A stretch of DNA of 64,000 nt from Escherichia phage S143_2. The notes below the pieces were generated by a model. It saw only the letters and a program-made list of their open reading frames with translations. It had not been told where the DNA came from and ran no database searches. This document shows positions 1 through 64,000 of the stretch, piece after piece. Numbering within the stretch: the stretch's first letter is position 1; each line of letters opens with the position of its first letter. The stretch lies in the sequence record MZ189261.1; one strand, written 5' to 3'. Made by a program: the position numbers and the translations under genes.

Positions 1-950
<950 letters not shown>

Positions 951-951
<1 letters not shown>

Positions 952-1187
952 TGGACGATTTAATTCAAGCTATTAAATCAAACGACCTCGTTGCTACTCG
1001 AAAGTTTTTTGAAAGTGCAATGGCAGAAAAAACGGTTCGTTTGATTGAAGCACGCAAAGCAGAAATCGCGTCTCAATTTTTGATTGAAGGCGAAGAACCT
1101 GAAGAAGAAAAGAAAGCTAAAGCTTCGGAAGACGACGCTGATGAAGGCGATGACGACGAAGACGAAGATGATGAGGACGATGAATAA
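951..1187 (+). CDS. 67: Prohead core protein gp67
   Basis: 78 aa with poly-acidic C-terminus ([12 protein letters not shown]); start overlaps gene 20 stop; T4 synteny. Confidence 0.85.
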
Positions 1188-1612
1188 TGTATCTTATCCC
1201 TGAATCTTATGAATTGGTACTCGAAAATGTCGAAGCACTTATTCCTGAAGCACAGGGCCGAATCGATGCATTGTCTTCTGCTCTCGATATTGACGATATA
1301 AATACTATTATCGAGAACATGCTTGAAACTGAAACGGATTTAGCTGTTGCAATGGCTTCCATTATTAATGAAGAACAGTTAAATGAGTTTATTGTTAAAC
1401 ATGTTTCTTCTCGTGGTGAAGTCACCCGCACTAAAGACCGTAAAACTCGTGAACGTAACGCGTTCCAAACAACCGGTCTTTCTAAAGCAAAACGTAGACA
1501 AATCGCTCGTAAGGTCGTTAAAGCTAAAAAAGCTAACCCTTCAGGCCAAGTTAAAGGCTTGCGTAAGCGTAAAAAAGCTCTTAAACGTCGTAAAGCATTA
1601 GGATTAAGCTAA
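1187..1612 (+). CDS. 68: Prohead core protein gp68
   Basis: 141 aa, basic K/R-rich C-terminus, ATGA-type overlap with flanking genes; T4 synteny and size. Confidence 0.8.
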
Positions 1613-2259
1613 TGAATAAACCCGAGTTACTTATTGAAACTTGGGGTCAACCCGGTGAGATTATTGATGGCGTTCCAATGTTGGAATCTCATGATGGAAA
1701 AGATTCTGGCTTAAAACCAGGGCTTTATATAGAAGGTATTTTTCTTCAGGCAGAGGTTGTTAACCGAAATAAACGTTTATATCCTAAACGCGTTTTGGAA
1801 AAAGCAGTAAGTGACTATATTAAAGAACAAGTCGCAACCAAACAAGCCCTTGGAGAATTAAACCATCCACCTCGTGCAAATGTTGACCCCATGCAAGCCG
1901 CTATCATTATTGAAGATATGTGGTGGAAAGGAAACGATGTATATGGACGTGCTAGAATTATTGAAGGCGACCATGGTCCCGGCGATAAATTAGCTGCTAA
2001 TATACGAGCTGGTTGGATTCCAGGTGTTTCCTCTCGTGGTCTTGGTTCTTTAACCGACACCAATAAAGGGTACCGTATCGTGAACGAAGGATTTAAATTA
2101 ACCGTCGGCGTAGATGCCGTATGGGGACCTTCCGCTCCAGATGCTTGGGTTACTCCTAAACAAATATCAGAATCAGAATCAGAAAATTCGGTGGAAACCG
2201 CCAAAAACAGTGCTGATGAAGCATTTAAAGCTCTCGCAGAGAGTTTAAAAGCATTATAA
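1612..2259 (+). CDS. 21: Prohead core scaffold protein and protease gp21
   Basis: 215 aa; position and size match T4 gp21 (212 aa). Confidence 0.9.
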   Translation: MNKPELLIETWGQPGEIIDGVPMLESHDGKDSGLKPGLYIEGIFLQAEVVNRNKRLYPKRVLEKAVSDYIKEQVATKQALGELNHPPRANVDPMQAAIIIEDMWWKGNDVYGRARIIEGDHGPGDKLAANIRAGWIPGVSSRGLGSLTDTNKGYRIVNEGFKLTVGVDAVWGPSAPDAWVTPKQISESESENSVETAKNSADEAFKALAESLKAL

Positions 2260-2262
2260 ATA
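2255..2262 (+). promoter_or_regulatory. Late promoter TATAAATA (gene 22)
   Basis: Exact T4 late consensus about 30 nt upstream of gene 22 ATG. Confidence 0.55.
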
Positions 2263-2292
2263 ATAATGTAATCTAAACCACAGGACACTAAA

Positions 2293-3105
2293 ATGATCAA
2301 AGAACAACTTTTGAAAGAAGCTCAGAACATCGAGACTTCAGTTGCTCTTAATAGTGTTTTCGAATCAGTAGAACTGTCTCCGGACGTTAAAGCTAATTTC
2401 AGCACTGTATTCGAAGCCACCGTTAAGCAGGAAGCAGTCAAACTGGCTGAATCTCATATCAAAGCCATCGCCGAAAAGGCCGAAGAAGAAGTTGAAAAGG
2501 CTAAAGAAGATGCTGAAGAGAAAGCTGATAAAAAATTGGCTGAACAAGCTTCTAAATTCCTAGACCATCTTGCAAAAGAATGGCTCGCAGAAAACCAAAT
2601 CGCAGTTGATAAAGGCATTAAAGCTGATTTGTTCGAATCCATGCTTGGTGGTCTGAAAGAACTGTTTGTTGAACATAACGTTGTTGTTCCAGAAGAATCT
2701 GTAGATGTTGTAGCAGAAATGGAAGAAGAGCTGGCCGAACATAAAGAAGAAACCGCTCGTTTGTTCGAAGAAGTTACCAAACGTGATGCATATATCAATT
2801 ACGTTCAGCGTGAAACCGCTATTAATGAAAGCGTAAAAGACCTGACTGAATCTCAGAAAGAAAAAGTTATTGGCCTGGTTGAAGGTATGGATTATTCTGA
2901 CGCATTTGGTACTAAGTTAACTGCTATTGTAGAAATGGTTAAAGGTTCTACTAAAGAAGAAGCCGCTATCACCGAAAGTATAAATACAGTTGACAATGAC
3001 GCTGCCGGTCTTAATTTTGTTGCCGAAGCAGTTGACACTACCACAACTCAGGTAGAACAGAATTCTAATGTAAGTTTATATGCGAAAGTCGCATCTCGTT
3101 TCTAA
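2293..3105 (+). CDS. 22: Prohead core scaffold protein gp22
   Basis: 270 aa, highly charged E/K-rich helical protein; preceded by TATAAATA late promoter; T4 synteny. Confidence 0.9.
   Translation: MIKEQLLKEAQNIETSVALNSVFESVELSPDVKANFSTVFEATVKQEAVKLAESHIKAIAEKAEEEVEKAKEDAEEKADKKLAEQASKFLDHLAKEWLAENQIAVDKGIKADLFESMLGGLKELFVEHNVVVPEESVDVVAEMEEELAEHKEETARLFEEVTKRDAYINYVQRETAINESVKDLTESQKEKVIGLVEGMDYSDAFGTKLTAIVEMVKGSTKEEAAITESINTVDNDAAGLNFVAEAVDTTTTQVEQNSNVSLYAKVASRF
2979..2986 (+). promoter_or_regulatory. Late promoter TATAAATA inside 3' end of gene 22 (gene 23)
   Basis: Exact motif about 135 nt upstream of gene 23 ATG, as for T4 P23. Confidence 0.5.
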
Positions 3106-3122
3106 TTTAAAGGTTAACACAA

Positions 3123-4691
3123 ATGACTACTATCAAAACTAAAGCTCAGCTCGTAGACAAATGGAAAGAACTGCTGGAAGGCGAAGGCCTGCCGGAAATC
3201 GCTAATAGCAAGCAGGCTATTATCGCTAAAATCTTCGAAAACCAGGAAAAAGATTTCGAAGTATCCCCTGAATATAAAGACGAGAAAATCGCTCAGGCAT
3301 TTGGTTCTTTCTTGACCGAAGCTGAAATTGGTGGTGACCACGGTTATAATGCTCAGAACATCGCAGCAGGTCAAACCTCTGGTGCAGTAACCCAGATTGG
3401 GCCAGCAGTTATGGGTATGGTTCGTCGTGCTATTCCTAATCTGATCGCTTTTGATATTTGTGGTGTTCAGCCTATGAACAGCCCGACCGGTCAGGTATTT
3501 GCTCTCCGTGCAGTATATGGTAAAGACCCTATCGCTGCTGGCGCTAAAGAAGCTTTCCATCCGATGTATGCCCCGGACGCGATGTTCTCTGGTCAGGGTG
3601 CTGCTAAGAAATTCCCAGCTCTGGCTGCTGGCACACAAACCACAGCAGGTGATATCTATACTCACTTCTTCCAGGACACTGGTACTGTGTATTTGCAGGC
3701 TTCTGTTCAAGTAACAATTGATGCTGGCGCTACCGATGCAACTAAATTAGATGCTGAAATTAAGAAACAAATGGAAGCCGGTGCACTGGTAGAAATCGCT
3801 GAAGGTATGGCCACTTCTATCGCTGAACTTCAGGAAGGCTTCAATGGTTCTACCGACAACCCGTGGAACGAAATGGGCTTCCGTATCGACAAACAAGTTA
3901 TTGAAGCTAAATCTCGTCAGCTGAAAGCAGCTTACTCCATCGAATTGGCACAAGACCTCCGTGCAGTACACGGTATGGATGCTGATGCTGAACTGAGTGG
4001 TATTCTTGCTACTGAAATTATGCTGGAAATCAACCGTGAAGTTGTTGACTGGATTAACTACTCCGCTCAGGTTGGTAAATCTGGTATGACTAATATCGTT
4101 GGTTCTAAAGCTGGTGTATTTGACTTCCAGGACCCGATTGATATCCGTGGTGCTCGTTGGGCCGGTGAAAGCTTTAAAGCTCTGTTGTTCCAGATTGATA
4201 AAGAAGCAGTTGAAATTGCTCGTCAAACCGGTCGTGGTGAAGGTAACTTCATTATCGCTTCCCGTAACGTAGTTAACGTACTGGCTTCAGTTGATACTGG
4301 TATTTCTTATGCTGCACAGGGTCTGGCTTCTGGTTTTAATACCGACACTACTAAGTCTGTATTTGCCGGTGTACTTGGTGGTAAATACCGCGTATACATC
4401 GACCAGTATGCTAAACAGGATTACTTCACCGTTGGTTACAAAGGCGCTAACGAAATGGATGCAGGTATTTACTATGCTCCTTACGTTGCACTTACCCCAC
4501 TGCGTGGTTCCGATCCTAAGAACTTCCAGCCGGTAATGGGCTTTAAAACTCGTTACGGTATCGGTGTTAACCCGTTTGCTGAAAGTTCCCTGCAGGCTCC
4601 AGGTGCTCGCATCCAGTCCGGTATGCCGTCTATCCTGAACAGCCTTGGTAAGAACGCTTACTTTAGACGCGTCTACGTTAAAGGAATTTAA
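3123..4691 (+). CDS. 23: Major capsid protein gp23
   Basis: 522 aa (T4 gp23 521 aa); highly biased codon usage typical of a very highly expressed gene; followed by CUUCGG hairpin terminator. Confidence 0.95.
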   Translation: MTTIKTKAQLVDKWKELLEGEGLPEIANSKQAIIAKIFENQEKDFEVSPEYKDEKIAQAFGSFLTEAEIGGDHGYNAQNIAAGQTSGAVTQIGPAVMGMVRRAIPNLIAFDICGVQPMNSPTGQVFALRAVYGKDPIAAGAKEAFHPMYAPDAMFSGQGAAKKFPALAAGTQTTAGDIYTHFFQDTGTVYLQASVQVTIDAGATDATKLDAEIKKQMEAGALVEIAEGMATSIAELQEGFNGSTDNPWNEMGFRIDKQVIEAKSRQLKAAYSIELAQDLRAVHGMDADAELSGILATEIMLEINREVVDWINYSAQVGKSGMTNIVGSKAGVFDFQDPIDIRGARWAGESFKALLFQIDKEAVEIARQTGRGEGNFIIASRNVVNVLASVDTGISYAAQGLASGFNTDTTKSVFAGVLGGKYRVYIDQYAKQDYFTVGYKGANEMDAGIYYAPYVALTPLRGSDPKNFQPVMGFKTRYGIGVNPFAESSLQAPGARIQSGMPSILNSLGKNAYFRRVYVKGI

Positions 4692-4718
4692 TGCTTTAAC
4701 GTTAAAATACATAACCTT

Positions 4719-4748
4719 ATGGGAGACTTCGGTCTCCCATTTTTGGTT
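4719..4748 (+). terminator. Rho-independent terminator after gene 23 (GGGAGAC-UUCG-GUCUCCC + U tract)
   Basis: Perfect 7-bp GC-rich stem with UUCG tetraloop followed by TTTTGGTTTT. Confidence 0.7.
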
Positions 4749-5018
4749 TTATTTCTGTGCAATTTCGATGTAAGTTTTCAAAATATTTTGCCAATTAGGC
4801 ATACCTTCTTGGACATATGCCGGAGAACCGTCTTTGTTTTTGAATGATGCAAGTTTATCAGTGGCCCAATAACCTTTAGCTCGAGCTTCAGAATCAACTT
4901 TCATCCATACTTTGTTGAAGGCGTTACCATTAACTTTTGCACCATATTTTTCTACCAACTTAACTGCTTCAGCTTCTAGAACTTTTAAAGTATCTCGTAA
5001 GAAACGTGCTTTAGTCAT
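4749..5018 (-). CDS. Hypothetical protein, 89 aa (antisense to flanking late genes)
   Basis: ORF with strong RBS (AGAGGAG 8 nt upstream) and its own early-type promoter; occupies the 23/24 intergenic slot where T4 carries segD. Confidence 0.55.
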   Translation of the reverse strand: MTKARFLRDTLKVLEAEAVKLVEKYGAKVNGNAFNKVWMKVDSEARAKGYWATDKLASFKNKDGSPAYVQEGMPNWQNILKTYIEIAQK

Positions 5019-5048
5019 TTTGTTTACTCCTCTGTAGTTGATAAGTTT

Positions 5049-5078
5049 ATAGTATCACATACCAAATACGTTGTAAAC
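5049..5078 (-). promoter_or_regulatory. Early sigma70-type promoter (-35 GTTTAC, 18-nt spacer, -10 TACTAT)
   Basis: T4 early-promoter pattern on - strand upstream of ORF 4749..5018. Confidence 0.5.
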
Positions 5079-5084
5079 AATCTT

Positions 5085-5092
5085 TATAAATA
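5085..5092 (+). promoter_or_regulatory. Late promoter TATAAATA (gene 24)
   Basis: Exact motif 28 nt upstream of gene 24 ATG. Confidence 0.55.
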
Positions 5093-5119
5093 ATCTATAT
5101 CACATAAGGAAAAAATGCA

Positions 5120-6403
5120 ATGAGTAAAATCCAAAAATTATTGCGTGAATCTACAACGTCTACTAGCAACTCAATTGGTCGCCCAAATCTCGTTGCTTTG
5201 ACTCGCGCTACGACTAAATTAATATATTCTGACATTGTAGCAACACAAAGAACTAATCAACCTGTTGCTGCTTTTTATGGTATCAAATATCTTAACCCAG
5301 ATAACGAATTCACATTTAAAACTGGTGCTACTTATGCTGGCGAAGTTGGATATGTAGACCGAGAAAAAATTACTGAGCTCACAGAAGAATCAAAAGTCAC
5401 ACTAAATAAAGGCGATTTTTTCAAATATAATAATATCGTCTATAAAGTGTTAGAAGATACACCATTTGCAGATATTCAAGAAAGTGATCTAGAATTAGCT
5501 CTTCAGATTGCAGTCGTTCATTTAAAGGTACGGTTATTTTCAGATGCAGCGGTAACAAGCAAATTTGAAAGTTCTGGTAGCGAAATTTCTGATGCAAGAT
5601 TCCAGATTAATAAATGGCAAACTTCGGTCAAATCTCGTAAACTTAAAACAGGTCTCACGGTTGAATTAGCGCAAGATTTGGAAGCGAATGGATTTGATGC
5701 CCCTAACTTCTTAGAAGATTTGCTTGCTACTGAAATGGCTGATGAAATTAATAAAGATATTCTTCAGTCTTTAATTACTGTATCGAAACGCTATAAAGTT
5801 ACTGGAATTACTGACACCGGATTTATTGACTTGAGCTATGCGTCCGCTCCAGAAGCAGGTCGTTCGTTATATCGAATGGTGTGTGAAATGGTATCACACA
5901 TTCAAAAAGAGACAACTTATACTGCAACGTTTTGTGTAGCCTCAGCTCGTGCAGCTGCTATTCTTGCTGCTTCCGGTTGGTTAAAACATAAGCCAGAAGA
6001 TGACAAGTATCTTTCACAAAATGCTTATGGATTCTTGGCAAATGGATTACCTCTTTACTGCGATACCAACAGTCCGTTAGATTATGTTATTGTGGGTGTT
6101 GTAGAAAATATCGGCGAAAAAGAAATTGTAGGGTCCATCTTTTATGCTCCATACACTGAAGGAGTAGATTTAGATGACCCGGAACATGTCGGTGCATTTA
6201 AAGTTGTAGTTGATCCAGAAAGCTTGCAACCGTCTATCGGATTATTGGTTAGATACGCTTTATCAGCAAATCCTTACACAGTAGCAAAAGATGAAAAAGA
6301 AGCGAGAATAATTGATGGCGGGGACATGGATAAAATGGCAGGACGTTCAGACTTGTCTGTTTTACTCGGTGTTAAATTGCCTAAAATCATCGTTGATGAA
6401 TAA
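5120..6403 (+). CDS. 24: Head vertex protein gp24
   Basis: 427 aa (T4 gp24 427 aa); TATAAATA 28 nt upstream; gp23-paralog position. Confidence 0.9.
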   Translation: MSKIQKLLRESTTSTSNSIGRPNLVALTRATTKLIYSDIVATQRTNQPVAAFYGIKYLNPDNEFTFKTGATYAGEVGYVDREKITELTEESKVTLNKGDFFKYNNIVYKVLEDTPFADIQESDLELALQIAVVHLKVRLFSDAAVTSKFESSGSEISDARFQINKWQTSVKSRKLKTGLTVELAQDLEANGFDAPNFLEDLLATEMADEINKDILQSLITVSKRYKVTGITDTGFIDLSYASAPEAGRSLYRMVCEMVSHIQKETTYTATFCVASARAAAILAASGWLKHKPEDDKYLSQNAYGFLANGLPLYCDTNSPLDYVIVGVVENIGEKEIVGSIFYAPYTEGVDLDDPEHVGAFKVVVDPESLQPSIGLLVRYALSANPYTVAKDEKEARIIDGGDMDKMAGRSDLSVLLGVKLPKIIVDE

Positions 6404-6431
6404 AAAAAAAGGGACCTTACGGTCCCTTTTT
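6402..6431. terminator. Bidirectional terminator between gene 24 (+) and rnlB (-)
   Basis: A9-GGGACC-TTAC-GGTCCC-T5: hairpin flanked by A run and T run. Confidence 0.65.
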
Positions 6432-6433
6432 CG

Positions 6434-7432
6434 TTATGATACTAATTCAATCCATGCAGGACGCAGAACATCTTGCACCATTCGGACTAATTCTTTCTTA
6501 ACAAGATTCGGATTATCAGATGATGTTAATACAATACCTTCACGAGAAGTTTCTTCCAGAATATCTTGAACAGTCAATCCCATCACTTTGCCAAAATCTT
6601 TTGGCGTTACAGTCCCAATCTTAGAAATAACATTATTAACACGATTTAATGTAACATAACAAGCTAGAACACCAAGCAAGTTTTTGTCAATTTCGGTTAA
6701 TGGAACCTGAGTTTTAATAGGCTTATCAGACTTTTTCTTTTCACTGAATTTAGAGTTCTTGCACTTAATAGCTACACGAGTACCGTTTGGCAGCCATTTA
6801 GGGAAACAAGGCTTCAGAACATAACCTTCTGCTGTATTATTGCCAATAACATTAGCATCAAATACACAATTATTTGCTTCTACAAGGTCTTCTGACGCAG
6901 TAGCATTATAAGCGGCTAAGACTGAATCAAGGTCGTTTGGAATCATGATAAGAGCATCAAATGTTCCACGACCAAGCATTGGTGCCATTTTAAAACCGAA
7001 TTCATTACAGAAATCTTGCATTTCGTAATCGGTCAAATACGTATTATCACCACTTTCTGTATTGATAATGATATCGAACACATAAAAATCTTTTTCACCG
7101 TAGTCAACACCTTTCTGGATTCCACCACCAGCGAATTCACCGAATACTTGATATGATACGGCTCGAGCTTCGTGCATTAATTCCTGAACGGCTTTAATAG
7201 CCTTATCATACTTCTTGAGTACGATTTCATAGCCGTAAAAATCTTCTGCTGGAAGAATAGGGCCTGTGCGCTTGGCGCATGTGACGTTGTCACGTTCAAT
7301 TATTAACGAGAAGTTGGTCCCGTGGATTTTCTCACGTGCTACCCAAACACCAGTAGTCAAACCATTAGTGTAGAGTTTTTCAATAAACTTAGAGTTGTAG
7401 TGGTTTTCAAGACTGCTGTATTTCTTAAACAT
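6434..7432 (-). CDS. rnlB: RNA ligase 2 (Rnl2)
   Basis: 332 aa; N-terminus [19 protein letters not shown] matches T4 Rnl2 as remembered; nucleotidyltransferase motif I KIHGTN. Confidence 0.9.
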
Positions 7433-7551
7433 AAATCACCATTATAAATAATAATATCAAAATAATTAGCAGAGACTCTATCTCCGACCCGATGTTTAAT
7501 TTGAATGGATAGAACCTAGATTCATTATACCATCAAAAAATGTAAAGCATA

Positions 7552-7803
7552 CTAGAACTTGATTTCTATCCAGTGCCCATCACGTTGGTCGTGATTAATT
7601 TTGTACTGAAAGCCGTTATCACGGAACCACTGGCCGATTTGCTCGGTGATAGTTAAATCATTCTTTGACGGATAGTATGTAAATTGTGTCTGGCCTTTGT
7701 CAGCGGCTTTCTCTGCCATCACAGAGAAGTTAGTAATAAAATCTTTCAACAAATTGGCTTTAGTGGCCAGGGCCCTTTCTCTTAATTCCTGTGCAAAACT
7801 CAT
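7552..7803 (-). CDS. Hypothetical protein, 83 aa
   Basis: ORF in the rnlB-hoc interval where T4 has small ORFs 24.2/24.3. Confidence 0.5.
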   Translation of the reverse strand: MSFAQELRERALATKANLLKDFITNFSVMAEKAADKGQTQFTYYPSKNDLTITEQIGQWFRDNGFQYKINHDQRDGHWIEIKF

Positions 7804-8000
7804 TTCTTCACCTTTCTGTTAATCAAACGTTTACGGTATACAACTTTTTCTTTTGCTTTAAACTTTGACCGAGCTGTCTCGGCTTTAGTCCATAGTAATC
7901 CAACTTCTTTAGGTTGTAAACCGATTTTTTGAGCAATTTCTACGAATGAAAATCCCGCCTCATGTAATGTATAAACTTCAACTTCAGCTCTCATAATCAA
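7800..8000 (-). CDS. Hypothetical protein, 66 aa, possible helix-turn-helix
   Basis: ORF overlapping downstream gene by 4 nt; segment GFSFVEIAQKIGLQPKEV resembles an HTH; basic C-terminus. Confidence 0.5.
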   Translation of the reverse strand: MIMRAEVEVYTLHEAGFSFVEIAQKIGLQPKEVGLLWTKAETARSKFKAKEKVVYRKRLINRKVKK

Positions 8001-8060
8001 TCCCGTATTATTTGGTTTGTGCCATTATACATCAATCTCAAGATGTGTTTTGTATGCTTT

Positions 8061-8087
8061 AAAAACGAAGAAAGGGGCCGAAGCCCC
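8061..8087 (-). terminator. Terminator after hoc
   Basis: GGGGC-UUCG-GCCCC hairpin on - strand RNA followed by U-rich tract. Confidence 0.6.
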
Positions 8088-8093
8088 TTACGA

Positions 8094-9224
8094 TTATGGA
8101 TATGTATAGATGATACCAGTTTCTAAAGCAGTTTTATGGATGATGTATCCATTACGTGATTCTTGAACATCAACTTCTGGATAATCTTGTATCATCTTCT
8201 GAAGGGTGTAACGATGCAGGTAATATTTACTATCTGGGTCGTCAGTTTTCCAATCTTTACCTTCTTCAGTCATTTTTTGGATTTCATCCATAACCCACCA
8301 ACCACACCAGATATAAGCTGAAGTACGATGTGGAAGAGGATGAACATAAGGTAGTTCACCTTCTGGTTCTGGAGCAACTTTATCAGTTACCTGAACTTGA
8401 CCTTCTGCTGTAATAGTTTTGCTATCGTAATCAGTTGCAGTAATAGTTGCAGTAACTTCAATAGTTTGACTTCCAATAGATGATGTATCAACGGTGTATA
8501 CGTTAGTTGACCCTTCCACAGGAGAAGAATCTTTCTTCCATGAATATTCGATTTGCGCTTCTTCAGGAGCATCGGTTACATTAGCAGTAAATGTAGCCGA
8601 AGCATCTTGATGAACGTTAATAGAAGGAGGAGTCAATGTAACCTGTGGATTCATTGTCTTCTTATTAACCGTTAATGATACTTCATTCGAAGTAACTTCC
8701 TTTGCATCATAATCTGTTGCGGTTACTTGGGCTACACATTTAATTCTTTTTACACCACTTGTAGTTGGAGTATAGCTAAATGTAGAGTTAGTTTCTCCAC
8801 CAATTTGAGAATCATCAACATACCATTGATACGTAGCAGATGCGCCTGATGGCTGTGAAGCTAAGGCGGCAGTAAATTGAACTGGGGTTCCAATTACTCC
8901 AGCTGAAGGACTATTAGGAGTTACTGCCAATGTAGTTGACTGAGTTTTATTTTTAACCGTGATAGTCGTAGTAATTTCTGCTGTTTCAGCGTCAGTATCA
9001 GGAATAGTATTTGTTGCAACAACTTTAATTGTTTTTGTTCCAGCAGGTCCTTTTAACACATAATCAAAAGTTTCTGCCGATCCTACTTGAGGAGCATCGT
9101 CTACACTCCATGCATAGGTAATAGTTCCACCTCCAGTTTCACCACTGGGAGTAGCAGTAAACTGCTGAGTCTGATCTATAACTCCAGTAGGTGTTTTAGG
9201 AGTTATATCAACTGTAAAAGCCAT
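8094..9224 (-). CDS. hoc: Highly immunogenic outer capsid protein Hoc (Ig-like domains)
   Basis: 376 aa, same length as T4 Hoc and matching it closely as remembered; T/S-rich Ig-like repeats plus conserved C-terminal capsid-binding region. Confidence 0.9.
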   Translation of the reverse strand: MAFTVDITPKTPTGVIDQTQQFTATPSGETGGGTITYAWSVDDAPQVGSAETFDYVLKGPAGTKTIKVVATNTIPDTDAETAEITTTITVKNKTQSTTLAVTPNSPSAGVIGTPVQFTAALASQPSGASATYQWYVDDSQIGGETNSTFSYTPTTSGVKRIKCVAQVTATDYDAKEVTSNEVSLTVNKKTMNPQVTLTPPSINVHQDASATFTANVTDAPEEAQIEYSWKKDSSPVEGSTNVYTVDTSSIGSQTIEVTATITATDYDSKTITAEGQVQVTDKVAPEPEGELPYVHPLPHRTSAYIWCGWWVMDEIQKMTEEGKDWKTDDPDSKYYLHRYTLQKMIQDYPEVDVQESRNGYIIHKTALETGIIYTYP

Positions 9225-9233
9225 AAGTTATCC

Positions 9234-9902
9234 TTATTTTAATGTTACGAAAGAAGAATTACGAGATTCACGAATTAGAACTGATCCATCGCGATTAATA
9301 TAATAAATTAAGCTAAATAATGTTTGGTGAGCAGAAGCATGCACAAAACTAGTTGGGCGAGATTTCCAATCAGGCGTTTCGGCTATCCATTGATAAATCC
9401 ACCAAGGAACAGTAACATATCCTGGGCTTTTGCCTAATTTAATGAGTGTAGGACTAAAATTTTCAGGCAGAACAAATGTTACTTCTTTATTTACCTCTGC
9501 CTCAGGCTCTTTTTCAGATTCAACAACCTGAGTAATTGCTTCTTCGAATTTATCATGGTCGAATTCTTTTTCTTGTTCGACAACTTCTAATACTTCAACT
9601 TGTTCTGTTGGAGAATCAAACAACAGAATAGCTTCTTCTTTAACTTCTTCGTTGGTGAAATTAACACCGTCCACATCATCTGCGGCAGTAATTAAATCGG
9701 TGATAGATAATCCATCAGTTTCAGGTAATGGTTCATCAGCCAGTGCGTTAAGAGCTTCTTCGATATCAATAACAATATTATCAAATGATTTTGTTTTCTT
9801 AACACTAATGCCAAATTGTTCCGCATATTCAAACAGTTTAGCTTTAGCTTCCTTTTTATCAGAAAGAGCACGTAACTCTTCAATATAGTCTTTATCGATC
9901 AT
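9234..9902 (-). CDS. inh: Inhibitor of prohead protease Inh
   Basis: 222 aa acidic protein immediately upstream of hoc on same strand; T4 synteny. Confidence 0.7.
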   Translation of the reverse strand: MIDKDYIEELRALSDKKEAKAKLFEYAEQFGISVKKTKSFDNIVIDIEEALNALADEPLPETDGLSITDLITAADDVDGVNFTNEEVKEEAILLFDSPTEQVEVLEVVEQEKEFDHDKFEEAITQVVESEKEPEAEVNKEVTFVLPENFSPTLIKLGKSPGYVTVPWWIYQWIAETPDWKSRPTSFVHASAHQTLFSLIYYINRDGSVLIRESRNSSFVTLK

Positions 9903-9915
9903 GATATTTCCTCAT

Positions 9916-9923
9916 TATAAATA
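9916..9923 (+). promoter_or_regulatory. Late promoter TATAAATA (uvsW)
   Basis: Exact motif 30 nt upstream of uvsW ATG. Confidence 0.55.
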
Positions 9924-9952
9924 TAACTATATTTATTACATGGTAATTTGAC

Positions 9953-11467
9953 ATGACTGACATTAAAGTACATTTTTATGATTTTAGTCACGTGCGCATT
10001 GAATGCGACGAAAGTACGTTTTACGAACTTCGTGACTTTTTTAGTTTTGAAGCTGACGGGTATAAATTTAACCCAAAATATCGCTATGGGCAATGGGATG
10101 GTAGAATTCGACTTTTAGATTACAATCGTTTGTTACCATATGGACTTGTAGGACAAATAAAAAAGTTCTGTAACAATATGAGTTATTCTGTATGGATTGA
10201 CCCTAAAATCTTTGAGACTGAAGACCTTACCAGGGAAGATTTTGACGCATGGCTTTCTAAACAAGAAATTTATTCGGGCAACGCCAAAATCGAACCACAT
10301 TGGTATCAAAAAGATGCAGTATACGAAGGATTAGTTAATCGTCGTCGAATTTTAAACCTTCCGACATCAGCAGGTAAATCACTAATCCAAGCACTTTTAG
10401 CTCGATATTATCTAGAGAACTATGAAGGTAAAATTCTCATTATCGTCCCTACAACAGCATTGACAACCCAGATGGCTAATGATTTTGTTGATTATCGCTT
10501 GTTTAGTCATTCGATGATTAAGAAAATTGGCGGTGGTGCTGATAAAGCGGACAGAGCTAAAAACGACGCTCCAATTATTGTTGGCACATGGCAAACAGTA
10601 GTTAAGCAGCCTAAAGAATGGTTCTCTCAATTCGGTATGATGATGAACGATGAATGCCACTTAGCGACAGGCAAAAGTATTTCTTCAATCATCTCAGGAT
10701 TAAATAATTGCATGTTTAAATTCGGTTTATCTGGCTCATTAAGAGACGGAAAAGCCAATGTAATGCAGTATGTAGGTATGTTCGGTGAAATCTTCCGTCC
10801 TGTTAGCACGTCTAAATTAATGGAAGATGGACAGGTAACTGAGCTTAAGATTAATAGTATTTTCCTTCGTTATCCAGATGAATTCGCCATTAAATTAAAA
10901 GGTAAAACATACCAAGAAGAAGTTAAAATTATTACCGGACTAAAACGTCGTACAAAGTGGATTGCTCAACTTTCAGTCAAATTGGCTAAGAAAGACGAGA
11001 ACGCCTTTGTAATGTTTAAACACGTTACACACGGTAAAGAAATATTTGAAGCTATTAAAGAGCTTGGATACGAAAAAGTTTATTACGTATCAGGTGAAGT
11101 TGATACTGAAACACGTAACGCGCTTAAAGTCATGGCAGAAAATGGTAAAGGCATTATTATTGTCGCATCATACGGAGTATTCTCTACTGGTATTTCAGTC
11201 AAGAATCTTCATCATGTTATTTTTGCTCATGGTGTTAAATCAAAAATTATCGTACTTCAAACCGTAGGTCGTGTGCTTCGTAAGCATGGTTCTAAAGCTG
11301 TTGCTACAGTTTGGGATCTCATCGATGACGCAGGTGTAAAACCTAAATCATTAAATACTAAAAAGAAGTATACTCATCTTAATTACTTGTTAAAACACGG
11401 TATTGATCGTATCCAACGTTACGCTGATGAGAAATTTAACTATGTAATGAAAACAATTAATTTATAA
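9953..11467 (+). CDS. uvsW: UvsW DNA/RNA helicase
   Basis: 504 aa; SF2 helicase motifs (Walker A PTSAGKS, DECH box MMNDECH); late promoter upstream. Confidence 0.9.
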   Translation: MTDIKVHFYDFSHVRIECDESTFYELRDFFSFEADGYKFNPKYRYGQWDGRIRLLDYNRLLPYGLVGQIKKFCNNMSYSVWIDPKIFETEDLTREDFDAWLSKQEIYSGNAKIEPHWYQKDAVYEGLVNRRRILNLPTSAGKSLIQALLARYYLENYEGKILIIVPTTALTTQMANDFVDYRLFSHSMIKKIGGGADKADRAKNDAPIIVGTWQTVVKQPKEWFSQFGMMMNDECHLATGKSISSIISGLNNCMFKFGLSGSLRDGKANVMQYVGMFGEIFRPVSTSKLMEDGQVTELKINSIFLRYPDEFAIKLKGKTYQEEVKIITGLKRRTKWIAQLSVKLAKKDENAFVMFKHVTHGKEIFEAIKELGYEKVYYVSGEVDTETRNALKVMAENGKGIIIVASYGVFSTGISVKNLHHVIFAHGVKSKIIVLQTVGRVLRKHGSKAVATVWDLIDDAGVKPKSLNTKKKYTHLNYLLKHGIDRIQRYADEKFNYVMKTINL

Positions 11468-11492
11468 GGGCTTCGGCCCTTAGGAGATAAAA

Positions 11493-11723
11493 ATGGTACT
11501 TGAATTTAAACAATTTTTATACGAAGCATCTATTGACGAATTCATGGGTAAAATTGCTAGTTGTCATACCTTAGAAGGGCTTGAAGAATTGGAAGCTTAT
11601 TATAAGAAACGTATAAAAGAAACGGAATTAAAAGATACAGATGATATTTCTGTCAGGGATGCCTTAGCAGGTAAGCGTGCCGAACTTGAAGGCGATGATG
11701 AGGATGCGGAAGAAGACTTCTAA
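11493..11723 (+). CDS. uvsW.1: UvsW.1 small acidic protein
   Basis: 76 aa ORF directly after uvsW with RBS AGGAGA; T4 synteny. Confidence 0.7.
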   Translation: MVLEFKQFLYEASIDEFMGKIASCHTLEGLEELEAYYKKRIKETELKDTDDISVRDALAGKRAELEGDDEDAEEDF

Positions 11724-11725
11724 TT

Positions 11726-11760
11726 AAAAAAAGGCCCGACCTTTTTGGAAGGGCCAAAAA
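11726..11760. terminator. Possible bidirectional terminator between uvsW.1 and uvsY.-2
   Basis: GGCCC...GGGCC stem with larger loop flanked by A and T runs; weaker than the others. Confidence 0.35.
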
Positions 11761-11780
11761 CCATAGGCAAAAAGGTAACA

Positions 11781-11948
11781 CTATAGTAAAAGTTGGGTTT
11801 CGTTCAATTGCTCTTCTGAACTTTCTGAAACCGGCAATTGTTGGACATAATTATAACAAGGACCAGGATGTGCTGGACCTTTGTCTGTTTCAACAACCAA
11901 TGCAGAATCGATTGGAGTTTTACAGACAACACAAATCTTATCTGACAT
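11781..11948 (-). CDS. Small Cys-containing protein, 55 aa (uvsY.-2 position)
   Basis: Not in ORF track (<60 aa); ATG at 11948 preceded by AGGAGG; C-x2-C...H-x3-C pattern; translated by hand. Confidence 0.5.
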   Translation of the reverse strand: MSDKICVVCKTPIDSALVVETDKGPAHPGPCYNYVQQLPVSESSEEQLNETQLLL

Positions 11949-11980
11949 GATTGCCTCCTAAGTTGAAATTACATATCTAT

Positions 11981-12205
11981 TTATACCACTCGCATGCACA
12001 TATCGATACCCATATCTTTTGTATAAAAATACTCGTCGATGTACCCGGCAAACTTCCCTTTAATATAAAGGACGTCTTCGCCACAAGGATGGTCTGCCAG
12101 GATACGAATATCCTGACGACGTAGACGATACTTTTCCATTAAGAATTTAATTTCAGTTTCAAATTCTTCATCATTATTAAAGGCATCTTCAATTGAATAA
12201 CGCAT
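11981..12205 (-). CDS. Hypothetical protein, 74 aa (uvsY.-1 position)
   Basis: ORF overlapping uvsY start; T4 synteny. Confidence 0.55.
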   Translation of the reverse strand: MRYSIEDAFNNDEEFETEIKFLMEKYRLRRQDIRILADHPCGEDVLYIKGKFAGYIDEYFYTKDMGIDMCMRVV

Positions 12206-12618
12206 TATTGCCCCGCTTCAAATTCTCGCATATCCTGGATATGTTTAAGTGCAAAACTACGAGATTTAACTGCGTCAAGTGCACCACTACAGAACTCAAG
12301 TAAAATTCCCCAGTATTGTAAAGTAGTCTCTATTTTAAGCACATCTTTATCTGCGGCCAAGACAGTTTTCATTTCAGATTTCTCGTATCGGTCCATACTG
12401 AATTCATCACCGTCACCTCGTCCCGAGTAGTAGTCTAATCTTGCTTTTAGAGCAGTTTTCTTCTGAGTCTCTATACGCAACATTTCTTTACGAATAAATG
12501 AGTGCTTACGTAGCCATTTGCTGTATAACTTAACATTATTCGCTGTCTCATATTGCAACTTTGTCATATCAATAGCTAAGTCTGCGTCTAACTCTTCCTG
12601 TAAATCTTCCAGCTTCAT
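12205..12618 (-). CDS. uvsY: UvsY recombination mediator protein
   Basis: Internal start MKLEDLQEEL gives 137 aa, matching T4 UvsY length and sequence as remembered; the 164-aa extension of the ORF track is rejected. Confidence 0.85.
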   Translation of the reverse strand: MKLEDLQEELDADLAIDMTKLQYETANNVKLYSKWLRKHSFIRKEMLRIETQKKTALKARLDYYSGRGDGDEFSMDRYEKSEMKTVLAADKDVLKIETTLQYWGILLEFCSGALDAVKSRSFALKHIQDMREFEAGQ

Positions 12619-12698
12619 AATGTTCTCTCTTTTAACTAATAATCTCCCGGCTGTATCGGAAGGACCTAAAACCATTATACATAGGTTGCCTTGAAGCA

Positions 12699-13097
12699 TT
12701 ACACTCTATTGCTTGACGCTAACTGAAGTTTAATTTGTTCAATATCGTCAGGGTTGTCTACGACCGAAAATCTAATCTCTACTATAACCGTATAGTCATC
12801 ATATACTGGCGTTACACTTACAGAAAGTTTGTCGATGCGTGGTTCATAGTTACGAACAGCCGCCTGGATATTACGCTCAATCGTATCGGCTGTAAGTGGT
12901 GTCATGTTCTCGAAAAGTTCGTCGACCAAATCGCATCCAAATTCAGGGTCGAAGGGGCGTGAGCCTTTTCTAGTTGTCACTATACCAAGAAGACTATTTT
13001 TAATAGAACGAAGTCCTACAGAACGAGCAACGTCCTTGTTCCAATCCATACGCATTTCTGGGTCGATATCTGAATAAAGTTTATTGATATTAGACAT
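12699..13097 (-). CDS. 25: Baseplate wedge protein gp25
   Basis: 132 aa, same length as T4 gp25; T4 synteny. Confidence 0.9.
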   Translation of the reverse strand: MSNINKLYSDIDPEMRMDWNKDVARSVGLRSIKNSLLGIVTTRKGSRPFDPEFGCDLVDELFENMTPLTADTIERNIQAAVRNYEPRIDKLSVSVTPVYDDYTVIVEIRFSVVDNPDDIEQIKLQLASSNRV

Positions 13098-13723
13098 TAT
13101 AGTAACTCAAAGAATTCTTTGAGGCCTCGTATTGTGTGAACGTGTGACGCCCCACATTTGGGACATTTAATAGGGGTTGCCAGATAAATTGATGGCGATA
13201 CTAAAAGATTTTTAATATTGATCATGTCATCTTCTGTTATAAGGCCGTAAAGGTCGTTTATTTCTGCTTCAGTTAAATCTTCAACAGGGATGGACTCTCC
13301 ATTGACAAAAACGGCCTCAATACATGAAGCAATCATTAATGCGATATTTTTATCGTCAAATAATTTAGGTTGACGGAACTTAATTTTAATACCACTAAAC
13401 GAATACCAGGGATCGGCCTGTTCATCCAATTGAGTGTGCAATAAATTCATATAGACTTGAAATGAATGCCCACAGGAACAATTCCAGGTGTGTTCTTGAT
13501 TCACTTCACCTAACGAATGTGCCCACAGATTTACCAACAATAGCTCGGCTTCTTGTTTAGTCAAGTTTTTAGCGTTAGAGCAATTAGTGATAATATTGTT
13601 CACTGCTGATTCAATAGTACCGGTAGCCCGCGCACCAATGAGTCCTAAATATTCTTTTAAAGTAAAGGCTCTACAATTCACTTCTTTATCGCCTAAACGT
13701 ACGGTAAACGTATATTTGTACAT
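13097..13723 (-). CDS. 26: Baseplate hub protein gp26
   Basis: 208 aa (T4 gp26 208 aa); RBS AAGGAG; late promoter upstream. Confidence 0.85.
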   Translation of the reverse strand: MYKYTFTVRLGDKEVNCRAFTLKEYLGLIGARATGTIESAVNNIITNCSNAKNLTKQEAELLLVNLWAHSLGEVNQEHTWNCSCGHSFQVYMNLLHTQLDEQADPWYSFSGIKIKFRQPKLFDDKNIALMIASCIEAVFVNGESIPVEDLTEAEINDLYGLITEDDMINIKNLLVSPSIYLATPIKCPKCGASHVHTIRGLKEFFELL

Positions 13724-13741
13724 GTTAACTCCTTTATTGTG

Positions 13742-13753
13742 TATTTATAAATA
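13742..13753. promoter_or_regulatory. Bidirectional palindromic late promoter TATTTATAAATA (genes 26 and 51)
   Basis: 12-bp perfect palindrome containing TATAAATA on both strands, between divergent genes 26 and 51. Confidence 0.5.
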
Positions 13754-13770
13754 ATAGAAAAGGAGTAATT

Positions 13771-14523
13771 ATGGCTAATATAATTCGTTGTAAATTACCG
13801 GATGGTGTTCATCGTTTTAAGCCGTTCACTGTGGCGGATTATAGAGACTTTTTACTAGTTAGAAATGATATCGAACATCGTTCGCCACAAGAACAAAAAG
13901 AAATAATTGCCGATCTGATTGATGATTATTTTGGCGAGTACCCTAAAACATGGCAACCATTTATATTCCTGCAAGTTTTTGCAGGCTCTATAGGCAAAAC
14001 AAAAGTTCCCGTTATTTTCACTTGCCCTAAATGCTCTAAAGAAAAAACTGCACCATTTGAGATATATCAAAAAGAACTAGTCGAACCTGAACTTGATGTT
14101 GCTGGTATAAAAATACGTTTTTCTTTCCCTGAAAAGTTTTATGACAATAAGGCATTAATGATAAGTGAAAACATAAAAGAAATATATTATAATGATGAAT
14201 GGTACCCATGGAATGATTTGACTGAAGAGAACCAAATCCAAGTAATAGAAGCAATAGACATTGACTCGCTCGAGAAGGTTATTGCTTCTATGAACCCTAT
14301 TAATTTGACCCTTAGATTAGGTTGTTGTGAACGTCATGTTAAAACATATACTGATATCTTAGAGGTTTTTAAATTGTTAGTTAACCCTGATGAGATTTTT
14401 ACATTCTATCAGATAAACCATTCACTAGTAAAGAGTCAATACACATTGGATTCTATTATGCAAATGATTCCTGTTGAACGTGGTATTGCTTTAACATTAG
14501 TAGAAAAGGACCATAAAAAATGA
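13771..14523 (+). CDS. 51: Baseplate hub assembly catalyst gp51
   Basis: 250 aa; divergent from gene 26; RBS AAAGGAG; T4 synteny. Confidence 0.85.
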
Positions 14524-15692
14524 CAGTATTCCAACGTCCAGGATATCCTAACTTAAGCGTTAAATTATATCAAGATTATTCGGCTTGGCAAGAAAATAGA
14601 TATGTTGAACTCGCAGCAACAATAACAACTTTAACCATGCGAGATTCGCTATATGGAAGAAATGAAGGGATTCTTCAATTTTATGACACTAAAAACATCC
14701 ACACTAAAATGGATGGTAGACAGATAGTCCAAATCTCTGTTTCAAATTCAAACACACCTCTCCAAGTTAGAACTCGAATTTATGGATGTAGACATTATTC
14801 TGTGTCTGTGGACTCAAAAGGTGACAATATTATTGCAATTGAGCTTGGAACAATACATTCTATAGAGAACCTTAAATTTGGGCGACCATTCTTCTCAGAC
14901 GCAGGAGAATCTATACGTGAAATGTTAGGTGTCATATATAAAGACCGTACGTTAATTACTCCGCCAATAAACACTATTAATGCTTATGTTCCTGATATTC
15001 CTTGGACAAGCACATTTGATGATTATTTGGCATATGTCAGAGAATTAGGACTTGCTACAGCGAGTGATAAGTTCGTATTCGTATGGCAAGATATTTTAGG
15101 CGTAAACATGATTGACTATGATACTCTTATTGGTCAGGAAGGCATTAAGATGGTTGTAGGTGAGCCAAATACTGTAGGTCAGTATATTCAAGAGCTTGAG
15201 TATCCATTAGTATGGGATTTCACCTGGATGACTAAAGCTAACCAATTTACAAGAGACCCTATTAAAAACGCCACGATATTCGCTCATTCATTTTTAGATA
15301 CATCTATTCCGGTTATTGTTACAGGCGATGGTGATAATGCTATTCTTGTGTCAAGATCAGGTGGATATTCCGAAATGACCTATCGTAATGGATTTGAAGA
15401 AGCAAGTCGTCTTCAGACAATGGCCCAATATGACGGATATGCTAAATGCACTACTACAGGTAATTTTAACATAACGCCTGCTACTAAAATTATATTTGTT
15501 GACCAAAAGAACCAATTCAAATCCGAATTTTACGTGGATGAAGTTATTCATGAGTTATCAAATAACAACTCACAAACTCATCTGTACATGTTTACCAACT
15601 CAATGGTGTTAGAACCTGTTAACCCAGTTAAGGTTAAAAATGAACTTAAATCTGATTCTACCTCTAAAGAAAATAATTCTACCACAGTCTAA
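14520..15692 (+). CDS. 27: Baseplate hub protein gp27
   Basis: 390 aa (T4 gp27 391 aa); T4 synteny. Confidence 0.9.
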
Positions 15693-16173
15693 TAAAAAGG
15701 TAATGATTCCCAAATTAGGGCTTAAACATTATAATCTTTTAAAGGACGTTAAAGGCCCTGACGAAAACATGAAAATCTTAGCTGATTCTATTTGTAAAAA
15801 TATGAGTCCAGCAGATTTTGATTTTGCATGTCTACACATATTGGAATTTAATAATAAACTTAATTCTGAAGTTGAAAAAGATGGATTCACTTATAAACTA
15901 GATGACGTCTATGTATGCCAACGAACAGAATTCCAATTTCAAGGTAATACTTTTTATTTTAGACCCCCAGGCAAATTTGAACAATTCGCTACAATCAGTG
16001 AAATGCTATCAAATTGCTTAATAAAAGTTAATGACGAAGAGAAAGAAATTTCTTTCCTTGAGATGCCTGCTTTTGTAATCAAATGGGCAGAAGACCTTTC
16101 GACAACTATTGCTATTCCAGGCCCTAATGGCCCTATTAAGGGTATAGCAGAAATTATTGGATTGCTTGAATGA
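15640..16173 (+). CDS. 28: Baseplate hub distal protein gp28
   Basis: 177 aa, same length as T4 gp28 and similar N-terminus as remembered; 53-nt overlap with gene 27. Confidence 0.85.
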
Positions 16174-17942
16174 AACCTGAAGAAATGAAATCCATGCGTA
16201 GAAATAAGGTCATTGCCGATAATAAACCACAAAAAGTAGCTGCAACAGCAGCTACTGATTCATTAGAAGCATTGAATAACATTTCATCAAAACTGGACGA
16301 TGTCCAAGCCGCGTCTGAACTCACATCACAAAGTGTAGAAGATAAAGGCAATGGAATTATTGAATCAATTGGAGACTTAAAGAATTCGACAGATAATACT
16401 GCTGAAGGCACAGAGCTTATCGCAGAAGTTATTGAAAAACAAACTGAAGTCACTAAAAGTATAAACGAAGTTTCTAGTGCAATAAGCTCCAAGTTAGACC
16501 GATTAGCTACATTATTAGAGCAAAAATTACAAACATCTACCGCTATTCAAAATACAGGAGGCACCTCTCTTGAAGTAATTGAGAACGCAATACCTGTTAA
16601 AGTGGTTGAGAATGAAACTTATGATGAGCTGTTTAAAGCATTACCTACACCTGAAAAGATTGATAATAAGCCAGACGAAGATTTCTTCCCAGCCCCGGTT
16701 CAAGAAAGTGCTAATTCTACTTCCGATTCTAAAGGCGGGATTAGCTTTAAATTGAGCGATAAAATTGCAATGCTCACCAAAACAGTTCAAGCCGGGTTTA
16801 ATAAATCAATATCAATTTCTGACAGAATTGCTGGAATGCTTTTCAAATACACTATAACGGCTGCTATTGAAGCAGCAAAAATGGCCGCACTTATTCTTGG
16901 TATTGTTATCGGTATTGATTTATTGATAGTCCATTTCAAATATTGGACAGACAAGTTCACTTCTGCCTGGGATTTATTTGATGAAAACTTTACTAAATTC
17001 TCCGATGAAGCTAAAGAGTGGGGTAAATTCTTAAGTGATATATTCACTTCTATTGACTCTATAAAACAATTGTGGGAAGCTGGAGACTGGGGTGGTTTAA
17101 CCGTTGCTATTGTCAAAGGTGTAGGAACAGCGTTAATGAACTTAGGTGAACTAATTCAATTAGGAATGGCTAAACTCTCTGCGTCTATATTGCGTGCTAT
17201 AGGTTTTGGTGATACCGCAGACGAAATAGAAGGACGTGCTTTGGAAGGATTCCAAGAAACTACTGGGAACAAATTAAAGAAAGAAGACCAAGAGAAAGTC
17301 GCTAAATATCAAATGAAGCGTGACGATGGGGAATTAGGAACCGTTTCTAAAGGTCTTGATATGTTACAACGCGGCAAAACATTCGTTACTAACTGGGTTC
17401 GTGGTAATGACAATAAAGAAGAGTTTAGTACAAGCGATGAGCGTGCTGCGGAATCGGCAAAATTAAAAGAGTTACCTGAAGAGGAGCGTAAAGAGGCGTA
17501 TATAAAAGCTAATGAAACTCGTGCGGCACTGGTTAGATTTGAGGATTATATCGATAAAATCGATATGACTAATCCGGAAAATGCTAAAAACGTCGAGAAG
17601 TCTTATGCTGATTTAAGTAAACTTATTAAAGACCCTGAACTTAATAAAACTCCTGTTGTTAAAAAGGAATTAGATGCTAGATTTGAAAAGCTAAATAATA
17701 AAATGGCTGAAGCCAAAAAGGCTCAGACAACAGTTAAGCCTGAATCTTCGACTAAATCTCCGGAAGCAAAACAAGTTCAGTCAATAGAGAAAGGACGTGC
17801 TTCTGAATCTAAACAACAGCAACCGGTAGCGGCGATTAGTAACACAAATAATGTCGTCAAAAAGAATACCGTAGTCCAGAATATGACCCCTGTAACAAGT
17901 ACAACGGCTCCTGGAATTTTCCATGCCACCGGTGTTAATTAA
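16170..17942 (+). CDS. 29: Baseplate hub / tail length determinator gp29
   Basis: 590 aa (T4 gp29 590 aa); T4 synteny. Confidence 0.9.
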   Translation: MKPEEMKSMRRNKVIADNKPQKVAATAATDSLEALNNISSKLDDVQAASELTSQSVEDKGNGIIESIGDLKNSTDNTAEGTELIAEVIEKQTEVTKSINEVSSAISSKLDRLATLLEQKLQTSTAIQNTGGTSLEVIENAIPVKVVENETYDELFKALPTPEKIDNKPDEDFFPAPVQESANSTSDSKGGISFKLSDKIAMLTKTVQAGFNKSISISDRIAGMLFKYTITAAIEAAKMAALILGIVIGIDLLIVHFKYWTDKFTSAWDLFDENFTKFSDEAKEWGKFLSDIFTSIDSIKQLWEAGDWGGLTVAIVKGVGTALMNLGELIQLGMAKLSASILRAIGFGDTADEIEGRALEGFQETTGNKLKKEDQEKVAKYQMKRDDGELGTVSKGLDMLQRGKTFVTNWVRGNDNKEEFSTSDERAAESAKLKELPEEERKEAYIKANETRAALVRFEDYIDKIDMTNPENAKNVEKSYADLSKLIKDPELNKTPVVKKELDARFEKLNNKMAEAKKAQTTVKPESSTKSPEAKQVQSIEKGRASESKQQQPVAAISNTNNVVKKNTVVQNMTPVTSTTAPGIFHATGVN

Positions 17943-17950
17943 GGATTATT

Positions 17951-19060
17951 ATGATTAGTGTAAAAGAAATAGTAGTAGATGCAAAGGATTTAAATAAAGC
18001 AATCCCAGTCTCAGAAAGTGCTGGGCAAAGCACTAAAACCGAAACAACTACTAAAACTTATGTTGCTCAATTTCCTACAGGAAGAGCAGCCGGAAATGAC
18101 TCCACAGGAGACTTCCAGGTAACAGACCTTTATAAGAATGGATTATTATTTACCGCGTACAATATGTCTGCACGCGATTCAGGATCCCTCAGGAATTTAC
18201 GTCCGGCATACGCCGGCACTTCATCTAACGGTATCATATCAGATTTAACTGATAATGTGAAAGATGCAGTGACTAAATTCTCTAATGGGTTGCTTCCTGC
18301 TGGAGCTAATAAACCTACTATAAATAAAACTCCTGTTGCTAATATACTTTTGCCACGTTCCAAATCTGACGTTGATACAACTTCACATCGTTTTAATGAT
18401 GTTGGTGATAGCCTTATTACTAAAGGTGGAGGTACTGCTACGGGTGTTTTAAGTAACATTGCTTCTACTGCAGTTTTTGGTGCATTAGATTCTATTACTC
18501 AAGGGCTTATGGCTGATAATAACGAACAGATTTATACGACTTCTCGTAGTATGTATGGCGGTGCAGAGAACCGTACTAAAGTCTTTACATGGGATTTAAC
18601 TCCGCGTTCAACTGAAGACCTTATGGCTATTATAAACATTTACCAGTATTTTAACTATTTCTCATATGGTGAGACCGGTAAATCACAATACGCCCAAGAG
18701 ATTAAAAGTTATTTAGACGAATGGTACCGTTCAACGTTTATTGAGCCTATGACGCCTGATGATGCAGTAAAAAATAAGACATTGTTTGAAAAGATTACTG
18801 CGTCATTAACAAATGTATTAGTTGTAAGCAACCCTACAATTTGGATGGTTAAAAACTTTGGTTATACGTCTAAATTTGATGGATTAACTGACGTATTTGG
18901 CCCATGTCAAATTCAAAGCGTACGTTTTGATAAAACTCCAAATGGACAATTTAATGGTCTTGCTGTTGCTCCTAACTTACCGTCAACATTTACGTTAGAG
19001 ATAACAATGCGAGAAATTATTACATTAAACCGTTCTTCACTTTATGCGGGGACTTTCTAA
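17951..19060 (+). CDS. 48: Baseplate-tail tube junction protein gp48
   Basis: 369 aa; T4 synteny. Confidence 0.85.
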   Translation: MISVKEIVVDAKDLNKAIPVSESAGQSTKTETTTKTYVAQFPTGRAAGNDSTGDFQVTDLYKNGLLFTAYNMSARDSGSLRNLRPAYAGTSSNGIISDLTDNVKDAVTKFSNGLLPAGANKPTINKTPVANILLPRSKSDVDTTSHRFNDVGDSLITKGGGTATGVLSNIASTAVFGALDSITQGLMADNNEQIYTTSRSMYGGAENRTKVFTWDLTPRSTEDLMAIINIYQYFNYFSYGETGKSQYAQEIKSYLDEWYRSTFIEPMTPDDAVKNKTLFEKITASLTNVLVVSNPTIWMVKNFGYTSKFDGLTDVFGPCQIQSVRFDKTPNGQFNGLAVAPNLPSTFTLEITMREIITLNRSSLYAGTF

Positions 19061-20022
19061 TGTACTCTTTAGAAGAATTTAATAATCAAGCTATAAATGC
19101 AGATTTCCAACGAAACAATATGTTTAGTTGTGTATTTGCTACTACACCATCAACCAAATCGTCTTCACTAATTTCGTCAATTGGTAGTTTTGCTTATAAT
19201 AACTTAGGGTTGGATTCTGATTGGTTAGGATTGACTCAAGGTGATATCAATCAGGGCGTAACAACCCTGATTACAGCAGGAACACAGAAATTAATTCGAA
19301 AATCAGGTGTAAGTAAATATCTGATTGGAGCAATGAGTCAACGTACGGTACAAAGCTTGTTAGGCGAGTTCACAGTAGGATCTTATCTGATAGACTTCTT
19401 CAATATGGCATATAATAATACAGGTTTAATGATTTATTCTGTAAAAATGCCTGAGAACCGATTATCTTATGAAACAGATTTCAACCATAACTCCCCGAAC
19501 ATCCGAATTACCGGCCGTGAAATGGACCCGTTAGTAATAAGCTTTAGAATGGATTCCGAAGCATCTAACTTTAGAGCAATGCAAGACTGGGTAAACTCAG
19601 TCCAAGACCCTGTAACAGGTCTTCGTGCTTTACCACAAGACGTCGAAGCAGATATTCAGGTTAATTTACATGCACGAAATGGTTTACCGCATACCGCTGT
19701 CATGTTCACCGGATGTATTCCTGTTAGTGTCTCTTCTCCTGAGTTAACGTATGATGGTGATAATCAGATAACAGTTTTTGATGTAACATTTGCTTATCGC
19801 GTTATGCAATCAGGTGCTGTAAATAGACAGGCTGCTTTAGAATGGCTGGAATCAGGACTTATTAGTAGTGTTTCAGGAATGTTTGGAAATAATCAGAATG
19901 ATTCTGGTCTAGGAAGTGCGGTATCAAGACTTTCTAGATTAGGTGGGACTGCCGGAGGTGTGTCTAATATAAACACATTGACAGGTGTGGTGAATTCTGC
20001 GTCAAGAGTTTTAGGACTATAA
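19060..20022 (+). CDS. 54: Baseplate-tail tube initiator gp54
   Basis: 320 aa (T4 gp54 320 aa); T4 synteny. Confidence 0.85.
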   Translation: MYSLEEFNNQAINADFQRNNMFSCVFATTPSTKSSSLISSIGSFAYNNLGLDSDWLGLTQGDINQGVTTLITAGTQKLIRKSGVSKYLIGAMSQRTVQSLLGEFTVGSYLIDFFNMAYNNTGLMIYSVKMPENRLSYETDFNHNSPNIRITGREMDPLVISFRMDSEASNFRAMQDWVNSVQDPVTGLRALPQDVEADIQVNLHARNGLPHTAVMFTGCIPVSVSSPELTYDGDNQITVFDVTFAYRVMQSGAVNRQAALEWLESGLISSVSGMFGNNQNDSGLGSAVSRLSRLGGTAGGVSNINTLTGVVNSASRVLGL

Positions 20023-20050
20023 AGAAAAAGGGAGACAACGTCTCCCTTTA
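20022..20050. terminator. Terminator between gene 54 (+) and alt.-1 ORF (-)
   Basis: GGGAGAC-AAC-GUCUCCC hairpin (20030..20046) flanked by A-rich and T-rich tracts. Confidence 0.55.
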
Positions 20051-20055
20051 GGGGT

Positions 20056-20349
20056 TTATTTACGGAATGAAAGGAATGCTGGTGCTCGGAATGGAGTATC
20101 ATCTTTAGAGTATTTAACTAATACGACCATTGGTACCTCTGTTTCTAAATGACCCGTCACTACACCGACAAAAATTTGATCAGTGTGTTCAGGGTCACGA
20201 AAGTTTTTAAGAGGTTCCATAGCAATATGGAATGCACCTGGGAATACTCGATTCAATTCGTCAATCACAGCTTCGTTAAAAGCATCATCCGCTGGGATAA
20301 CATCTTCAACTACTAGTTCTTGACCATTAAAGCGAAGCATAGATTTCAT
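20056..20349 (-). CDS. Hypothetical protein, 97 aa (alt.-1 position)
   Basis: Start moved to internal ATG at 20349 (RBS GAGGA), which lies downstream of an early promoter; ORF-track start at 20421 would lie upstream of that promoter. Confidence 0.5.
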   Translation of the reverse strand: MKSMLRFNGQELVVEDVIPADDAFNEAVIDELNRVFPGAFHIAMEPLKNFRDPEHTDQIFVGVVTGHLETEVPMVVLVKYSKDDTPFRAPAFLSFRK

Positions 20350-20378
20350 AACGTTTTCCTCATGTTGTTGATGGGATG

Positions 20379-20408
20379 ATAGTATCACACATCCATGTGT
20401 TTGTAAAC
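20379..20408 (-). promoter_or_regulatory. Early promoter (GTTTAC / TACTAT)
   Basis: Pattern inside 3' end of alt, upstream of ORF 20056..20349. Confidence 0.45.
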
Positions 20409-22495
20409 TATCCTTGGACAAATTTAAACGGAACTGATTCTAAATCCATTAAAGATGCTAACAATTTCAATCCTTTAGGAGCACTAGTTTTTTCTACAAA
20501 TGAGGAGAACGATATCGGCTCATCTGATTCGATTTCACCCGTCATAGCAACCACCTCACCTGTTTCCATGAGAACATCACCGTCGTAAATGACAGCTTCG
20601 TCCAACTGGTCTGAGGACATGACTTCAGCTTGAATAAATTTAAGGTTGGATTCTAAACCTGCACCAGTGTCAGATGACGCATCTGTAATTTTATTTATCT
20701 GCAAGAGAATGCCTCTAGGCAAAATAATTTCTTGCTCATTAGGGTGATTACTCAACTGTCCAGGATAAATCACGTTAACTTTATGGGCGCCATCAATAGC
20801 CCATCCAACGTTAACACGGATTTGGTCTGGTGCATGCATAGCTGTTCTTACTTGACTAGGAGAAATAGTAACACCTTCGTCATTATTGTCAATGTTAAGC
20901 TCTTTGCGAACTTCTTCAGGAGCAAGTCCAAGGGCAACGTTCTCTTTAAACCCACCAAAAATAATAGGAGCTAGTGAAGTAGAAACATAGTTTCTGAAGT
21001 AGAATACCTTATTTTTAACCATTGCTTCGTAAATAGGCATTCTGATAGACTGGGCTCTATATAACGTTAGTCCTTCAGGTAAACGGTCTCCATTTAAAAA
21101 CGCTGAATCAAGACCATCAATAGCGCGTTTAACTTCATCTTCATCTGCAACATCGTAAAAATCTGGTTTATAACGACCTAACAACATATTATTGATATCC
21201 GTATACGCAGAAGAGGCATATTCACGAATAGCTCGTTTTTCAGCAACAGAGTATTGATTAGGGACCCGATTCATTGTTATATTAAAGGTGCCTCTAGCCG
21301 ATTCTCGTGCATAAGTATACATCACATTAGACAAGAACGCTGATTTACGTTGTTTCCAAGTTCTTTCAGATACTTCAGCTAAAACGTCGTCGGGCAGTTG
21401 GAAATTATCACGTCTAAAATCTTCAAACCATTCGTCTTTAATAGAGTCTGCAATTTCATTTGCAGCTTCGACAAAAGCAGCTAATGCTTTAACAGATGTT
21501 GTTTTTTCAGTTTTAATTTTCTTAGCAAACTTTTCTAAAGTTGGCTTAATAACACTACCATAAGAAACTTCATCAGCAAATCTAAAGGATTCATCAATAC
21601 GATTATAAATCTTATTTTCGATATCAGCAACTAAAGTGCCTTTTGCTGTGGACGATGCTTGGGCTAGTACGATTTCATATGCTTCAGGAAGTAATTCGGC
21701 TGTAGCTGGGCCACTAACTTCTTTAGCAGAATTTTCGTATTTCTGGAATAACTCACCTTCTTGGCGGTCAGCTTCTAAAGATTGACTTGCTGCAATAGCA
21801 CGACGAGAAATTTTAGTACGAGCAATAACAGGCTTATCTTTACGTTTTTCTTCTACCGCAGCAATAGAACCAGCGATAGCCGTTTCTTTGGTGACCATTT
21901 CGCCAGTCTTTTTACTCACATAAACTTCGCCAACATCAGAATCTACTTTCGTGTACAACTCTGTGTTAATGTTAGGGATGCCTTTAATATCTTCAATGTT
22001 GGCATTTTTACGAACCATCATCACATAGGTGTGTTTACCTGTGAATTGATACATTGCCGACAATACTTTAAAACGACCACCGGTTTTAGTAGAAACTAAA
22101 CGAGCAAGAAGAGTTTGAAGCTGCTGTCCGCGTCCTTTCAATTTCTTGGTAGGGAATCGGAATAGAACTGCATCCATACGAAGAGCTTTAACCTGTTCAT
22201 ATACTGTATTGAAAATGGTGTTGATTGCATCAATAGGAGCAGGACCAAGGCCATTTTTCAATTCAGCGAGATTGCCCTTTTCAGATAGACTCATAATAAC
22301 AACATGAGCGTATTTGTCGCCAAGTTTAACTTGTTTTACAGCATCACCTTCGGAAAGGTAAGAGAATAAGCGAACTACGATGTTTGTATCGATATCACCA
22401 ATTTTCCAGACTTGTGGAACTTTAGCTTTAGGGTTCAAATTGACGACAGGAAGACTGCCTTCAGATTCAAACACTTCATTTAATTGTTCAGACAT
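20408..22495 (-). CDS. alt: Alt, packaged mono-ADP-ribosyltransferase
   Basis: 695 aa (T4 Alt 682 aa); C-terminal ART fold motifs R (LYRAQ), STS (YVSTSL), E-x-E-like (NEQEIILP). Confidence 0.9.
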   Translation of the reverse strand: MSEQLNEVFESEGSLPVVNLNPKAKVPQVWKIGDIDTNIVVRLFSYLSEGDAVKQVKLGDKYAHVVIMSLSEKGNLAELKNGLGPAPIDAINTIFNTVYEQVKALRMDAVLFRFPTKKLKGRGQQLQTLLARLVSTKTGGRFKVLSAMYQFTGKHTYVMMVRKNANIEDIKGIPNINTELYTKVDSDVGEVYVSKKTGEMVTKETAIAGSIAAVEEKRKDKPVIARTKISRRAIAASQSLEADRQEGELFQKYENSAKEVSGPATAELLPEAYEIVLAQASSTAKGTLVADIENKIYNRIDESFRFADEVSYGSVIKPTLEKFAKKIKTEKTTSVKALAAFVEAANEIADSIKDEWFEDFRRDNFQLPDDVLAEVSERTWKQRKSAFLSNVMYTYARESARGTFNITMNRVPNQYSVAEKRAIREYASSAYTDINNMLLGRYKPDFYDVADEDEVKRAIDGLDSAFLNGDRLPEGLTLYRAQSIRMPIYEAMVKNKVFYFRNYVSTSLAPIIFGGFKENVALGLAPEEVRKELNIDNNDEGVTISPSQVRTAMHAPDQIRVNVGWAIDGAHKVNVIYPGQLSNHPNEQEIILPRGILLQINKITDASSDTGAGLESNLKFIQAEVMSSDQLDEAVIYDGDVLMETGEVVAMTGEIESDEPISFSSFVEKTSAPKGLKLLASLMDLESVPFKFVQG

Positions 22496-22530
22496 AGTGT
22501 TTTCCTTTTAGTAATAATTTATATTTATGC

Positions 22531-22551
22531 CAAAAAGAGCCCGAAGGCTCT
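22531..22551 (-). terminator. Hairpin/terminator between ORF 22551..22739 and alt
   Basis: AGAGCC-UUCG-GGCUCU on - strand RNA followed by UUUUUG. Confidence 0.45.
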
Positions 22552-22739
22552 TAATCCACAATCGGGAGCAAAGTACGATAAACTTCAAAATTAGGGCCTT
22601 TTTCGTACCCATTAACGTTATCTACGAAAACCCGATACGAATTTTCATTAGGAAAATCTAATATAATCTGAGAGCAAGAGGTGGAAACATCTCCACCATC
22701 CTTCTTAGCTACAATAACTGTTTCTAAATAAGCTTTCAT
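22551..22739 (-). CDS. Hypothetical protein, 62 aa
   Basis: ATG at 22739 overlaps the gene 30 stop (TAATG coupling); longer ORF-track N-terminus rejected. Confidence 0.45.
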   Translation of the reverse strand: MKAYLETVIVAKKDGGDVSTSCSQIILDFPNENSYRVFVDNVNGYEKGPNFEVYRTLLPIVD

Positions 22740-24232
22740 TATAAACCTGTCTGGGACCACGGTCCAAATACGTCTTCAAACGAATCCGCTTCTGTTTTAT
22801 CAAAACGGAACCCTTTAATAATTGGAAGGAAAATACCTACAGTACCTTCACGGCCTTTAGAATGAACCCAACCATTACATTCACAATCAGCGATACGTCC
22901 AATTAATTTACCTTCACGAGCTTCGGTCATTAATCGTTCACGGTCTAAATCATGACGCTCGTCTAAAGGAATAAGAACCTTTACACCGTCAACTGTTTTA
23001 TGAGTTGTATCTTTAAACCCTGAACCACAATCGGTTGTAATACGACGACAACGTGATACGAGTTCGACACCACCTAATTTGTTAGGGTCTTTAGAGTGTT
23101 CATAGTATCCTACAACTTCTAAAGCGATATCAATAACTTCTTTAAATTTAATTAGGTTCTTAGAGCGTTTGTTTTCCCAATATGAATCACGGTTTTTAAG
23201 GATAATACCTTCAAGACCTTGGTCAACATATTTTTTATAAACTACTTTAGCTTCGTCAAGATTACGAACTAACTGATTTTCAATTGGTTCAATTCGCTTA
23301 AAGCCTTCAGCCATATTTTCAAGAGCAGCAAAACGAACATCGTATTTCTGACCTTTAATTTTGCCGTCAGAATAGACTTCATCTAAAGGAACATAGTCCC
23401 AGGCTTGAAGAACCATACCTTCCGCTTCTTTAGGAGAAATAGTCCCTTGAAGAGATTTATTTGCTAAACCATTTGAAGTGCTACGGTCTGCAACTTGTAC
23501 TTCTTCGGATTCTTCATTATCACCAAATAAGAACGACAGGTCATTTCCTGAGCTCACAGCCTTTTTAATATCGAATGAATGATAAACTAATTCACCGTCG
23601 ATTAAAACCCCATTAGGGTGTCTTTCACGAGCTTCTTTAGTCATTTCCATTAGTTCATCCGCTAATAGAGTAAGACCATGGTATTCGTTACCAGCACGAG
23701 AAAAGAATTGAACACCATCATCGCGAACTTCAGCGAAACAACGAGCACCATCTGCTTTTAATTGGGCAAATGCGGGCCATTTAATATTTTTAGTAATCAA
23801 TTTCTCATCATATGCAGATGCTAACATCTGTGGTTGCAATTGAATAAGTCCAGGCCACACCTTATTCGCGATAGACACTGAAGCACCTACTTCAAGGTCG
23901 CGCATCATTACACGACGAAGGACTTCTACATCATCAGGTTTACCGTCAGCGATATAACCCATGAGCTCTTTAATTGCGGCATTACCGGTGAGTTTACGAG
24001 TGGCTAATGTGAACTCAATAAAATCCAACATGTCATCTAATTCAAGAAGACCATATGCTTGGGACCTTTCACCCGGCCCCGGCCATTTCTTAATATAATA
24101 CTGGATACCACGTGCATATGTTAAACGATACACACGTTCAAGTAATTTGTTGTCCTTATTTTTCTTAAGGATTTCTTGTTTTGTTTTAGTAGAACCGATC
24201 GCAGCTATTTGGTTTAAAATATCTAAAATCAT
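22739..24232 (-). CDS. 30: ATP-dependent DNA ligase gp30
   Basis: 497 aa; N-terminus and adenylation motif KADGAR match T4 DNA ligase as remembered. Confidence 0.95.
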   Translation of the reverse strand: MILDILNQIAAIGSTKTKQEILKKNKDNKLLERVYRLTYARGIQYYIKKWPGPGERSQAYGLLELDDMLDFIEFTLATRKLTGNAAIKELMGYIADGKPDDVEVLRRVMMRDLEVGASVSIANKVWPGLIQLQPQMLASAYDEKLITKNIKWPAFAQLKADGARCFAEVRDDGVQFFSRAGNEYHGLTLLADELMEMTKEARERHPNGVLIDGELVYHSFDIKKAVSSGNDLSFLFGDNEESEEVQVADRSTSNGLANKSLQGTISPKEAEGMVLQAWDYVPLDEVYSDGKIKGQKYDVRFAALENMAEGFKRIEPIENQLVRNLDEAKVVYKKYVDQGLEGIILKNRDSYWENKRSKNLIKFKEVIDIALEVVGYYEHSKDPNKLGGVELVSRCRRITTDCGSGFKDTTHKTVDGVKVLIPLDERHDLDRERLMTEAREGKLIGRIADCECNGWVHSKGREGTVGIFLPIIKGFRFDKTEADSFEDVFGPWSQTGL

Positions 24233-24498
24233 TTGATGTCCTCGATTTTGGTTACGGTTCTATTATAAGCCACTTCATCTAGAAGCGATTTCAGCGTTTT
24301 CTGATAAGTGGTAATCCATTTACCGAGTCCTTCAACATAGTATTCTGAAATGTAGATGAACCCTTGTTCAACACACTCTTTAAATATTTCCGCGTCTTTT
24401 ACTGAACGAAACAATGGCCAGTCTCGAAAGAACATGTTAACGTGACCGTAGTCACGCGTTGTGTTTTTGCCATCTGTAATATCATGAACTACAAACAT
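24229..24498 (-). CDS. Hypothetical protein, 89 aa (30.1 position)
   Basis: ORF with 4-nt overlap onto ligase start. Confidence 0.5.
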   Translation of the reverse strand: MFVVHDITDGKNTTRDYGHVNMFFRDWPLFRSVKDAEIFKECVEQGFIYISEYYVEGLGKWITTYQKTLKSLLDEVAYNRTVTKIEDIK

Positions 24499-24510
24499 AA
24501 TTAACCCTTA

Positions 24511-25323
24511 TCAATTTGTAGACCAAGTCCATTTGGACGAATCTAAAGGAAAGTTTTGAATCGTCCACCATGGCTGCATATCAGTCGGTCCTGGGGTTCG
24601 CCAGGTATACGGATTCGACGGAGCGCCAATTTGATTAGGCCATGCACCTGGACTTGTTGTACCAGATTCTTTAAGCAAATCCGCCAATCGTTTTAAAAGG
24701 TCTTCACGATCTGAATCTGAATTATGCTCGGGTGGAACCAAACGAGATTCAATATCATCCCACGTGTGTACACGTTGTGCAGTACGAGGAATGGCATCAC
24801 GTTCACCACGAGCCAACCAATAAATCGGTACATTAAGAATTTCTGCTGCATGGTCACAGTGATGAGCTAAATCGTCAACGTAACAAATCACGTTATATTT
24901 TGTTTTAGCTAGTTCGAATAATTGTTCCTTTGAAGAATCATGACCACACATCATTACTTCAGAGAAAGCGCCTGGGAACAAAGCATTCAAATTAAATTGT
25001 CTATTCAATCGAGCATCAATTGAATCACCTAGCGCCGTCACGGCTACAAAATTATAGTCTTCTTTTAGTTTATTGATAACTCGAAGAGCATCCGAATAAG
25101 GCGCTAAGTAACGAATAAAATCAGAGCTATTATATTTTTCTATCAATTGTTTACCAAGGTTATCGTCGGTATTGAACAGTTTACCAGGAGAAATAAATTT
25201 TTCGTCCTGAATCATTTTTAAAATATGTTCTAATGGAAGATTATATTTTTGGGCAAAATAAGGAAGTCCAGATTGCCAGCTTAAACATACACCATCAATA
25301 TCAGTCAAAATAGTAGGTTTCAT
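24511..25323 (-). CDS. HAD-superfamily phosphatase-like protein (30.2 position)
   Basis: 270 aa; N-terminal DxDGV motif (ILTDIDGV) and later DD motif (YVDDLAHH) typical of HAD hydrolases. Confidence 0.6.
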   Translation of the reverse strand: MKPTILTDIDGVCLSWQSGLPYFAQKYNLPLEHILKMIQDEKFISPGKLFNTDDNLGKQLIEKYNSSDFIRYLAPYSDALRVINKLKEDYNFVAVTALGDSIDARLNRQFNLNALFPGAFSEVMMCGHDSSKEQLFELAKTKYNVICYVDDLAHHCDHAAEILNVPIYWLARGERDAIPRTAQRVHTWDDIESRLVPPEHNSDSDREDLLKRLADLLKESGTTSPGAWPNQIGAPSNPYTWRTPGPTDMQPWWTIQNFPLDSSKWTWSTN

Positions 25324-25787
25324 AAAGAGTCTCTTAATAGGTTTAACACATCAATAAATTCAGCTTCGGTTAGTATTGTATCATCTTTTGTTAGACCGCT
25401 AGCCATGCTGTGCTTCAAAATTTTTCCTTTAGAGGCTTGTAAGGCATCACGAAACCCCTTGTTTTGGATCGCGGCTTCAAAATATGCATTTGTGTATAAT
25501 TCTTTCCACGCTTCGGAGTATCTTGAAAATGGAACTCCTAACCAGAAGAGAGTTCCACGGTCCTGAGCTCTTGCATAAGACCTTCCAGCTTGCTGTGCAG
25601 CCAATCCAGACATCCCAAATATGCGTCTTTGTTGTTCAACATTTTTCACCTTACATCCTTGGAGAAATCCTTCAAGTCCTCCGAATTGAATACCATCCAT
25701 AACGAAAGGCCATTGAGCAAAGTTACTTAATGCACATGACGGCCATTTGAAATTGCTTCTTATTTCTAATTCAGACATCTTTAACAC
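25320..25787 (-). CDS. NADAR/YbiA-like (DUF1768) protein (30.3 position)
   Basis: 155 aa; motif LSNFAQWP...DG closely resembles YbiA FSNFAAWP...DG, plus EGFLQGCK vs EHYFQAQK. Confidence 0.55.
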   Translation of the reverse strand: MLKMSELEIRSNFKWPSCALSNFAQWPFVMDGIQFGGLEGFLQGCKVKNVEQQRRIFGMSGLAAQQAGRSYARAQDRGTLFWLGVPFSRYSEAWKELYTNAYFEAAIQNKGFRDALQASKGKILKHSMASGLTKDDTILTEAEFIDVLNLLRDSL

Positions 25788-25989
25788 TTATAATTTCAAC
25801 ATCAGCCCAATGGCCATATCCAGGTATACGGTCTTCGATAGATAAATTTCCGTCATTTTTAGGCATTTTAATTGACGTAACGTATGGTTCTAAACGGTTT
25901 TCTGCATAATACGGAAAAACGTCTGTTACACGATAAGTAACTTCGATCATTTCCGTACCAAACAATTTCTGGATTAATTTATTCAACAT
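25771..25989 (-). CDS. Hypothetical protein, 72 aa
   Basis: ORF in 30.x early region, overlapping neighbours. Confidence 0.4.
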   Translation of the reverse strand: MLNKLIQKLFGTEMIEVTYRVTDVFPYYAENRLEPYVTSIKMPKNDGNLSIEDRIPGYGHWADVEIISVKDV

Positions 25990-26176
25990 GTTTCAACCCT
26001 TTAATAGGAGATAACTCTTTACCCATACGTATGTCAGAAGTCCCATCAACCCATTGAACAGCATACGCTTCATTGATAATTCCAGCAGTGGTTTTAAATT
26101 CACGGAGAACTTTAAAAATCATCCCAGGAATTCCAACACCTTTTAATTGAACTGTTTGTGCTATTAAAAATTTCAT
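25979..26176 (-). CDS. Hypothetical protein, 65 aa
   Basis: ORF in 30.x early region. Confidence 0.4.
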   Translation of the reverse strand: MKFLIAQTVQLKGVGIPGMIFKVLREFKTTAGIINEAYAVQWVDGTSDIRMGKELSPIKGLKHVE

Positions 26177-26230
26177 ATTTTTCCACTTACTAAAGAAATC
26201 ATTATACTCTAATCCGTCCTTGGATGTAAA

Positions 26231-26848
26231 CTACTTAACGAAATTAATTTCTACCGGATGAACAACAGGTTGAGCAGTGATATATTGGGTAATTGCTTTC
26301 AAGACTAGAGCTTCAGACCCAGGATTTTTCTCAACGAATTCACGTGCTTGGTTATGAGCTTCAAGTTCACTTAGTAAACCACTTCGTTGGCATCCACGGT
26401 CTTGAGTACCCTGTTCAGATAAAAAGACGACGATGTATTTTTCATCATCGTCATACGGTTTAGACGGTTGAGCAAATGTTCCTTTACTTCCAAAAGGAGA
26501 GTTATGACGCCACATCACGCCGTGAGGAGTTTCAACCTTCGTATATTCGTGCGGGCCGTTTTTCTTAGTTTCTTGATGTGGAACTTTGTAGACCTTAGGG
26601 TTAGGACATTCAATAAAATGCTCATCTAAATCGGTCGAGAATATTAAAGTAAAACAATTACTAAATTTACCAACACCCGCCTGATAAATTTTACCTTCAG
26701 AAGTTCTAATTTCACAAACTGAGCCGGCATCAGTAACTTCTAAAACTTCAAAAGGCTCGATAAGGTCATATGAGAACATGTTTTTAAGGCGTGGAGTAAT
26801 ATCCCCATTTTTAAAATTCATTTTATAAAAAGTATTAACTTTAAACAT
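26231..26848 (-). CDS. Hypothetical protein, 205 aa
   Basis: Long ORF; GC-hairpin (GGGAGC-UUCG-GCUCCC) immediately 5' of its RBS. Confidence 0.5.
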   Translation of the reverse strand: MFKVNTFYKMNFKNGDITPRLKNMFSYDLIEPFEVLEVTDAGSVCEIRTSEGKIYQAGVGKFSNCFTLIFSTDLDEHFIECPNPKVYKVPHQETKKNGPHEYTKVETPHGVMWRHNSPFGSKGTFAQPSKPYDDDEKYIVVFLSEQGTQDRGCQRSGLLSELEAHNQAREFVEKNPGSEALVLKAITQYITAQPVVHPVEINFVK

Positions 26849-26883
26849 AATTTCCTCAGTGGGAGCCGAAGCTCCCAGTTAAA

Positions 26884-27249
26884 TTAGATGTCGAATTCGT
26901 TAAGAACTACATCAAAGATTGCTTCGAGATGTTCAGGTTTAGCTCGGTTGCTCAGGATATGACGAATCCAAGTTTTAACCAGAAGTTTACGATTAACACC
27001 GTTCCAGCAAGGATGAGTACCTAAATCACGTTGACGGAAATCGTCATCTAATGCAATTTTGAAGTTAGAACCTTCCATCGTGATTGAAACCGTGATGCCA
27101 TTTTCAAATCGCATATAAACGTAATTAGGAGTCATATACTGCTCAATTTCGCATACTGAACCGTTATTATGCTTCCATAAGCAAATTGTATCGATAGAAC
27201 CAGCAATACCGTTAGAAACATATTTACGTTCGAAGTTGATGTAGTTCAT
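26884..27249 (-). CDS. Hypothetical protein, 121 aa
   Basis: ORF with own early promoter and RBS GGAGAAT. Confidence 0.55.
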   Translation of the reverse strand: MNYINFERKYVSNGIAGSIDTICLWKHNNGSVCEIEQYMTPNYVYMRFENGITVSITMEGSNFKIALDDDFRQRDLGTHPCWNGVNRKLLVKTWIRHILSNRAKPEHLEAIFDVVLNEFDI

Positions 27250-27290
27250 TTTATTCTCCAGATGTTTAAGTTGTTTGTTGGTACAGGTCT

Positions 27291-27319
27291 ATAATAACAA
27301 AACCTGTACCAAAGTAAAC
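27291..27319 (-). promoter_or_regulatory. Early promoter (GTTTAC / TATTAT)
   Basis: Upstream of ORF 26884..27249; -10 lies inside 8-bp inverted repeat GGTACAGG/CCTGTACC. Confidence 0.5.
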
Positions 27320-27323
27320 ATTT

Positions 27324-27695
27324 TTATTTGATTTTTGTCCACTTAGCTGAATCAATAACACCTTTTGCTTTAATCTTCTCGATTAATGCCTCTGCACGAT
27401 TTCTGGCATTTTCGTACCATACAACATCTTCAGAGTAACCAGTCTCTTCATCTTCGTAAGTTTTAGAACGAATACAACCATAAACTGTAGAATTCAGACG
27501 GTAAATTTCACCAGTGAAAAAGTTTTCGATTTCGATATGATAACAAAAATCGTCTGAAGGGCCATCAGGAGTTGTACAATAAACTACATCACCTTGAACT
27601 GAACGAACCATCCACTGTAACTCGTTAACAACTTGAGATTTATATCCATCATGGTCACGGCATTTAATTGTAGCATTTAAATTGATAGTGTTCAT
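27324..27695 (-). CDS. Hypothetical protein, 123 aa
   Basis: ORF with own early promoter and the same leader/RBS module as 26884..27249. Confidence 0.55.
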   Translation of the reverse strand: MNTINLNATIKCRDHDGYKSQVVNELQWMVRSVQGDVVYCTTPDGPSDDFCYHIEIENFFTGEIYRLNSTVYGCIRSKTYEDEETGYSEDVVWYENARNRAEALIEKIKAKGVIDSAKWTKIK

Positions 27696-27737
27696 TTTAT
27701 TCTCCGGTTGTTTTTATTGATTAGGTGGTACAAGTCT

Positions 27738-27766
27738 ATAGTAACACATCCTACAGGAGAGTAAAC
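27738..27766 (-). promoter_or_regulatory. Early promoter (GTTTAC / TACTAT)
   Basis: Upstream of ORF 27324..27695; shares leader module with 27291..27319. Confidence 0.5.
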
Positions 27767-27796
27767 ATCTTTTTTTAAACTTTTTCTGCCCTAAAC

Positions 27797-27822
27797 GCAC
27801 AAAAGGGAGACCGAAGTCTCCC
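27797..27822 (-). terminator. Terminator (GGGAGAC-UUCG-GUCUCCC + U4) upstream of rIII region
   Basis: Same 18-nt hairpin as at 4721, 42910, 51229; U tract follows on - strand. Confidence 0.55.
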
Positions 27823-28170
27823 TAAAATTATGCAACAACCTTTCCAAAACGAGAAGCATCATCTCGAAGAACTGCACGTGCTCTGCGCATGATCTTCTCA
27901 ACTGTTTGATTAATACGAGAGTTCGACCCACGCTTGTATCCAGCGCGTTTAGAGGTACCATCAACTTTCTTTTCTACTGCTTTCTTTGCTTTAGCTTGTT
28001 TTGCCATTATAAATTCTCTTTAAATGAAAATGCAGGACTTATTGACATTGCCTGCTCAAGCCCTCAAGGGGAACATAGGTTTTGGATATTTAACGACAGG
28101 ATAACCATAAACCCGTCATCATACCGACCACGACTTACACAGCTAACATTTTGCTGACGCATGATAGTAA

Positions 28171-28419
28171 TTATTTCAAAGTAATAACAAAATGACGAAC
28201 TGCTTTACGTGCTGCAGAAGCCAGAGGCTTAGCATATTTCAATTCATCTTTCTGGACCAGGATATCGCGAAGATCGGCTTGTGCTGGATTCAGATGTTTG
28301 AAATACTGTAAGATTTCAAGAGCTTCGGCTTCAACATCAATAGATGCGCCGTAATTGTCATGGCCATTATTCCATGCATGGCGTTGCAGTTCAAGAGCGT
28401 GTTGTAATTGTTTAATCAT
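28171..28419 (-). CDS. rIII: rIII lysis-inhibition accessory protein
   Basis: 82 aa (T4 rIII 82 aa) immediately before gene 31 as in T4. Confidence 0.65.
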   Translation of the reverse strand: MIKQLQHALELQRHAWNNGHDNYGASIDVEAEALEILQYFKHLNPAQADLRDILVQKDELKYAKPLASAARKAVRHFVITLK

Positions 28420-28543
28420 TTTAAATTCTCAATTCGAGATAATACTTAGTAGCCACGTTCTTCTGAATTTCACTTTCTTTCGTCAAGTCTCTCAGTTGTA
28501 GGCTACCGCTTAGAAGAGTGTTCTCTTCATATAGTTATTTATA

Positions 28544-28876
28544 TCACTTATAAAGACATGGAATAGCTTTATAGTGGCATGTTACGAATTTCTGTTTAAT
28601 TTCTTTAGGTTGTTTAAGACCTAAAGCCACAAATGGATGTGGAACATTTCGAATTTGTCCAACTGGTAGTGGAGTCAAATCACCGACTTCAACAAAACCT
28701 TCAGGAACATCAGGACCTACAGAATGAACTACACATAGTTCAGGAACTTCACCTTGAACACGTTTACCAATCACAAGTCCTGATTCGGTAACTTCTTCAT
28801 CACCTGCTTGAGCGGGTTCAGAAACCAGAATGACATATTCACCAACAGCACGAATTGGGAGTTGTACTTCAGACAT
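28544..28876 (-). CDS. 31: Co-chaperonin gp31 (GroES analogue for capsid folding)
   Basis: 110 aa; sequence [28 protein letters not shown]... matches T4 gp31 nearly residue-for-residue as remembered. Confidence 0.9.
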
Positions 28877-28933
28877 CTTATTTCCTTGTTGTTTGACGAT
28901 AGATTAATAATACCATACTATTCGTAAAGCATA

Positions 28934-29242
28934 TTACATAAGAAGCAAACGTTCCACCGGAGTACCATCAACCGAAATTACTTTATCAAGGCGGAAAGAA
29001 CGCCACTGACCTAACTTGGTGTCGAATGCTCGAGCTGATTCACGAGGTTCATAACGAACTTCTGTTGCTGGATTGTTATTTTCATATTTGACTTCAAGTT
29101 CATCGCGCGAAGCAAACATAGTGCGTACCTCGCCGTTAGCCTTTTCAAATACAACACAATGAACGCCTACAGACAGAATAGTTTTAATACGTTCACGAAG
29201 AACCATAGTTTCTTGTTCAGTTAAAATCATATTATTCACCAC
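28934..29242 (-). CDS. Hypothetical protein, 102 aa (31.1 position)
   Basis: ORF between gene 31 and cd. Confidence 0.5.
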   Translation of the reverse strand: MVNNMILTEQETMVLRERIKTILSVGVHCVVFEKANGEVRTMFASRDELEVKYENNNPATEVRYEPRESARAFDTKLGQWRSFRLDKVISVDGTPVERLLLM

Positions 29243-29813
29243 AAAAGTTTCGGATTTGTTCCCAATTCAGAGAACGAAGATTATTACGAGAGTACTGAAT
29301 TACTTCAATACCGGCTTGTTTTAGAATGTCTGCCCAATTTTCAGGAGATCTGTCATATAATTCTGCGTATACAACCTTTTTAATACCTGACTGCGTAATA
29401 GCTTTAGTGCAATCAGGACATGGAGAAAGCGTCGTATATAACGTAGCACCTTCAATAGAATTACCTTTACGAGCTGCAAACAAAATTGCATTCAATTCTG
29501 CATGGATTTCATTATTAGCAGACCATGCACTATGAGCGGCCCGATGTTCTTTAGCCAAAACAAAATTATCTGCCCGTCCAAATGCTGTAGTGCCTTCTTT
29601 ATGTCCAGCAACGATGACCGGACTTGGTTTATTCTTCAACCAACCGTTTTCGGATGCATGTTCGCAACAGTTTGTACCACCTGAAGGAGAGCCATTATAA
29701 CCTGTAGAAATAATGCGTCCATCTTTTTCAATGACTGCGCCAACTTTCCATGAACAACATTTTGATTCTTGAGAAATCAGATATGCAATCTGAAGGTATG
29801 TGCTAGCTTTCAT
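29232..29813 (-). CDS. cd: dCMP deaminase
   Basis: 193 aa (T4 Cd 193 aa); zinc-deaminase motifs HAE and PCxxC (SPCPDC). Confidence 0.9.
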   Translation of the reverse strand: MKASTYLQIAYLISQESKCCSWKVGAVIEKDGRIISTGYNGSPSGGTNCCEHASENGWLKNKPSPVIVAGHKEGTTAFGRADNFVLAKEHRAAHSAWSANNEIHAELNAILFAARKGNSIEGATLYTTLSPCPDCTKAITQSGIKKVVYAELYDRSPENWADILKQAGIEVIQYSRNNLRSLNWEQIRNFCGE

Positions 29814-30805
29814 TATTGAACCTTATTAATATAAGTTAACAGCTCTTTAGTTTGTTCCCAACTGATGCACGCATCGGTAATGGAAACGCCATAGGACATA
29901 TTATCAGAAATTTTTTGATTTCCTTCATGTAGGAATGATTCTATCATAATTCCTTTGACCAAATCATTAGCTGCTAAATTTTTACCAATACCAATTTGAT
30001 TGCTATAATACCCATCAGCGTTTGCGTGGCTACAGTCAACCATTACATAATGATTCAGACCTAATGCACTTGCTTTGTTAGAAGCTTCTTGAATATCAGA
30101 AGAATGATAGTTCGGGCCGTTAGTCCCGCCACGCAATACGATATGCGTATTCTGATTACCTTCAGCTTCAACAATGCCTACAGTACCATCGACGTCCATA
30201 CCCATATACCGATGAGGCCAGGCGGCACTATACATCGCGTCTGTAGCTACTTTAATAGAACCATTGGTTGCGTTCTTGAAGCCTACGCACATCGGTAGAC
30301 CTGAAGCAATTTCACGATGTGTCTGACTTTCAGTCGTACGGGCGCCAATAGCAACCCATGAGAAAATACCAGAAAGATACTTAATCGTGAATGGGTCTAA
30401 TACTTCAGTTGCTAATGGAAGTCCCATACGTAGAAGTTTACGACACAATGTTCGTGCAACTATAAGACCGTGGTTCATATCAAAACTTCCGTCAAGATAT
30501 GGATCATTTACAAGACCTTTCCAACCTACGGTAGTTCGAGGCTTTTCAAAATAAACGCGCATCACTAACAGAACATTAGGAAGACGAGTTTGAAGTTCAG
30601 CCAGACGTTTGCCGTATTCAACAGCAGCAATAGGGTCATGAATTGAACAAGGACCTACAACAATAAGTTTGCGTGGGTCTTCACCGTTCATAATCGAATT
30701 AACTTGTTCGCGATGAGAAGCCACTTGTGATGCGTAAGCTTCCGACAAAGGAATAATCTCAGCCAGTTCTTTTGGAGAAATAAGTTTTCTGACGACAGGT
30801 AACAT
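29813..30805 (-). CDS. 3-deoxy-D-arabino-heptulosonate-7-phosphate (DAHP) synthase, class I (AroG/AroF/AroH-like)
   Basis: 330 aa; conserved blocks VVGPCSIHD, MRVYFEKPRTTVGWKG, AIGARTTESQ, GFKN, IVLRGG, DCSHAN, ESFLHEGNQ, SITDACI colinear with E. coli AroG; stop overlaps cd start (TAATG). Confidence 0.85.
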   Translation of the reverse strand: MLPVVRKLISPKELAEIIPLSEAYASQVASHREQVNSIMNGEDPRKLIVVGPCSIHDPIAAVEYGKRLAELQTRLPNVLLVMRVYFEKPRTTVGWKGLVNDPYLDGSFDMNHGLIVARTLCRKLLRMGLPLATEVLDPFTIKYLSGIFSWVAIGARTTESQTHREIASGLPMCVGFKNATNGSIKVATDAMYSAAWPHRYMGMDVDGTVGIVEAEGNQNTHIVLRGGTNGPNYHSSDIQEASNKASALGLNHYVMVDCSHANADGYYSNQIGIGKNLAANDLVKGIMIESFLHEGNQKISDNMSYGVSITDACISWEQTKELLTYINKVQ

Positions 30806-30925
30806 AACAATCCTTAGGAGATATAAACAGATTCTGATTCAACAATACCTTTAACCGGATTAGACAGGCTAAGTTGGTAGTGCTAAGATTTATGACCATT
30901 CTCGATAGTAATGAGATAGCTCTCA

Positions 30926-31162
30926 TTATAGTGTTCCATATACTCGAGTTGCTTCAACAAGACCATCACTGCCTAATTTAAGGCTAGTAATCTGGTCACC
31001 ATCTTTAGGATTAACGATTATGAGAAAAGAACGAGGAGATTCTTGAATAACTCGTAATGTTGCATCTTGGAAACGTTCAGACACTTTATTGATGAGTGCT
31101 TGAGCAAATTCTTTTACTTTAATCTGAAATTCGTGTACTGTAATTGGGTTTTCACTTAGCAT
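30926..31162 (-). CDS. Hypothetical protein, 78 aa
   Basis: ORF with RBS GAGGA and early promoter at 31191..31220. Confidence 0.5.
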   Translation of the reverse strand: MLSENPITVHEFQIKVKEFAQALINKVSERFQDATLRVIQESPRSFLIIVNPKDGDQITSLKLGSDGLVEATRVYGTL

Positions 31163-31190
31163 TTCTATTTCCTCATTTGTTGGTAGAGTT

Positions 31191-31220
31191 ATAGTATCAC
31201 AACTCCACCATGTTGTAAAC
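31191..31220 (-). promoter_or_regulatory. Early promoter (GTTTAC / TACTAT)
   Basis: Upstream of ORF 30926..31162. Confidence 0.45.
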
Positions 31221-31222
31221 CA

Positions 31223-31498
31223 TTAAATTGCTTTGCATTCAATTTTTTGTGTACCGAAATTGATATCACATTGGATAACTAAATCGCCGTCAAGATCAAA
31301 TACCACTATGACGTGTGCAGACCCAGGGAGAAGAGTAATAGCAATAGAATCTACTTGGTCTGGGAGCAAAGCATTGAGTACATGAGTTAGTTGAGCATGA
31401 ACTCTGAGTTCGGCTGCATTATCAAGCACTTCAAACATATTATTAGCAATAATCTGACTGAAGACTACCTTTACAATTTCAGAATAAGTTGGGAACAT
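31223..31498 (-). CDS. Hypothetical protein, 91 aa
   Basis: ORF in cd-pseT interval (T4 cd.x position). Confidence 0.45.
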   Translation of the reverse strand: MFPTYSEIVKVVFSQIIANNMFEVLDNAAELRVHAQLTHVLNALLPDQVDSIAITLLPGSAHVIVVFDLDGDLVIQCDINFGTQKIECKAI

Positions 31499-31505
31499 AA
31501 TTACC

Positions 31506-31730
31506 TCAGTGCACAGTATTTACTTTAACTCGAACAACAAATCGCTCGGTTGGTTCACCTACAGGAACAAACTCTACATGATATTCACCTTTGTAACGAG
31601 TATTCAGATCATTACGAATTCCTGCGAGTTTGTTGATTAATGTAGGACTCATATTAAGTCCCACTAGTTTACGAAGCATTTTGTATGCTTCATCTTCGAT
31701 TTCATGATGTTTATCGTACATAGTTTTCAT
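31506..31730 (-). CDS. Hypothetical protein, 74 aa
   Basis: ORF in cd-pseT interval. Confidence 0.45.
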   Translation of the reverse strand: MKTMYDKHHEIEDEAYKMLRKLVGLNMSPTLINKLAGIRNDLNTRYKGEYHVEFVPVGEPTERFVVRVKVNTVH

Positions 31731-31901
31731 TTAACCATTCAATTGCCTGGTCGACGTTATCAAATATACTGCCGTCCAACCATTCTTCATGTTCATAGTC
31801 CAGCACATCAATGCCGAACCGTCCATTTACTAAAGGCCATACTACAAACAAATATTCTTTATGCTGTTCGATGGCCTCAATCACTTCATATAATCGTTTC
31901 A

Positions 31902-31902
<1 letters not shown>
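31711..31902 (-). CDS. Hypothetical protein, 63 aa
   Basis: ORF in cd-pseT interval, overlaps neighbours. Confidence 0.45.
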
Positions 31903-32988
<1,086 letters not shown>

Positions 32989-32989
<1 letters not shown>

Positions 32990-33288
32990 TATTTTATTCC
33001 TAAGAAAGTTTCAAGAATACGAATGTTATGCTCGCGCCGGTCTTTATTAATTTCAGCAACGTTTTTATTAATTGACGTACTTCTAACGTTTGAAGAAATA
33101 AATTTAATCATATGACTTTTGAGTTGTTGCAAATCCAACCCTTTTTCTTTAGCAGCTTTACGAAGAGCTTTACCTGCTTCATCTAGTGCCTTTGCTGCAT
33201 CTTTGTCATAATTGCCGAGTGACATTCCACGACAGATATCAATATACTCATCAGACCGTTTGATGTAATTCTCTAGTAATGTTTTCAT
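32989..33288 (-). CDS. Hypothetical protein, 99 aa
   Basis: ORF with RBS GAGGAAAT and early promoter at 33317..33346. Confidence 0.5.
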
Positions 33289-33316
33289 TTAGATTTCCTC
33301 AATTATCCATAGGAGC

Positions 33317-33346
33317 ATTATACTCTGCTCCTGAGAGTTTGTAAAC
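33317..33346 (-). promoter_or_regulatory. Early promoter (GTTTAC / TATAAT) with inverted repeat around -10
   Basis: Upstream of ORF 32989..33288; arms AGGAGCA/TGCTCCT flank the -10. Confidence 0.5.
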
Positions 33347-33570
33347 TATTTTACTAAAGATTCAATATACTCGTGAAGAGCTTTAGTCGCTACTGCCCAC
33401 TTATTCTGATATTCATTTTTCAGATTAGCACGAGACTGAACTAACAATCGGTCATTAGTCGGAGGCAAAGATTCTAATCGTTGAATCTGGCGCCCATAAA
33501 TCATAGCCGCCATTTCAGATTCATAGATAAGCCCTTTAATGTATTCATGTTGTTCTTTAGTCATTGGCAT
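33346..33570 (-). CDS. Hypothetical protein, 74 aa
   Basis: ORF downstream of spanin genes. Confidence 0.45.
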   Translation of the reverse strand: MPMTKEQHEYIKGLIYESEMAAMIYGRQIQRLESLPPTNDRLLVQSRANLKNEYQNKWAVATKALHEYIESLVK

Positions 33571-33851
33571 TTTTCCTCTTTTAAACCACTACGATAATAA
33601 CATATCATAGTCTTCTGGTCGTGTACATATCTTTTTACATCGTTTAACCAGATACGAAATTCTTGAGAGTCTTCAAATGGCATTCCAACCCACGGATTAC
33701 CATCAATAACCTTTACTTGCCATTTCTGGTTATATTCAACAATAGATTCAGGCCATGGCGGATGTAAAGTTTCTTTAGGGCTTAAGGGCACATCCTGGGC
33801 ACATCCGGCCAAAATGCCAATAGATAATACAACTGCGGTTAATTTAATCAT
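33561..33851 (-). CDS. Outer-membrane spanin (o-spanin, Rz1-like lipoprotein)
   Basis: 96 aa; lipoprotein signal with lipobox ILAGC; Cys residues in mature part; directly follows i-spanin with 4-nt overlap. Confidence 0.6.
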   Translation of the reverse strand: MIKLTAVVLSIGILAGCAQDVPLSPKETLHPPWPESIVEYNQKWQVKVIDGNPWVGMPFEDSQEFRIWLNDVKRYVHDQKTMICYYRSGLKEEKCQ

Positions 33852-34204
33852 TCTGAGAGCTTCCTGAGGTCTTCTGCAAAGGAATCGAAGGACCTGTTGA
33901 TTTGTTTTTCGACCAATCCTGGTTTACTTGCCACCACGTTCTTCTTCTTCGAATCCTTACGGAGCTTTTCATTTTCGGCCTTAAGTTGGTCAACTAAAAC
34001 ACGGTTCTTATAAGTCATTTCTTCGATTGACTGATATTGAACCTTGAAGTCGTCTAATACTTTAGCATTGTTTTTAGCGGTCTCTTTGACAGAAGCTAAT
34101 TCAGTATTCAACGAATCAACTTTGTTGTTTAAGACCACTATTGTTATCGTAGAAACTAGAGCAAAAGCTGCTACTATAGCATAAATCGGATTTACTTTAA
34201 GCAT
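33848..34204 (-). CDS. Inner-membrane spanin (i-spanin, Rz-like)
   Basis: 118 aa; N-terminal TM helix then charged coiled-coil region. Confidence 0.6.
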   Translation of the reverse strand: MLKVNPIYAIVAAFALVSTITIVVLNNKVDSLNTELASVKETAKNNAKVLDDFKVQYQSIEEMTYKNRVLVDQLKAENEKLRKDSKKKNVVASKPGLVEKQINRSFDSFAEDLRKLSE

Positions 34205-34692
34205 GTTTTAATAATCTCAATGATTTCATCTCGGGATAAACCATTAATAAGAACGGTTTTCAAACCATCACACTGGATTTTGTACGATTCAAACAATACA
34301 CACAACTCTTCTGCTGTATGATATGGACTTGAAATTCCGAGGCGGTTGAATTTGTCGGTAAGAGGGTCGCAAATAATGTAGAATTTTATACCTGCGATAT
34401 GTACATTCGGTTGACTAATATTAATGAACACATTAGCGTCATATTTAGTCAAATTGTTTTGAAGAAATTCTACCATGGCATTAACTGCTTCTGGCATCGC
34501 TTCACGTTTCTCTTCGGCGTAACGTGTTGAATATTCCTTTTGCTTTAACTTCTTTTTAGCATTTTTCGCTAGAGTAGTACGAAGGTCCGTAAGATAACCA
34601 ACTGCACGGCCTTTCTTAAAGACCCGGATTCCATCTGTAGAATCACCAAATGCTGCCACAACCATATCGTTAGTAATCAATTGCATATTCAT
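34192..34692 (-). CDS. Hypothetical protein, 166 aa, at the position of T4 alc
   Basis: Start set at internal ATG 34692 (RBS GAGGAG) which lies downstream of an early promoter; size and position fit T4 Alc (167 aa) but sequence identity could not be confirmed from memory. Confidence 0.45.
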   Translation of the reverse strand: MNMQLITNDMVVAAFGDSTDGIRVFKKGRAVGYLTDLRTTLAKNAKKKLKQKEYSTRYAEEKREAMPEAVNAMVEFLQNNLTKYDANVFINISQPNVHIAGIKFYIICDPLTDKFNRLGISSPYHTAEELCVLFESYKIQCDGLKTVLINGLSRDEIIEIIKTCLK

Positions 34693-34722
34693 AATTTTCT
34701 CCTCGTGATGTTGATAAAAACC

Positions 34723-34752
34723 ATAGTAACACCTTCCTTGGTGTTTGTAAAC
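34723..34752 (-). promoter_or_regulatory. Early promoter (GTTTAC / TACTAT)
   Basis: Just downstream of rnlA stop, upstream of ORF 34192..34692. Confidence 0.45.
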
Positions 34753-34754
34753 CA

Positions 34755-35888
<1,134 letters not shown>

Positions 35889-35905
35889 TCAGTTAGTTTT
35901 TTTAA

Positions 35906-35935
35906 ATTGTACCACAATCCTTGTGGCATGTAAAC
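35906..35935 (-). promoter_or_regulatory. Early promoter (GTTTAC / TACAAT)
   Basis: Upstream of rnlA ATG at 35879. Confidence 0.45.
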
Positions 35936-36345
35936 TACTTTTTCTTATGTTGGATATTCCAAGGCGGGTTGAACTTTTTGATAAAAAGCGGTTCTTCAAG
36001 GTCCATTGTTGCGATGGTCATTGAACCAAGTTCGTTGGTGACTGAAAGGTCAAAACATTGGCGGGCCCAGAATTCAACCTTTTTGCCTTGCATTAAGGCA
36101 TCCAAAATCATAAGTGATTTTCTTGAATCTGAAGTCTGGTCTTTTCGATTTATGGCTGTTCGATAATAGTTAATGCGTTTCTTTAAATTCTTGGTTTTAC
36201 CAATATACACAAGTTCGTCATCTATAGCAATAGCGTATATGACATTTTTCTTATTAGGGACATCAACTGTTTTAATTGTTGCATCTTCTAATAGCTCCAA
36301 TTCTGTATATTTAATAAAGGAATATTCGGCGGCAATATCTTTCAT
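35935..36345 (-). CDS. denA: Endonuclease II (GIY-YIG family)
   Basis: 136 aa (T4 EndoII 136 aa); GIY-YIG-like motif VIYAIAIDDELVYIGKT...R..YY; T4 synteny. Confidence 0.7.
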   Translation of the reverse strand: MKDIAAEYSFIKYTELELLEDATIKTVDVPNKKNVIYAIAIDDELVYIGKTKNLKKRINYYRTAINRKDQTSDSRKSLMILDALMQGKKVEFWARQCFDLSVTNELGSMTIATMDLEEPLFIKKFNPPWNIQHKKK

Positions 36346-36367
36346 AATAAAGTGGGACCGAAGTCCC
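36346..36367 (-). terminator. Intercistronic hairpin between nrdB and denA (possible attenuator)
   Basis: GGGAC-UUCG-GUCCC on - strand RNA followed by U-rich tract; lies between nrdB stop and denA start. Confidence 0.45.
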
Positions 36368-36371
36368 GTCC

Positions 36372-37511
36372 TTAGAAATATTTTTTGTATGAATTGATTA
36401 CATTTTGGTCTACATCATTATCAATTTGTGCGACAAGATAAGAACTGATTTCAACTTCCTGAGGAGCTGCTTGAACTAAATCAGAGTTCAGATATTCACG
36501 AATCCAAGGATACGGATGCTTGGTCGGAGCATCAGTGATTGGGCAGGGCAAACCACACTGTTTCATACGAGACACAGTCAAGTAATCAACAAAAGCACAC
36601 ATACTCTGCGTATTGATACCTGGACATGTACCGTCTTTAAAGAGGTGTGCAGCCCATTCCTTCTCTTGACGGTTAACTTCCATAAAAATGTCAACTGCTT
36701 CTTGTTCACATTCTTTAGCAATTTGAACCCACTCATCGCCGTCAATACCAGATTGAAGTTGACGAATAATGTACTGAGTACCCTTGAGGTGGAGTTGTTC
36801 GTCACGAGCAATGAACTTCATAATCTTTGCATTACCTTCCATAATTTCCATATTTTTATGGAAGTTGAAAGTACATGCAAATGATACGTAAAAACGAATA
36901 GCTTCCAGAGCGTTGATTACGTGCAGACAGAGGTAAAGAGAACGCATTAGTTCGTATTTAGCCTGTTTTACGCCTTCGCTAAACTCGTGATATTCTTCTA
37001 AAGCATTCTGGTAAAGGCGAGTCTTGACTAGAACATCATCGTAATATTTACCTATTGATTCAGCTCGTTTCATGATTGCTTCGTCTAATACAATTTCATC
37101 AAATACCTTAGATGGATCCGTATAAAGATTTCGCATAATATGAGTATACGAACGAGAGTGAATAGTTTCACTGAATGTCCATGTTGCAACCCACGTATCT
37201 AATGAAGGGTCGGAAATCAGTGCCATAAGTACCGCAGATGGGGCCCTGCCTTGGATAGAATCTAATAATGATTGATACTTAAGATTGTTTGTAAAGATGT
37301 CCTGTTGGAACTGAGGAAGCTTATTGAACTGCGCAGAGTCCAACATCAAGTTTACCTCTTCTGGGCGCCAAAAAAACGATAATTGCTTTTCGGTCAAATC
37401 TTCAAAAACTTTATGGCGTTGAATATCATAACGCGCAATACCAAGACCAGAACCAAAGAACATCGGTTCATTCAAAACATCGACTTGTTGTGTGTTAAAA
37501 ACTGTACTCAT
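36372..37511 (-). CDS. nrdB: Ribonucleotide reductase small subunit NrdB (uninterrupted)
   Basis: 379 aa contiguous ORF; T4 synteny. Confidence 0.9.
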   Translation of the reverse strand: MSTVFNTQQVDVLNEPMFFGSGLGIARYDIQRHKVFEDLTEKQLSFFWRPEEVNLMLDSAQFNKLPQFQQDIFTNNLKYQSLLDSIQGRAPSAVLMALISDPSLDTWVATWTFSETIHSRSYTHIMRNLYTDPSKVFDEIVLDEAIMKRAESIGKYYDDVLVKTRLYQNALEEYHEFSEGVKQAKYELMRSLYLCLHVINALEAIRFYVSFACTFNFHKNMEIMEGNAKIMKFIARDEQLHLKGTQYIIRQLQSGIDGDEWVQIAKECEQEAVDIFMEVNRQEKEWAAHLFKDGTCPGINTQSMCAFVDYLTVSRMKQCGLPCPITDAPTKHPYPWIREYLNSDLVQAAPQEVEISSYLVAQIDNDVDQNVINSYKKYF

Positions 37512-37564
37512 TATATTTTCTCACTTAGTTTAACTCATCCATGAGTAAATTATAATCAAAAGTC

Positions 37565-39820
37565 TTAAAGCTTACAAGCAGAACAATCTTCAGCTTTAGG
37601 TGTTTCTAATTCATAGTCATCTGTACCTGACCCATCACGAGTGTTATGATAGTAGAGATTTTTTCCGCCAAAGTACCAGAAGTAAAGTAGATCGTCAAGC
37701 ATTACTGACATTGGTACTTTACCTTTCTCAAATACTGCAGGGTCATAGTAAGTATTAGCAGAAGCAGATTGGCACACCCATTTCAACATGATAGCAACTT
37801 GGGTCAAATAAGGTTTATTACCTTTCTTGGCAAGTTTCCACGCGTAGTCGTAAAGACTCATGTTATGTTCTATATTAGGAACAACCTGACGGAAGTTGCC
37901 TTCTTTAGATTCTTTAATACTTACTGGACCACGCGGGGGCTCAATCCCGTTTGTAGAGTTTGATACTTGGCTGCTTGACTCACAAGGCATGAGTGCAGAC
38001 AACGTTGAGTTACGAATTCCGTGTTCTTTGAGTTCAGCTCGAAGTTCTTCCCAGTCACAGACGTAGTTCGGGGCTGCGATTTGGTCAATCTTTTTATTGT
38101 ACCAGTCGATAGGTAATTCGCCTCTAGACCATTTAGTGTCTGAATAATACTCGCAACATCCTTTTTCTTTGGCGAGTTTGATTGAAGCTTTGATAAGGCC
38201 ATATTGCAATCTCTCAAACAATTCATGAGTCAAATCGTTAGCGTCTTCATACGAAGCAAAGTTAGAAGCTAACCATGCAGCATAGTTCGTAACACCAACA
38301 CCAAGATTACGACGCTTTTTAGCTTTTAAAGCTTCTGGAACCGGATAATCTTGATAGTCTAACAGGTTATCAAGTGCACGTACTTGTACTTCAGCAAGTT
38401 CATTAATTTTATCTTGGTCTTGCCAATCAAATTTATCTAATACAAAAGCAGATAATGTGCATAAACCAATTTCAGCATCGGGACCATTCACATCATTAGT
38501 TGGAATAGCGATTTCACAACATAAGTTACTCTGACGAATTGGAGCTTTTTCACGAATAAATGGAGTGTAGTTATTCGTGTTATCAACAAACTGTGGATAA
38601 ATTCGAGCAGTACCAGAACGTTCAGTCATGAACAATTCAAAGAGTTCTAGTGCTTTGATTCTTTTCTTTCTGATTGTTGGGTCTTTTTCAGCTTTCTCAT
38701 AAAGCTCACGGAATTTATCTTGGTCTTCAAAGAACGAGTAGTATAGTTCGCCTGACATTTCGTGAGGGCTAAATAAAGTAATATAATCATTTTTACCAAG
38801 GCGTTCCATCATAAGGTCATTAATCTGAATTCCGTAGTCCATATGACGAATACGGTTTTCATCCACACCTTTGTTATTTTTCAGAACTAATAGGTTCTCT
38901 ACTTCTAAGTGCCACATCGGATAATACGCTGTAGCAGCACCACCACGAATACCACCTTGAGAACAAGATTTTACTGCAGTTTGGAAATGTTTCCAGAATG
39001 GAATAACACCTGTATGTCGAACTTCACCCATACCGATCTTAGAACCTTCTGCACGAAGCATACCAACGTTGATACCGATACCAGCTCGTTTAGAAATATA
39101 TTCAATAATTGATGCTGAAGTTTTGTTAATAGATTTTAACGAATCACCTGCTTCAATAACTACACAACTAGAGAACTGGCGAGTCGGAGTACGAGCACCT
39201 GCCATAATTGGGGTAGGCAATGAAACTTGATGAGTAGAAACGGCATCATAAAAACGAATAATATGTTTCAAACGGTCATGAGTTTCGTCTTGGTGTAAGG
39301 CCATACCAATAGCCATGATAGCAAACTGTGGAGTTTCATAAATCTTCCCGGTTGTTTTATCTTTAACTAGATATTTTTCTTTAAGCTGCATAGCACCAGC
39401 ATAAGTCAGGTCAAAGTCTCGTTCATGTTTAATCTGTGAATCGAGATAAATGATTTCTTCTGCTGAATATTGAGACAACAACTCAGGGTCATATTTGCCT
39501 TCATTAACACAGTAAGAAATATGGTCGATAAAAGCAGGCGGTTCAAACTGCCCGTATACATCTTTACGAAGTGCAAACATTAATCCTTTAGCGGCGACAT
39601 ACTGATAATCAGGTTCTTCGACAGAAATCGAGTTAGCTGCAACTTTAATACAAATCTTCTGAATATCTTTGGTGCTCATCCCATCGACAAGATGGGTCTT
39701 AATTTCTTCGTACAATTCATATGGGTCAATTTGTGTTCCTTCACATTGCCAAGTTAAAACTTGAATAATTTTCTGTGCATCAAAATTTTGGGATACACCA
39801 CTGCTCTTAGTTACTTGCAT
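37565..39820 (-). CDS. nrdA: Ribonucleotide reductase large subunit NrdA
   Basis: 751 aa (T4 NrdA 754 aa); C-terminal CxxC...CSACKL tail. Confidence 0.95.
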   Translation of the reverse strand: MQVTKSSGVSQNFDAQKIIQVLTWQCEGTQIDPYELYEEIKTHLVDGMSTKDIQKICIKVAANSISVEEPDYQYVAAKGLMFALRKDVYGQFEPPAFIDHISYCVNEGKYDPELLSQYSAEEIIYLDSQIKHERDFDLTYAGAMQLKEKYLVKDKTTGKIYETPQFAIMAIGMALHQDETHDRLKHIIRFYDAVSTHQVSLPTPIMAGARTPTRQFSSCVVIEAGDSLKSINKTSASIIEYISKRAGIGINVGMLRAEGSKIGMGEVRHTGVIPFWKHFQTAVKSCSQGGIRGGAATAYYPMWHLEVENLLVLKNNKGVDENRIRHMDYGIQINDLMMERLGKNDYITLFSPHEMSGELYYSFFEDQDKFRELYEKAEKDPTIRKKRIKALELFELFMTERSGTARIYPQFVDNTNNYTPFIREKAPIRQSNLCCEIAIPTNDVNGPDAEIGLCTLSAFVLDKFDWQDQDKINELAEVQVRALDNLLDYQDYPVPEALKAKKRRNLGVGVTNYAAWLASNFASYEDANDLTHELFERLQYGLIKASIKLAKEKGCCEYYSDTKWSRGELPIDWYNKKIDQIAAPNYVCDWEELRAELKEHGIRNSTLSALMPCESSSQVSNSTNGIEPPRGPVSIKESKEGNFRQVVPNIEHNMSLYDYAWKLAKKGNKPYLTQVAIMLKWVCQSASANTYYDPAVFEKGKVPMSVMLDDLLYFWYFGGKNLYYHNTRDGSGTDDYELETPKAEDCSACKL

Positions 39821-39907
39821 ATAGTCCTCAGTATAGGTTGATAGACATTACTCCAAACGGGATAGTATTTATCCCGTTAATTTATTATACACTTTTAAAC
39901 TGAAGCG

Positions 39908-40162
39908 TTAATTATCCTCAGCAATAATTTCTTCGTATTCTTTAGGTGTCAAGACTGTGATATCGAAATAAACCACCGGTTCTTTTTCTATACCGTAACC
40001 ACCACAAAATTCACGATATCCATAAATTCGTTCGTGTGAATAGCAAATGAATCGCTCACCTTTAACTGTGATTTCACTATTCGGTGAAGGGATATCCAGT
40101 TCGGTAGGATTTTTCATTTCAAAAATTGTGGTGCCATATGAATTAATAAAACGTAAAATCAT
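39908..40162 (-). CDS. Hypothetical protein, 84 aa
   Basis: ORF between td and nrdA. Confidence 0.45.
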   Translation of the reverse strand: MILRFINSYGTTIFEMKNPTELDIPSPNSEITVKGERFICYSHERIYGYREFCGGYGIEKEPVVYFDITVLTPKEYEEIIAEDN

Positions 40163-40163
40163 T

Positions 40164-41849
<1,686 letters not shown>

Positions 41850-41851
41850 AA

Positions 41852-42100
41852 TTATTTCCTCAGATTTTTCTTAACAACTTTCCAATCAGCTTTAAACTGA
41901 TCGACGTCAGAATGATAAATCCAGAATCCTGCACTTTCACCATCTTCGTAGAGTGGACATCCATCACATTCTTCGTTCCAACCCATTTCTCGTAAAGCTT
42001 CTTCAGCTTGTTCAAGGAGTTCAGCGTCTTTACCGACGATGTTGAAGTACCATTTACCTCTAACTTCCGAATCTTTGATGCTCTGGCGTTGCAATCTCAT
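41852..42100 (-). CDS. Hypothetical protein, 82 aa
   Basis: ORF with RBS GGAGAAT and early promoter at 42136..42165. Confidence 0.5.
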   Translation of the reverse strand: MRLQRQSIKDSEVRGKWYFNIVGKDAELLEQAEEALREMGWNEECDGCPLYEDGESAGFWIYHSDVDQFKADWKVVKKNLRK

Positions 42101-42135
42101 TTTATTCTCCGCTTCACTTTTGATTTGATAGGGCT

Positions 42136-42165
42136 ACTATAACATAGCCCTATCTTGTTATAAAC
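42136..42165 (-). promoter_or_regulatory. Early promoter (GTTTAT / TATAGT) with perfect 10-bp inverted repeat around -10
   Basis: Arms GATAGGGCTA (42127..42136) and TAGCCCTATC (42145..42154); upstream of ORF 41852..42100. Confidence 0.5.
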
Positions 42166-42557
42166 TACTTTTTAAAAGTTTTTTGCAAAAGTTCAATGAC
42201 TTCGTCGACGTTGGTTTCATCTACAATACAATGTATTTTTGTTACACCTAAAGCTATACCTTTGTTAGTAGGTTGAGGCTTTACTAAATCTACCTCAGTA
42301 AAGTATTTGAACTCGTTAGGATAAATCTCAAAATAAGTTTCAATTTCACCACCAGCAGAACATACCGTACCATCTTCCATAGTTACACTTACTACGTTTG
42401 ACGTATCGCTATCATAATCAGGTTCCATTCCGTTTACAACAAAACTAGGCCCGTGGAGTTCAATCAATTTTAACATCTTAGCGTTATTGTGTGGTGCTTC
42501 TTGAACAAAGTCGTCTTTAAACAAAGGGTTAATGATATAAGATTTTCCGATTTCCAT
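42165..42557 (-). CDS. Hypothetical protein, 130 aa
   Basis: Start at internal ATG 42557 with RBS GAGGAAAT; avoids overlap with upstream ORF. Confidence 0.45.
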   Translation of the reverse strand: MEIGKSYIINPLFKDDFVQEAPHNNAKMLKLIELHGPSFVVNGMEPDYDSDTSNVVSVTMEDGTVCSAGGEIETYFEIYPNEFKYFTEVDLVKPQPTNKGIALGVTKIHCIVDETNVDEVIELLQKTFKK

Positions 42558-42567
42558 TTTGATTTCC

Positions 42568-42819
42568 TCATTTGTTGATGTGTTGTAATAAAGATTCTGC
42601 AAACATCTCATATGATTCCAGGTGTTCTTCTTTAATGCGAACTGCATGATTATCACCCGAAGAATAGAACATCTGTACGATAAGAGCTTCGTAATCAGAC
42701 GAAATACATGCTACGTTTTCCGGCTTCAGGCATTCATTGTATGTCGCAACTGGGTCAGTGAAAGCTGCAACGTTTTTGCTACCGCAGTAATCCATACTTC
42801 TTTGAATAATAAAAATCAT
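42568..42819 (-). CDS. Hypothetical protein, 83 aa
   Basis: ORF with early promoter at 42850..42878. Confidence 0.45.
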   Translation of the reverse strand: MIFIIQRSMDYCGSKNVAAFTDPVATYNECLKPENVACISSDYEALIVQMFYSSGDNHAVRIKEEHLESYEMFAESLLQHINK

Positions 42820-42849
42820 TTTATTTTCCTCTCATTTGTTGATAAGTCT

Positions 42850-42878
42850 ATAGTATCATGTTTAAAGGAAAAGTAAAC
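42850..42878 (-). promoter_or_regulatory. Early promoter (GTTTAC / TACTAT)
   Basis: Upstream of ORF 42568..42819, just downstream of the gene 32 terminator. Confidence 0.45.
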
Positions 42879-42905
42879 AACTTTTTTGGCAATTTACAGA
42901 TACTC

Positions 42906-42927
42906 AAAAGGGAGACCGAAGTCTCCC
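42906..42927 (-). terminator. Terminator after gene 32
   Basis: GGGAGAC-UUCG-GUCUCCC followed by UUUU on - strand RNA, 7 nt after gene 32 stop. Confidence 0.65.
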
Positions 42928-42933
42928 AATTTA

Positions 42934-43833
42934 TTATAGACCAGCTAACAGGTCATCGAGGTCACCATCGTCAGAAGACGAGGAACTCATGAAGTCATCT
43001 TCAGTTTTTGCAGAACTAAAGGCTTCCATGTCTTTATCAAAATCGTCGAGGTCAGAAGCAACTTTATCTGCAACAGAAGCTGCGGCAGCTGCTGCACCAC
43101 CAAGAGCGGCAGTACCAAGAACTTGATTAAATTTAGTATTCAGTTCTTCAAACGATTTGAACTTATCTTTAGAAGTCATTTCAGAAAGGTCAACCATTTG
43201 TTCGAACAATTCTTTCTGGAAAGATTCATCATCAATGTTTGGAATCGCAGATTGATTCAGGAATTTAGATTCGTCGTAGTTACTGAAACCAGAAACCTGT
43301 TTAACTTTCAGCACAAAGTTAGCACCTTCCCATGGGCAAGTTACATCAACAGGAGTTTCACCCATTTCAGTATCGACTGCAATCATTGCATTGATTTTGT
43401 CCCAAATCTTTTTACCAAAACGGTATTTGAATACTTTACCTTCATTATCTGGAGCTTGTGGATCTTTAACAACCAGGATATTAGCCCAATAAGAAGTTTT
43501 ACGTTTCAGTTGAGAATATTCTGTTTTGTTTGTATTGTACAGATCATTTTTACTAATGTACTGACATACCGGACAAGAGTCATAATCGCCGTGTGTAGAT
43601 GAACAGGTTTCAATATACCATTTGCCGTTTTTCTTGAACCCGTGGTTAACAAGAATTGCAAACGGAAGTGCGTCATCTGTTTTTGCCGGCAGGAAACGAA
43701 TTACCGCTTGACCATTACCGGATGCATCGAGTTTCAGCTTCCATTCACCTTTATCTTCTGAAGAGAAACCTTTGTTACCATTCAGTTTAGCCATCTGAGC
43801 TGCAAGGTCTGCGGTACTTTTACGTTTAAACAT
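42934..43833 (-). CDS. 32: Single-stranded DNA-binding protein gp32
   Basis: 299 aa; N-terminus [17 protein letters not shown] and zinc ligand pattern match T4 gp32; acidic C-terminal tail. Confidence 0.95.
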
Positions 43834-43910
43834 TTTATTTGCCTTTATTTAGATTAATTAAATTTTACAGTTGGTTGCTACGACACTTATACCTCGTAGC
43901 TGGTATGATT
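43834..43910 (-). promoter_or_regulatory. Gene 32 5' leader: stem-loop plus A/U-rich unstructured tract (candidate gp32 autoregulatory operator)
   Basis: 7-bp stem GCUACGA/UCGUAGC (43876..43900) followed toward the ATG by UAAA/UUAA-rich sequence, as in the T4 gene 32 operator. Confidence 0.45.
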
Positions 43911-43918
43911 TATTTATA
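43911..43918 (-). promoter_or_regulatory. Late promoter TATAAATA (gene 32)
   Basis: Motif on - strand about 75 nt upstream of gene 32 ATG. Confidence 0.45.
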
Positions 43919-43947
43919 AAGTAATTTTAACACACAAGAAATAAAGC

Positions 43948-44601
43948 TTAATACTTACATGATTTGATTGTTTCTATGAACAATTTCTTAGCAGCATTTC
44001 CATCGATTTGAAGTATTTTTCGATATGCCTTTAATTTGGTAGAATAATTTTGCCAGACTAAGTTATCGGTTAGTTCGTCGTGCTTATCTATAATATTCAA
44101 AAATGAGTCCAACAATAAGAAAGTCTCAAATGAAATTATATTGCTTTGTAGCAATTTGAATATGTAGCTCGACTGAACATTGTTATTATAATCAAATATC
44201 TCTTGAAGCGCACTAACTTCAACTTTCTTACCGAAATAGTAGATGTTACGTACATCTTCAGCAAACGTCTCCTTGGCTTGTTTGAGACGTCCAATATATT
44301 CCCTATAGAAAACTAATGCATCAGCGTCTGATATCTCACCAATCCATGCGTCTTGGTTAGCAACTAAGTTGCTTATGAATATCAAGGTGAGTTCCTTCAA
44401 TTTATATTTCTCTGCTAGTTTTTCAAAGAAATATTTATCTCGGCGTTTTTGATACGCATTATCCGAAACACGCATGCACCAGTTATATTTGATTACGTCA
44501 TACCGACCATTAAAATGTTGTTTGCACATCAAGTATAGTTTGTATACCGATTTTCCGTTAATATAACGTTCTCCATCAGGAGGCATGCGTATTTTAATCA
44601 T
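43948..44601 (-). CDS. 59: Helicase loader gp59
   Basis: 217 aa (T4 gp59 217 aa); close match as remembered. Confidence 0.9.
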   Translation of the reverse strand: MIKIRMPPDGERYINGKSVYKLYLMCKQHFNGRYDVIKYNWCMRVSDNAYQKRRDKYFFEKLAEKYKLKELTLIFISNLVANQDAWIGEISDADALVFYREYIGRLKQAKETFAEDVRNIYYFGKKVEVSALQEIFDYNNNVQSSYIFKLLQSNIISFETFLLLDSFLNIIDKHDELTDNLVWQNYSTKLKAYRKILQIDGNAAKKLFIETIKSCKY

Positions 44602-44936
44602 AATAAGAAATCTAACGTATTAGTTTTTTCACCACGAGCAACTGATGGGCGAAGCATATTTTCGTCAATTGCTTCGCTTGTAATTTTTTCAACAATTCCT
44701 GTAGGAATAAATTTAGCAAATTGTGTTTCTGGAATAGAATTTTCTTCCAAGAAAGCAGTTGTTGCTTCTAAATAAGACATACCAAATTGTTCAACCATGG
44801 ATTCGATAATGAATCCATTTTCTTGACGGTCAAGCAATTTAGCGATATCATCTTTATCGTGTTTTACTGCTAATTCTTGTTCAGATAAACCGGCCTCATC
44901 AACCGGTTTAATATCACTTAGTGAAAACTGTGTCAT
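44598..44936 (-). CDS. 33: Late transcription co-activator gp33
   Basis: 112 aa (T4 gp33 112 aa); close match as remembered. Confidence 0.85.
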   Translation of the reverse strand: MTQFSLSDIKPVDEAGLSEQELAVKHDKDDIAKLLDRQENGFIIESMVEQFGMSYLEATTAFLEENSIPETQFAKFIPTGIVEKITSEAIDENMLRPSVARGEKTNTLDFLL

Positions 44937-45183
44937 AAAGCTCGACTACCTCTTCGTTTTCAGCTTCAAATTGGTCACGAGCGTCTTTATGATAAAGAGC
45001 TAACAAACGATTAAACATTTTTCCATCGACGCCAAGCTCTTCTTTAGCACGAGTACGAATGTCTTTAATCAGTTCATTATAACCAGAAATTTTAAGTTTG
45101 TTATCAGAAGCTTCCTTGACTAGTTTAGCCAGTTCTTCACCATGCACATCTTGATTAAATTCAACTGCTTCTTTCTTAGCCAT
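44914..45183 (-). CDS. dsbA: dsDNA-binding protein DsbA
   Basis: Start at MAKKEAVEF (RBS GAGG) gives 89 aa, the T4 DsbA length; 95-aa ORF-track start rejected. Confidence 0.7.
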   Translation of the reverse strand: MAKKEAVEFNQDVHGEELAKLVKEASDNKLKISGYNELIKDIRTRAKEELGVDGKMFNRLLALYHKDARDQFEAENEEVVELYDTVFTK

Positions 45184-45190
45184 GTTTACC

Positions 45191-46108
45191 TCAGAATTCA
45201 TTAATTACACTTGTTAATTTAGAAAGACCAGATTTTACAAAGTATGAATAAATCTTGCCTTTAGGTTGTGGTTTATATGAGTTATAATACTCTATAATAG
45301 TTGAAGCAATATTATCAGGGATATAATCAAAATCAATGAGAACCAAATTTTCTTGATACCGTTTATATTCTTCAGCACTTAATAATACTTCAGCTTGAGA
45401 ACGGTCGTTAGCAATTGCTTCAATAATTGAAGTTTTCATGCTCGGAGTTCGTTCACCATCAACTCTGGTAAACCAGAAGTCGCCACGAACTCGAACAGAT
45501 GCAACCCCGTCTTTACGGTCACCTTTAAGAATTTTAGTCATGCAATCAATTTCAGCAGAACCGTTCTTAATTTTAACCCATTTTTTCTGTGGTGGTGACC
45601 ACTGTTTAACGTTAGGATATTTGTGTAATTGTGTAAAGTCACCGTCTGATGCAACAATACATACCTTATGTCCAGCTAATGACAAATATTTAGTTAATAC
45701 ACCGATATGGTCATCCGCTTCATATTTGTCAATATCCATTACAACGTATGGCATGTATTTCTTAATCTCATCAACAACTTGACGGAGTGCAGTAAAATAT
45801 CCTTCCCAATCCCACTTTGAAGCTTCACGATCGGTTTTACGATTTTTCTTGTAATAGTAAGCAAAGTCACGACGCCAATAACCTGAAGTAGCATTATCCA
45901 TACACAATACAAATTTTGTATAGCCTTGCTTACGGAACATCACCACGTTTTTACGAATTGAATTCAAGATTACATGGCGAACCATCGGAACAGTAATTTT
46001 ATCACCGTCTTCAAAGTTGTTTAATGCAGCTGCCAATGCAATGTTACTAAAGTCGGCAAGTGCAATACCTTCTTTGTAATCTTCATCCAACATCATTTCT
46101 AAATCCAT
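45191..46108 (-). CDS. rnh: RNase H (5'-3' exonuclease / flap endonuclease)
   Basis: 305 aa (T4 RNase H 305 aa); early promoter upstream. Confidence 0.9.
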   Translation of the reverse strand: MDLEMMLDEDYKEGIALADFSNIALAAALNNFEDGDKITVPMVRHVILNSIRKNVVMFRKQGYTKFVLCMDNATSGYWRRDFAYYYKKNRKTDREASKWDWEGYFTALRQVVDEIKKYMPYVVMDIDKYEADDHIGVLTKYLSLAGHKVCIVASDGDFTQLHKYPNVKQWSPPQKKWVKIKNGSAEIDCMTKILKGDRKDGVASVRVRGDFWFTRVDGERTPSMKTSIIEAIANDRSQAEVLLSAEEYKRYQENLVLIDFDYIPDNIASTIIEYYNSYKPQPKGKIYSYFVKSGLSKLTSVINEF

Positions 46109-46140
46109 ATGAACCTCTTGTTCAGTTAGTCAACTTGACT

Positions 46141-46169
46141 ATAGTAACATACTCATTTGAAAGCGTAAA
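46141..46169 (-). promoter_or_regulatory. Early promoter (GTTTAC / TACTAT) for rnh
   Basis: Upstream of rnh ATG 46108; back-to-back with the + strand late promoter of gene 34. Confidence 0.45.
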
Positions 46170-46173
46170 CTGG

Positions 46174-46181
46174 TATAAATA
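46174..46181 (+). promoter_or_regulatory. Late promoter TATAAATA (gene 34)
   Basis: Exact motif 31 nt upstream of gene 34 ATG. Confidence 0.55.
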
Positions 46182-46211
46182 AGTATTATTGAAACAATAA
46201 AGGAAAAACGA

Positions 46212-49200
46212 ATGGCCGACATCAAACGTAAGTTCAGAGCCGAAGACGGTCTGGACGCCGGTGGCGACAAGATTGTTAACGTAGCATTAGCCGACCGTAC
46301 AGTAGGTACTGATGGCGTAAACGTTGACTTCCTGGTACAAGAAAACACCGTTCAAGTATATGATTCTACGCGTGGATATAACAAAGGATTTGTTGTTCTT
46401 TATGACAACCGTTTATATCAAGCAATAAATGATATCGTGTCTCCTTCCGGGGCATTTAACCTTTTACAATGGCGTACAGTTCGCACCGATGCACAATGGA
46501 TAACTGTCGCTTCTGGGACTTATCAACTTTCTTCAGGTGAATCGATTTCGGTTAACACTGGCGCCGGCAATGATATGGTTTTCACGTTGCCAAATGCGCC
46601 GGTTGATGGTGATACTGTTGTTTTGGCTGATATTGGTGGAAGAACCGGGACAGTTAAAGTACAGATTAACGCGTCTGTGCAGAGTATTTTAAACTTTAGA
46701 GGTGAACAAGTTCGTACAGTTTTAATGACGCGACCACGTTCACAACTAGTGTTTGTGTTTAGTAATCGTTTGTGGCAGATGTATATCATTGATTACGGTA
46801 AAGAATCAATCACTGTTACACCTGCGGCACCATATCAAGCACAAGCAAATGATTTTATCGTTCGTCGTTTTACTAGTGCAGCACCAATCAACATTACACT
46901 TCCACGTAATGCTAACAATGGTGATATAATCAGCCTAGTCGATTTAGATAAATTAAACCCACTGTATCATACAATTGTTAAAACATTTGATGATACAACG
47001 TCTATTGGTGAAGTCGGGACTCATACTGCCGAAGGCAGAAATGACTCTGACGCGTTTTTTGTTTTTGATGCTGCAAATAGTTTATGGCGTATATGGGAAG
47101 GCGACCAGAAATCGCGTCTTCGTATTATCCGTGCGGATTCAAATATTCGTCCAAATGAAGAAGTTCTTATTTTTGGCACAAATAACGCTGCAACCGGAAC
47201 TATTAATCTTACGCTGCCTACCGGAATTTTGAGTGGTGACACTGTTAAAATTTCAATGAACTACATGCGTAAAGGCCAAACAGTAAAAATTAAAGCTGCC
47301 GAAGGTGATACAATTGCTTCTTCTGTTGCGTTGCTTCAGTTCCCTAAACGTTCTGAATATCCACCTGATGCTCAATGGGTCTCTGTTACTGAACTAGAAT
47401 TCAATGGCACTACTTCATATGTTCCTGTATTAGAATTATCGTATATCGAAGACACCGTTGCTGGTACACGTTATTGGGTTGTGCAACAGAATGTCCCTAC
47501 GATAGAACGTGTTGATGCTGGAACTGATGCTACACGAGCTCGTTTAGGTGTTATTGCTCTTGCAACTCAGGCACAGGCAAACGTTGATTTTGAAAATTCT
47601 CCGGCTAAAGAAGTTGCTATTACTCCTGAAACGTTGGCAAATCGTACAGCAACTGAAGCTCGACGTGGTATCGCTAAAATTGCTACAACAGCACAAGTTA
47701 ACCAGAATTCCACAGCATCATTTGTGGACGATACTATTGTTACGCCTAAAAAACTAAATGAGCGTACAGCAACTGAAACTCGTCGCGGTCTTGCTGAAAT
47801 TGCTACTCAGGCTGAAACCGATGCTGGTCTTGATGACACAACGATTATTACGCCTAAGAAATTACAGGCACGTCAGGGTTCCGAAACACTATCGGGTATA
47901 GTTAAATATGTATCGACTACTTCTGCTATTCCTGCTGAAACTCGTGGTGCCGCAGGCACTAACGTTTATAATAAAACCGTAAATAATTTAACTATTTCTC
48001 CTAAAGCCCTTGACCAATATAAAGCAACTTATGCTCAACAAGGTGCAGTAATTTTAGCTATTGATAGTGAAGTAATTGCTGGACAATCTCAGTCTGGATA
48101 CTCTCACGCTGTAGTAACTCCTGAAACACTACATAAGAAAACTTCTACTGATGGACGTATTGGTTTAATTGAAATTGCTACGCAAGCAGAAACTAATGCT
48201 GGGACTGATTATACACGTGCAGTAACGCCTAAGACGTTAAATGATAGGAGAGCGACGGAAGGATTATCCGGCATAGCCGAAATTGCTACGCAAGTTGAAT
48301 TTGATACTGGAACTGATGATACTCGTATCTCGACTCCACTGAAAATTAAAACTCATTTTGATTCTTCTGACCGTACCAGTGTTAATTCTGATTCCGGACT
48401 TATTGAAGAAGGAACCTTGTGGAACCATTATACTCTTGATATTTCTAAAGCAAATGAAACACAACGTGGTACACTTCGCGTAGCGACCCAGGCAGAATCT
48501 AATGCAGGAACTTTAGACGATGTTCTTATTACTCCTAAAAAGCTTTTAGGGACTAAGTCCACTGAAACGTCTGAAGGCGTAATTAAGGTTGCTACTCAGG
48601 CTGAAACTGTAACAGGAACTTCTGCTAATACTGCTGTATCTCCTAAGAATTTAAAATGGATTGTGCAGAGTGAACCAACATGGGCTGCTACTACGGTGAT
48701 AAGAGGTTTTGTTAAAACTTCATCTGGTTCAATTACATTCGTTGGTAATGATACAGTCGGTTCTACACAGAACTTAGAGCTATACGAGAAAAATAGCTAT
48801 GCAGTATCACCGTATGAATTAAACCGTGTATTAGCAAATTACTTGCCATTAAAAGCAAAAGCTGCTGACACGAATTTATTGGATGGTCTAGATTCATCTC
48901 AGTTCATTCGTAGGGACATTGCACAGACGGTTAATGGTTCACTAACCTTAACCCAACAAACGAATCTGAGTGCCCCTCTTGTATCATCTAGTACTGCTAC
49001 GTTTGGTGGTTCTTTAGCTGCTAATTCTACATTTACTATTCGTAATACAGGTGCTTCAACTCGTTTGATATTTGAAAAGGGACCACAAACTGGAAATAAC
49101 CCGTTTCAAACCATGAATATCCGAGTATGGGGTAACCAATTCGCTGGTGGTTCTGATACAAGTCGTTCTACGATATTTGAAGTTGGTGATGAAACGTCTA

Positions 49201-50087
49201 ATCACTTTTATTCTCAACGTAATAAAGCTGGGAATATAACATTTAGTATCAATGGTACTGTAATGCCAATAAATGTTAATGCTTCGGGTTCTTTGAATGC
49301 GAACGGCGTTGCAACATTTGGTAGCTCAGTTACTGCTAATGGTGAATTCATCAGCAAGTCTGCAAACGCATTTAGAGCTATTAGTGGTAATTACGGATTC
49401 TTAATTCGTAATGATGGTTCTAATACCTATTTTCTGCTAACTAATTCAGGTGAACAGACAGGTGGTTTTAATGGATTACGTCCTATCGCGATAAATAATG
49501 CCTCCGGTTTAGTATCTATTGCCGAAGGATTAATTATTGCTAAAGGTGCTACTATAAATTCAGGTGGTTTAACTGTTAACTCTAGAATTCGTTCTCAGGG
49601 CACTAAAACATCTGACTTATATACCAGTGCTCCAACATCTGATACTGTAGGATTCTGGTCAATCGATATTAATGATTCAGCTACTTATAACCAGTTCCCA
49701 GGTTATTTTAAAATGGTTGAAAAAACTAATGAAGTGACTGGACTTCCATACTTAGAACGTGGTGAAGAAGTTAAATCTCCTGGTACATTGACTCAGTTTG
49801 GTAACACACTTGATTCGCTTTACCAAGATTGGATTACTTATCCAACAACTCCAGAAGCACGTACAACCCGTTGGACACGTACATGGCAGAAAACCAAAAA
49901 CTCCTGGTCAAGTTTTGTTCAGGTATTTGATGGTGGAAACCCTCCTCAACCTTCTGATATCGGCGCTTTACCTTCTGATAATGCAACAATCGGAAACTTG
50001 ACAATAAGGGATTTCTTAAGGATTGGTAATGTCCGCATTATTCCAGACCCTGTGAATAAATCTGTTAAATTTGAGTGGATTGAATAA
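46212..50087 (+). CDS. 34: Long tail fibre proximal subunit gp34
   Basis: 1291 aa (T4 gp34 1289 aa); late promoter TATAAATA at 46174..46181; internal periodic repeats. Confidence 0.95.
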   Translation: MADIKRKFRAEDGLDAGGDKIVNVALADRTVGTDGVNVDFLVQENTVQVYDSTRGYNKGFVVLYDNRLYQAINDIVSPSGAFNLLQWRTVRTDAQWITVASGTYQLSSGESISVNTGAGNDMVFTLPNAPVDGDTVVLADIGGRTGTVKVQINASVQSILNFRGEQVRTVLMTRPRSQLVFVFSNRLWQMYIIDYGKESITVTPAAPYQAQANDFIVRRFTSAAPINITLPRNANNGDIISLVDLDKLNPLYHTIVKTFDDTTSIGEVGTHTAEGRNDSDAFFVFDAANSLWRIWEGDQKSRLRIIRADSNIRPNEEVLIFGTNNAATGTINLTLPTGILSGDTVKISMNYMRKGQTVKIKAAEGDTIASSVALLQFPKRSEYPPDAQWVSVTELEFNGTTSYVPVLELSYIEDTVAGTRYWVVQQNVPTIERVDAGTDATRARLGVIALATQAQANVDFENSPAKEVAITPETLANRTATEARRGIAKIATTAQVNQNSTASFVDDTIVTPKKLNERTATETRRGLAEIATQAETDAGLDDTTIITPKKLQARQGSETLSGIVKYVSTTSAIPAETRGAAGTNVYNKTVNNLTISPKALDQYKATYAQQGAVILAIDSEVIAGQSQSGYSHAVVTPETLHKKTSTDGRIGLIEIATQAETNAGTDYTRAVTPKTLNDRRATEGLSGIAEIATQVEFDTGTDDTRISTPLKIKTHFDSSDRTSVNSDSGLIEEGTLWNHYTLDISKANETQRGTLRVATQAESNAGTLDDVLITPKKLLGTKSTETSEGVIKVATQAETVTGTSANTAVSPKNLKWIVQSEPTWAATTVIRGFVKTSSGSITFVGNDTVGSTQNLELYEKNSYAVSPYELNRVLANYLPLKAKAADTNLLDGLDSSQFIRRDIAQTVNGSLTLTQQTNLSAPLVSSSTATFGGSLAANSTFTIRNTGASTRLIFEKGPQTGNNPFQTMNIRVWGNQFAGGSDTSRSTIFEVGDETSNHFYSQRNKAGNITFSINGTVMPINVNASGSLNANGVATFGSSVTANGEFISKSANAFRAISGNYGFLIRNDGSNTYFLLTNSGEQTGGFNGLRPIAINNASGLVSIAEGLIIAKGATINSGGLTVNSRIRSQGTKTSDLYTSAPTSDTVGFWSIDINDSATYNQFPGYFKMVEKTNEVTGLPYLERGEEVKSPGTLTQFGNTLDSLYQDWITYPTTPEARTTRWTRTWQKTKNSWSSFVQVFDGGNPPQPSDIGALPSDNATIGNLTIRDFLRIGNVRIIPDPVNKSVKFEWIE
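47531..48660 (+). repeat. Periodic intragenic protein repeats in gp34 (motif ..R.G(I/L)..IATQAE...G.D.T..(I/V)TPK.L)
   Basis: At least six degenerate copies spaced about 35-40 codons apart in the gp34 translation. Confidence 0.55.
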
Positions 50088-50095
50088 GAGGTATT

Positions 50096-51223
50096 ATGGA
50101 AAAATTTATGGCTAAGTTTGGACAAGGATACGTCCAAACGCCATTTTTATCGGAAAGCAATTCAGTACGATTTAAATTAAGCATAGCGGGCTCTTGCCCG
50201 TTATCAACATCTCCTACTTATATTAAGTTCCAAGATAATCCACTTGGGTCCCAGGTTTTTTCCGTTGGATTAAACGTTCGTGTAATAAATCCTACAACAG
50301 GTGCAGTAGTTGAATCCAAGTCGTATGATTTCTCTACTGAAAACGACGCCACGTCAAGTGCATTTGTTACTTACATGGACACATATGCTTCTAATTTTAT
50401 ATTTGCTCTTGTTACTAATGCTAAAACAAACTTTCCACCCGAAGTTCTTGCATGGTTTACCAAAGCTGGGAGTTCTGTTATTCCATTAGCCCAACAAGTT
50501 TTAAATATAGTGGACATTTCTTATTCGGCATTTTATATTTCTGGTAAGAATGCTATAGCACTAGAACATATTAAGTATAGTAATAAGAAAACTTCAACCG
50601 ACTATAGTACACCACTTGATGTTGTGTATGACACGATTGATGATATTGGTGCTACCGGCTTCCCTAGTCGTACGTACGAATCGTCAGACACATTTTTATC
50701 TGCTGTTGGAGGTACTAATAATGAAATTAAAAGGATGCCTACAACATCCCTTATTACACCTCTCGCTGGGTATAAATTGAAGGCTGGAGATTTCCTTTAT
50801 ATGAAATTCCAACTAATGGCCGATGCTGATTTGTTAGCACAAGGGACGACACGACTTTCTATTCGGTTCTTTAAATCTCCTTCTACTTCACCTATTTCAT
50901 TTAAGGATATAAACTTTGATGGGGGTGCAGGTGAATGGAAGATATATGAAGACTACATAGAAATTCCTGCTGGTGCCGACGGGTTCACGATTTATTGTTA
51001 TCGTACAGCTCCAGTAGGGCAAGGTGGATTAAGAAACGTTATATTCACTGAAGTATCATGTAATGGAAGCGTTTCAAAACCTGCAGAGTTTGGTATAAAT
51101 GGTATTCGTGTAAATTATGTTTCAGAATCTTTAAGCGCCCCAGACATAATGACATTACCTACTCAATCTTCAACTGATACTGGTAAGGTATTTGGACAAG
51201 AATTTAAAGAAGCATCAGAATAA
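50096..51223 (+). CDS. 35: Long tail fibre hinge protein gp35
   Basis: 375 aa (T4 gp35 372 aa); T4 synteny. Confidence 0.85.
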   Translation: MEKFMAKFGQGYVQTPFLSESNSVRFKLSIAGSCPLSTSPTYIKFQDNPLGSQVFSVGLNVRVINPTTGAVVESKSYDFSTENDATSSAFVTYMDTYASNFIFALVTNAKTNFPPEVLAWFTKAGSSVIPLAQQVLNIVDISYSAFYISGKNAIALEHIKYSNKKTSTDYSTPLDVVYDTIDDIGATGFPSRTYESSDTFLSAVGGTNNEIKRMPTTSLITPLAGYKLKAGDFLYMKFQLMADADLLAQGTTRLSIRFFKSPSTSPISFKDINFDGGAGEWKIYEDYIEIPAGADGFTIYCYRTAPVGQGGLRNVIFTEVSCNGSVSKPAEFGINGIRVNYVSESLSAPDIMTLPTQSSTDTGKVFGQEFKEASE

Positions 51224-51228
51224 ATTTA

Positions 51229-51252
51229 GGGAGACTTCGGTCTCCCATTTTT
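51229..51252 (+). terminator. Terminator after gene 35
   Basis: GGGAGAC-UUCG-GUCUCCC followed by ATTTTT. Confidence 0.65.
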
Positions 51253-51253
51253 G

Positions 51254-51261
51254 TATAAATA
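51254..51261 (+). promoter_or_regulatory. Late promoter TATAAATA (gene 36)
   Basis: Exact motif 25 nt upstream of gene 36 ATG. Confidence 0.55.
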
Positions 51262-51285
51262 TGGTATACATATAAGGAGACAACT

Positions 51286-51948
51286 ATGGCCGATTTAAAA
51301 GCTGGTAGTACAACTGGCGGTGCCGTTATATGGCACCAAGGTAATTTCCCTTTAATGCCAGCAGGTGATGACGTCCTGTATAAAACGTTTAAACTCTATT
51401 CAGAATATAATAAACCACAAGCTGCTGATAACGATTTCGTTTCTAAAGCTAATGGTGGTACTTACGCCGCAACTGTTCGATTTAATGGAGGCGTACATGT
51501 TCCTACTATAGGTAGTAGTCAACAGTGTGGTGTTTATCCAGGTAACGGTGATGCAGCTACTTTTGCTATGGCAAATATTGACATCGTTTCGTGGAATGGT
51601 ATTGGTTTTAAGTCATCACAAGGTTCAGCCGACCGAACTGTTGTAATTAATGCACGTAATGGTGATATTAGTACAAAAGGCGTTGTGACAGCAGTAGGTC
51701 AAATAAGAACTAATGCAGTTGCTCCAGTTGCAGCGAATGATCTCACAAGAAAAGATTACGTTGATGGACGAATAAATATTGTTACAGATAACGCAAATTC
51801 CCGTGTATTGCGTTCTGGCGATACCATGGCTGGTACTTTAACAGCACCAAACTTTTTCTCACAGAATCCGGCGTCTGAGGCTAATCATGTTCCTCGTTTC
51901 GACCAGATTGTAATTAAAGATTCTGTTCAAGATTTCGGCTATTATTAA
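51286..51948 (+). CDS. 36: Long tail fibre distal-half connector gp36
   Basis: 220 aa; late promoter at 51254..51261. Confidence 0.85.
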
Positions 51949-51956
51949 GAGGACTT

Positions 51957-54900
51957 ATGGCTACATTAAAACAGATACAATTTAAAAGAAGCAAAGTAGC
52001 AGGAGTTAATCCTACTGCAGCACAATTAGCCGAAGGCGAATTAGCGATAAACTTAAAAGATCGAACTCTTTTTACTAAAGATGACCTCGGTAATATTATT
52101 AGCCTAGGCTTTGCTAAGGGCGGGGATATTAACGGTAATGTAACTCAAAATGGAGATTATTTACAGAACGGTACATATAATCTCAATGGAAACCAGTTTG
52201 TTTATGCAGGAAAATATATTGAATTTTTACCTAAAACTGCAGGCAATGGTGCTTGGGCTAACCAACATCTGAATAAAGCTCCTATCTTTACAGATTTGAG
52301 TTCAACTACTTCTGTTTCAGAATATCATCCGCTGATTAAACAACGCTATAAAGATGGAACTTTTTCTGTTGGTACGTTAGTAAACGAAGGAAGTTTTAAA
52401 ATTCATTTTATGAATGAATCTGGTGATTCGAAATATTGGACGTTTCGCCGTGACGGTGGATTTACTGTTGATGGTGGAGGTTTAGCAGTATCAGGAGGTA
52501 GTATAACTACATCTGGAAATATTGCAGCTCTCGGAAATATTACTTCGCCTCAGATTAATACTAAAAATATTATTTTAGACACAAAAGCATTCGGACAATA
52601 TGATTCACAGTCATTAGTTCAATATGTTTATCCTGGAACAGGTGAAGAAAATGGTATAAACTATCTTCGTAAAGTTCGAGCTAAATCAGGCGGAACTATT
52701 TACCATGAAATTGCTTCTGCGCAGACTGGTAAGAATGATGAAATTTCTTGGTGGACCGGAAATACACTTACCACTAAATTAATGGGTCTTCGTAATGATG
52801 GCGCAATGGTATTACGTCGTTCACTTGCTATTGGCACAATTACCACTGATGAAAATACTAACAACTATGGCTCTCCTACTCCAATGGGAGAAAGATATAT
52901 TGCTTTAGGTGATGCCGCCACTGGTTTAAAATACATTAAGCAGGGTGTTTATGATTTAGTAGGTAATTGGAATTCTGTTGCTTCTATTACTCCTGACAGT
53001 TTCCGTAGTACTCGTAAAGCATTATTTGGACGCTCAGAAGACCAAGGCGGAACCTGGTCAATGCCTGGCACTAATGCCGCTTTCTTGTCTGTTCAAACAC
53101 AAGCTGATAATAACAATGCTGGAGACGGCCAGACACATATTGGTTATAACTCCGGTGGAAAAATGTCGCACTATTTCCGTGGTACAGGTCAGATGAATAT
53201 CAATACCCAACAAGGTATGGAAATTAACCCGGGTATTTTGAAATTGGTAACTGGCTCTAATAATGTACAGTTTTATGCTGACGGCACTATTTCTTCTATT
53301 CAATCTATTAAATTGGATAATGAGATATTTTTAAATAACTCTAATAATATTGCAGGCCTTAAATTTGGCGCCCCTAGCAAAGTTGATGGAACAAGAGCTA
53401 TCCAATGGAACGGTGGTACTCGCGAAGGACAGAATAAAAACTATGTGATTATTAAAGCATGGGGTAACTCATTTAATGCCGCTGGTGATAGATCTCGCGA
53501 AACGGTTTTCCAAGTATCAGATAGACAAGGATATTATTTTTATGCTCATCGTAAAGCTCCAACCGGCGACGAAACTATTGGACGTATTGAAGCTCAGTTT
53601 GCTGGAGAACTTAATGCTAAAAGTATTAATGCCATCGAAAATTTTAAAGTTAATGGGTCAAGCACTTTAGTCGGTAATGTTACCGTGTCTAATGGTTTGT
53701 TTGTCCAAGGTGGTTCTTCTATTACCGGCCAAGTTAAAATCGGCGAAACTGGCGACGCATTAAGAATTTGGAATGCCGAATATGGCGCTATTTTCCGTCG
53801 TTCAGAAGATAAGCTTTATATTATTCCAACTGCGCAAAATGCTGGTGAATCAGGTGATATTTCTAATTTACGTCCGTTCTATATTACATTAAGTAACGGT
53901 AAAGTTGTCATGGGTCATGATGTAGATATCGGTGGCGGTAGATTTAAAGTAGAAACTAGTGGAACAACATCAGGGCAAGCTATCACAATTAACGCTAATA
54001 ACGCCGCGCTTATTATTAACTCGGCTTCATCGACCAACGCTGTTTATATTCAGGGTAAAAAAGCTAATACGGTTAAATGGTACGTTGGTAATGGGAGTGG
54101 TAGTTCAGATGAACTTAACTTATATAATAATGCATTAGGTCATGGGGTTGCATTTAGAACCGACGATGTTCTTTTTTCAAAACCATTAAAAGTTGGTAAT
54201 GCTCAATTCGGTACTGACGGTAATATCACTGGTGGTTCTGGTAATTTTGCTAACTTGAATACCACAATAAATAACCTTAAGATAGATATTGTGTCGAGTT
54301 ATCCAATTGGTGCTCCGATTCCTTGGCCTACTGATACACCTCCTGAAGGTTATGCCATCATGGAAGGCCAGACGTTTGATACTGACTTGTATCCTAAGTT
54401 AGCTGCGGTGTATCCTTCCGGCGCTCTGCCTGATATGCGTGGTCAAACTATCAAGGGTAAACCATCTGGGCGTGATGTATTAAGTACAGAAGCAGACGGT
54501 GTTAAGTCACATAGCCATAGTGCAAGTGCGTCAAGCACGGATTTAGGTACTAAGACCACTTCTAGTTTTGATTACGGTAGCAAAACGACTTCAAGCTTTG
54601 ATTATGGTACTAAAACCAGTAATACTACTGGTAACCATAACCATACAGTGAGTGGTAATACTAGTGCCGCTGGTAACCACCGGCACTCACAAACTGGCCC
54701 AAGGGGTCCTAATAACCAACCAACAGGAATATATCCTAATGGAGCTACTGCAATTAGTGGATCCCAGGTTCTTTCTTTTGCCACAAGCAACAAAATCGTG
54801 CCTGGTATAGGCCAATATATTGCAAAGTCATCGACAGAAGGTAACCATACCCACTCTTGGTCAGGAACTACTAGCACCACAGGTAACCATGCCCACACTG

Positions 54901-55058
54901 TCGGTATTGGTGCACATACACATACTGTAGGCATAGGTGCTCATACTCACACGGTAGCTATTGGTTCCCATGGTCATACAATAACCGTAAATGCCACAGG
55001 AAATACAGAAAACACAGTTAAAAACGTTGCTTTTAACTATATCGTTCGTTTAGCATAA
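51957..55058 (+). CDS. 37: Long tail fibre distal subunit gp37 (receptor-binding tip, T4 type)
   Basis: 1033 aa (T4 gp37 1026 aa); C-terminal His-rich HxH repeats and conserved terminal sequence ...[17 protein letters not shown]. Confidence 0.9.
54546..54620 (+). repeat. In-frame tandem 30-bp repeat in gp37 tip region ([11 protein letters not shown] x 2.5)
   Basis: Units at 54546..54575 and 54576..54605 plus partial third; encode [10 protein letters not shown] / [10 protein letters not shown] / GTKTSNTTG. Confidence 0.7.
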
Positions 55059-55091
55059 GGAGAAGGGACTTCGGTCCCTTTTTATAATATG
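55057..55091 (+). promoter_or_regulatory. Gene 38 translation initiation region: SD AAGGAG separated from AUG by a CUUCGG hairpin
   Basis: AAGGAG at 55057..55062 overlaps gene 37 stop; hairpin GGGAC-UUCG-GUCCC at 55065..55078; ATG at 55089; folding would shorten effective SD-AUG spacing. Confidence 0.5.
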
Positions 55092-55640
55092 AAACTCTAT
55101 CACTATTATTTTGACACTAAAGAATTTTACAAAGAAGAAAATTATAAACCATTAAAAGGCGTAGGATTTCCGGCTCATTCGACACCAAAAAAACCTTTAG
55201 ACCCTAAAGAAGGCTATGCTGTTGTATTTGATGAACGCGAACAAGAATGGGTATATGTTGAAGACCATCGTGGAAAAACAGTATGGACTTATGATAAGCA
55301 AAAAATTGTTATTGACACTCCAGGTGCTCTTCAAAATGTTACTACAGAAGAACCTGGTGAATTTGACATTTGGACCGACGACGGGTGGAAGGAAGATGAA
55401 GCGTATAAACGCGTAGTTCAACGTGATAGGAAAATTCATGAACTCTATAAATTATTCAGTGTTTTAAGTTCTCTTATTGGCGCAGAGGTTGCTAATAGAG
55501 AAGAAAAACGAAAATTTAAAGAGCTCAAAAAATTCTTTGCCCTTTTAGAAAAACATGAACATCTTGGCGGTGAATTCCCTAAATTCCCTGACCTTGAAAA
55601 CAAATCTATTGTCAAAGCGATTATAAATATCTTTAAGTAA
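55089..55640 (+). CDS. 38: Tail fibre assembly chaperone gp38 (T4 type)
   Basis: 183 aa (T4 gp38 183 aa); N-terminus MKLYHYYFDTKEFYKEENYKP matches T4 gp38 as remembered. Confidence 0.8.
   Translation: MKLYHYYFDTKEFYKEENYKPLKGVGFPAHSTPKKPLDPKEGYAVVFDEREQEWVYVEDHRGKTVWTYDKQKIVIDTPGALQNVTTEEPGEFDIWTDDGWKEDEAYKRVVQRDRKIHELYKLFSVLSSLIGAEVANREEKRKFKELKKFFALLEKHEHLGGEFPKFPDLENKSIVKAIINIFK
55622..55629 (+). promoter_or_regulatory. Late promoter TATAAATA inside 3' end of gene 38 (holin t)
   Basis: Exact motif 21 nt upstream of t ATG. Confidence 0.55.
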
Positions 55641-55649
55641 GGAGGTATT

Positions 55650-56309
55650 ATGGCAACACCAAAAGTATCATTTTCACTTAGTGATATTCTATTTGGGTTG
55701 CTAGATCGTATTTTCAAAGATAACGCTACTGGAAAGGTTTTAATGTCCCGAGTAGCGGTAATTATTCTTTTGTTCCTAATGGCACTAATATGGTACAAAG
55801 GAAGTATTTTGCTGGATTATTATGTAAGAGCTAAGTATGATACTTATACTGAAATAATCCAAAAAGAACGAGCTTTACGTTTTGAATCTGCGGCTCTAGA
55901 ACAACTGCAAATAGTTCATATCTCATCTGGTGCAGATTTTAGTGCTGTGTATTCTTTCAGACCTAAAAACTTAAATTATTTCGTCGACCTTATAGCTTAC
56001 GAAGGCAAACTACCTAGCACAATTTCTGAAAAGTCCCTTGGCGGATTCCCTGTGGATAAAACGGCCAATGAATATATAATTCATTTAAGTGGCCGTCATT
56101 TCTCATCTAAATCAGAATTTGCATTTTTGCCTACAAAATCTAAGACTGCCGAACTTTCTTATATGTATAGTTGTCCATACTTTAATTTGGATAACATCTA
56201 TGCTGGGACTGTGACGATGTATTGGTATAAGGGGAGTAATATACTTGAGGAGGATCGCTTAGCTGCTATATGCAACCAAGCGGTCCGAATACTAGGAAGG
56301 GCTAAATAA
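55650..56309 (+). CDS. t: Holin T
   Basis: 219 aa; single N-terminal TM segment and large periplasmic domain; close match to T4 T as remembered; late promoter at 55622..55629. Confidence 0.9.
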   Translation: MATPKVSFSLSDILFGLLDRIFKDNATGKVLMSRVAVIILLFLMALIWYKGSILLDYYVRAKYDTYTEIIQKERALRFESAALEQLQIVHISSGADFSAVYSFRPKNLNYFVDLIAYEGKLPSTISEKSLGGFPVDKTANEYIIHLSGRHFSSKSEFAFLPTKSKTAELSYMYSCPYFNLDNIYAGTVTMYWYKGSNILEEDRLAAICNQAVRILGRAK

Positions 56310-56582
56310 TTAGTTGTTAGAATACATCGCTAAATGACGATAAATATTTTCAAAACCTTCATTGAATTCACTAATCAGTGTTTTCTTTTCTTCGGCAGTT
56401 AAATTTGTAATTAGTTTTCTGAACGAATTCTGATTTAGCTGCCGACCATCTTTTTTAATTCCAATCTCATTCAAGAATCCGATGAAACTTGCTCGGTCTT
56501 CAACAATATCTTCCCTAGAGAATTTAATCAAAATAGAAGCAATAGTAATAATTTCACGTACGATTTCAATATCTTTATTCAT
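56310..56582 (-). CDS. asiA: Anti-sigma70 factor AsiA
   Basis: 90 aa (T4 AsiA 90 aa); N-terminus MNKDIEIVREIITIASILIKFSREDIVE matches T4 AsiA as remembered. Confidence 0.9.
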   Translation of the reverse strand: MNKDIEIVREIITIASILIKFSREDIVEDRASFIGFLNEIGIKKDGRQLNQNSFRKLITNLTAEEKKTLISEFNEGFENIYRHLAMYSNN

Positions 56583-56628
56583 AACGTTTTATTCATTCCA
56601 CTTAGTTGGTATGGATATAGTACCATTA

Positions 56629-56790
56629 TCAGTGTTGATTGTAAATGGCTTTTTCTACGCTTTTAACGTAATCGATGTAGTCTTCCTGTTCGTACGAGTG
56701 TAAGGCCAAGAACGGAACTAATAGTTCATTATAGACTAAAGCCTCACGCTCACGTTCGGCCTCTACTACGTTCTGAAGATTATGACTCAT
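56629..56790 (-). CDS. Hypothetical protein, 53 aa
   Basis: Start at internal ATG 56790 with RBS AAGGA; longer ORF-track start lacks RBS. Confidence 0.4.
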   Translation of the reverse strand: MSHNLQNVVEAEREREALVYNELLVPFLALHSYEQEDYIDYVKSVEKAIYNQH

Positions 56791-57079
56791 ATCGTTCCTT
56801 ATAACTATCAATATAGTCCTGTATGTCGAAGAACGACATTTCATATTCTAGGGCATTAAGAGCCCGTTCTTCAGTATAGTCAGAACCAAAGACGATAGTG
56901 ATTTCACCAGGCTTCATATGATTGAAATCAACACTAAACTCAAGTCGAGAGCAGACTTCATCTTCCATATCTATGATAACACTACGATACACTTCTCGGT
57001 TAACCTGATAAAGCTCTGCAAGTTCTTCACAACGAATAACAAGTTCAGTGGCAGGATTTTCTTTGATTTTAGTAAGCAT
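56780..57079 (-). CDS. Hypothetical acidic protein, 99 aa (arn position)
   Basis: Internal start at 57079 chosen; position corresponds to T4 arn but sequence could not be verified. Confidence 0.4.
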   Translation of the reverse strand: MLTKIKENPATELVIRCEELAELYQVNREVYRSVIIDMEDEVCSRLEFSVDFNHMKPGEITIVFGSDYTEERALNALEYEMSFFDIQDYIDSYKERYES

Positions 57080-57162
57080 AGTCTTTACCCTTATGTTTTT
57101 GTTTACGTTTAGATTGAAGTTCTGATTTCTTCTTGTCCTTATGAACAGAAGCCTTATTGAAA

Positions 57163-57381
57163 TCATGTTTTGCTACAAGATTGTTCATAATGCTTTATAA
57201 CCTCATTTAAACATTTATCGGTAAAAGAAAACTTTTTAGCCACAGAACATTCGATAATGTGCTCTTTCAAATCTTTAGAGTCGGTATATCCCATCTCAGT
57301 AATAAAGTGGCGAATTAAAGCTTTATTCTTATCATTAACAGAATTAAAATAATCTGCTTTAGAATCAATTATTCTCATCAT
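57163..57381 (-). CDS. Hypothetical protein, 72 aa
   Basis: ORF in asiA-motA interval (T4 arn.x position). Confidence 0.45.
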   Translation of the reverse strand: MMRIIDSKADYFNSVNDKNKALIRHFITEMGYTDSKDLKEHIIECSVAKKFSFTDKCLNEVIKHYEQSCSKT

Positions 57382-57646
57382 CTAATTTCCTTAATTGATA
57401 TTGCAACGAGCTAATAATTTCTTCGTTCATTTTAATATACATGTCGCGCAAGAAAGGTTTTAACCCATCACGAATAATTGCTAACGTATCACCTTTACAT
57501 AAATTAACCAAATAAGGATGGTCTAAAGCGTCCCAACCAGGCTGATTAGCATACATACCATAGTTTTCTTCCATCATATGATTAAGACGTTTGATATCTT
57601 GGATACGTGATTCGATAGCATCTTTCTGGAGTTGTTTAATATTCAT
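57365..57646 (-). CDS. Hypothetical protein, 93 aa
   Basis: ORF in asiA-motA interval. Confidence 0.45.
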   Translation of the reverse strand: MNIKQLQKDAIESRIQDIKRLNHMMEENYGMYANQPGWDALDHPYLVNLCKGDTLAIIRDGLKPFLRDMYIKMNEEIISSLQYQLRKLDDENN

Positions 57647-58107
57647 TAATAAAGGTCCTCTGAATAAAGTTCTTTCTCACTTCCGCCACGTTCAATACGT
57701 ACCTGTCCAGCATACGTTGCAATAATCATTGCTTCTTCACGAGTCCAGTAATTAGAGTATTGGTCGATAAAGCCTTGGTCGTCACCGCAAACTTGTTGCG
57801 AGACTAATTGAGGACCAACTATATCAAGTACTTCAGCCATATCTTTAGAGTAATGACGAACTCCAGGAATAACCAGAGTTCCACCACTCTTCAATTTAAA
57901 CCTATTAGCTGCACATACTATAACACGTTGAACTTTTTGGTCATTATTCCAATAGCACGTTTGCCAACAGATTTCAGGAACTTCATTCATTATATCATCA
58001 GCAGAATAATTATAACCGTAGGACTGGAATTTTTCTGCTAGACTTTCAGGAGTCTCACGAGACAAGGCCAAATCTAATAGCTCTAAACGTTCTTTAAATG
58101 ATTTCAT
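57646..58107 (-). CDS. Hypothetical protein, 153 aa
   Basis: ORF in asiA-motA interval. Confidence 0.5.
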
Positions 58108-58433
58108 TTAAACCATTCCTTAATACGTTGCCAAATAGATTTTTGTGCTTGTTTATTTACACCAATCGAACGAATAACCGGTTGTGACTGCTGATATTCT
58201 TTATAATCTTCTTTATAGATTTCGTAAGCGACATCAACAAATGAACTTATCGCTGCCATAAAGTTTTTACGAAGGCCAAATGGTGCGTCATTATTTTCAC
58301 GAATAACCATATATTGGCCTGCTTTAATCTTTACAATTGTCCCTAAATAAGCCCCGTGGTACCAAATATCCCATCCTTCCTGAGTAGGTTCTGCACATTT
58401 ACGAAGTTCGTTAATAATATTCAGCTTATTCAT
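58104..58433 (-). CDS. Hypothetical protein, 109 aa (motA.1 position)
   Basis: ORF immediately downstream of motA with 4-nt overlap to next gene. Confidence 0.5.
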
Positions 58434-58443
58434 TATGTATTCC

Positions 58444-59076
58444 TCACAGTACGTTAGTTACAAGGGTAATGATTTCTTTGGACACATTAGGGAAGTCAAT
58501 GTAAGTATATTTACCACCGATCTTAATCTTAACATCATTTTCAAGAGAAGTAAACAGTTTTGATTCGGTTTCTGACATGTTGTATGCAAATATTCTAAGA
58601 GAACCATCTCGACGAATTTCGATCTGACGAATACCTAGAACTCGTTTTGCAAATCGAACTTCCAAGTTACTACGGTTTTCACCAATTTCTTTAACTTCAA
58701 CTTTATCTTTAATATTTTCAAAAACAAAGTTTGCTAGTTCATGCATTTCAGGAGTAACTCCACGTGCTTTTCTAGTGTTACGTTTCTGAAGAAGTTCTGG
58801 AGCATTTTCTTGGGCAAAGAGGTCTGCAGCTTTTTGGATAATATCCATTGCTTCGCCTGTTGCTATAAGTCCATCACCAGATTTTTCGACTAAACCTTTC
58901 TTAATCAATACGCCAATGTTAGAGTTAACAACCGATGCATTGTATTCCGCTTCCAGAGCTTCACGGACATTGGCAGCAGTGGTGAAGTTGTTCTTAATGA
59001 TATAAACCATTATTGCAGCAGTTTTTTCATTCAGAGCGTTTTCGGAAGCTTTGATGATGTAAGTAACTTTAGACAT
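58444..59076 (-). CDS. motA: Middle-transcription activator MotA
   Basis: 210 aa (T4 MotA 211 aa); similar N-terminus and central GLLIKKGLVEKSGDGLI segment as remembered; early promoter upstream. Confidence 0.8.
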   Translation of the reverse strand: MSKVTYIIKASENALNEKTAAIMVYIIKNNFTTAANVREALEAEYNASVVNSNIGVLIKKGLVEKSGDGLIATGEAMDIIQKAADLFAQENAPELLQKRNTRKARGVTPEMHELANFVFENIKDKVEVKEIGENRSNLEVRFAKRVLGIRQIEIRRDGSLRIFAYNMSETESKLFTSLENDVKIKIGGKYTYIDFPNVSKEIITLVTNVL

Positions 59077-59115
59077 TTTATTTCTCCAATTTGGTTGTTT
59101 TGTTTTGATAGGTCT

Positions 59116-59144
59116 ATAATATCATGTTTGAAGCACATGTAAAC
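59116..59144 (-). promoter_or_regulatory. Early promoter (GTTTAC / TATTAT) for motA
   Basis: Upstream of motA ATG 59076. Confidence 0.5.
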
Positions 59145-59165
59145 TGTTTTGTGAGAAAAATGCAC

Positions 59166-59185
59166 AAAAGGGAGCTTCGGCTCCC
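59166..59185 (-). terminator. Hairpin/terminator between gene 52 and motA
   Basis: GGGAGC-CGAA-GCUCCC on - strand RNA followed by UUUUG; note the UUCG orientation is on the + strand here. Confidence 0.4.
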
Positions 59186-59261
59186 TAATCATGTTTGTCC
59201 AACCAATACAGCCAAATCACTAGTGCAGCTATTGCACCGAGAAATCCTAAGGCTAGGGCAC

Positions 59262-60587
59262 TCAAAGTGCCTCCAAGTCTTTAGTGTACTCTGTCACAAC
59301 ATCAGTAGACTTCCAATACTCATTTTCTTCTTTCTTAGCTTTAGCTTCTTCTGCCAGTTTACGGGCTTCGTCGGAAGTGATATGGAAGATGTTAAGACCT
59401 ACCAGTTTATCGACATGTTCTTTATACATTTCGATTTGTGCTAGCTCTTCAGTCAAAGCTTTACGAGTCTTGCCCTGAATCACAATTTCACCTGTAATAA
59501 CTTTTTTGATGAAGTGTGCCTTAGCAAAAGCAAGTTTAAATGCTTTTTCAGATTCAAGGATTTTGTTGTCAATACGTTTCTGAACGTAAGTCTTACGGAC
59601 TTCAACAAAATCTTTGATTAAGTCCACTACGTTATCGTAGACAGCTAATTTACCCTTTTCATTAATCACTGTAATGTTTTGTGAACGACGTTCGATGAGA
59701 CTAAAATCTTTCATGATTTTTTCATGACGTAGCTCTTCATCATCAGGAAGCGAGTACTCTTTACGGAACTTCACCTTAAACCCAAAGCCGTGTTCACCAC
59801 AATCATCTTCCCATGAGATTAGACCTTTGTCTTCCAACGGGTCAAGAACCTTACTCACATACGTTTCACGGTCGAATTTATATGGGATTTCAGTTATCTG
59901 CATTTGAGTACGAGATGTGAACTTGTATGTTCCGTGAATCTCATAACGCCCGTCAACTTCATGTACTTCACCACGGAATTCCGGGAATTCAACTTTTGGC
60001 TTAGTGACATTTTTACCTTGAAGAGCTTGTAATACAGCCTTTTTGACTGATTTAAAACTATGAGGCAGAATATTTGTTGCGTAACCGGTTGCAATACCAG
60101 AGACACCATTCAAAAGAACTGTCGGAATAATAGGAAGATAGAATTTTGGTGGAATGTGTTCTTTATCTTCATGAGCCGGAGCATATTCGGTATCTTTATA
60201 TACGTTATAGAAATTTTTACTTACACGAGCAAAAATATAACGAGATGCTGCAGCTTTTTGGACTGTTCGAGAACCAAAGTTGCCTTGGCCATCTAACAGT
60301 GGATAGTTGTTGTTCCACGTGTTAGCCATCAATGCACCTGCATCTTGTGCAGAAGATTCACCATGGTGATAACCTAAATCTGCAACACCGCCTGCAATTG
60401 ACGCAAGTTTATGAAATTTTTCTTTATTACCACGAGCCAAATCTAACGCACGATGAACCACAAAACGTTGAACCGGCTTAAATCCATCAATCATGTTTGG
60501 GATTGCACGGTTTTCAACGGTGTACATCGCATATGCTAAGGCTTCGTTATCAATAATACTTTTTAGATTACGAGAATTCAATTGCAT
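59262..60587 (-). CDS. 52: DNA topoisomerase II medium subunit gp52
   Basis: 441 aa (T4 gp52 442 aa); GyrA-like N-terminal region. Confidence 0.9.
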   Translation of the reverse strand: MQLNSRNLKSIIDNEALAYAMYTVENRAIPNMIDGFKPVQRFVVHRALDLARGNKEKFHKLASIAGGVADLGYHHGESSAQDAGALMANTWNNNYPLLDGQGNFGSRTVQKAAASRYIFARVSKNFYNVYKDTEYAPAHEDKEHIPPKFYLPIIPTVLLNGVSGIATGYATNILPHSFKSVKKAVLQALQGKNVTKPKVEFPEFRGEVHEVDGRYEIHGTYKFTSRTQMQITEIPYKFDRETYVSKVLDPLEDKGLISWEDDCGEHGFGFKVKFRKEYSLPDDEELRHEKIMKDFSLIERRSQNITVINEKGKLAVYDNVVDLIKDFVEVRKTYVQKRIDNKILESEKAFKLAFAKAHFIKKVITGEIVIQGKTRKALTEELAQIEMYKEHVDKLVGLNIFHITSDEARKLAEEAKAKKEENEYWKSTDVVTEYTKDLEAL

Positions 60588-60591
60588 ATTT

Positions 60592-60732
60592 TCACCATAT
60601 TAATGAACGAATAACCATTATAACATCTGAAATGAAAAGCACTACTTGGATTAGTCCAAACATCACACCATAGTACAGAACCGTAAGCAACAACAAGAGC
60701 CCGAAGGCTCCTGCTAAGATTTTCTTAATCAT
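60592..60732 (-). CDS. Small hydrophobic protein, 46 aa
   Basis: Not in ORF track; ATG overlaps stop of upstream small ORF (TAATG); predicted single TM helix; translated by hand. Confidence 0.35.
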   Translation of the reverse strand: MIKKILAGAFGLLLLLTVLYYGVMFGLIQVVLFISDVIMVIRSLIW

Positions 60733-60878
60733 TACTCGCCTTTTAATACGTTAAAAAGAGCTAAGACCGCTAAGGTACCTTGTGCCACCGCCTGTTGAAA
60801 TACTGATGTTTCGCCTGTAACTAAAGTGTTAACGAATAAAAACGACCAACACAACAATGCAATAATCCATGTTACCAT
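60732..60878 (-). CDS. Small hydrophobic protein, 48 aa
   Basis: Not in ORF track; RBS GAGG 9 nt upstream of ATG at 60878; predicted TM helix; sits where T4 has 52.1/ac/stp. Confidence 0.45.
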   Translation of the reverse strand: MVTWIIALLCWSFLFVNTLVTGETSVFQQAVAQGTLAVLALFNVLKGE

Positions 60879-60930
60879 TTTAATTACCTCAAAAATAAAT
60901 TAAAGGCCCAACTTAATAGGCCTGTATAAA

Positions 60931-61377
60931 TTAGTAACTCTGCAGAATGAATTTGAAATTATCAGCCAGAAGACGGTTCATTTCAGTGAGTGTTTGATAT
61001 TCTGATGTATGGTTGCGAGTGAATGCCAGAGCCAATTGTCCTTTACCATAACCGGTAGTCAGGGGTTTCATGTTCTTAGCTGAAACAAAGATTACATCAT
61101 ATTCAATATTATTAGTGCCCATGGTACGAGCCAGTTGCGAACGGCCTTGACGAATGTGAGAAAGAATTGCATCCAACCCTTGTTTAGAACGTTGACGTCC
61201 TACAAAGAATCGTGCTGCTACTTGTCGCCAATCAGATGAACCTTTAACAAAGAAGTAAAAACCTTCACGAAAACGAAACTCTTTAGAAACTTCAGAACCG
61301 TATTCGCCATTACGAACTACTGCAACAACTTCACCGCCAACTGCCAGAAGGTCTTTACGAGTTAAATATTTGGACAT
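60931..61377 (-). CDS. ndd: Nucleoid disruption protein Ndd
   Basis: 148 aa (T4 Ndd 151 aa); C-terminal part ...SKQG..A.LSHIRQ.RSQLART...[38 protein letters not shown] matches T4 Ndd as remembered. Confidence 0.75.
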
Positions 61378-61421
61378 GCTAATTTCCTCAATTGATTAAT
61401 GTTTTTGTAATCCATGAGAGC

Positions 61422-61451
61422 ATTATACTCTGCTCTCAAGAGTTTGTACAA
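61422..61451 (-). promoter_or_regulatory. Early promoter (TTGTAC / TATAAT) for ndd, with inverted repeat around -10
   Basis: Arms GAGAGCA/TGCTCTC; near-identical to promoter at 33317..33346. Confidence 0.5.
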
Positions 61452-61453
61452 TT

Positions 61454-61654
61454 TTATTCGGCTATATCAGAACGTTCAAAAAGCTCTTCAACAGTTAAAC
61501 ATTCAGTGTCGTCTTCAATAAAGAATCGAGTCCAACACGTTGGGGCGATACAGTTATGAGTTTGTCCGGCGATAGAAGCTACACGAATAAGCTGCTGACC
61601 GTTATTCAGAACAAATTTTTCACCAATTTCAACATCTTTAAAAAGCTTAGCCAT
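61454..61654 (-). CDS. Hypothetical protein, 66 aa
   Basis: ORF with RBS GAGGAA and early promoter at 61683..61712. Confidence 0.5.
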   Translation of the reverse strand: MAKLFKDVEIGEKFVLNNGQQLIRVASIAGQTHNCIAPTCWTRFFIEDDTECLTVEELFERSDIAE

Positions 61655-61682
61655 TTTGTGTTCCTCATGTTTAAGTAGGACT

Positions 61683-61712
61683 ACTATACCATAATCCTAC
61701 CTTGATGTAAAC
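61683..61712 (-). promoter_or_regulatory. Early promoter (GTTTAC / TATAGT)
   Basis: Upstream of ORF 61454..61654; 6-bp arms GTAGGA/TCCTAC flank -10. Confidence 0.45.
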
Positions 61713-61901
61713 AATTAAATTACATTAAAATATGTTAAAGCCAACCATGTTCCAGTGAACGAACATGCGATGTAAAAACCAGTATCACAAATTGTTCTTA
61801 GTACAATAAGTGCATTTTTCATAAGTACCTCAATGCAATTGAAAATATTATACAAATCATAGGGATACTAAGCAACCATATTCCGATCCACATTTTAGAG
61901 C

Positions 61902-62165
61902 TCATATCTCAACTTCCGCGAGCTCCATATATCCTTTGTTGATAACATCTTTAAGGTCTTTAGAAAGAATAACACTAAAATGGTCATTCATATGTCCATT
62001 AACCAGACGAGTTATTTCGGCTTCAGATGACATATAAGGCACATCTGAGTCCCAATGAGATAGGCCCAAATGGGTATAAATCATCCCTTCATCATCTGCA
62101 GTGTTGTACATTGAAACAAATTCGCCTGTTACTTTGTGTTTTGCGTAGAAAAATTTAAATTTCAT
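61902..62165 (-). CDS. Hypothetical protein, 87 aa
   Basis: ORF with RBS AGAGGA and early promoter at 62192..62221. Confidence 0.5.
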   Translation of the reverse strand: MKFKFFYAKHKVTGEFVSMYNTADDEGMIYTHLGLSHWDSDVPYMSSEAEITRLVNGHMNDHFSVILSKDLKDVINKGYMELAEVEI

Positions 62166-62191
62166 GATGTTATCCTCTTTTAGATAGGACT

Positions 62192-62221
62192 ACTATATCA
62201 TAGTCCTACTTAGTTGTAAAC
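62192..62221 (-). promoter_or_regulatory. Early promoter (GTTTAC / TATAGT)
   Basis: Upstream of ORF 61902..62165; 7-bp arms TAGGACT/AGTCCTA flank -10. Confidence 0.45.
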
Positions 62222-62233
62222 ACTTTTATGAAA

Positions 62234-62791
62234 TTAAAGTTGAAGATACCACCCGTTGTAGTTGCTCTTGCGGACGATTTTCTTTAGGTCTTCATGGTCT
62301 CCCACGAACTTTATAGAATAAGAGAAGACGTCAGGTGAGGTTTCTTTGACATCTAATATAATAATGCAATCTGCGACTCGATGGTTCAAGAAGGGCCCTA
62401 TATTGATTCCATTACCACCCGGATAATCACCACTGTATCCTGTGGTAACCGAAATCCATTTAGAATCTATCTGGTGTGTCTTGACTTCTACACGAATTCC
62501 ACAATACTTGGGATGGGCTAACACGTCCCATGCATACGTGTACGGGTCTTCTACGTCTTCAATACCTTTATTAACATATCCGTCTAGCCAATTTGCTACT
62601 ACATACTCTGCAAAGACCGCAACCTTACAACGTCGAACTACGTCTTCTTTGTTTTGGCCAGGATTTTGGCTCAGGGAATACCGAGCAGTGTCAGCAATCT
62701 TCACCTTCATTTCACTAGTCAAAAACTCATTCGACAGGATAAATGTCGGAAGACTCTTCAGTCTCAACAATCCCAAGTTCGTCTTTACCAT
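62234..62791 (-). CDS. denB: Probable endonuclease IV (DenB); start uncertain
   Basis: Start at ATG 62791 (RBS GAGGT) gives 185 aa, the T4 DenB length; position before rIIB fits T4; sequence identity not verified. Confidence 0.45.
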   Translation of the reverse strand: MVKTNLGLLRLKSLPTFILSNEFLTSEMKVKIADTARYSLSQNPGQNKEDVVRRCKVAVFAEYVVANWLDGYVNKGIEDVEDPYTYAWDVLAHPKYCGIRVEVKTHQIDSKWISVTTGYSGDYPGGNGINIGPFLNHRVADCIIILDVKETSPDVFSYSIKFVGDHEDLKKIVRKSNYNGWYLQL

Positions 62792-63014
62792 AGATACCTC
62801 TGATGTGTAGTTCACCAAAATAAATGCGGTCACCTTCTTCAAGATATTCTGCATCTATAGGCGGAATTTCAATAACAACTTCGTCGCATTCTAACCAGCC
62901 GTAGTGTGCATCGCCAGGATGTTTTACCAATTTAGCACAATAAACTGATTTACACTTATGATGACCACGAAGATTAGCAATTTTGGATTCTGATACGTCA
63001 AATGGATGAATCAT
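62727..63014 (-). CDS. Hypothetical protein, 95 aa (denB.1 position)
   Basis: ORF between rIIB and the probable denB. Confidence 0.45.
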   Translation of the reverse strand: MIHPFDVSESKIANLRGHHKCKSVYCAKLVKHPGDAHYGWLECDEVVIEIPPIDAEYLEEGDRIYFGELHIRGIYGKDELGIVETEESSDIYPVE

Positions 63015-63027
63015 AATTACCCCTAAA

Positions 63028-63050
63028 GAAAAAAGGGGACCGAAGTCCCC
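63028..63050 (-). terminator. Terminator after rIIB
   Basis: GGGGAC-UUCG-GUCCCC on - strand RNA followed by U6. Confidence 0.6.
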
Positions 63051-63055
63051 AATTA

Positions 63056-63991
63056 TTATTCTGCAAATAATTCAGTAACGTCTGAAATTACTTCATAACG
63101 ACAAGTACGCATCTTAGCATCACCATAGTCAACTGGGATAGATACAACATCACGTGGATGAACTTTAACCTTAACAACTTTATCTGAGCTAGAACTAAAG
63201 TAACGAATATATGATTTAGCACAAACATGTAGACCACGGGAACAAGTTTGTGTATCATCATCGTTAACACGAGTACGAGGCATTGAAACAACTTTACCAG
63301 GCGAGTTATCAAATGTGCCACTATAACAGTCTAAATAGTCCTTACGAACTACTTTCCACGCATAGAAATGCCCGTCTTCAGTGATTTCAATATCGTTTGC
63401 AACCAAGAAGTCGAATAAACGTTGTACAGCTTTTTCGCTTGGGTTTTCTAACAGGTTTTCAAGGAACGGCAGATAGAATTTAAAGTCTTCGCCTTTTTCC
63501 ATTGAATCAATAATACGGTTAACCAGCCCTGAACGAATCTCTATACCTTGATAAAATAAACTACCACCTTCAATAGTAACATTACCGTCAACAAACTTAG
63601 TAATAGCTTTCTTGATGTTAATAAGTTCGACAGCTTTACTAAGGTTTCCTGCGACCAAATTGGCTTTAATTTCTTCAAAATTTGCATGACTTGTTGGGGT
63701 CGCATTGTATGCTACGCGTCCTTCAATGATTGAAATAAATTTAGATGACGCGTTCCATACGATTTCTGGACGATGACCTATAATAATAGGGTCATTATTT
63801 TCTGGGACCTGTTCTTCGTCTTCAAATTCAGCTGCTTTCTCTTCAGCTTTAAAATTCTTAACAATCTTACGAAGAGTATCTGTTGAAATGTCAAAGTAAT
63901 CGGCAATTTCTTTACGGGTCCATTTGCCTGATTTGACCAGGTCGTAAGCTTCTAACTGTTCTTCTTGGGACAAGCATTTGATATTGTACAT
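63056..63991 (-). CDS. rIIB: rIIB protein
   Basis: 311 aa (T4 rIIB 312 aa); N-terminus MYNIKCL and C-terminal block TQTCSRGLHVC.KSYI...KVVKVKVHPRDVVSIP match T4 rIIB as remembered. Confidence 0.85.
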   Translation of the reverse strand: MYNIKCLSQEEQLEAYDLVKSGKWTRKEIADYFDISTDTLRKIVKNFKAEEKAAEFEDEEQVPENNDPIIIGHRPEIVWNASSKFISIIEGRVAYNATPTSHANFEEIKANLVAGNLSKAVELINIKKAITKFVDGNVTIEGGSLFYQGIEIRSGLVNRIIDSMEKGEDFKFYLPFLENLLENPSEKAVQRLFDFLVANDIEITEDGHFYAWKVVRKDYLDCYSGTFDNSPGKVVSMPRTRVNDDDTQTCSRGLHVCAKSYIRYFSSSSDKVVKVKVHPRDVVSIPVDYGDAKMRTCRYEVISDVTELFAE

Positions 63992-64000
63992 AATGTTTCC

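Follow-up and report, generated by a model that had tools for sequence, protein, structure and literature searches.

A small antisense gene with a predicted T4-type early promoter between capsid genes 23 and 24 of a Mosigvirus: a candidate accessory cassette in a variable slot

The window, a 64,000-nucleotide stretch of DNA from Escherichia phage S143_2 (MZ189261.1), carries the head-gene block of a T4-like phage, with the 3′ part of the portal gene followed on the plus strand by genes 67, 68, 21, 22, 23 and 24, and with rnlB next after gene 24 on the minus strand. The phage belongs to the genus Mosigvirus (RB69-like) and displayed 97–99.5% identity to many coliphages by megablast. Between gene 23 (major capsid protein; 3123..4691) and gene 24 (capsid vertex protein; 5120..6403), both on the plus strand, an ORF of 89 amino acids with an ATG start was read on the minus strand at 4749..5018, antisense to the flanking late capsid genes. 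The initial annotation had described this ORF as having a strong ribosome binding site and its own early promoter, and as lying between the terminator of gene 23 and the late promoter of gene 24, and every one of these elements was confirmed at its reported place. The Shine-Dalgarno sequence AGAGGAG was located at 5027..5033 (minus strand, running from 5033 to 5027) with a spacer of 8 nt to the ATG, and its GGAG core was kept in every T4-like homolog compared. A promoter of the T4 early type, which is read by host sigma-70, was located on the same strand at 5049..5078, with its −35 element GTTTAC at 5078..5073 and its −10 element TACTAT at 5054..5049. On the plus strand the intrinsic terminator of gene 23 (4719..4750) lies on one side of the ORF and the late promoter of gene 24 (TATAAATA; 5085..5092) on the other, back to back with the early promoter and marking the upstream edge of the cargo. 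The cargo of the window occupies roughly 4749–5083, the interval left between the terminator tail and TATAAATA.

The ORF promoter reads TTTACA-N17-TACTAT, with a TG that forms an extended −10 (TG-A-TACTAT) and with AT-rich sequence upstream (GATTATTTATAAAGATT). All the sequence features of a T4-type early promoter were present, namely a −35 GTTTAC, a spacer of ~17 nt, TAnnnT with an extended −10 and AT-rich upstream sequence. A generic sigma-70 scan of the 600-nt neighbourhood of the ORF returned one site where 1.6 were expected, which is not above chance. The T4-early pattern GTTTAC-N15-TGnTAnnnT occurred nine times across the 64 kb, each time on the minus strand, with 0.09 expected by chance; enrichment was 100-fold over shuffles and 0/100 shuffles reached nine. 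This number of sites, restricted to one strand, indicates a real promoter class confined to the early-gene strand, and the site of the ORF therefore belongs to that class. The eight further exact matches lie on the minus strand at 20379–20408, 31191–31220, 34723–34752, 35906–35935, 46141–46170, 58526–58555, 61683–61712 and 62192–62221. Together the nine sites map the early transcription units of the window, and three of them, including the site at 5049–5078, share the −10 region TGTGATACTAT.

The same promoter arrangement was conserved beyond the window. GTTTAC-N18-TAnnnT was found 59–60 nt before the ATG in 8/10 T4-like contexts with a homolog, with unrelated spacer sequences, and the remaining two contexts each displayed a one-base difference (GTGTAC in L010, CATAAT in VR20). 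From the promoter class and its conservation, the ORF is predicted to be expressed early. The RB69 counterpart of the promoter had been predicted earlier with an HMM as Pe:109605 on the minus strand, and the same supplements also give the late promoter Pl:109573 and a terminator ‘23-><-RB69ORF188c’ (Nolan et al., 2006; PMC1524935). Just upstream of the early −35, the minus strand at 5084–5091 reads TATAAAGA, a 7/8 match to the late promoter consensus explained by the near-palindromic nature of TTTATAAA; the ORF may therefore also be transcribed late to some extent.

The gene 23 terminator consists of a 9-bp stem closed by a UUCG loop (4719..4740; GGGAGAC-UUCG-GUCUCCC), followed by a U-tract (TTTTTGGTTTT), and its hairpin has a free energy of −19 kcal/mol (z = −4.7). 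It is the only stable hairpin within 4600–5200, and the stop codon of the ORF (4749–4751) overlaps the end of its tail. The hairpin was kept in WG01, and in VR20 a different hairpin substitutes for it, this one with a T-run on the ORF strand. Read on the minus strand, the window hairpin is equally stable (−19.1 kcal/mol) but has no U-tract, so the ORF transcript may end at the hairpin or may run on in antisense to gene 23. Such read-through into gene 23, together with the close back-to-back packing of the early and late promoters, could be taken to mean that the antisense transcript or the promoter itself is functional, for example as an early antisense RNA into gene 23, and that the ORF is incidental. 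We regard this as very unlikely. Selection on the ORF acts at the protein level (described below), homologs outside the slot are not antisense to capsid genes, the T-run of the VR20 hairpin is on the ORF strand, and an Rfam scan of the interval gave sub-threshold noise only with no family match.

The initial annotation had also called the interval between genes 23 and 24 a plasticity hotspot that holds different cargo in different T4-like phages, with segD as its occupant in T4, and the genomes compared bore out both statements. The slot was empty in five sampled lineages (RB5, Marfa, CC31, Cronus and Aeh1), with 84–90 nt between the two genes and the gene 23 terminator nearly abutting TATAAATA. 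It held segD in T4, in the same antisense orientation as the window ORF, a 504-aa homing endonuclease in Yersinia phage fHe-Yen9-01 and a 475-aa nuclease in Acinetobacter phage Kimel. In RB49 (L018, 2448–3187) a gap of ~740 nt was observed between genes 23 and 24, in which only a 50-aa sense-strand ORF is annotated. The late promoter TATAAATA was invariant across all T4-like contexts compared. The sequence upstream of T4 segD aligned in register with the window promoter (TATTTATAAAGT-TATTTACAAG...TGATATTAT; T4 L023 2334–2423 against window 5019–5119), and the early-type promoter of segD (TATTTACAAG...TGATATTAT) directly abuts the gene 24 late promoter, in the same place as in the window. This alignment in register suggests that a back-to-back module of late and early promoters stays fixed in the slot, with the cargo behind it being exchanged.

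The window protein itself is unlike these nucleases. T4 SegD is a free-standing GIY-YIG homing endonuclease of 223 aa, compared to 89 aa for the window protein, and the two are unrelated (hhalign probability 1.2%). A remnant of a homing endonuclease was rejected on the same grounds, with hhalign probabilities of 1.0% for the fHe-Yen9-01 endonuclease and 0.2% for the Kimel nuclease, and no nuclease domain or motif was found in the 89-aa protein with Pfam. Since nucleases occupy the same slot in three phages, and since the DNA upstream of segD is in register with the early promoter of the ORF, a role in competition between phages was considered, either as an exclusion or immunity factor or through occupancy of the slot that blocks homing endonuclease genes such as segD. 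We judge this improbable: no similarity to the slot nucleases was detected (hhalign probability 1.2% or less), and copies of the gene occur in three other genomic contexts, so its function would be independent of the slot.

The initial annotation had named lack of conservation in related phages as grounds for doubting the ORF, and this was clearly not the case: tblastn detected it in 239 phage records. Approximately 120 of these are mosigviruses in which the gene is intact, with 80–100% identity. The other 119 records have less than 60% identity (30–38% among the matches listed), and those examined were Dhakavirus or Gaprivervirus. All T4-like genomes and contigs inspected had the homolog antisense between genes 23 and 24, as in the window (VR20, WG01, 04086, L010, L012, L024, L026, L027, Shf125875, O157 typing phage 6 and OLB35). 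The gene had been described as inserted at this site, which is not to be taken as meaning a recent insertion. It is fixed in Mosigvirus and sits in the same slot in Dhakavirus and Gaprivervirus at 30–37% identity, and is therefore an old resident of the clade. When relatives with an empty slot were sought within Mosigvirus in order to map a recent insertion, all three checked carried the ORF. One record with an organism name beginning with ‘Acinetobacter’ also matched the 89-aa protein at E ≤ 1e-3, and this could be a further host range or a mislabelled record.

Homologs were 84–93 aa in length, with F6, an NGN-x-x-N loop or turn and Q70 invariant. In all 36 pairwise comparisons of ORF homologs pN was lower than pS. 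The least saturated pair, WG01 and 04086, had a dN of 0.04 and a dS of 0.32, giving a dN/dS of 0.14, and the window ORF compared to the 90-aa homolog P0006 gave ~0.18. These substitution patterns show that the ORF encodes a genuine protein on which purifying selection acts. The protein evolves much faster than its capsid neighbours: between the window and VR20 its identity was 37%, compared to 84% for gp23 and 71% for gp24. The name carried by P0006 at JGI, ‘NADPH-dependent curcumin reductase CurA’, is clearly a mis-annotation.

Disrupted copies were found in three phages. In RB69 (NC_004928, L006) the copy at 7292–7532, equivalent to window 4749–5018, is frameshifted twice, by a +1 insertion that falls within a short scrambled patch and, ~150 nt downstream, by a −1 deletion, and for this reason it was annotated as two fragments, ORF188c and ORF189c. 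This copy could be a genuine pseudogene of a laboratory strain or could reflect an error in the 2003 reference sequence. The gene is split in phage mogra and truncated in 310Ecol104PP. From the disruption in these three phages it follows that the gene is not needed for growth on laboratory hosts, and repeated pseudogenization could also mean that it has little selective value. Taken further, the independent disruptions, together with the very small size of the family (about 20 clusters, as given below), would fit a nearly neutral passenger, a hitch-hiking ORFan kept by its position between two essential capsid genes. There is little to recommend this explanation in view of a dN/dS of about 0.14–0.18, which shows selection at the protein level, of the retention of frame, promoter and ribosome binding site across three genera at 30–37% identity, and of the intact copies in about 120 mosigvirus records.

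The 89-aa protein is basic, with a pI of 9.6, a net charge of about +5.5, a negative GRAVY and no hydrophobic segment. It matched PHROG 6003 over its full length (E = 2.1e-45; 153.6 bits; residues 1–89 against profile positions 1–90 of 90). The AlphaFold2 model, built on an alignment of 14 sequences, had a pLDDT of 89.1 and a pTM of 0.76, and consists of two helices (residues 3–25 and 31–48), a beta-hairpin (strands 56–60 and 66–70) and a final helix (76–88). The same topology was predicted for P0023, the most divergent member of the family, with a pLDDT of 92.4. No recognizable features had been reported for the protein in the initial annotation, and Pfam, NCBIfam, PADLOC, PDB and BFVD likewise gave no informative match. 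Nothing meaningful was returned by NCBIfam or PADLOC, and a sequence search of the PDB gave hits to glucuronyl hydrolases at E = 0.077. A DUF4859 or carbohydrate-related function was rejected, since the Pfam match reached 17.9 bits compared to a cut-off of 22.6 and was found for 2/14 members. Foldseek against the PDB gave a best E of 0.49 or more, a probability of 0.20 or less and a TM-score of 0.27 or less, and a fold search of BFVD returned only the protein's own homolog. Neither the PDB nor BFVD contains a known relative of the predicted fold.

The charge of the protein bears on how it might act. A pI of 9.3–9.9 was found in 8/9 family members, and a charge this uniformly basic is as compatible with binding of nucleic acid as with binding of protein, if not more so. 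Binding of DNA or RNA early in infection, tuning phage or host expression in the manner of small basic T4 early proteins, would also agree with the helix-helix-hairpin layout and with faint Foldseek matches to winged-helix domains such as DnaD-N, ORC2 and Cdt1. A winged-helix DNA-binding domain was rejected as no significant superposition was obtained, and a regulatory role of this kind is in our estimate unlikely.

Searches for family members covered 1.8–5.8 billion proteins. An exhaustive profile search of 1.84 billion representatives, together with word-indexed searches, closed the family at about 20 clusters, all on phage contigs, with neither fusions nor bacterial copies among them. Two giant surface proteins (P0022 and P0024) with 9–11 matching stretches each were considered as carriers of the family as a repeat domain and rejected. 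The stretches are all-beta Big_2, filamin and Ig repeats, and because such repeats cannot fit a mainly helical model the matches were taken to be spurious and additive. A 160-aa product (P0020), of which the last ~30 residues match the Dhakavirus protein, comes from a contig of 701 nt and is probably an assembly chimera.

Outside the 23–24 slot there are three members. P0021 (contig L008) is located among consecutive small genes, one of them T7 gp0.6-like, on a contig with only short matches to Erwinia and Salmonella phages. P0023 (L009) lies just after a lambda-J-like tail tip gene, on a contig with distant relatives among Serratia siphoviruses; it is placed between hairpins and has a 10/12 sigma-70 promoter of its own. 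P0014 (L014) is at the head of a cluster of small genes that diverges from the baseplate-hub genes of a divergent T4-like contig. In this last case (L014 2880–3300) the similarity to the Dhakavirus copy at the DNA level is confined to the stretch from the −10 element to the stop codon, its end coinciding exactly with the latter. Another early promoter (GTTTACAAC) follows at once, so that two early promoters bound the unit. The boundaries of this single copy are suggestive of a cassette exchanged by recombination between early promoters.

The feature as such is already known: more than 200 deposited genomes list it as a hypothetical protein, and for RB69 the promoter, the terminator and the adjacent late promoter were all predicted in 2006. 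The window ORF belongs to the same family as the hypothetical proteins grouped as PHROG 6003, RB69ORF188c-189c and VR7 gp190-like, a family without an assigned function. The window protein is 100% identical to proteins of many mosigviruses, including the BASEL phage ChristianSchoenbein (MZ501056); RB69's own PHROG 6003 copy, unlike that of the window, is frameshifted. Literature searches with the RB69 ORF names, accessions and the PHROG identifier returned nothing, and no published function was found.

Shuffling of ORFan cassettes mediated by promoter and stem-loop elements (PeSLs) has been described in T4-type phages (Arbiol et al., 2010, PMC2839356; Comeau et al., 2014, PMC4122927), and the L014 copy with its two bounding early promoters is reminiscent of it. 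The window locus resembles these cassettes in that a non-essential ORFan with a strong early promoter, and with a stem-loop on its other side, occupies a plastic spot inside a conserved core, and in that its promoter fits the PST/T4-type consensus TTTACW-N17-TAYWAT. It differs in the position of the stem-loop, which is the terminator of gene 23 and is separated from the promoter by the ORF, a distance of ~300 nt. Neither a recombination event nor a mini-circle was observed. A composite PeSL, with a stem-loop directly adjacent to the promoter, was thus not found at the window locus, and a late promoter lies immediately upstream instead. A second comparison is with the small immediate-early factors of T-even phages, among them nrdC.1 and bas37_0203, which were reported by HIDEN-SEQ as functionally orphan anti-defence genes (bioRxiv 10.1101/2025.11.20.689424). 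These are likewise small, early, non-essential, fast-evolving and without known domains or structural relatives. HIDEN-SEQ and the accessory-gene screens used T4, Bas37 and Bas54 and no mosigvirus, and the window gene lies outside their coverage.

Taking the evidence together, we consider it probable that the locus is a self-contained, non-essential, immediate-early accessory cassette in a variable slot of a T4-like phage, and that its product is a host-interaction factor. Under this proposal unmodified host sigma-70 RNA polymerase would start transcription at ~5042 on the minus strand right after infection, giving a monocistronic mRNA of roughly 320 nt for which the hairpin, used in common with gene 23, would serve as the end point or as a stabilizing element. 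Efficient translation of this mRNA would yield a small, basic, cytoplasmic protein with a helix-helix-hairpin-helix layout, which would most likely act stoichiometrically by binding a host macromolecule. The protein may in this way take part in host takeover or counter-defence, and be of importance in some hosts only. An accessory role of this kind is suggested by the fast divergence around a conserved core, the dispensability of the gene in the laboratory, its horizontal spread among enterobacterial phages and the small early genes that neighbour the copies outside the slot.

The initial annotation had noted that small early proteins of this type are frequently host-takeover or anti-defence factors, and by analogy such a specific role is plausible here, though we would put it at somewhat less than an even chance. 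No homology to a characterized anti-defence protein was found in the PDB (by sequence or by fold), in BFVD or in the literature, and no similarity in sequence or structure pointed to a target. A broader reading, which we put forward tentatively, is that the family comprises new immediate-early counter-defence or host-takeover factors with an unseen fold, encoded by a promoter-bounded cassette that would have moved between slots of Straboviridae and into unrelated enterobacterial phages. If this were true, the frameshift in RB69 would help explain differences in host range between RB69 and wild mosigviruses.

The gene is a well-defined candidate for functional screens, being small, early, fast-evolving and non-essential, and having a confidently predicted fold without a relative. 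RB69 provides a natural knockout and the BASEL collection contains wild-type carriers, and transposon or accessory-gene screens could cheaply assign a target. The locus also illustrates clearly how cargo is swapped in a slot with fixed promoter and terminator within the otherwise rigid capsid block of T4-like phages.

Two further observations were made on the genes that flank the slot. In 04086 (Dhakavirus; L004, OR842557; 2767–5046) the annotated major head gene has a length of only 1110 nt, an unannotated stretch of ~735 nt separates it from the small ORF, and a 137-aa ORF lies on the opposite strand just beyond. This arrangement may represent a mobile-element insertion or an intron in gene 23, or may be a problem of annotation or assembly. 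Gene 24 was present as two tandem paralogs in Gaprivervirus, Dhakavirus, Marfavirus and Roskildevirus (L002, L003, L010, L012, L016, L021 and L027), and as a single gene in the window, RB69 and T4.

Follow-up and report, generated by a model that had tools for sequence, protein, structure and literature searches.

Gene 30.3 (adfN) and gene 30.2, encoding a putative NT5C-like HAD phosphatase, are probably independent early genes of a T4-like phage

Organization of the locus

Two ORFs were analysed in the window (the whole 64,000-nucleotide stretch, from a Mosigvirus-type T4-like phage), which a sequence-only reading had described as encoding a HAD-like phosphatase and a NADAR/YbiA-like protein at the positions of T4 genes 30.2 and 30.3. 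Both were present, at 24511-25323 and 25320-25787, on the minus strand, which that reading had left unstated, and the T4 positions proved correct, the window proteins being 70% (30.2) and 97% (30.3) identical to T4 gp30.2 and gp30.3. With a phrog_420 match for 30.2 (E 8e-78) and a PF08010 Phage_30_3 match for 30.3 (E 3.8e-69; 231 bits, cutoff 36), these sequence-based gene identities are beyond chance. From upstream to downstream, the features are as follows:

26201..26230, minus strand: promoter-like site of the T4-early type (GTTTACA-N18-TATAAT, 11/12 matches), upstream of 30.5
25771..25989, minus strand: gene 30.4, 72 aa, overlapping the start of 30.3 by 8 nt
25779..25787, minus strand: nine extra bases in a GTG-started reading of the 30.3 ORF
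25320..25778, minus strand: gene 30.3 (adfN), 152 aa from the ATG at 25778
24511-25323, minus strand: gene 30.2, 270 aa
24739..25323, minus strand: HAD core of gene 30.2 (residues 1-195), NT5C-like C1-cap HAD phosphatase
24511..24738, minus strand: C-terminal tail of gene 30.2 (residues 196-270 and stop)
24229-24498, minus strand: gene 30.1, downstream of 30.2
22739-24232, minus strand: ligase gene (lig; PF01068, E 1.9e-26)
20408..22495, minus strand: alt, 695-aa ADP-ribosyltransferase (PF03496, E 4.1e-28)

The GTG-started reading of the 30.3 ORF (25320-25787) comprises 155 aa, and its extra bases are probably untranslated: the T4 gene is annotated, and its residues are numbered in the literature, from the ATG at 25778, and counting from this codon puts the catalytic residues exactly at E36 and K43. 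Genes 30.3 and 30.2 overlap in the ATGA at 25320-25323, and the candidate promoter, judged from its sequence, probably drives a packed unit formed by 30.5-30.4-30.3-30.2-30.1-lig. The T4-annotated internal ORF 30.3' was discarded as a gene, since a stop codon interrupts it in the window.

Gene 30.3 encodes an intact AdfN

T4 gp30.3 was named AdfN (anti-DarT factor NADAR) by Johannesman et al. (Nat Commun 2025, PMC11825919), and was described as a NADAR-superfamily DNA ADP-ribosylglycohydrolase that is necessary and sufficient for DarTG1 resistance. The window protein is colinear with T4 AdfN over the 152 aa, with no truncation and no frameshift, and its predicted C-terminal helix (about residues 138-151) is intact. 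RB69 has a frameshifted adfN copy of its own, an inactive allele that does not contain the C-terminal helix, and ectopic adfN restores this phage on DarTG1 (PMC11825919).

The NADAR signature reported from the letters alone, LSNFAQWP...DG, was located at residues 17-29. Direct Pfam and NCBIfam scans of gp30.3 yielded no match to NADAR (PF08719) at E values up to 10, and a single-sequence search against PDB sequences gave no match. A family profile built for gp30.3 matched YbiA across the SNF...E...K motif (E 0.0028), and one homologue (P0181) carries both PF08010 and PF08719, bridging the two families. The AF2 model of gp30.3 was of high confidence (pLDDT 93.6, pTM 0.88), and a Foldseek search against the PDB ranked YbiA 2b3w (E 4.3e-5, TM 0.67), PnNADAR 8bau and the G. 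lovleyi NADAR 8bat as the top three matches, the fourth having an E value >3. This YbiA/NADAR alpha+beta fold, together with the profile reaching YbiA, bore out the proposed superfamily membership.

Comparison of the active sites aligned S18, N19, F20, E36 and K43 with the YbiA motif SNF...SEHYFQAQK; these five residues and H123 were invariant in 49 gp30.3 homologues. The codons of the three catalytic residues, all verified, are:

25671-25673, minus strand: E36 of AdfN
25650-25652, minus strand: K43 of AdfN
25410-25412, minus strand: H123 of AdfN

E36 and K43 of T4 gp30.3 are the equivalents of the catalytic Glu/Lys pair E43/K50 of PnNADAR, and the substitutions E36A and K43A weaken rescue by AdfN (PMC11825919). 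The third catalytic residue, in the last strand, differs between subfamilies, phage proteins having His there, BC4488 Asp and YbiA Glu (PMC11125620, PMC11543638); in the AF2 model H123 directly follows the predicted last strand (120-122). With H123 placed by conservation and by this predicted strand, the modelled gp30.3 is a member of the NADAR superfamily, within the phage His-type gp30.3 subfamily.

Gene 30.2 encodes a putative HAD phosphatase related to 5'(3')-deoxyribonucleotidases

The 270-aa gp30.2 begins with MKPTILTDIDGV, and the HAD motifs that had been noticed in its ORF correspond to D8, D10, G11 and V12 (motif I) and to the later pair D150-D151. The complete set of motifs is:

25294-25302, minus strand: motif I, D8/D10
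25036-25038, minus strand: motif II, T96
24928-24930, minus strand: motif III, K132
24871-24876, minus strand: motif IV, D150/D151

Among 34 homologues, D8, D10, G11, K132, D150 and D151 were invariant and T96 nearly so; W16 was also invariant, and D8, D10, R108 and K132 remained invariant in 66 distant relatives (21-40% identity). The predicted fold was confident and confirmed a Rossmannoid HAD core with a cap, supporting the reading of this ORF as a HAD-like phosphatase with intact catalytic motifs. No single-sequence match at a curated Pfam or NCBIfam threshold was obtained for gp30.2: HAD_2 scored 16 bits, below its cutoff of 23.8 (E 0.013), and the only NCBIfam match was TIGR01428 (E 0.093). 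Thus, the NADAR and HAD assignments of the two ORFs failed at curated thresholds, but were recovered by profiles or structure.

The Pfam family with the largest number of matching gp30.2 relatives was NT5C (PF06941), found in 7/34 close homologues (best E 0.0029) and 30/65 distant ones (best E 4.2e-10); the window gp30.2 itself did not match this profile. An extended gp30.2 profile aligned end to end with 3bwv from S. epidermidis (E 3.4e-5), and its other matches were mostly nucleotide monophosphatases (Sdt1/SSM1, mdN, XMP phosphatase). A single-sequence search against PDB sequences returned only a weak match to 2jao, and the best Foldseek match was the 5'(3')-deoxyribonucleotidase family (cdN 2jao/2i7d, mdN 1mh9, 3bwv). 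The 5'(3')-deoxyribonucleotidases (NT5C) are the nearest characterised relatives of gp30.2. Literature searches found nothing on gp30.2, and nothing specific to its family among publications on phage deoxyribonucleotidases.

The identity to T4 gp30.2 was visibly higher in the core of about 195 aa, and the tail diverged from that of T4. This tail is predicted as one helix (about 203-221) followed by a low-confidence Pro/Trp-rich stretch, with pLDDT falling to about 50 from residue 225. Homologue lengths lay between 196 and 347 aa, the tails varying in sequence and length and being unalignable or missing in many of them; this variable, disordered element is possibly a docking element.

AdfN activity is directed against DarTG1

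Published experiments with the T4 protein settle much of the proposal that the NADAR protein counters DarTG-like systems. Deletion of adfN leaves T4 and T2 unable to form plaques on DarTG1, and AdfN is without effect on DarTG2 (PMC11825919). In vitro, guanosine-ADP-ribose was hydrolysed and thymidine-ADP-ribose was not, and a His-type phage subfamily was recognised (PMC11125620; the subfamily also in PMC11543638). Since the activity is specific for guanine-ADP-ribose, AdfN counters only DarT1/DarTG1; the proposal therefore held, by experiment on the T4 orthologue, for the guanine-modifying DarT1/DarTG1, and failed for thymine-ADP-ribose and DarTG2.

Two observations qualify this picture. T4 AdfN gives no protection from DarT1 in uninfected cells (PMC11125620, PMC11825919), and it is fully effective only in T-even infections, where another T-even protein may be needed (PMC11825919); in view of the latter, the mechanism proposed below may be incomplete.

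Genes 30.2 and alt are neutral on DarTG1

In the published T4 Tn-seq data, insertions in 30.3 were lost on DarTG1 (log2FC -7.25), a phenotype seen only when DarTG1 was present. Gene 30.2, with 71 insertion sites, was neutral on DarTG1 (log2FC -0.12, p 0.61), and alt was neutral as well (log2FC -0.01). T4 30.2 had no phenotype in the reference library, in the first resampling comparison, on DarTG1 or in LB vs M9, and the data consequently give no positive clue to its role. The only other gene significantly depleted on DarTG1 was 30.4 (log2FC -1.79, adjusted p 0.014), which is most simply explained by polarity of the insertions on 30.3.

These results bear on the idea that AdfN has its missing T-even-specific helper in gp30.2, which would either process the released ADP-ribose or recruit AdfN to phage DNA, making the two genes a single counter-defence module. 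In its favour, the ATGA overlap points to translational coupling; the 30.3-30.2 order is retained in Tequatrovirus, Mosigvirus and Acinetobacter phage 133; each gene is found in about 1,450-1,500 phage records, whose hosts are distributed almost identically for the two; and the possible need of T4 AdfN for a T-even partner would be accounted for. Yet the neutrality of 30.2 next to the strong loss of 30.3 speaks against it, as do the ability of purified AdfN alone to de-ADP-ribosylate DNA in vitro (PMC11825919, PMC11125620) and the kinship of gp30.2 with nucleotide monophosphatases, rather than with ADP-ribose-processing enzymes. The Tn-seq data by themselves exclude only a non-redundant role of 30.2 against DarTG1.

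The neighbourhood of the NADAR gene varies among phages

The genomic context was surveyed in the 71 informative IMG/VR NADAR loci, namely those with enough flanking sequence. A 30.2 homologue was adjacent to the NADAR gene in 14/71 and within 2 kb in 5/71, and in the other 52 no such homologue occurred over a distance of at least 2 kb, and usually 4 kb, which is a further argument against gp30.2 as a helper. The survey revealed no conserved alternative partner beside gp30.3-type NADARs, whose neighbours fell into 44 clusters downstream and 46 upstream. The 30.3-30.2 adjacency was confined to part of the Tevenvirinae; within this group the distant Acinetobacter phage 133 retains the 30.3-30.2-lig order, indicating that the pairing is old, and given that age a redundant or conditional link between the two genes may still exist. 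The T4 Tn-seq data, together with the failure of most related loci to keep the two genes adjacent, led to the rejection of 30.2 as a T-even-specific helper of AdfN; an essential partnership of 30.2 with AdfN is ruled out, and the shared module was considered very improbable.

A gp30.3 homologue (P0145), found on contigs reaching about 420 kb, was considered as possibly bacterial and was discarded as such: its context on a 308-kb contig looks like that of a jumbo phage, with many small unannotated ORFs and with genes for NUDIX and Thg1 proteins in the vicinity, and it lacks a 30.2 homologue.

The sequence-only reading had also placed Alt, downstream on the same strand, in a cluster with the NADAR and HAD genes for making and possibly removing ADP-ribose adducts. 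The position was right: alt lies about 3.3 kb from adfN, on the same strand. From this arrangement a writer/eraser pair could be imagined, in which the NADAR protein tunes or reverses ADP-ribosylation by the phage Alt (and ModA/ModB), and not host-made DNA adducts. However, all tested NADARs, including T4 gp30.3, act on guanine-ADP-ribose in DNA (PMC11125620, PMC11543638), Alt modifies host proteins, among them the alpha subunit of RNA polymerase, and the 30.3 phenotype requires DarTG1, a condition under which alt is neutral. The ligase gene, unrelated in function, and 30.1 separate adfN from alt in one tightly packed early operon; alt is on the opposite strand in Acinetobacter phage 133, and the NADAR gene of Jiaodavirus KpV477 lies in a tRNA cluster. 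The cluster was not supported, given the Tn-seq neutrality of 30.2 and alt and the wide variation of the NADAR gene neighbourhood; the writer/eraser pair was given a marginally smaller chance than the shared module, and Alt is regarded as a syntenic neighbour outside AdfN function.

Interpretation of the locus

The best explanation, to which we assign a probability of about 85%, is that the locus holds two independent early genes, adfN (30.3) and a gene for an NT5C-like HAD phosphatase (30.2), with Alt unrelated to either. The adjacency of 30.3 and 30.2 would then be due to T4-type operon packing, not to one shared pathway.

In the proposed mechanism, the host DarT1 toxin would ADP-ribosylate guanines in replicating phage DNA, and AdfN would hydrolyse the N-glycosidic guanine-ADP-ribose bond using E36, K43 and the phage-type H123. 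Its action would free ADP-ribose and restore a replicable template, allowing the phage to grow on DarTG1 hosts. In agreement with this, purified AdfN strips ADP-ribose off DarT1-modified DNA (PMC11825919). This mechanism has been demonstrated with the T4 protein, whose identity to the window protein is 97%, and by orthology it would extend to the window phage. For gp30.2, the most likely activity would be dephosphorylation of a (deoxy)nucleoside monophosphate, or of a close analogue, via a D8 aspartyl-phosphate.

What such a phosphatase would serve was also weighed. It could be a counter-defence or detoxifying nucleotidase directed at a host system that E. coli K-12 lacks, where it would destroy either a toxic analogue of a nucleotide or an immune signal derived from nucleotides; this would explain both the wide conservation of the gene and the lack of a laboratory phenotype. 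Roughly 1,400 phage records and a family of 1,197 representatives show no variation in the catalytic motifs, the phage has no need of the gene in K-12 (LB, M9 and with DarTG1), the gene sits in an early-gene block that holds a proven counter-defence gene, and the fast-evolving tail of gp30.2 is typical of host-interface proteins. A role in shaping nucleotide pools would, however, give identical data, and the counter-defence role was considered unlikely. Slightly less probable still is a broader proposal in which gp30.2 would be a second, unrecognised counter-defence enzyme and not a housekeeping nucleotidase: the NT5C-like phosphatase would destroy the toxin or signal of a non-K-12 defence system, with the tail targeting a host or phage partner, or would work downstream of AdfN at a step that a host enzyme could perform as well.

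The function of a phage NADAR as an anti-DarTG factor was already known, having been demonstrated for the T4 orthologue in 2024-2025, and the window therefore adds only one more intact adfN allele. For 30.2, a widely conserved gene (about 1,400 phage genomes), the present analysis provides a placement beside the 5'(3')-deoxyribonucleotidases. Regarding the T-even dependence of T4 AdfN, 30.2 and alt are removed as non-redundant candidates, so that, besides 30.3, a Tn-seq signal on DarTG1 is left only for 30.4, the small gene upstream.

Comparison with known systems

The closest known system is T4 gp30.3/AdfN itself, which shares with the window protein the length of 152 aa, the slot between 30.4 and 30.2, the residues E36, K43 and H123, and the C-terminal helix. 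The two differ by five conservative substitutions (K11R, M56L, E89P, I120V and M125I, window to T4), and their phages by genus, Mosigvirus in the window and Tequatrovirus for T4; nothing in the sequences suggests a functional difference between the two proteins.

The DarG1-type NADAR antitoxins (BC4488 family; E. coli C7, G. lovleyi NADAR 8bat) and YbiA (2b3w) have in common with AdfN the fold and the SNF...E...K motif, and guanine-ADP-ribose glycohydrolase chemistry is common to T4 AdfN, the DarG1-type NADARs and YbiA. Unlike the DarG1-type antitoxins, AdfN is encoded by an orphan gene with no adjacent DarT, and it belongs to a Pfam family of its own (PF08010), the NADAR family being PF08719.

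The 5'(3')-deoxyribonucleotidases share with gp30.2 the HAD core, a small helical C1 cap and the DxDGV motif I, followed by an aromatic residue and SGL (W16-Q-S-G-L in gp30.2, aligned with F-E-S-G-L in cdN). The identity is only 14-19%, gp30.2 itself scores below the NT5C threshold, and the gp30.2 family differs from them by an additional C-terminal tail that is variable and can reach about 150 residues.

Two other T4 anti-DarT factors, AdfM (the Tk.4 macrodomain, anti-DarTG2) and AdfA (61.2), complete the comparison. AdfM is, like AdfN, an orphan antitoxin-like hydrolase; AdfM counters the thymine-modifying DarT2 and AdfA binds DarT1, with folds and targets unrelated to those of AdfN, and both are encoded outside the 30.2/30.3 locus.

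Gene order and content of the 30.3/30.2 region

The window belongs to a T4-like coliphage, and a 2-kb stretch around genes 30.3 and 30.2 showed 98.6% identity to Shigella phage phi25-307 and 96.7% identity to Escherichia phage mogra, classified as Mosigvirus. All the genes of the region lie on the minus strand and match the T4 order (pseT ... cd ... 31 ... 30.5, 30.4, 30.3, 30.2, 30.1, ligase, a small ORF and alt), with the ligase and Alt confirmed by Pfam. Genes 30.3 and 30.2 are joined by an ATGA overlap, and 30.1 overlaps the ligase gene by 4 nt. The two ORFs described in the sequence-only reading and their quoted motifs are real and occupy the T4 30.2 and 30.3 positions, as orthologues with 70% and 97% identity; together with the gene order and the ligase and Alt matches, this confirmed the observation.

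Features of the region
24511-25323, minus strand: gene 30.2, HAD-like protein of 270 aa
24511-24738, minus strand: C-terminal tail of gp30.2
25320-25787, minus strand: ORF of gene 30.3 (adfN) read from the GTG at 25787; ATG at 25778 gives 152 aa
25415-25642, minus strand: counterpart of the T4 internal ORF 30.3' (75 aa), in an alternative frame inside 30.3, where a stop codon leaves 34 aa
25771-25989, minus strand: gene 30.4, with an 8-nt overlap with the adfN start
26230-26201, minus strand: strong T4-early-type promoter-like site (GTTTACA-N18-TATAAT) upstream of 30.5
26231-26848, minus strand: 205-aa ORF, phrog_17531, no Pfam family, at the position of T4 gene 30.6 (95 aa)
29813-30805, minus strand: class-I DAHP synthase gene (330 aa) between cd and cd.2, in the slot of T4 cd.1

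The 205-aa ORF is a lineage-specific replacement of T4 30.6. The DAHP synthase gene, whose product opens the pathway to the aromatic amino acids, seems to serve this group of phages as an auxiliary metabolic gene; its mogra counterpart is annotated as phospho-2-dehydro-3-deoxyheptonate aldolase. The stop within 30.3' in this phage argues that it is not a conserved gene.

Gene 30.3 encodes AdfN

The 30.3 product was identical to its T4 orthologue at 147 of 152 residues, counted from the ATG on which both the annotation of T4 and the residue numbers in the literature are based, and carried the motif L17-S-N-F-A-Q-W-P ... D28-G29. In the Pfam search proposed for assigning families, 30.3 matched PF08010 (Phage_30_3; E 3.8e-69), and no direct match to NADAR (PF08719) was obtained up to E 10. 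The NADAR link was probed in three ways, and the fold proved to be the one proposed. A profile of 49 homologues matched E. coli YbiA over the SNF...E...K motif (E 0.0028); one homologue carried PF08010 and PF08719 together, and several were named YbiA/DUF1768 by JGI; and the AlphaFold model (pLDDT 93.6) had only three meaningful PDB matches, all of them NADARs (YbiA 2b3w, Phytophthora 8bau and Geobacter lovleyi 8bat). E36, K43 and H123 were invariant across the 49 homologues. Since the allele in the window is full length and retains all the catalytic residues, it is almost certainly functional, judging from orthology.

The function of 30.3 is settled by the literature on the T4 orthologue. The gp30.3 subfamily of de Souza and Aravind forms the His-type branch of NADARs (PMC11125620, PMC11543638), and purified T4 gp30.3 hydrolysed guanosine-ADP-ribose and not thymidine-ADP-ribose (PMC11125620). 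Johannesman et al., who named the protein AdfN, reported that T4 and T2 lacking adfN formed no plaques on DarTG1, that AdfN stripped ADP-ribose from DarT1-modified DNA, and that DarTG2 was unaffected; expressed AdfN rescued RB69, in which a frameshift has cost the phage's own protein its last 15 residues, and E36A and K43A weakened this rescue (PMC11825919). An independent T4 transposon screen (HIDEN-SEQ preprint) again showed the loss of 30.3 on DarTG1. The suggested anti-DarTG role thus stands for DarT1 and guanine, but not for DarTG2 and thymidine.

Damaged adfN copies were found in many natural T4-like phages (database matches P0103-P0106, P0112-P0116, P0152 and P0201), some with a frameshift into the 30.3' frame and others with in-frame deletions that fuse gp30.7, gp30.8 or another N-terminus to the C-terminal half of gp30.3, removing E36 and K43. 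Like the RB69 frameshift, these copies suggest that the counter-defence gene has been lost repeatedly.

Gene 30.2 and alt in relation to adfN

The sequence-only reading had joined the NADAR and HAD proteins and Alt into a cluster making and possibly removing ADP-ribose adducts. The HIDEN-SEQ supplementary table (control vs DarTG1) was consulted, its DarTG1 sheet being recognised from the depletion of 30.3 and its place before Data S8.

T4 transposon insertions on DarTG1
30.3: log2FC -7.25, adjusted p 0
30.4: log2FC -1.79, adjusted p 0.014
30.2: log2FC -0.12, p 0.61 (71 sites)
alt: log2FC -0.01, not significant
adfA (61.2), another anti-DarT factor: log2FC -0.34, not significant

Gene 30.2 was also non-essential and neutral in LB vs M9. 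The neutrality of 30.2 and alt on DarTG1 rules out a non-redundant partnership of either with AdfN. Besides 30.3, only 30.4 was significantly depleted, which is either a polar effect or marks 30.4 as a candidate for the T-even factor on which AdfN reportedly depends (PMC11825919).

Neighbourhoods were compared across 80 IMG/VR loci with a gp30.3-type NADAR, 71 of which had enough flanking sequence. Gene 30.2 was directly downstream in 14 of the 71 (close T4 relatives and one at 47% identity) and within 2 kb in another five, while 52 lacked it over a distance of at least 2 kb and mostly 4 kb; downstream neighbours fell into 44 unrelated clusters. In the Jiaodavirus Klebsiella phage KpV477 (L088, 5001-5450) the NADAR gene lies inside a cluster of tRNA genes, a long way from both 30.2 and the ligase gene, and Acinetobacter phage 133 retains the 30.3-30.2-lig order with alt on the opposite strand. 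Genes 30.3 and 30.2 each occur in about 1,450-1,500 phage records, which reflects the common Straboviridae gene pool and not linkage.

The chemistry also differs: AdfN acts on guanine adducts made in DNA by a host toxin (PMC11125620), and Alt on host proteins (PMC9503650), and earlier literature had already remarked that T4-like NADAR genes lie close to ARTs (PMC9503650). The Tn-seq neutrality of 30.2 and alt, the variable neighbourhoods and the differing chemistry speak against the functional cluster, which we regard as unsupported.

A 308-kb metagenomic contig, apparently from a jumbo phage, carries a gp30.3-type NADAR (L083, 5001-5468) with NUDIX and Thg1-like genes within 4-5 kb, a context unlike that of T4 and in keeping with the links to NAD/RNA repair described for NADARs of phages.

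Gene 30.2 encodes a putative NT5C-like phosphatase

The identity of gp30.2 to its T4 orthologue was visibly higher over a core of about 195 residues. Its motifs D8-I-D10-G-V12 and D150-D151 were found, and single-sequence searches gave sub-threshold matches only (HAD_2, E 0.013; mouse cdN 2jao, E 0.12). The 99 source-named matches in the first database search were T4-like phage proteins, except for one Acinetobacter baumannii record, and homologue lengths ranged from 176 to 347 aa. Across 34 aligned members D8, D10, G11, K132, D150 and D151 were invariant and T96 nearly so; these residues constitute the four HAD motifs. The model had high confidence for residues 1-190 and low confidence from about residue 225 onward. 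Its top Foldseek match was the cytosolic 5'(3')-deoxyribonucleotidase 2jao, with 3bwv in third place and many cdN/mdN entries further down, which bore out the HAD fold.

With a profile, 1,197 relatives were recovered from 1.84 billion representatives. Pfam NT5C was matched by 30 of 65 distant ones sampled, at E 4e-10 in the best case, and generic HAD models by 12; a profile including distant relatives aligned end to end with 3bwv (E 3.4e-5), its remaining matches being mostly nucleotide monophosphatases. From the motif conservation, fold, NT5C relatives and extended-profile matches, gp30.2 is read as a predicted active NT5C-like phosphatase, probably acting on a nucleoside monophosphate or similar small phosphoester. 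W16, which is invariant, falls in the alignment on the aromatic residue after motif I in cdN; in mdN structures that residue stacks on the base, and we take this as a lead only.

The C-terminal 75 residues diverge strongly from T4 and are missing in many homologues. This tail is Pro/Trp-rich. A GIEYL..RPT motif, which T4 gp30.2 and several homologues from Klebsiella and Citrobacter phages carry close to the C-terminus, is absent from it, and the tail is a fast-evolving, optional module.

The new content is modest, the anti-DarTG1 activity being already known from the 97%-identical T4 protein; it consists of the exclusion of 30.2 and alt as AdfN partners with a non-redundant role and the placement of gp30.2 beside the NT5C nucleotidases.

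Follow-up and report, generated by a model that had tools for sequence, protein, structure and literature searches.

Paired early-promoter cassettes around gene 30.8 of a T-even phage and their probable part in exchange of the gene

Why should two adjacent small genes of a T-even phage, whose proteins do not resemble each other, be preceded by upstream regions that do, and is this resemblance linked to the way in which such genes are exchanged? The question arises from a 64,000-nucleotide stretch of Escherichia phage S143_2 (MZ189261.1; the whole stretch is called the window below), for which a preliminary description had proposed that a duplicated module of promoter, leader and start codon drives both genes and provides homology for the swapping of accessory early genes. 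The explanation that we favour, with a probability of about 85%, is that the two modules are neighbouring cassettes of the PeSL (promoter-early stem-loop) type, which provide genes 30.8 and 30.7 with their early promoters and translation-initiation regions and undergo exchange by homology.

Layout of the two modules

The 3-kb stretch around the locus is 92-98% identical to many T-even phages of the RB69 group (Mosigvirus), with Shigella phage phi25-307 as the best match. All genes here lie on the minus strand, in the order cd, a WYL_2 ORF, gene 31, rIII, 30.9, 30.8 and 30.7, and the parts that concern us are the following.

27801..27822, minus strand: intrinsic terminator after gene 30.9, GGGAGAC-UUCG-GUCUCCC followed by UUUU; the upstream stem-loop of module 2
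27696..27780, minus strand: module 2 (P30.8), with an A-rich tract, the -35 element GTTTAC (27761-27766), a 17-nt spacer, TGT and the -10 element TACTAT (27738-27746), AGACTTGTACCA (27726-27737), a leader and the SD sequence GGAG (27702-27705)
27324..27695, minus strand: gene 30.8, 123 aa, PF06019 (E = 3e-74), the exchangeable cargo between the two modules
27250..27323, minus strand: module 1 (P30.7), with the 30.8 stop codon and then AAA, the -35 element GTTTAC (27314-27319), a 17-nt spacer, TGT and the -10 element TATTAT (27291-27299), a leader and the SD sequence GGAG (27256-27259)
27278..27312, minus strand: stem-loop of module 1 with the -10 hexamer in the loop, in which TTGGTACAGGT (27302-27312) pairs with ACCTGTACCAA (27278-27288)
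26884..27249, minus strand: gene 30.7, 121 aa, PF06919 (E = 2e-52), downstream of module 1 and highly conserved
26861..26876, minus strand: stem-loop 3' of the 30.7 stop codon, GGGAGC-UUCG-GCUCCC without a U-tract (-13.1 kcal/mol, z = -4.1)

Read on the coding (minus) strand, both modules follow one plan: an A-rich tract, GTTTACT, 17 nt, TGT-TA(Y)TAT, AGACYTGTACCA, an A-rich leader and GGAGAATAAAATGAAC. The segment 3' of the -10 reads AGAC(C/T)TGTACCA in both, and both end with GGAGAATAAAATG. The strings by which the similarity had originally been described are all in place, CATTTTATTCTCC at 27247-27259 and 27693-27705, GGTACA.GTCTATA.TAACA at 27280-27299 and 27727-27746, and GTAAACA at 27314-27320 and 27761-27767. 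At their upstream ends, module 1 begins directly after the 30.8 stop codon (TAA, 27324-27326) and reads TAA-AAA-T-GTTTAC, and module 2 reads AGAAAAAGTTTAAAAAAAGAT-GTTTAC; the stop codon of 30.9 is found 61 nt farther upstream, and the terminator after 30.9 about 35 nt ahead of the -35 of module 2. This terminator folds at -14.1 kcal/mol (z = -3.7; none of 200 shuffles folds as well), and the site is likewise annotated as a terminator in phages SA79RD and PhAPEC2. Immediately beyond the UUCG stem-loop that comes after 30.7 lie the SD and ATG of a 205-aa ORF. An Rfam search of the locus gave sub-threshold matches only, to terminator hairpins.

The earlier assignment of an early promoter, a ribosome-binding site and a start codon to each module holds at the level of sequence elements (GTTTAC, 17 nt, TGn-TAYTAT; a GGAG SD; the start codon), from which we infer promoter activity. 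The -10 hexamers themselves lie at 27291-27296 (TATTAT) and 27738-27743 (TACTAT), and a promoter scan called module 1 as TTTACT-16-TATTAT with TG. Both promoters match the T4/PST PeSL consensus TTTACW-N17-TAYWAT exactly, as TTTACT-N17-TATTAT in module 1 and TTTACT-N17-TACTAT in module 2, each with TGn before the -10. They also resemble the early promoters (Pe) of T4, which have been described as 'uber' UP/-35/TGn/-10 promoters (Hinton 2010, PMC2988021), in the GTTTAC element, the 17-nt spacer, TGn with TAnnAT, the A-rich upstream tract and additional conserved positions. The T4 orthologues are arranged alike, with early promoters upstream of the prereplicative genes 30.8 and 30.7, and nothing essential differs; activity of the sites in the window is predicted by this likeness. 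A literature search for experimental data on 30.7 and 30.8 in T4 found none. The GenBank record of SA79RD marks the site orthologous to P30.7 as an early promoter of the T4 type that a hairpin overlaps. The P30.7 module, dyad included, is conserved from T4 through JS98, VR20 and SA79RD to the window, and module 2 has 91-96% identity with its orthologues in other Mosigviruses.

According to the reading that we favour, each cassette would make its small gene an autonomous early transcription unit, in which the -35 GTTTAC and the extended -10 (TGn-TAYTAT) would be read by the host sigma-70 RNA polymerase to give a message whose leader measures some 30-35 nt and whose GGAG SD lies 6 nt before the ATG. 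The stem-loop of module 1 would form only in RNA that reads through from upstream, and module 2 would stand behind a classical terminator.

Similarity of the modules and its sources

The claim that similar sequence precedes both ORFs is correct, with 70 of 91 aligned columns identical on the coding strand (76.9%). Identity is 72% over the stretch from the -35 to the -10 and again 72% over the leader, and it rises to 88% in the segment that runs from the SD to codon 5. The normalised alignment score of 0.49 lies far outside a mononucleotide-shuffle null (-0.07 +/- 0.05, maximum 0.14). The relevant null, however, is given not by random sequence but by the window's own early-promoter modules, of which there are 14 on the minus strand, each with an SD and an ATG, and hence 91 pairs. 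Among these the P30.7/P30.8 pair ranks first (0.49 against a mean of 0.11 and an sd of 0.10), and at z = 3.8 the self-similarity is greater than the promoter consensus alone would give; similarity no greater than that had been named in advance as the outcome that would speak against the proposal. The second-ranked pair (61683/62192) is also a tandem one, 509 bp apart, and the pairs separated by less than 1 kb take ranks 1, 2 and 29 (permutation p = 0.006). The similarity of the two modules thus exceeds the generic T4 early-promoter consensus, yet it is an upper-tail value and not a separate class, and the consensus accounts for much of it. The longest exact run that the two modules have in common is 16 nt (GGAGAATAAAATGAAC), and the motif TATAGACYTGTACCA is private to them in a search of the window.

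It could be argued that these are simply strong T4-type early promoters with optimal SD/RegB sites, alike by functional convergence, with neither a common history nor a role in recombination. The -35, the TGn/-10 and the SD/RegB motif are functionally constrained and would be alike without any recombination, a long consensus is common to all 14 early-promoter modules of the window, and the consensus regions of T4 early promoters extend beyond the sigma-70 elements (PMC2988021). The same is suggested by the end of the modules. The 13-mer GGAGAATAAAATG occurs exactly three times in the window (at 27247, 27693 and 42098; 0.2 expected with one mismatch allowed), always on the minus strand and immediately ahead of an ORF. 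Its third occurrence belongs to the following set of sites.

27249..27259, minus strand: RegB/S1 consensus match and SD of module 1, GGAGAATAAAA, a perfect match
27695..27705, minus strand: RegB/S1 consensus match and SD of module 2, GGAGAATAAAA, a perfect match
42098..42175, minus strand: third module, with the -35 element GTTTAT (42160-42165), the -10 element TATAGT (42136-42141) inside the dyad GATAGGGCT/AGCCCTATC and then GGAGAATAAAATG, ahead of the ORF at 41852..42100 (DUF5417)

The strong RegB/S1 cleavage consensus is GG*AGRAYARAA (PMC3014915), and the window holds exactly three such sites (27249-27259, 27695-27705 and 42100-42110; 0.38 expected), at the three 13-mers, where their bases are unpaired in the predicted folds. 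In comparison with the RegB/S1 target sites of T4 early mRNAs (Uzan and Miller 2010, PMC3014915), GGAGAATAAAA agrees in every consensus position, in its place in the intergenic translation-initiation region of an early gene and in being unpaired by prediction; cleavage is predicted here too, and the regB gene of the RB69 group has diverged (review, PMC3014915). Because the common 13-mer equals this consensus (GGAGRAYARAA together with the SD), it is best explained by functional constraint and is probably neither a recombination scar nor a sign of common descent. Hence, the observation that the ribosome-binding module recurs ahead of the ORF at 41852..42100 was accurate as to the 13-mer, which is identical at this unrelated third gene, but common ancestry is not its best explanation. 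The third module folds at -18.7 kcal/mol (z = -6.6). Since the SD would double as a RegB/S1 site, the 30.7 and 30.8 messages would probably be turned off quickly after the early period.

Convergence would also fit the observation that the two promoters of T4 are not specially alike. It accounts poorly for a pair that is the top outlier of 91 and has TATAGACYTGTACCA to itself, and for AGACTTGTACCA in module 2, which repeats the 3' arm of the module 1 stem as an orphan, without the arm to pair with, and has no obvious function alone. Together with the leader identities and the exchange junctions described below, this makes convergence as the sole cause an unlikely explanation.

A further possibility is that promoter and gene were duplicated in tandem long ago, so that 30.7 and 30.8 are paralogues no longer recognisable as such and the promoters are what has survived best. 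Both ORFs encode about 120 aa and start M-N/K-x-I/x-N, and in Jiaodavirus and Karamvirus the layout is that of a twice-repeated unit (module, ORF of about 122 aa, hairpin, ORF of about 160 aa) whose second genes are marginally similar to each other (E = 2e-4 and 1e-3). However, the protein bodies are dissimilar, as the preliminary description had it: BLASTP gives E = 13, profile-profile comparison of ten-genome alignments with hhalign gives a probability of 0.06%, and the proteins fall into separate Pfam (PF06919 and PF06019) and PHROG (phrog_1582 and phrog_1507) families, so that at the sequence level the idea of paralogues from a duplicated cassette was rejected. Single-sequence AF2 models are poor (pLDDT 64.9 for 30.7 and 50.6 for 30.8), their low-confidence secondary-structure patterns have no obvious correspondence, and a BFVD search with the poor 30.7 model found only distant gp30.7-like matches (TM about 0.3). 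The T4 promoters, moreover, are unlike each other, which implies that the promoter similarity is younger than the genes. We therefore regard ancient paralogy as very improbable. The common start MN.IN, which had been counted as part of the module, is present in the window (MNYIN and MNTIN) but does not extend across genera, where only M1 and N5 are common to both families, and the coding part of the module is accordingly weak. The word 'duplicated' likewise stands for the similarity, which is real, but not for its origin: since in T4 the two promoters resemble each other no more than other early promoters do, a duplication of the entire cassette is not favoured.

Exchange of gene 30.8 and of the leaders

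If the modules serve as homology patches, related phages should differ in the cargo between them, and this comparison, suggested at the outset, gave a positive result twice and independently, in Mosigvirus and in Dhakavirus. Within both genera, close relatives differ at the 30.8 ORF (50-66% identity) against flanks of about 95-100% identity, rIII excepted. The features from 30.5 to gene 31 are 91-100% identical between the window and the Mosigviruses SA79RD and AV117, except for a mosaic patch in rIII (86-89%), and the 30.8 ORF is 66% identical. In the comparison with AV117, flanks of 96-100% identity enclose an ORF of 65.6%, and the divergent tract, 27320-27711, has one end at the edge of module 1, by the stop codon and the -35, and the other a little upstream of the SD in module 2. 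Between JS98 and IME341 (Dhakavirus), the modules are 95-96% identical and the divergent tract consists of the 30.8 ORF and 3 nt (50% identity). The exchange junctions thus lie at the stop codon and -35 of module 1 and at, or slightly upstream of, the SD/ATG of module 2; as flank identity within a genus is high, these are the edges of the heterologous tract, which is all that can be placed, and the crossovers need not have been inside the modules.

Two other ways of reading such breakpoints were rejected. BLAST breakpoints against T4 and RB68 had the appearance of replacement by a different gene, but the 30.8 proteins of the window and T4 are homologues (39% identity) and the difference is one of divergence. 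A downstream junction inside 30.7, suggested by a divergent patch against SA79RD (27120-27200), is not linked to the 30.8 exchange, since AV117 combines a 30.7 protein identical to that of the window with the other 30.8 allele.

The 30.8 alleles fall into three classes that cut across genera. The window's allele is at least 95% identical in 23 records only; its next-closest relatives are found in phages of Serratia (77%), Edwardsiella (69%) and Klebsiella (65%), and other Mosigviruses stand at 55-57%. The class beginning MKINLNS is common to Mosigvirus, Gaprivervirus and one Dhakavirus, and JS98, a Dhakavirus, has the T4 class, so that the allele phylogeny disagrees with genus. It might be proposed instead that 30.8 diversifies rapidly in situ under selection, and that the modules look like boundaries as they are constrained while the ORF drifts. 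The gene is indeed variable throughout, with less than 60% identity in 819 of 1037 records (gp30.7 keeps at least 90% protein identity in 708 of 994 records from several genera), and conserved regulatory flanks would give sharp identity edges under either model. Drift in place is hard to reconcile, however, with phages that are 96-100% identical on both sides and, over the 372 bp in between, show a nucleotide difference of 34%, with the distribution of the MKINLNS and T4 classes, or with a window allele that is nearer to those of Serratia and Klebsiella phages than to those of other Mosigviruses. Transfer is therefore required by the discordances between allele and genus, and in-situ divergence is the least probable of the alternatives considered here.

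The comparative data thus support the view that the 30.8 ORF has been swapped between related phages with junctions at the modules, a coincidence in two genera that convergence would not lead one to expect. The interval from 30.8 to the P30.7 module is also an indel hot spot, with 0-2 additional ORFs overall, one in Jiaodavirus, Karamvirus and Moonvirus and two in Winklervirus and Kanagawavirus. We propose that the cassettes (about 75-100 nt), being far better conserved than the ORFs that they flank, would act as homology patches for the phage recombination system, and that in co-infection the 30.8 ORF would be replaced as a unit by crossovers inside the two cassettes.

Within one genome, the two cassettes would also convert each other. 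The leaders of the two genes have 36 consecutive identical nucleotides in JS98 and in MP1, 26 in ValMc03 and 21 in Merlin, as compared with a cross-genus mean of 9-12. The identity in JS98 and MP1 is not a matter of conservation, because the leaders differ between genera; as no sequence constraint on these leaders is known, their identity within a genome largely refutes convergence. A genome-wide leader family was rejected for JS98, where the 30-nt leader occurs at just these two sites in 50 kb, and local homogenisation of the tandem pair follows; the same result speaks against a convergence of all early leaders of a genome. These patterns indicate that the two copies have exchanged sequence in several lineages, probably by local gene conversion. 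P30.8 is orthologous in its upstream half, -35 to -10, among Mosigvirus, Dhakavirus, Winklervirus and Kanagawavirus, and its downstream half follows the P30.7 of the same genome, down to a 3' stem arm without a partner; this downstream half looks like the footprint of conversion tracts that ran from the -10 to the ATG. Since the two promoters of T4 and RB32 are no more alike than unrelated early promoters, with the window intermediate, the resemblance of the modules is lineage-specific. In the lineage of the window it looks as if P30.7-like sequence had converted the half of P30.8 between the -10 and the ATG and had left the orphan half-stem. With an identical run of at most 16 nt and 77% identity overall, the two modules of the window are a poor substrate for mutual recombination today, and the evidence for exchange is comparative and historical and does not come from the window genome.

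Relation to PeSL cassettes and the stem-loop at the -10

PeSLs have been described as mobile regulatory cassettes of T4-type phages (Arbiol et al. 2010, PMC2839356; Comeau et al. 2014, PMC4122927). Recombination between neighbouring PeSLs has been proposed to excise, insert or replace the intervening ORFs, as shown for RB49/phi1 by inverse PCR, and the same papers mapped crossovers between the -10 and the ATG and cite older T4 observations of Repoila et al. 1994 (PMC2839356, PMC4122927). The modules described here are two adjacent cassettes of this type, with a mechanism that is already published, and do not represent an element of a new type. Their parts come in the published order, namely an upstream stop codon in an AT-rich tract, a sigma-70-type promoter, a stem-loop over the -10 and an SD with ATG at the 3' end; about 100 bp are conserved, and the cassettes flank small genes without assigned function in a variable region. 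Published PeSLs recur in the genome, by preference between small non-essential ORFs of variable regions; modules of this kind are likewise repeated in the window, most of the 14 on its minus strand standing ahead of a small ORF, and ORF replacements and indels bounded by the cassettes are found in the form of the Mosigvirus and Dhakavirus exchanges and the 0-2 extra ORFs. The published crossover interval matches the upstream junction at 30.8. The stem-loop of a PeSL may stand between the boxes, over the -35 or the -10, in the AT-rich tract upstream or a short way downstream of the -10. A stem-loop overlapping the -10, which is one of the two commonest published positions, is present in module 1. 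In contrast, no stem surrounds the -10 of module 2 (z = +0.32), whose stem-loop is the separate terminator in the upstream tract (27805-27822, z = -3.7), about 35 nt before the -35, which makes module 2 a weaker fit. Under the PeSL model the cassettes would also have promoter and terminator or attenuator activity, and neighbouring ones would recombine into mini-circles, for which the homogenised leaders within a genome are an indirect sign. Lambdoid morons (Hendrix et al. 2000, discussed in PMC2839356) are similar in that one accessory gene brings a promoter and a terminator of its own and forms an independent expression unit, but the flanks of morons are neither conserved linkers nor credited with mediating exchange, whereas here the regulatory flanks are the conserved homology.

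Hence, the suggestion that homology cassettes enable the exchange of accessory early genes is supported by the comparative data, and it is in essence the published PeSL model (PMC2839356, PMC4122927). The significance of the locus is mainly confirmatory, the PeSL mechanism having been rediscovered from raw sequence alone. It provides an unusually clean natural example, with two independent replacements of one small ORF whose junctions can be placed to a few bases, and with candidate conversion tracts of 21-36 nt in several genera that form a gradient from fresh (JS98, MP1) to decayed (window, T4). PeSL-mediated exchange could conveniently be measured in the interval from 30.9 to 30.7. In the text of the two PeSL papers (PMC2839356, PMC4122927) we found neither an orphan half-stem nor a single tandem pair that evolves in concert locally in many genera.

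The part of the locus that might repay further work is the conserved stem-loop at the -10, together with the apparently directional conversion and its orphan half-stems; the remainder is unlikely to do so. The stem-loop of module 1 folds at -20.8 kcal/mol (z = -4.5), with a stem of 11-13 bp and a perfect dyad of 11 bp (shuffle p = 0.001). Conservation of the P30.7 stem was judged by independent folds with shuffle z-scores, since the register of the stem against the -10 varies between phages. T4, JS98, ValMc03, MP1, LC53 and PEi20 each have a stem of 12-14 pairs that places the -10 within or at the loop (-18.8 to -23.2 kcal/mol, z = -3.9 to -6.8, with none of 200 shuffles as stable); in Merlin and Entb43 the independent folds gave no such stem. 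The arms are wholly different between phages (GGTACAGG, GGGTGGT, ACTGAGGTTA, GGTGAGGGTCT and GCTGATTGAGTGT). Within the T-even clade, three arm substitutions (in T4, RB32 and SA79RD) all yield G.U pairs on the sense strand as we read the sequences, and AV117 has an additional T-T mismatch at the innermost pair.

As at least seven genera keep the stem-loop, with arms of four or more unrelated sequences, and as the arm substitutions of the T-even clade outside the innermost pair all give G.U, it may be an independently selected functional element, a suggestion that we make only tentatively and consider doubtful. It could act in read-through RNA as an attenuator or as a 3'-end protector that insulates 30.7. 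Alternatively, as a DNA cruciform, it could initiate a directional homogenisation from P30.7 to P30.8, which would leave the orphan half-stems found in the P30.8 of Mosigvirus, Dhakavirus and Kanagawavirus. In the window, perfect dyads of at least 6 bp bracket the -10 in 5 of the 14 early promoters, as compared with 6.9% of random positions.

ORF in place of gene 30.6 and a start site in ValerieMcCarty03

The position held by gene 30.6 (95 aa) in T4, JS98, VR20 and also in the Mosigvirus phage PhAPEC2 is taken in the window by a longer ORF:

26231..26848, minus strand, 205-aa ORF, phrog_17531

This 205-aa ORF, for which no match was found in Pfam, is a further cargo difference. At its upstream border the promoter module is absent, and a UUCG hairpin lacking a U-tract (26861-26876) is found together with an SD. 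The N-terminus of the 205-aa ORF is marginally similar (E = 0.001) to an additional ORF that a Klebsiella phage carries in its 30.8-30.7 interval.

In Klebsiella phage ValerieMcCarty03 (L007), a 141-aa protein encoded at 1131-1556 is annotated as 'baseplate hub subunit'. Its annotated TTG start falls within the P30.7 promoter, and the promoter and stem-loop are translated as its first 21 codons, where …YYRPVPP… corresponds to TATTATAGACCTGTACCACC. Translation of this ORF almost certainly begins instead at the ATG that opens MNFTNF, and the 'baseplate hub subunit' entry is therefore a mis-annotation.

Dyads at early promoters and a second tandem module pair

The early promoters compared across the window, and a second pair of tandem modules among them, are as follows:

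5049, 20379, 27291, 27738, 31191, 33317, 34723, 35906, 42136, 42850, 46141, 59116, 61683 and 62192, minus strand, 14 early promoters
61654..62238, minus strand, tandem early-promoter module pair no. 2 (-10 hexamers ending at 61683 and 62192)

At 5 of the 14 minus-strand early promoters, as compared with 6.9% at random positions, the -10 hexamer lies in the loop of a perfect inverted repeat of 6 bp or more, while those at 35906, 34723, 20379 and 59116 carry a small hairpin within the spacer instead. Both modules of the second pair place the -10 in a dyad loop (TAGGACT/AGTCCTA and GTAGGA/TCCTAC). They are spaced 509 bp apart, rank second in similarity among the 91 module pairs, and enclose an 87-aa ORF without a Pfam match.

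Mosaic patches, repeats and an auxiliary gene

Additional features of the window include:

27120-27200, short mosaic patch within 30.7 (codons ~17-43)
28252-28321, short mosaic patch within rIII (~70 nt)
47512-48487, plus strand, several families of imperfect direct repeats (25-54 nt, 61-88% identity)
29813..30805, minus strand, DAHP synthase, 330 aa (PF00793, E = 2e-74)

Across the 30.7 patch the window and AV117 are T4-like and SA79RD is JS98-like. In the rIII patch the window differs sharply from AV117, with flanks that are 98-100% identical. The 25-mer GGGAGACTTCGGTCTCCCATTTTTG, a UUCG-loop terminator with a T-tract, occurs in 100% identical copies at 4721-4745 and 51229-51253, 46.5 kb apart, and shares its stem with the terminator of module 2 (27805-27822), the promoter cassette ahead of gene 30.8. 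The DAHP synthase is an auxiliary gene of the aromatic-amino-acid pathway within the early region, and the dCMP deaminase gene lies directly downstream of it.

Follow-up and report, generated by a model that had tools for sequence, protein, structure and literature searches.

The analysed window is a 64,000-nucleotide stretch of DNA from Escherichia phage S143_2 (sequence record MZ189261.1), an RB69-like coliphage. An open reading frame of 330 codons on the minus strand, which starts with ATG and was delimited in the same way in a first-pass annotation, encodes a DAHP synthase (Table 1). BLASTP identifies homologs of the T4 genes cd.4, cd.3, and cd.2, followed by the DAHP synthase gene in the slot of cd.1, and then cd. 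The corresponding order in the T4 record is pseT, cd.5, cd.4, cd.3, cd.2, cd.1, cd, with the cd.x genes upstream of cd in the direction of transcription. T4 has only small cd.x reading frames at this position, and the DAHP synthase is accessory cargo relative to T4, as had been proposed. The idea that T4 cd.1 is a remnant of a DAHP synthase gene was rejected, because BLASTP detects no similarity between them and the two genes are neighbours in Bragavirus.

Table 1 Features of the DAHP synthase locus (positions in the window)
Feature	Coordinates	Strand	Basis or remarks
cd, dCMP deaminase, downstream coupled gene	29232..29813	-	Pfam PF00383, E=1.6e-26; 71.5% identical to T4 Cd
19-nt imperfect direct repeat, right copy	29798..29816		84% identity; bounds the RB69 indel; two RB69 BLAST segments overlap exactly here
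TAATG stop/start overlap of DAHP synthase and cd	29811..29815	-	TAA 29813-29815 shares its last A with cd ATG 29811-29813
DAHP synthase CDS, type I-alpha	29813..30805	-	ATG start, 330 codons and TAA stop at 29813-29815; ORF list, profiles, structure match
Metal-ligand codon span	29873..30649	-	C53 30647-30649, H260 30026-30028, E289 29939-29941, D311 29873-29875; codon coordinates checked; PEP/E4P ligands in the same span
Remodelled allosteric-pocket segment	30164..30385	-	Six clade-specific substitutions; blind scan
A214 = AroG T223	30164-30166	-	T223A
Y200 = AroG F209	30206-30208	-	F209Y
P171 = AroG S180	30293-30295	-	S180P
G146 = AroG D155	30368-30370	-	D155G
K142 = AroG Q151	30380-30382	-	Q151K
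I141 = AroG P150	30383-30385	-	P150I
Shortened N-terminus MLPVVRKL	30782..30805	-	AroG residues 2-9 and AroF residues 2-10 have no counterpart; alignment
120-nt leader, cd.2 to DAHP synthase	30806..30925	-	5' end is a degenerate copy of the cd start
Shine-Dalgarno AAGGA	30811..30815	-	5 nt upstream of the DAHP synthase ATG; read from sequence
19-nt imperfect direct repeat, left copy	30911..30929		Includes the cd.2 stop codon and a second TAATG
cd.2 homolog (DUF7320), first gene of the transcription unit	30926..31162	-	65% identical to T4 Cd.2, E=1.8e-33; Pfam PF24005
Early-type promoter GTTTACA, 17 nt, TG-n-TACTAT	31191..31219	-	Consensus scan; near-identical in alignment with T4 and RB69

The overlap between the stop codon of the DAHP synthase gene and the start codon of cd, and with it the translational coupling claimed previously, can be read directly from the sequence. 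The gene is probably transcribed from the conserved early promoter upstream of cd.2, which aligns with Pe133295, an early promoter that the T4 record places between cd.3 and cd.2. Expression of the DAHP synthase would be expected early in infection. The leader between cd.2 and the DAHP synthase gene does not contain a convincing match to a sigma-70-type promoter, a late promoter (TATAAATA), or a terminator; a MotA box was sought in it by eye. A dedicated promoter or terminator within the leader was rejected on the grounds of these missing matches. The genes td (40164-41024) and frd (41021-41692), which had been described as adjacent, share the strand of the DAHP synthase gene, but are positioned 9-11 kb upstream in a different operon, beyond pseT, alc, rnlA, denA, and nrdAB.

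The encoded protein is a type I-alpha (AroF/G/H-type) DAHP synthase with intact metal ligands. A search with the Pfam profile PF00793 (DAHP_synth_1), proposed in the first-pass annotation as a check of this assignment, gives 250.6 bits against a cut-off of 25.5 (E=1.7e-74), covering positions 8-269 of the 270 in the profile. The NCBIfam aroFGH equivalog TIGR00034 is matched with 426 bits (cut-off 173) and PRK12755 with 454 (cut-off 343). The best match among solved structures in the PDB is E. coli AroF (6agm, E=1.5e-104), and the Pfam and PDB E-values show that the similarity is far above chance. The protein is identical to E. coli AroF in 51% of residues over the full length, to AroG in 48%, in the colinear alignment that had been noted before, and to AroH in 44%. 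The isozyme-specific NCBIfam cut-offs are missed for both AroG (NF006723, 362 vs 568) and AroH (NF009396, 385 vs 463). The AF2 model of the enzyme (pLDDT 92.1, pTM 0.92) is a (beta/alpha)8 barrel with I-alpha additions, comprising an extra pair of strands (198-203/209-214) and an N-terminal extension that is present in shortened form. Foldseek superimposes the model on the DAH7PS of Neisseria meningitidis and E. coli with TM scores of 0.94-0.96 and rmsd of 1.4-1.6 Å over about 334 columns.

The active site is retained. Residues C53, H260, E289, and D311 correspond to the Cys61/His268/Glu302/Asp326 tetrad of AroG and are invariant in 123 of the 123 aligned sequences. Neither a lack of DAHP synthase family matches nor a loss of metal ligands was found. 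The ligands of PEP and of the E4P phosphate, which we take from AroG structures to be R92, K97-P98-R99-T100, A164, R165, K186, and R234 in AroG numbering, are all kept as R83, K88-P89-R90-T91, A155, R156, K177, and R225. Across 25 phage-clade and 98 cellular sequences, these positions do not vary, with the exception of T91 (AroG T100), which is Ser in four cellular sequences. The KPR(T/S) motif sets DAHP synthases apart from KDO8P synthase. Seven of the eight motifs listed in the first-pass annotation are present to the letter (VVGPCSIHD, KPRTT, GARTTESQ, GFKN, DCSHAN, ESFLHEGNQ, and SITDACI), whereas the sequence at the eighth, ILRGG, is IVLRGG, a trivial difference. The enzyme is predicted to be catalytically competent in the metal-dependent conversion of PEP and erythrose-4-phosphate to DAHP.

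The gene is already known, as an ordinary auxiliary metabolic gene that has been annotated in Mosigvirus and in T4-like phages related to it. It is present in 212 phage records, where existing annotation names it DAHP synthase or aroF. The protein from one record, Escherichia phage SF, is 100% identical to that of the window, and those from most Mosigvirus records are 98-99% identical. Residues 1-330 match positions 8-337 of the 341 in the profile of PHROG 5045 (E=8.6e-182, 604.5 bits), a phospho-2-dehydro-3-deoxyheptonate aldolase in the category 'moron, auxiliary metabolic gene and host takeover'. A 2025 genome paper treats the Kanagawavirus homolog as an auxiliary metabolic gene, as a hypothesis only (PMC11845039). 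This published discussion, the PHROG family, and the annotation of the gene in more than 200 deposited phage genomes were missed in the first-pass annotation. No functional study of any phage DAHP synthase was found in the literature. Since the gene is annotated and ordinary, its presence in the window changes nothing.

A single old lineage of T4-like phages carries the gene. The phage copies are monophyletic in all 200 of 200 neighbor-joining bootstrap replicates, calculated with the signature columns described below removed. The cellular comparison set (n=98) consisted of the 95 nearest database matches together with E. coli AroF, AroG, and AroH, and the phage clade (n=25) branches apart from all three isozymes, with AroF closer by distance than AroG or AroH. 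The slot between cd.2 and cd is common to Mosigvirus, Kanagawavirus, Marfavirus, Bragavirus, Gualtarvirus, and a metagenomic T4-like contig, and thus to at least five T4-like genera. Local variants of the slot include the retention of a cd.1 homolog in Bragavirus and the insertion of a homing endonuclease before cd in a Providencia phage. The DAHP synthases of different phage genera are 53-63% identical overall, and dN/dS between genera is 0.14-0.18. The gene is under purifying selection; dN/dS within Mosigvirus is uninformative, with 3-7 substitutions per pair. Recent capture from the E. coli host was rejected because of the 44-51% identity to AroF, AroG, and AroH, the cellular maximum of about 56%, and the GC content of 0.41 vs 0.52.

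The gene is missing from RB69, which differs from the window by a precise indel of 1,113 bp with a 19-nt imperfect direct repeat at its boundaries. Repeats of similar quality occur by chance in the same 1.3 kb, and the repeat was rejected as significant on its own; its meaning derives only from its coincidence with the boundaries of the RB69 indel. Among Mosigvirus records, about 139 contain the gene and about 11, including RB69, do not, and any benefit must therefore be conditional. A link to the arabinosyl-hmC DNA modification of RB69-like phages was rejected: RB69, in which arabinosyl-hmC was found, lacks the gene, which is therefore dispensable and unrelated to the modification. Neither PMC6024577 nor PMC13326640 mentions a DAHP synthase aldolase. 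The clean 1.1-kb natural polymorphism in Mosigvirus provides ready-made, closely related pairs of phages.

The conserved residues of the inhibitor pocket and the N-terminal arm of AroF, AroG, and AroH are absent from the phage enzyme. Its residue L2 aligns with AroG I10, in agreement with the N-terminus about eight residues shorter than that of AroG reported in the first-pass annotation. The column of AroG L16 is preceded by 5-9 residues in the phage clade vs at least 13 in all 98 cellular sequences, and the N-terminal inhibitor-contact residues are absent from every phage copy. The residues of the inhibitor arm are D6, D7, and I10 in AroG and N8 and I11 in AroF. Roles of N-terminal residues in the response to inhibitors were reportedly described by Jossek in 2001 and Shumilin in 2002.

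A blind scan for positions that are fixed differently in the phage (n=25) and cellular (n=98) enzymes identified exactly six. Five of them are documented inhibitor-site or feedback-resistance positions (Fisher p=9e-8; the reference was 11 feedback-resistance or inhibitor-contact positions from PMC9529685). Feedback-resistant alleles of AroG include P150L, S180F, and F209A/S, the backbone of the inhibitor is contacted by Q151 and S180, and D155 is engaged in a salt bridge of the same region (PMC9529685). The signature IKGPY is present in 23 of the 25 phage sequences and in none of the 98 cellular ones, and no earlier description of the six-position signature was found in the literature. The residues fixed in phages (Ile, Lys, Pro, Tyr) differ from those of the laboratory feedback-resistant alleles (Leu, Ala/Ile, Phe, Ala/Ser), and F209Y is a conservative change. 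Conservation of at least 90% within the phage clade is reached by 15 of 17 pocket residues vs 130 of 313 elsewhere, which fits a still-functional pocket and not merely a broken one. The positions of AroG S211 and M147 are occupied by Gly and Pro, the states of Tyr-sensitive, AroF-type enzymes, and residual binding of Tyr is therefore possible. The clade-wide shortening of the N-terminus and the six pocket positions considerably strengthen the earlier guess, based only on the short N-terminus, that the enzyme may be insensitive to feedback.

The most likely reading, in which we have moderate confidence, is that the gene provides a deregulated DAHP synthase early in infection and sustains entry into the shikimate pathway. 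The active site is unaltered, and the pocket used for the shut-off of bacterial isozymes by Phe, Tyr, or Trp has been rebuilt. With the loss of the N-terminal arm that closes the pocket from the neighbouring subunit, host aromatic amino acids would most probably be unable to switch the enzyme off. The enzyme would be translated in tandem with dCMP deaminase, and it would escape repression by TyrR and TrpR because it is transcribed by the phage. One deregulated enzyme at the flux-controlling step would maintain the flow of carbon into the shikimate pathway during infection, and the host enzymes from AroB to AroC would produce chorismate for Phe, Tyr, Trp, and chorismate-derived cofactors, following the logic of the engineered aroG(fbr) and aroF(fbr) alleles. 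We also consider it slightly on the probable side that T4-like phages have had a rebuilt feedback site, probably since before their genera diverged, in which the co-fixed pocket changes and the lost N-terminal latch keep the enzyme permanently active or place it under the control of a phage-specific signal.

It is unlikely that the enzyme is an ordinary feedback-regulated, Tyr-sensitive isozyme of the AroF type, which only adds capacity after the shut-off of host transcription. Such an isozyme would fit the best structure match, the greater proximity of AroF than of AroG and AroH, and the Tyr-type Gly and Pro at the positions of AroG S211 and AroF P148. However, Lys and Pro stand in place of Q151 and S180, the residues that bind the inhibitor backbone, P150 has become Ile at a site where P150L is a complete feedback-resistance allele, D155 is lost, and the N-terminal arm is absent. 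These changes to pocket and arm extend through the clade and occur in 0 of the 98 cellular sequences. Re-purposing of the pocket for another effector, such as an anionic metabolite, a nucleotide of the DNA-precursor programme, or a phage or host protein, is unlikely. Through the six substitutions, the charge of the pocket is shifted by +2 (Q to K, D to G), which could create a new effector site, and the pocket is near-invariant across genera that are 53-63% identical overall, contrary to the prediction of simple decay. The gene is also co-transcribed and translationally coupled with that for dCMP deaminase, itself an allosteric enzyme. Nevertheless, a new effector is pure inference, and the conservation may reflect stability only, because the pocket residues are structurally coupled to the active site. 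We know of no precedent for a re-purposed allosteric pocket among type I-alpha enzymes.

The remaining alternatives concern the use of the reaction. It is very unlikely that the enzyme serves to remove substrate, with the consumption of E4P shifting the non-oxidative part of the pentose-phosphate pathway in the direction of pentose phosphates for nucleotides. The early strand is shared with the nucleotide-metabolism genes cd, nrdAB, td, and frd, and cyanophage genes re-route pentose-phosphate flux. However, each turnover costs one PEP, no sequence feature distinguishes substrate removal from product supply, and many T4-like phages, including T4 and RB69, manage without the gene. The speculation of the first-pass annotation that chorismate is mainly directed to pABA and folate, in support of the td, frd, and hydroxymethylase reactions, is highly improbable. 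Insensitivity to feedback would be most important with aromatic amino acids in plentiful supply, when the host enzymes are inhibited and only chorismate-derived vitamins are limiting, and td and frd share the strand of the DAHP synthase gene. Their distance and separate operon speak against such a role, as does the lack of an accompanying pab or fol gene in the 33 kb inspected in a close relative, and these reactions recycle folate instead of consuming it.

If a feedback site has indeed been rebuilt, the phage protein would be a natural, evolution-tested 'fbr' enzyme and an example of a virus that rewires the allosteric control of host central biosynthesis beyond copying a gene. Confirmed deregulation would mean that coliphages tune the amino-acid and chorismate metabolism of the host by lifting the allosteric control of the committed step. 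It would contribute to an explanation of when the cargo pays, as in gut-like media with plentiful aromatic amino acids, in which host DAHP synthases are inhibited and repressed. It would also offer metabolic engineers a naturally optimised scaffold of a feedback-resistant DAHP synthase.

The phage enzyme shares with E. coli AroF (PDB 6AGM/6AGL) the fold, the metal tetrad, the KPRT and GARTTESQ motifs, the Gly at the determinant of Tyr vs Phe sensitivity, and the Pro at AroF P148. In contrast, the phage enzyme has I, K, G, P, and Y in place of AroF P151, Q152, D156, S181, and F210, ends in a shorter C-terminal tail, and lacks AroF residues 2-10. AroF is no nearer to the phage enzyme than assorted environmental bacteria at 52-56% identity, and the GC contents are 0.41 vs 0.52. 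The changes at positions 150, 151, 180, and 209 resemble those in engineered feedback-resistant AroG (P150L, S180F, F209A/S, Q151 variants, D146N), and the presumed shared outcome is an unregulated entry step. However, the residues introduced are different, six are fixed together and combined with the N-terminal truncation, AroG D146 is retained, and the phage enzyme represents a natural lineage under purifying selection instead of a single laboratory mutation. The same gene, slot, and signature are found in PHROG 5045, Escherichia phages SF, HX01, ST0, and phi25-307, Kanagawavirus CIP9/KLB31, Marfavirus F48, Bragavirus vB_SdyM_006, and Gualtarvirus PSTRCR_121; the copy in the window is an ordinary member of this group, and nothing substantive sets it apart from the annotated phage homologs. 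In classical auxiliary metabolic genes, such as cyanophage psbA, talC, zwf/gnd, and CP12, a host-derived enzyme at a control point keeps a host pathway running during infection. The phage DAHP synthase is similarly a single host-derived enzyme at a flux-controlling step, but it belongs to a different pathway and appears to remove or rewire allosteric control, not merely to duplicate a host enzyme.

The DAHP synthase ORF lies exactly where the first-pass annotation had placed it, and its product is indeed the class I DAHP synthase proposed there, a genuine member of type I-alpha. It matches Pfam DAHP_synth_1 with 250.6 bits (cut-off 25.5), the NCBIfam aroFGH equivalog TIGR00034 with 426 bits (173), and PRK12755 with 454 (343). 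The top solved structure by sequence is that of E. coli AroF (6AGM, E = 1.5e-104). The AlphaFold2 model, based on a 49-sequence alignment, has a mean pLDDT of 92.1 and resembles N. meningitidis and E. coli DAH7PS structures with TM-scores of 0.94–0.96 and an rmsd of about 1.5 Å. The phage enzyme is the ortholog of no single host isozyme. It is 48% identical to AroG, 51% to AroF, and 44% to AroH of E. coli MG1655, and the AroG- and AroH-specific models of the NCBIfam profile search score below their cut-offs (362 versus 568 and 385 versus 463, respectively).

Seven of the eight motif blocks initially quoted read as written; the eighth, ILRGG, is a slight misquote of IVLRGG. The Cys/His/Glu/Asp metal ligands reported as retained are all present (C53, H260, E289, D311), as are the PEP/E4P ligands (R83, K88-P89-R90-T91, A155, R156, K177, R225). 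These residues are conserved in all 25 phage and all 98 cellular sequences, except for T91, which shows Thr/Ser variation in four cellular enzymes. The phage protein is very probably an active DAHP synthase. In the AlphaFold model, pLDDT falls below 50 in one place only, the PRTTVG loop (residues 89–94), which carries the E4P/PEP ligands; because this loop is mobile in solved DAHP synthases, its low pLDDT is no sign of degeneration.

The sequence confirms the TAATG overlap of the DAHP synthase stop with the start of cd, the dCMP deaminase gene (Pfam PF00383, E = 1.6e-26; product 71.5% identical to T4 Cd). A Shine-Dalgarno sequence, AAGGA, is positioned 5 nt upstream of the DAHP synthase ATG. 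The transcription order in the T4 record is pseT, cd.5, cd.4, cd.3, cd.2, cd.1, cd, 31.2, 31.1, 31, rIII, whereas the order in the window, determined by BLASTP, is pseT, cd.4, a 74-aa ORF, cd.3, cd.2, DAHP synthase, cd, 31.1, 31, rIII. The DAHP synthase gene thus occupies the cd.1 slot, in agreement with its earlier assignment to the position of the small T4 cd.x ORFs. The genes td and frd, previously described as adjacent, are on the same strand but 9–11 kb upstream. The 74-aa ORF (PHROG 3609, function unassigned; RB69ORF227c) is without counterpart in the pseT–cd interval of T4, where cd.5 directly follows pseT. T4 31.2 is missing after cd; the gene found there has a GTG start within an 11-nt overlap with the end of cd and codes for a WYL_2/Sm-like SH3 barrel protein (Pfam PF10902, E = 1.1e-8) that shares 44% identity with T4 31.1.

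The promoter-like site between cd.3 and cd.2 is nearly identical in alignment to the T4 region noted as early promoter Pe133295, and also to RB69. Since this early-type promoter lies upstream, and the 120-nt leader showed neither a sigma-70-type or late promoter of its own nor a terminator, the DAHP synthase gene probably follows cd.2 as second cistron of an early transcript that continues into cd.

Features of the DAHP synthase locus (window coordinates) and signature positions of its product (phage residue numbers)
Feature	Position	Strand	Description
31.1 homolog	28934-29242	-	gene after cd
19-nt imperfect direct repeat	29798-29816 and 30911-30929		84% identity, spacing 1,113 bp; repeat search
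cd ATG	29811-29813	-	one A common with DAHP synthase TAA (TAATG)
TAA stop of DAHP synthase	29813-29815	-	read from sequence
DAHP synthase ORF	29813-30805	-	ATG start, 330 codons
PRTTVG loop	30530-30547		pLDDT <50
55-aa ORF	30759-30926	-	overlaps DAHP synthase start out of frame
Promoter-like site	31219-31191		GTTTACA, 17 nt, TG-n-TACTAT; between cd.3 and cd.2; consensus scan
74-aa ORF	31506-31730	-	between cd.4 and cd.3 homologs
Signature position	I141		AroG P150
Signature position	K142		AroG Q151
Signature position	G146		AroG D155
Signature position	P171		AroG S180
Signature position	Y200		AroG F209
Signature position	A214		AroG T223

Phage RB69 differs from the window by the precise absence of 1,113 bp containing the DAHP synthase gene, and the boundaries of this indel are exactly the two copies of the 19-nt repeat. 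Each copy holds a TAATG stop/start junction and duplicates the first codons of cd; in the upstream one, the first ~15 nt of cd seem to be repeated in degenerate form. The arrangement suggests that the gene may have been deleted or inserted through recombination between short repeats. The 55-aa ORF, whose start codon is the duplicated ATG (forming TAATG together with the cd.2 stop), is unannotated in HX01 and 308Ecol101PP; it most likely represents what is left of the duplicated 5′ end of cd rather than a gene.

The gene is dispensable, as it is absent from RB69, and its distribution is a natural presence/absence polymorphism among Mosigvirus-like phages. The empty junction occurs in about 11 Mosigvirus and about 9 WG01/QL01-like records, and the gene is present in about 139. 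cd.2 abuts cd in RB69 (NC_004928, 9743–10503 of locus L010), ECO111 5-P, vB_Eco_mar005P1, JK36, JK42, and moha, and likewise in the WG01/QL01-like phages. The annotated RB69 cd is 24 residues shorter at the C-terminus than that of the window, and its last five residues differ (...ILKPSWY-stop versus ...ILKQAGIEVIQ...). Arabinosyl-hmC was discovered in RB69 (PMC6024577); since this phage has no DAHP synthase, the modification does not require the enzyme.

Many Mosigvirus coliphages (RB69-like, T4-type), among them SSE1, HX01, ST0, and phi25-307, share the surrounding 5 kb at 97–98.5% identity. The protein was found by tblastn in 212 phage records, 139 of them at 95% identity or more; the copy in phage SF is 100% identical, and homologs with 55–78% identity are encoded by phages of Enterobacter, Edwardsiella, Klebsiella, Erwinia, Providencia, Proteus, Serratia, and Acinetobacter. 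The nearest database proteins form two groups: short-form proteins (319–343 aa, 56–98% identical) from phage genomes or T4-like contigs, and cellular enzymes of at least 341 aa from assorted phyla with at most about 56% identity. Even when the six signature columns were left out of the alignment, the 25 phage sequences were monophyletic in 200/200 bootstrap replicates of a neighbour-joining tree. The gene lies at the same place, between the small cd.x ORFs and cd, in Mosigvirus HX01, Kanagawavirus CIP9, Marfavirus F48, Bragavirus vB_SdyM_006, Gualtarvirus PSTRCR_121, and one metagenomic T4-like contig. dN/dS between genera is 0.14–0.18, and the GC content of the gene is 0.41, compared to 0.38 for the window and 0.52 for E. 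coli aro genes. Taken together, monophyly, shared slot, dN/dS, and GC point to one old acquisition followed by vertical descent under purifying selection.

In Shigella phage vB_SdyM_006, a 112-aa T4 cd.1 homolog (3457–3795 of locus L008; 27% identity, E = 1e-6) separates the DAHP synthase from cd; the synthase and cd.1 are therefore not mutually exclusive. In Providencia phage PSTRCR_121, a homing endonuclease gene (3490–4056 of locus L009) is inserted between the two, breaking the translational coupling.

The initial guess of feedback insensitivity had been based on the short N-terminus alone. The shortening is real in all aligned phage copies, which have 5–9 residues before the AroG L16 column, whereas every cellular sequence has at least 13. 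It removes the equivalents of AroG D6/D7 and AroF N8, parts of the arm closing the inhibitor site from the neighbouring subunit (AroG-Phe structure; AroF N8K and delta-I11 mutants). Positions from the feedback-resistance literature were checked first, followed by a blind scan for columns in which at least 90% of the phage clade share one residue and at least 85% of the cellular sequences another, the phage residue being found in at most 5% of the latter. The scan returned 6 of 330 positions, relative to a cellular set of the 95 nearest matches and E. coli AroF, AroG, and AroH. Five of the six are among 11 published feedback-resistance or inhibitor-contact positions (Fisher p = 9e-8). P150L, S180F, and F209A/S make AroG Phe-resistant, bound Phe/Tyr is contacted at its main chain by Q151/Q152 and S180/S181, and the D155/D156 salt bridge stabilises the inhibitor-site region (PMC9529685). 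The remaining position, T223, lies two residues away from V221, and the V221A variant is also resistant. The signature IKGPY is present in 23 of 25 phage and 0 of 98 cellular sequences; the remaining two phages have IRNPY and PKGPY. The catalytic core is untouched and the inhibitor pocket systematically altered, the pattern expected of a deregulated enzyme, and the original guess thereby becomes a specific, cheaply testable hypothesis.

The DAHP synthase, probably expressed early in infection and catalytically normal, would escape both transcriptional (TyrR/TrpR) and allosteric (Tyr/Phe/Trp) control, keeping carbon flowing into the shikimate pathway, and host enzymes would complete the route to chorismate. 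The enzyme is rather likely to be insensitive to aromatic amino acids, although the natural replacements differ from the laboratory ones, F209Y being conservative. An ordinary regulated isozyme would fit the retained AroF-type states (Gly at the AroG S211 position, Pro at that of M147); however, the alteration of the pocket across the phage clade speaks against it. The pocket may instead be a re-purposed effector site. A merely broken pocket should drift, whereas among phage genera, conservation of 90% or more is seen at 15 of 17 positions in the pocket, compared to 130 of 313 elsewhere (p = 2e-4), and the Q to K and D to G replacements shift the pocket charge by +2. The altered pocket may therefore fix the enzyme in its active state or have acquired a new binding partner. 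The chances are about even that the phage benefits from a supply of aromatic amino acids or chorismate rather than from removal of E4P, with the enzyme as a sink feeding pentose phosphates, or from a supply of folate.

A full-text literature search found no functional study of any phage DAHP synthase, and no earlier description of the feedback-pocket remodelling shared by the clade was found. The gene itself is an already annotated, widespread auxiliary gene of T4-like phages, and the first-pass finding is real, yet already known at the level described. Most records annotate the product as phospho-2-dehydro-3-deoxyheptonate aldolase, DAHP synthase, aroF or AroG, and the protein matches PHROG 5045 (category "moron, auxiliary metabolic gene and host takeover") end to end. 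The Kanagawavirus homolog was called an amino-acid auxiliary metabolic gene in a 2025 Klebsiella phage paper, which proposed, without experiments, a role in aromatic amino acid production (PMC11845039).

Follow-up and report, generated by a model that had tools for sequence, protein, structure and literature searches.

Inverted repeats that enclose the -10 box of early promoters in a Mosigvirus (RB69-like) T4-type phage are real, significant and beyond chance expectation, and by their sequence features the sites match the PeSL (promoter-early stem-loop) cassettes, a kind of element that has already been published (Arbiol 2010, Comeau 2014). We put a probability of about 0.7 on a PeSL-type composite cassette, in which a strong T4-type sigma-70 early promoter is combined with a read-through RNA hairpin most likely marking or protecting the 3′ end of the upstream message. 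As the kind of element is known, novelty is confined to the new members in a Mosigvirus genome. To these the analysis adds comparative evidence pointing to selection on the sense strand, most simply at the RNA level, together with the absence of classical terminator features in the subclass that overlaps the -10. The window, by which we mean the whole 64-kb stretch of DNA that was analysed, has its early genes on the minus strand; the genes concerned lie there, and all sequences below are read on that (sense) strand. The 1 kb around 33311..33332 shares 99.7% identity with Escherichia phage vB_EcoM-ZQ3 and about 160 other RB69-like phages, and one relative, SA35RD, is classified as Mosigvirus, Straboviridae.

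Six of these inverted repeats had been claimed from the letters alone, and all six are present where they were placed. The arms listed for them all exist, several being longer than described (8 bp rather than 7 at 61415-61438, 8 bp at 62185-62208 and 11 bp at 27278-27312). At 33311..33332 (-), upstream of the 99-aa ORF 32989-33288 (-), the hairpin AGGAGCA-gagTATAA-TGCTCCT (7 bp, 8-nt loop) encloses the -10 TATAAT at 33322-33317 (MFE -12.2, z -2.4). Its -35 hexamer GTTTAC (33341..33346, (-)), the first base of which is overlapped by the stop codon TAG of the upstream ORF, is followed by aaactctc up to the 5′ arm. The ndd promoter carries the closest copy, an 8-bp hairpin TGAGAGCA-gagTATAA-TGCTCTCA at 61415..61438 (-) enclosing the -10 TATAAT at 61427-61422 (MFE -14.1, z -3.7), with its -35 TTGTAC at 61451-61446 (-) and then aaactct up to the 5′ arm. 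These two focal copies had been put at about 90% identity; their near identity stands at the slightly lower figure of 87%, or 34 of 39 positions from TACAAACTCT to ATGGAT. Of the five differences, four make up two compensatory exchanges, one from A-T to G-C and the other from G-C to A-T, and the remaining one creates an additional pair; the ndd leader has an 18-nt insertion, relative to the other copy, ahead of the common ATTGAGGAAAT.

A 10-bp hairpin, GATAGGGCTA-tgtTATAG-TAGCCCTATC, at 42127..42154 (-) encloses the -10 TATAGT (MFE -18.7, z -6.0) behind a -35 GTTTAT (42165-42160, (-)) that is followed by aacaa; its T4 counterpart is the hairpin of the frd.1 promoter. At 62185..62208 (-) the 8-bp hairpin TAGGACTA-tgaTATAG-TAGTCCTA likewise encloses a TATAGT, with the -35 GTTTAC at 62221-62216 and an MFE of -13.5. 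Upstream of the ndd.1-like ORF, the hairpin GGTAGGATTA-tggTATAG-TAGTCCTACT at 61674..61701 (-), whose arms GTAGGATTA/TAGTCCTAC form 9 bp with one U·G on the sense strand, encloses another -10 TATAGT (-35 GTTTAC at 61712-61707, (-); MFE -15.9, z -4.2). The longest stem, 11 bp with a 13-nt loop between TTGGTACAGGT and ACCTGTACCAA, lies at 27278..27312 (-), encloses the -10 TATTAT (MFE -20.8, z -5.7; -35 GTTTAC at 27319-27314, (-)) and has the hairpin of the gene 30.7 promoter as its T4 counterpart. A seventh member, absent from the earlier list, was found at 31181..31210 (-): TGGTGGAGTTG-tgaTACTA-TAACTCTACCA, with two G·U pairs (MFE -16.9, z -3.6) and its -35 GTTTAC at 31220-31215 (-). Its T4 counterpart is the early promoter Pe133295 (cd.3).

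In the two main families the parts follow a constant order: a -35 (GTTTAC, TTGTAC or GTTTAT), a spacer of 5-8 nt, a 5′ arm of 7-10 bp, an 8-nt loop consisting of three bases and TATAA or TATAG, and a 3′ arm that begins with the final T of the -10 box. The predicted promoters themselves consist of GTTTAC (or TTGTAC, GTTTAT), a 17-18 nt spacer and TATAAT, TATAGT, TATTAT or TACTAT. The loop is not a recognition loop of one set size, being 8 nt in the two homologous families and 13-15 nt in the element at 27319 and in T4 and Karamvirus counterparts. Among the 16 well-formed early promoters in the window, seven have the -10 enclosed by a hairpin of 7-11 bp, with an MFE of -12 to -19 kcal/mol on promoter segments of 35-37 nt. 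All seven fall below the 1st percentile of control 36-nt segments (-11.6 kcal/mol; mean -3.5), and p is at most 0.01 in comparison with shuffled sequences in which the -10 was retained; on segments of 51-55 nt their MFE is -12 to -21 kcal/mol and their RNA-fold z is -2.4 to -6.0. At 61665-61715 and 27268-27322 (-) the predicted structure has in addition an outer helix between UGUUUA of the -35 region and UAAACA or AAACA of the leader, which takes in the -35 box and may be a chance product of the A-rich leader consensus.

The surroundings are equally regular. A co-directional ORF lies upstream at 7/7 sites, its stop codon ending 10-25 nt ahead of the 5′ arm and often overlapping the -35, and the next ATG follows 13-37 nt past the 3′ arm at all seven. 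The Shine-Dalgarno sequence starts 5-25 nt beyond the 3′ arm and is unpaired in the predicted structures of all seven sites. The hairpins were found only in the sense orientation, 3′ of co-directional ORFs.

Other early promoters of the window are arranged differently. At two of them, 35935 and 34752, a 5-bp hairpin lies in the spacer; the inverted repeats, CCACA/TGTGG (35935-35900, (-)) and ACACC/GGTGT (34752-34720, (-)), have an MFE of about -8 kcal/mol, and promoter constraint and structure are confounded in them because the 3′ arm overlaps the TG of the extended -10. Three promoters that lack a hairpin around the -10 (59144, 42878 and 27766) are each preceded, 25-45 nt ahead of the -35, by a separate intrinsic terminator of canonical form. 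These terminators, at 59169-59186, 42910-42927 and 27804-27823 (-), combine a GC-rich stem, (A)GGGAGC or GGGAGAC, with a UUCG or CGAA tetraloop (TTCG or CGAA in the DNA), and TTTT follows. The same 11-mer, TATAATAAATT, stands directly before each of two different hairpins, GGGAGAC-ttcg-GTCTCCC and AACGGGATA-aatac-TATCCCGTT (42928-42938 and 39879-39889, (-)). In a divergent intergenic region, a palindrome AGTCAAgTTGACT at 46128-46140 (-) directly follows the -10 TACTAT of the rnh-type promoter 46170 and would fall at the 5′ end of that promoter's transcript; in T4 and RB33 the counterpart promoters instead have the -10 surrounded by an AT-rich stem, AGATTT/AAATCT.

The sequence-only reading had argued from near-identical copies that the palindrome itself is under selection, and comparison with relatives bears this out well beyond the two focal copies. 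A search for counterparts in IMG/VR through the 99-aa ORF gave one locus only. Pattern scans, in which the arms were left free and flanks and loop were fixed, used TACAAACTCT-N8-GAGTATAAT (IMG/VR), CAAACTCT-N8-GAGTATAAT (metagenomes) and GTTTAC-N15-TGNTATAGT (IMG/VR). The first family comprises 27 distinct sequence variants in IMG/VR, and 19 distinct T4-like arm pairs once the metagenome matches are included; the second has about 20 members in IMG/VR. Unrelated contigs that matched the pattern supplied a natural null: their 58 arm pairs have 0-4 Watson-Crick pairs of 8, and the 19 T4-like pairs all have 7-8. In the second-family scan, stem lengths are distributed geometrically from 0 to 5 in chance matches and run from 6 to 14 in T4-like ones. 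In an ungapped alignment of 39 distinct elements (T4, Dhakavirus, metagenomes), standard pairs occupy 97.4% of stem cells; shifting the 3′ partner by 1-3 columns lowers this to 34-50%. The 97.4% is inflated, unlike the diversity of pair types, by pre-selection of the elements for at least 6 Watson-Crick pairs of 8. Changes on both sides occur in 7/8 pairs, and the covariation score of 0.689 compares with 0.320 ± 0.023 in shuffles (0/500). The arms thus retain complementarity in relatives and do not vary independently, and the alignments show that complementarity itself is under selection.

The layout also recurs at counterpart promoters in other genera, where the hairpin is kept and the arms are largely different. 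T4 has it at five promoters (motB, dmd, cd.3, 30.7 and frd.1), the motB element reading GTTTACaaactcttGGGACCAgagTATAATGGTCCC and the dmd promoter having a stem of 12-14 bp; the cd.3 promoter is annotated in RefSeq as early promoter Pe133295. Within Pe133295, 14 bp of the T4 RefSeq (133300-133313) are the inverted complement of the earlier published sequence; they form the loop between the arms GGTAGAG/CTCTACC, and the difference may reflect either corrected sequencing or a true inversion of the loop. The ndd promoter of Dhakavirus dhaeg has CGAGAATCA/TGGTTCTCG, with one U·G, and the Karamvirus counterpart of the 42165 promoter has AGGGCTAT/ATAGCCCT.

Mismatches in the stems distinguish the two strands. 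Stems were re-detected irrespective of mismatch type, to avoid a bias toward G·U. Among internal non-Watson-Crick pairs on the sense strand, about 13 independent events are G·U or U·G and 1-3 are A·C, of which one is clear (element L060, position 7), another sits beside the loop (position 1 of L043 and L060) and the third, in L064, is ambiguous; counted by cell, there are 26 G·U and 5 A·C. The excess of G·U has a binomial p of about 0.006 under a 1:1 null and of about 0.02-0.09 under a 1.6:1 mutation-bias null. As a control for such bias, sense-strand polymorphisms of the C/T and A/G kinds number 366:230, an upper bound on mutational bias because coding structure inflates the ratio. At four-fold sites of minus-strand ORFs of at least 150 aa, T occurs 1758 times and A 933, and G 364 and C 405. 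The sense RNA is predicted to fold more stably than the antisense in 43/45 elements (means -14.9 and -11.1 kcal/mol), and G·U pairs persist across diverged genomes, the U·G of ndd.1 being common to the window, L002 (SA35RD), L008 and L032.

These observations bear on whether the repeat acts as DNA. The sequence-only reading preferred a DNA element, be it a dimeric protein site or a cruciform. In the form considered here the protein would be of phage or host origin, or else a cruciform or non-template-strand hairpin would expose the -10 as a single strand, and either would set these promoters apart as a separately regulated subclass. Such an element would account for the -10 lying exactly in the loop, with its last T opening the 3′ arm in both main families, and for the -10 being TATAAT or TATAGT in hairpin promoters and TACTAT in most hairpin-less ones. 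The arms, however, are highly diverse, have no recognition sequence in common and, unlike protein sites, covary, and the mismatches favour G·U over A·C, whereas a cruciform needs pairing on both strands. Arms of 7-11 bp with loops of 8-13 nt form cruciforms poorly. Nor is the geometry fixed, loops ranging from 8 to 15 nt and the hairpin lying in the spacer or upstream at some counterpart and sister promoters. A cruciform or palindromic protein site was rejected on the conserved half-site and the two-strand pairing, neither of which was found, with the significance of the latter moderate under the mutation-bias null. The asymmetry seen in the G·U pairs would equally arise if the non-template DNA strand formed a hairpin tolerant of G·T; in the sigma-70 open complex, though, the region from -16 to -25, which holds the 5′ arm, must stay duplex, and this disfavours the non-template hairpin, as does the variable hairpin position. 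We therefore consider any DNA-level role very unlikely. The G·U bias, the diverse arms and the flexible position favour instead what the sequence-only reading had offered as its second option, an RNA hairpin that would form only in read-through from upstream.

Somewhat less improbable, if still a long shot, is that the fold has no function: perfect palindromes would arise by hairpin-templated (quasi-palindrome) correction and spread by cassette recombination, making the covariation a product of mutation and not of selection. Quasi-palindromes are known to undergo templated correction, a process first described in T4, and the cassettes are clearly mobile or recombinogenic, standing before at least nine different genes and showing a precise insertion or deletion relative to SA35RD. 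Templated correction gives perfect Watson-Crick arms, however, and here G·U pairs persist that are common to diverged genomes; hairpins are also kept at counterpart promoters across genera with largely different arms, and solely in the sense orientation 3′ of co-directional ORFs. The least probable of these alternatives is a translational switch of the T4 e, soc, 49 and I-TevI type, whereby read-through RNA would fold and block downstream translation and RNA from the internal promoter, lacking the 5′ arm, would be translated. Its topology is the same, the promoter lying inside the hairpin so that folding is limited to read-through RNA, and the 3′ arm ends just 5-25 nt ahead of the Shine-Dalgarno. 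Against it, the Shine-Dalgarno or start codon is inside the helix at 0/7 sites, and the 18-nt insertion in the ndd copy pushes the ribosome binding site farther off. An RBS-sequestering leader hairpin was accordingly rejected, the Shine-Dalgarno being outside the helix at all seven sites.

An intrinsic terminator is the reading that database software has given to some of these elements. In the SA35RD record WebGeSTer/TransTermHP labels three of the hairpins as rho-independent terminators: the one before ndd, the one before the ndd.1-like ORF and the one before the ORF next upstream. No T-run follows the seven stems, the first 10 nt holding 1-4 U, the loops are of 8-13 nt, and a consensus terminator scan of the sense strand flagged none of the seven hairpins; a classical intrinsic terminator was rejected on these three grounds. 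Since a U-tract is lacking, the label of terminator, including that given by software in GenBank, is not established for the subclass overlapping the -10. An Rfam search of the whole 64 kb brought no family, tRNA included, to threshold; our search of the literature on T4 3′-end or terminator mapping found nothing usable, and a review of T4 transcription makes no mention of such hairpins at the early promoters. The sole experimental terminator test in the literature concerned a different, G/C-rich stem of RB49 (PMC2839356).

The reading that we prefer, a PeSL-type composite of promoter and read-through RNA hairpin, would work as follows. The RNA hairpin would be written into those positions of the promoter that are free in sequence, with the 5′ arm in the spacer (about -16 to -25), the extended -10 and -10 as the loop and the 3′ arm in the discriminator (-7 to about +1/+3). 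We infer RNA to be the folded molecule; the usual geometry of a promoter would put the start site about 7 nt beyond the -10. On this placement the promoter's own transcript would start past the 3′ arm and so would never contain the hairpin; the sequence-only reading had put one arm downstream of the start, and with the 3′ arm at these positions essentially no hairpin would form in that transcript. Folding would occur only in RNA reading through from the co-directional upstream gene. There its most likely role would be to mark the upstream message's 3′ end or to protect it, whether by attenuating or pausing read-through, by blocking 3′ exonucleases, or by both, and neighbouring early gene cassettes would thereby be insulated from one another. 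As the hairpin occurs at the -10, in the spacer or upstream of the -35, its position relative to the promoter is flexible, which fits an independent RNA element accommodated in very short intergenic space and not a part of the promoter mechanism.

A more specific and tentative proposal, which we hold to be possible but clearly on the unlikely side, is that the hairpins form a distinct class of U-tract-less RNA elements overprinted on promoters, which would be non-terminators acting as 3′-end protectors or processing signals in read-through RNA. If this were true, the upstream cistron could be shielded once the RNA had been cleaved at the ribosome binding site close downstream, or an incoming polymerase could be paused and dislodged so that the strong promoter is not occluded, and the hairpins would in effect be a dedicated insulator between T4 early gene cassettes.

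The composite cassette also appears to move. The first-family cassette stands ahead of at least nine unrelated genes in different phages, including ndd, motB and the 99-aa ORF, and the roughly 40-90 bp of conserved cassette sequence could serve as homology for cassette shuffling. A sister cassette provides the insertion/deletion evidence, which concerns promoter 59144 and not the two focal copies: in SA35RD a 71-aa ORF lies between two direct copies of the cassette GTTTAC...TATTATagac (4872-5260), and in the window (59060-59150, (-)) the ORF is precisely absent and a single copy, promoter 59144, stands directly upstream of motA. This is the pattern that would be expected from recombination between PeSL copies.

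A suggestive sequence pattern is thereby placed in the known PeSL family, and the more exotic DNA-level readings are not supported. PeSL cassettes have been proposed to drive gene shuffling in T4-type phages. Selection of the stem as a sense-strand fold, which would most simply be an RNA one, gains further evidence from the covariation and the G·U asymmetry. The result is relevant to the way in which early transcripts of T4-like phages are delimited and stabilised, and to the annotation and engineering of therapeutic phages.

Several known systems invite comparison. Inverted repeats at promoters occur in the DNA-hairpin promoters of the phage N4 virion RNA polymerase and in the single-strand promoters of conjugative plasmids; in the former a DNA hairpin is recognised by a dedicated polymerase, and in the latter a duplex promoter is rebuilt from single-stranded DNA. 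The present elements differ from both in having an ordinary duplex sigma-70 promoter and evidence that points toward RNA. With intrinsic terminators they share a stable hairpin just past a gene's stop codon, but those have a T-run and a loop of 3-5 nt, and here there is no T-run and the loop is of 8-13 nt; the window's own canonical terminators (59169-59186, 42910-42927 and 27804-27823) have TTTT, unlike the hairpins that enclose a -10. The T4 e, soc, 49 and I-TevI leaders (PMC3014915) resemble the present sites in having a promoter within the hairpin, so that only upstream transcripts fold, but they sequester the Shine-Dalgarno or AUG and have late promoters, whereas the present sites have an early promoter and leave the ribosome binding site outside the helix. 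The repeats at T-even internal-protein loci (Repoila et al. 1994, cited in PMC2839356) are alike as far as that description goes, with T4-early-promoter repeats, AT-richer stem-loops of variable size and shuffled small genes.

The closest match is the PeSL itself, which has five parts, namely an upstream stop, an AT-rich region, a sigma-70-like early promoter, a stem-loop and a downstream Shine-Dalgarno/ATG, and five subclasses by stem-loop position, the commonest of which place it between the two promoter boxes or over the -10 box (Arbiol et al. 2010, PMC2839356). G-T pairs are marked in the PeSL figure of that paper (PMC2839356). PeSLs were later extended to T4/PST and KVP40/nt-1, with TTTACW-N17-TAYWAT as the T4/PST promoter and AGNA-loop-TCNT as its stems (Comeau et al. 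2014, PMC4122927). The present sites differ in that PeSLs have been published for RB49/phi1, T4/PST and KVP40/nt-1 and not for RB69-like phages, and in that the stem tested as a terminator is the G/C-rich one of RB49, the stems here being without a U-tract. A text search of both papers (PMC2839356, PMC4122927) returned no mention of RB69-type phages, covariation or compensatory change, and neither paper analyses covariation or strand asymmetry. At the level of sequence, all the defining features of a PeSL are present. The T4/PST stem AGNA...TCNT fits TAGGACTA/TAGTCCTA; the upstream DNA is AT-rich, with sigma-70/T4-early boxes predicted at a 17-bp spacing; a stable stem-loop that allows G-T pairs overlaps the -10; all seven sites are intergenic, between an upstream stop and a downstream Shine-Dalgarno/ATG; and, as in the published cases, the element is repeated before small ORFs in plastic early regions, with cassette insertions and deletions.
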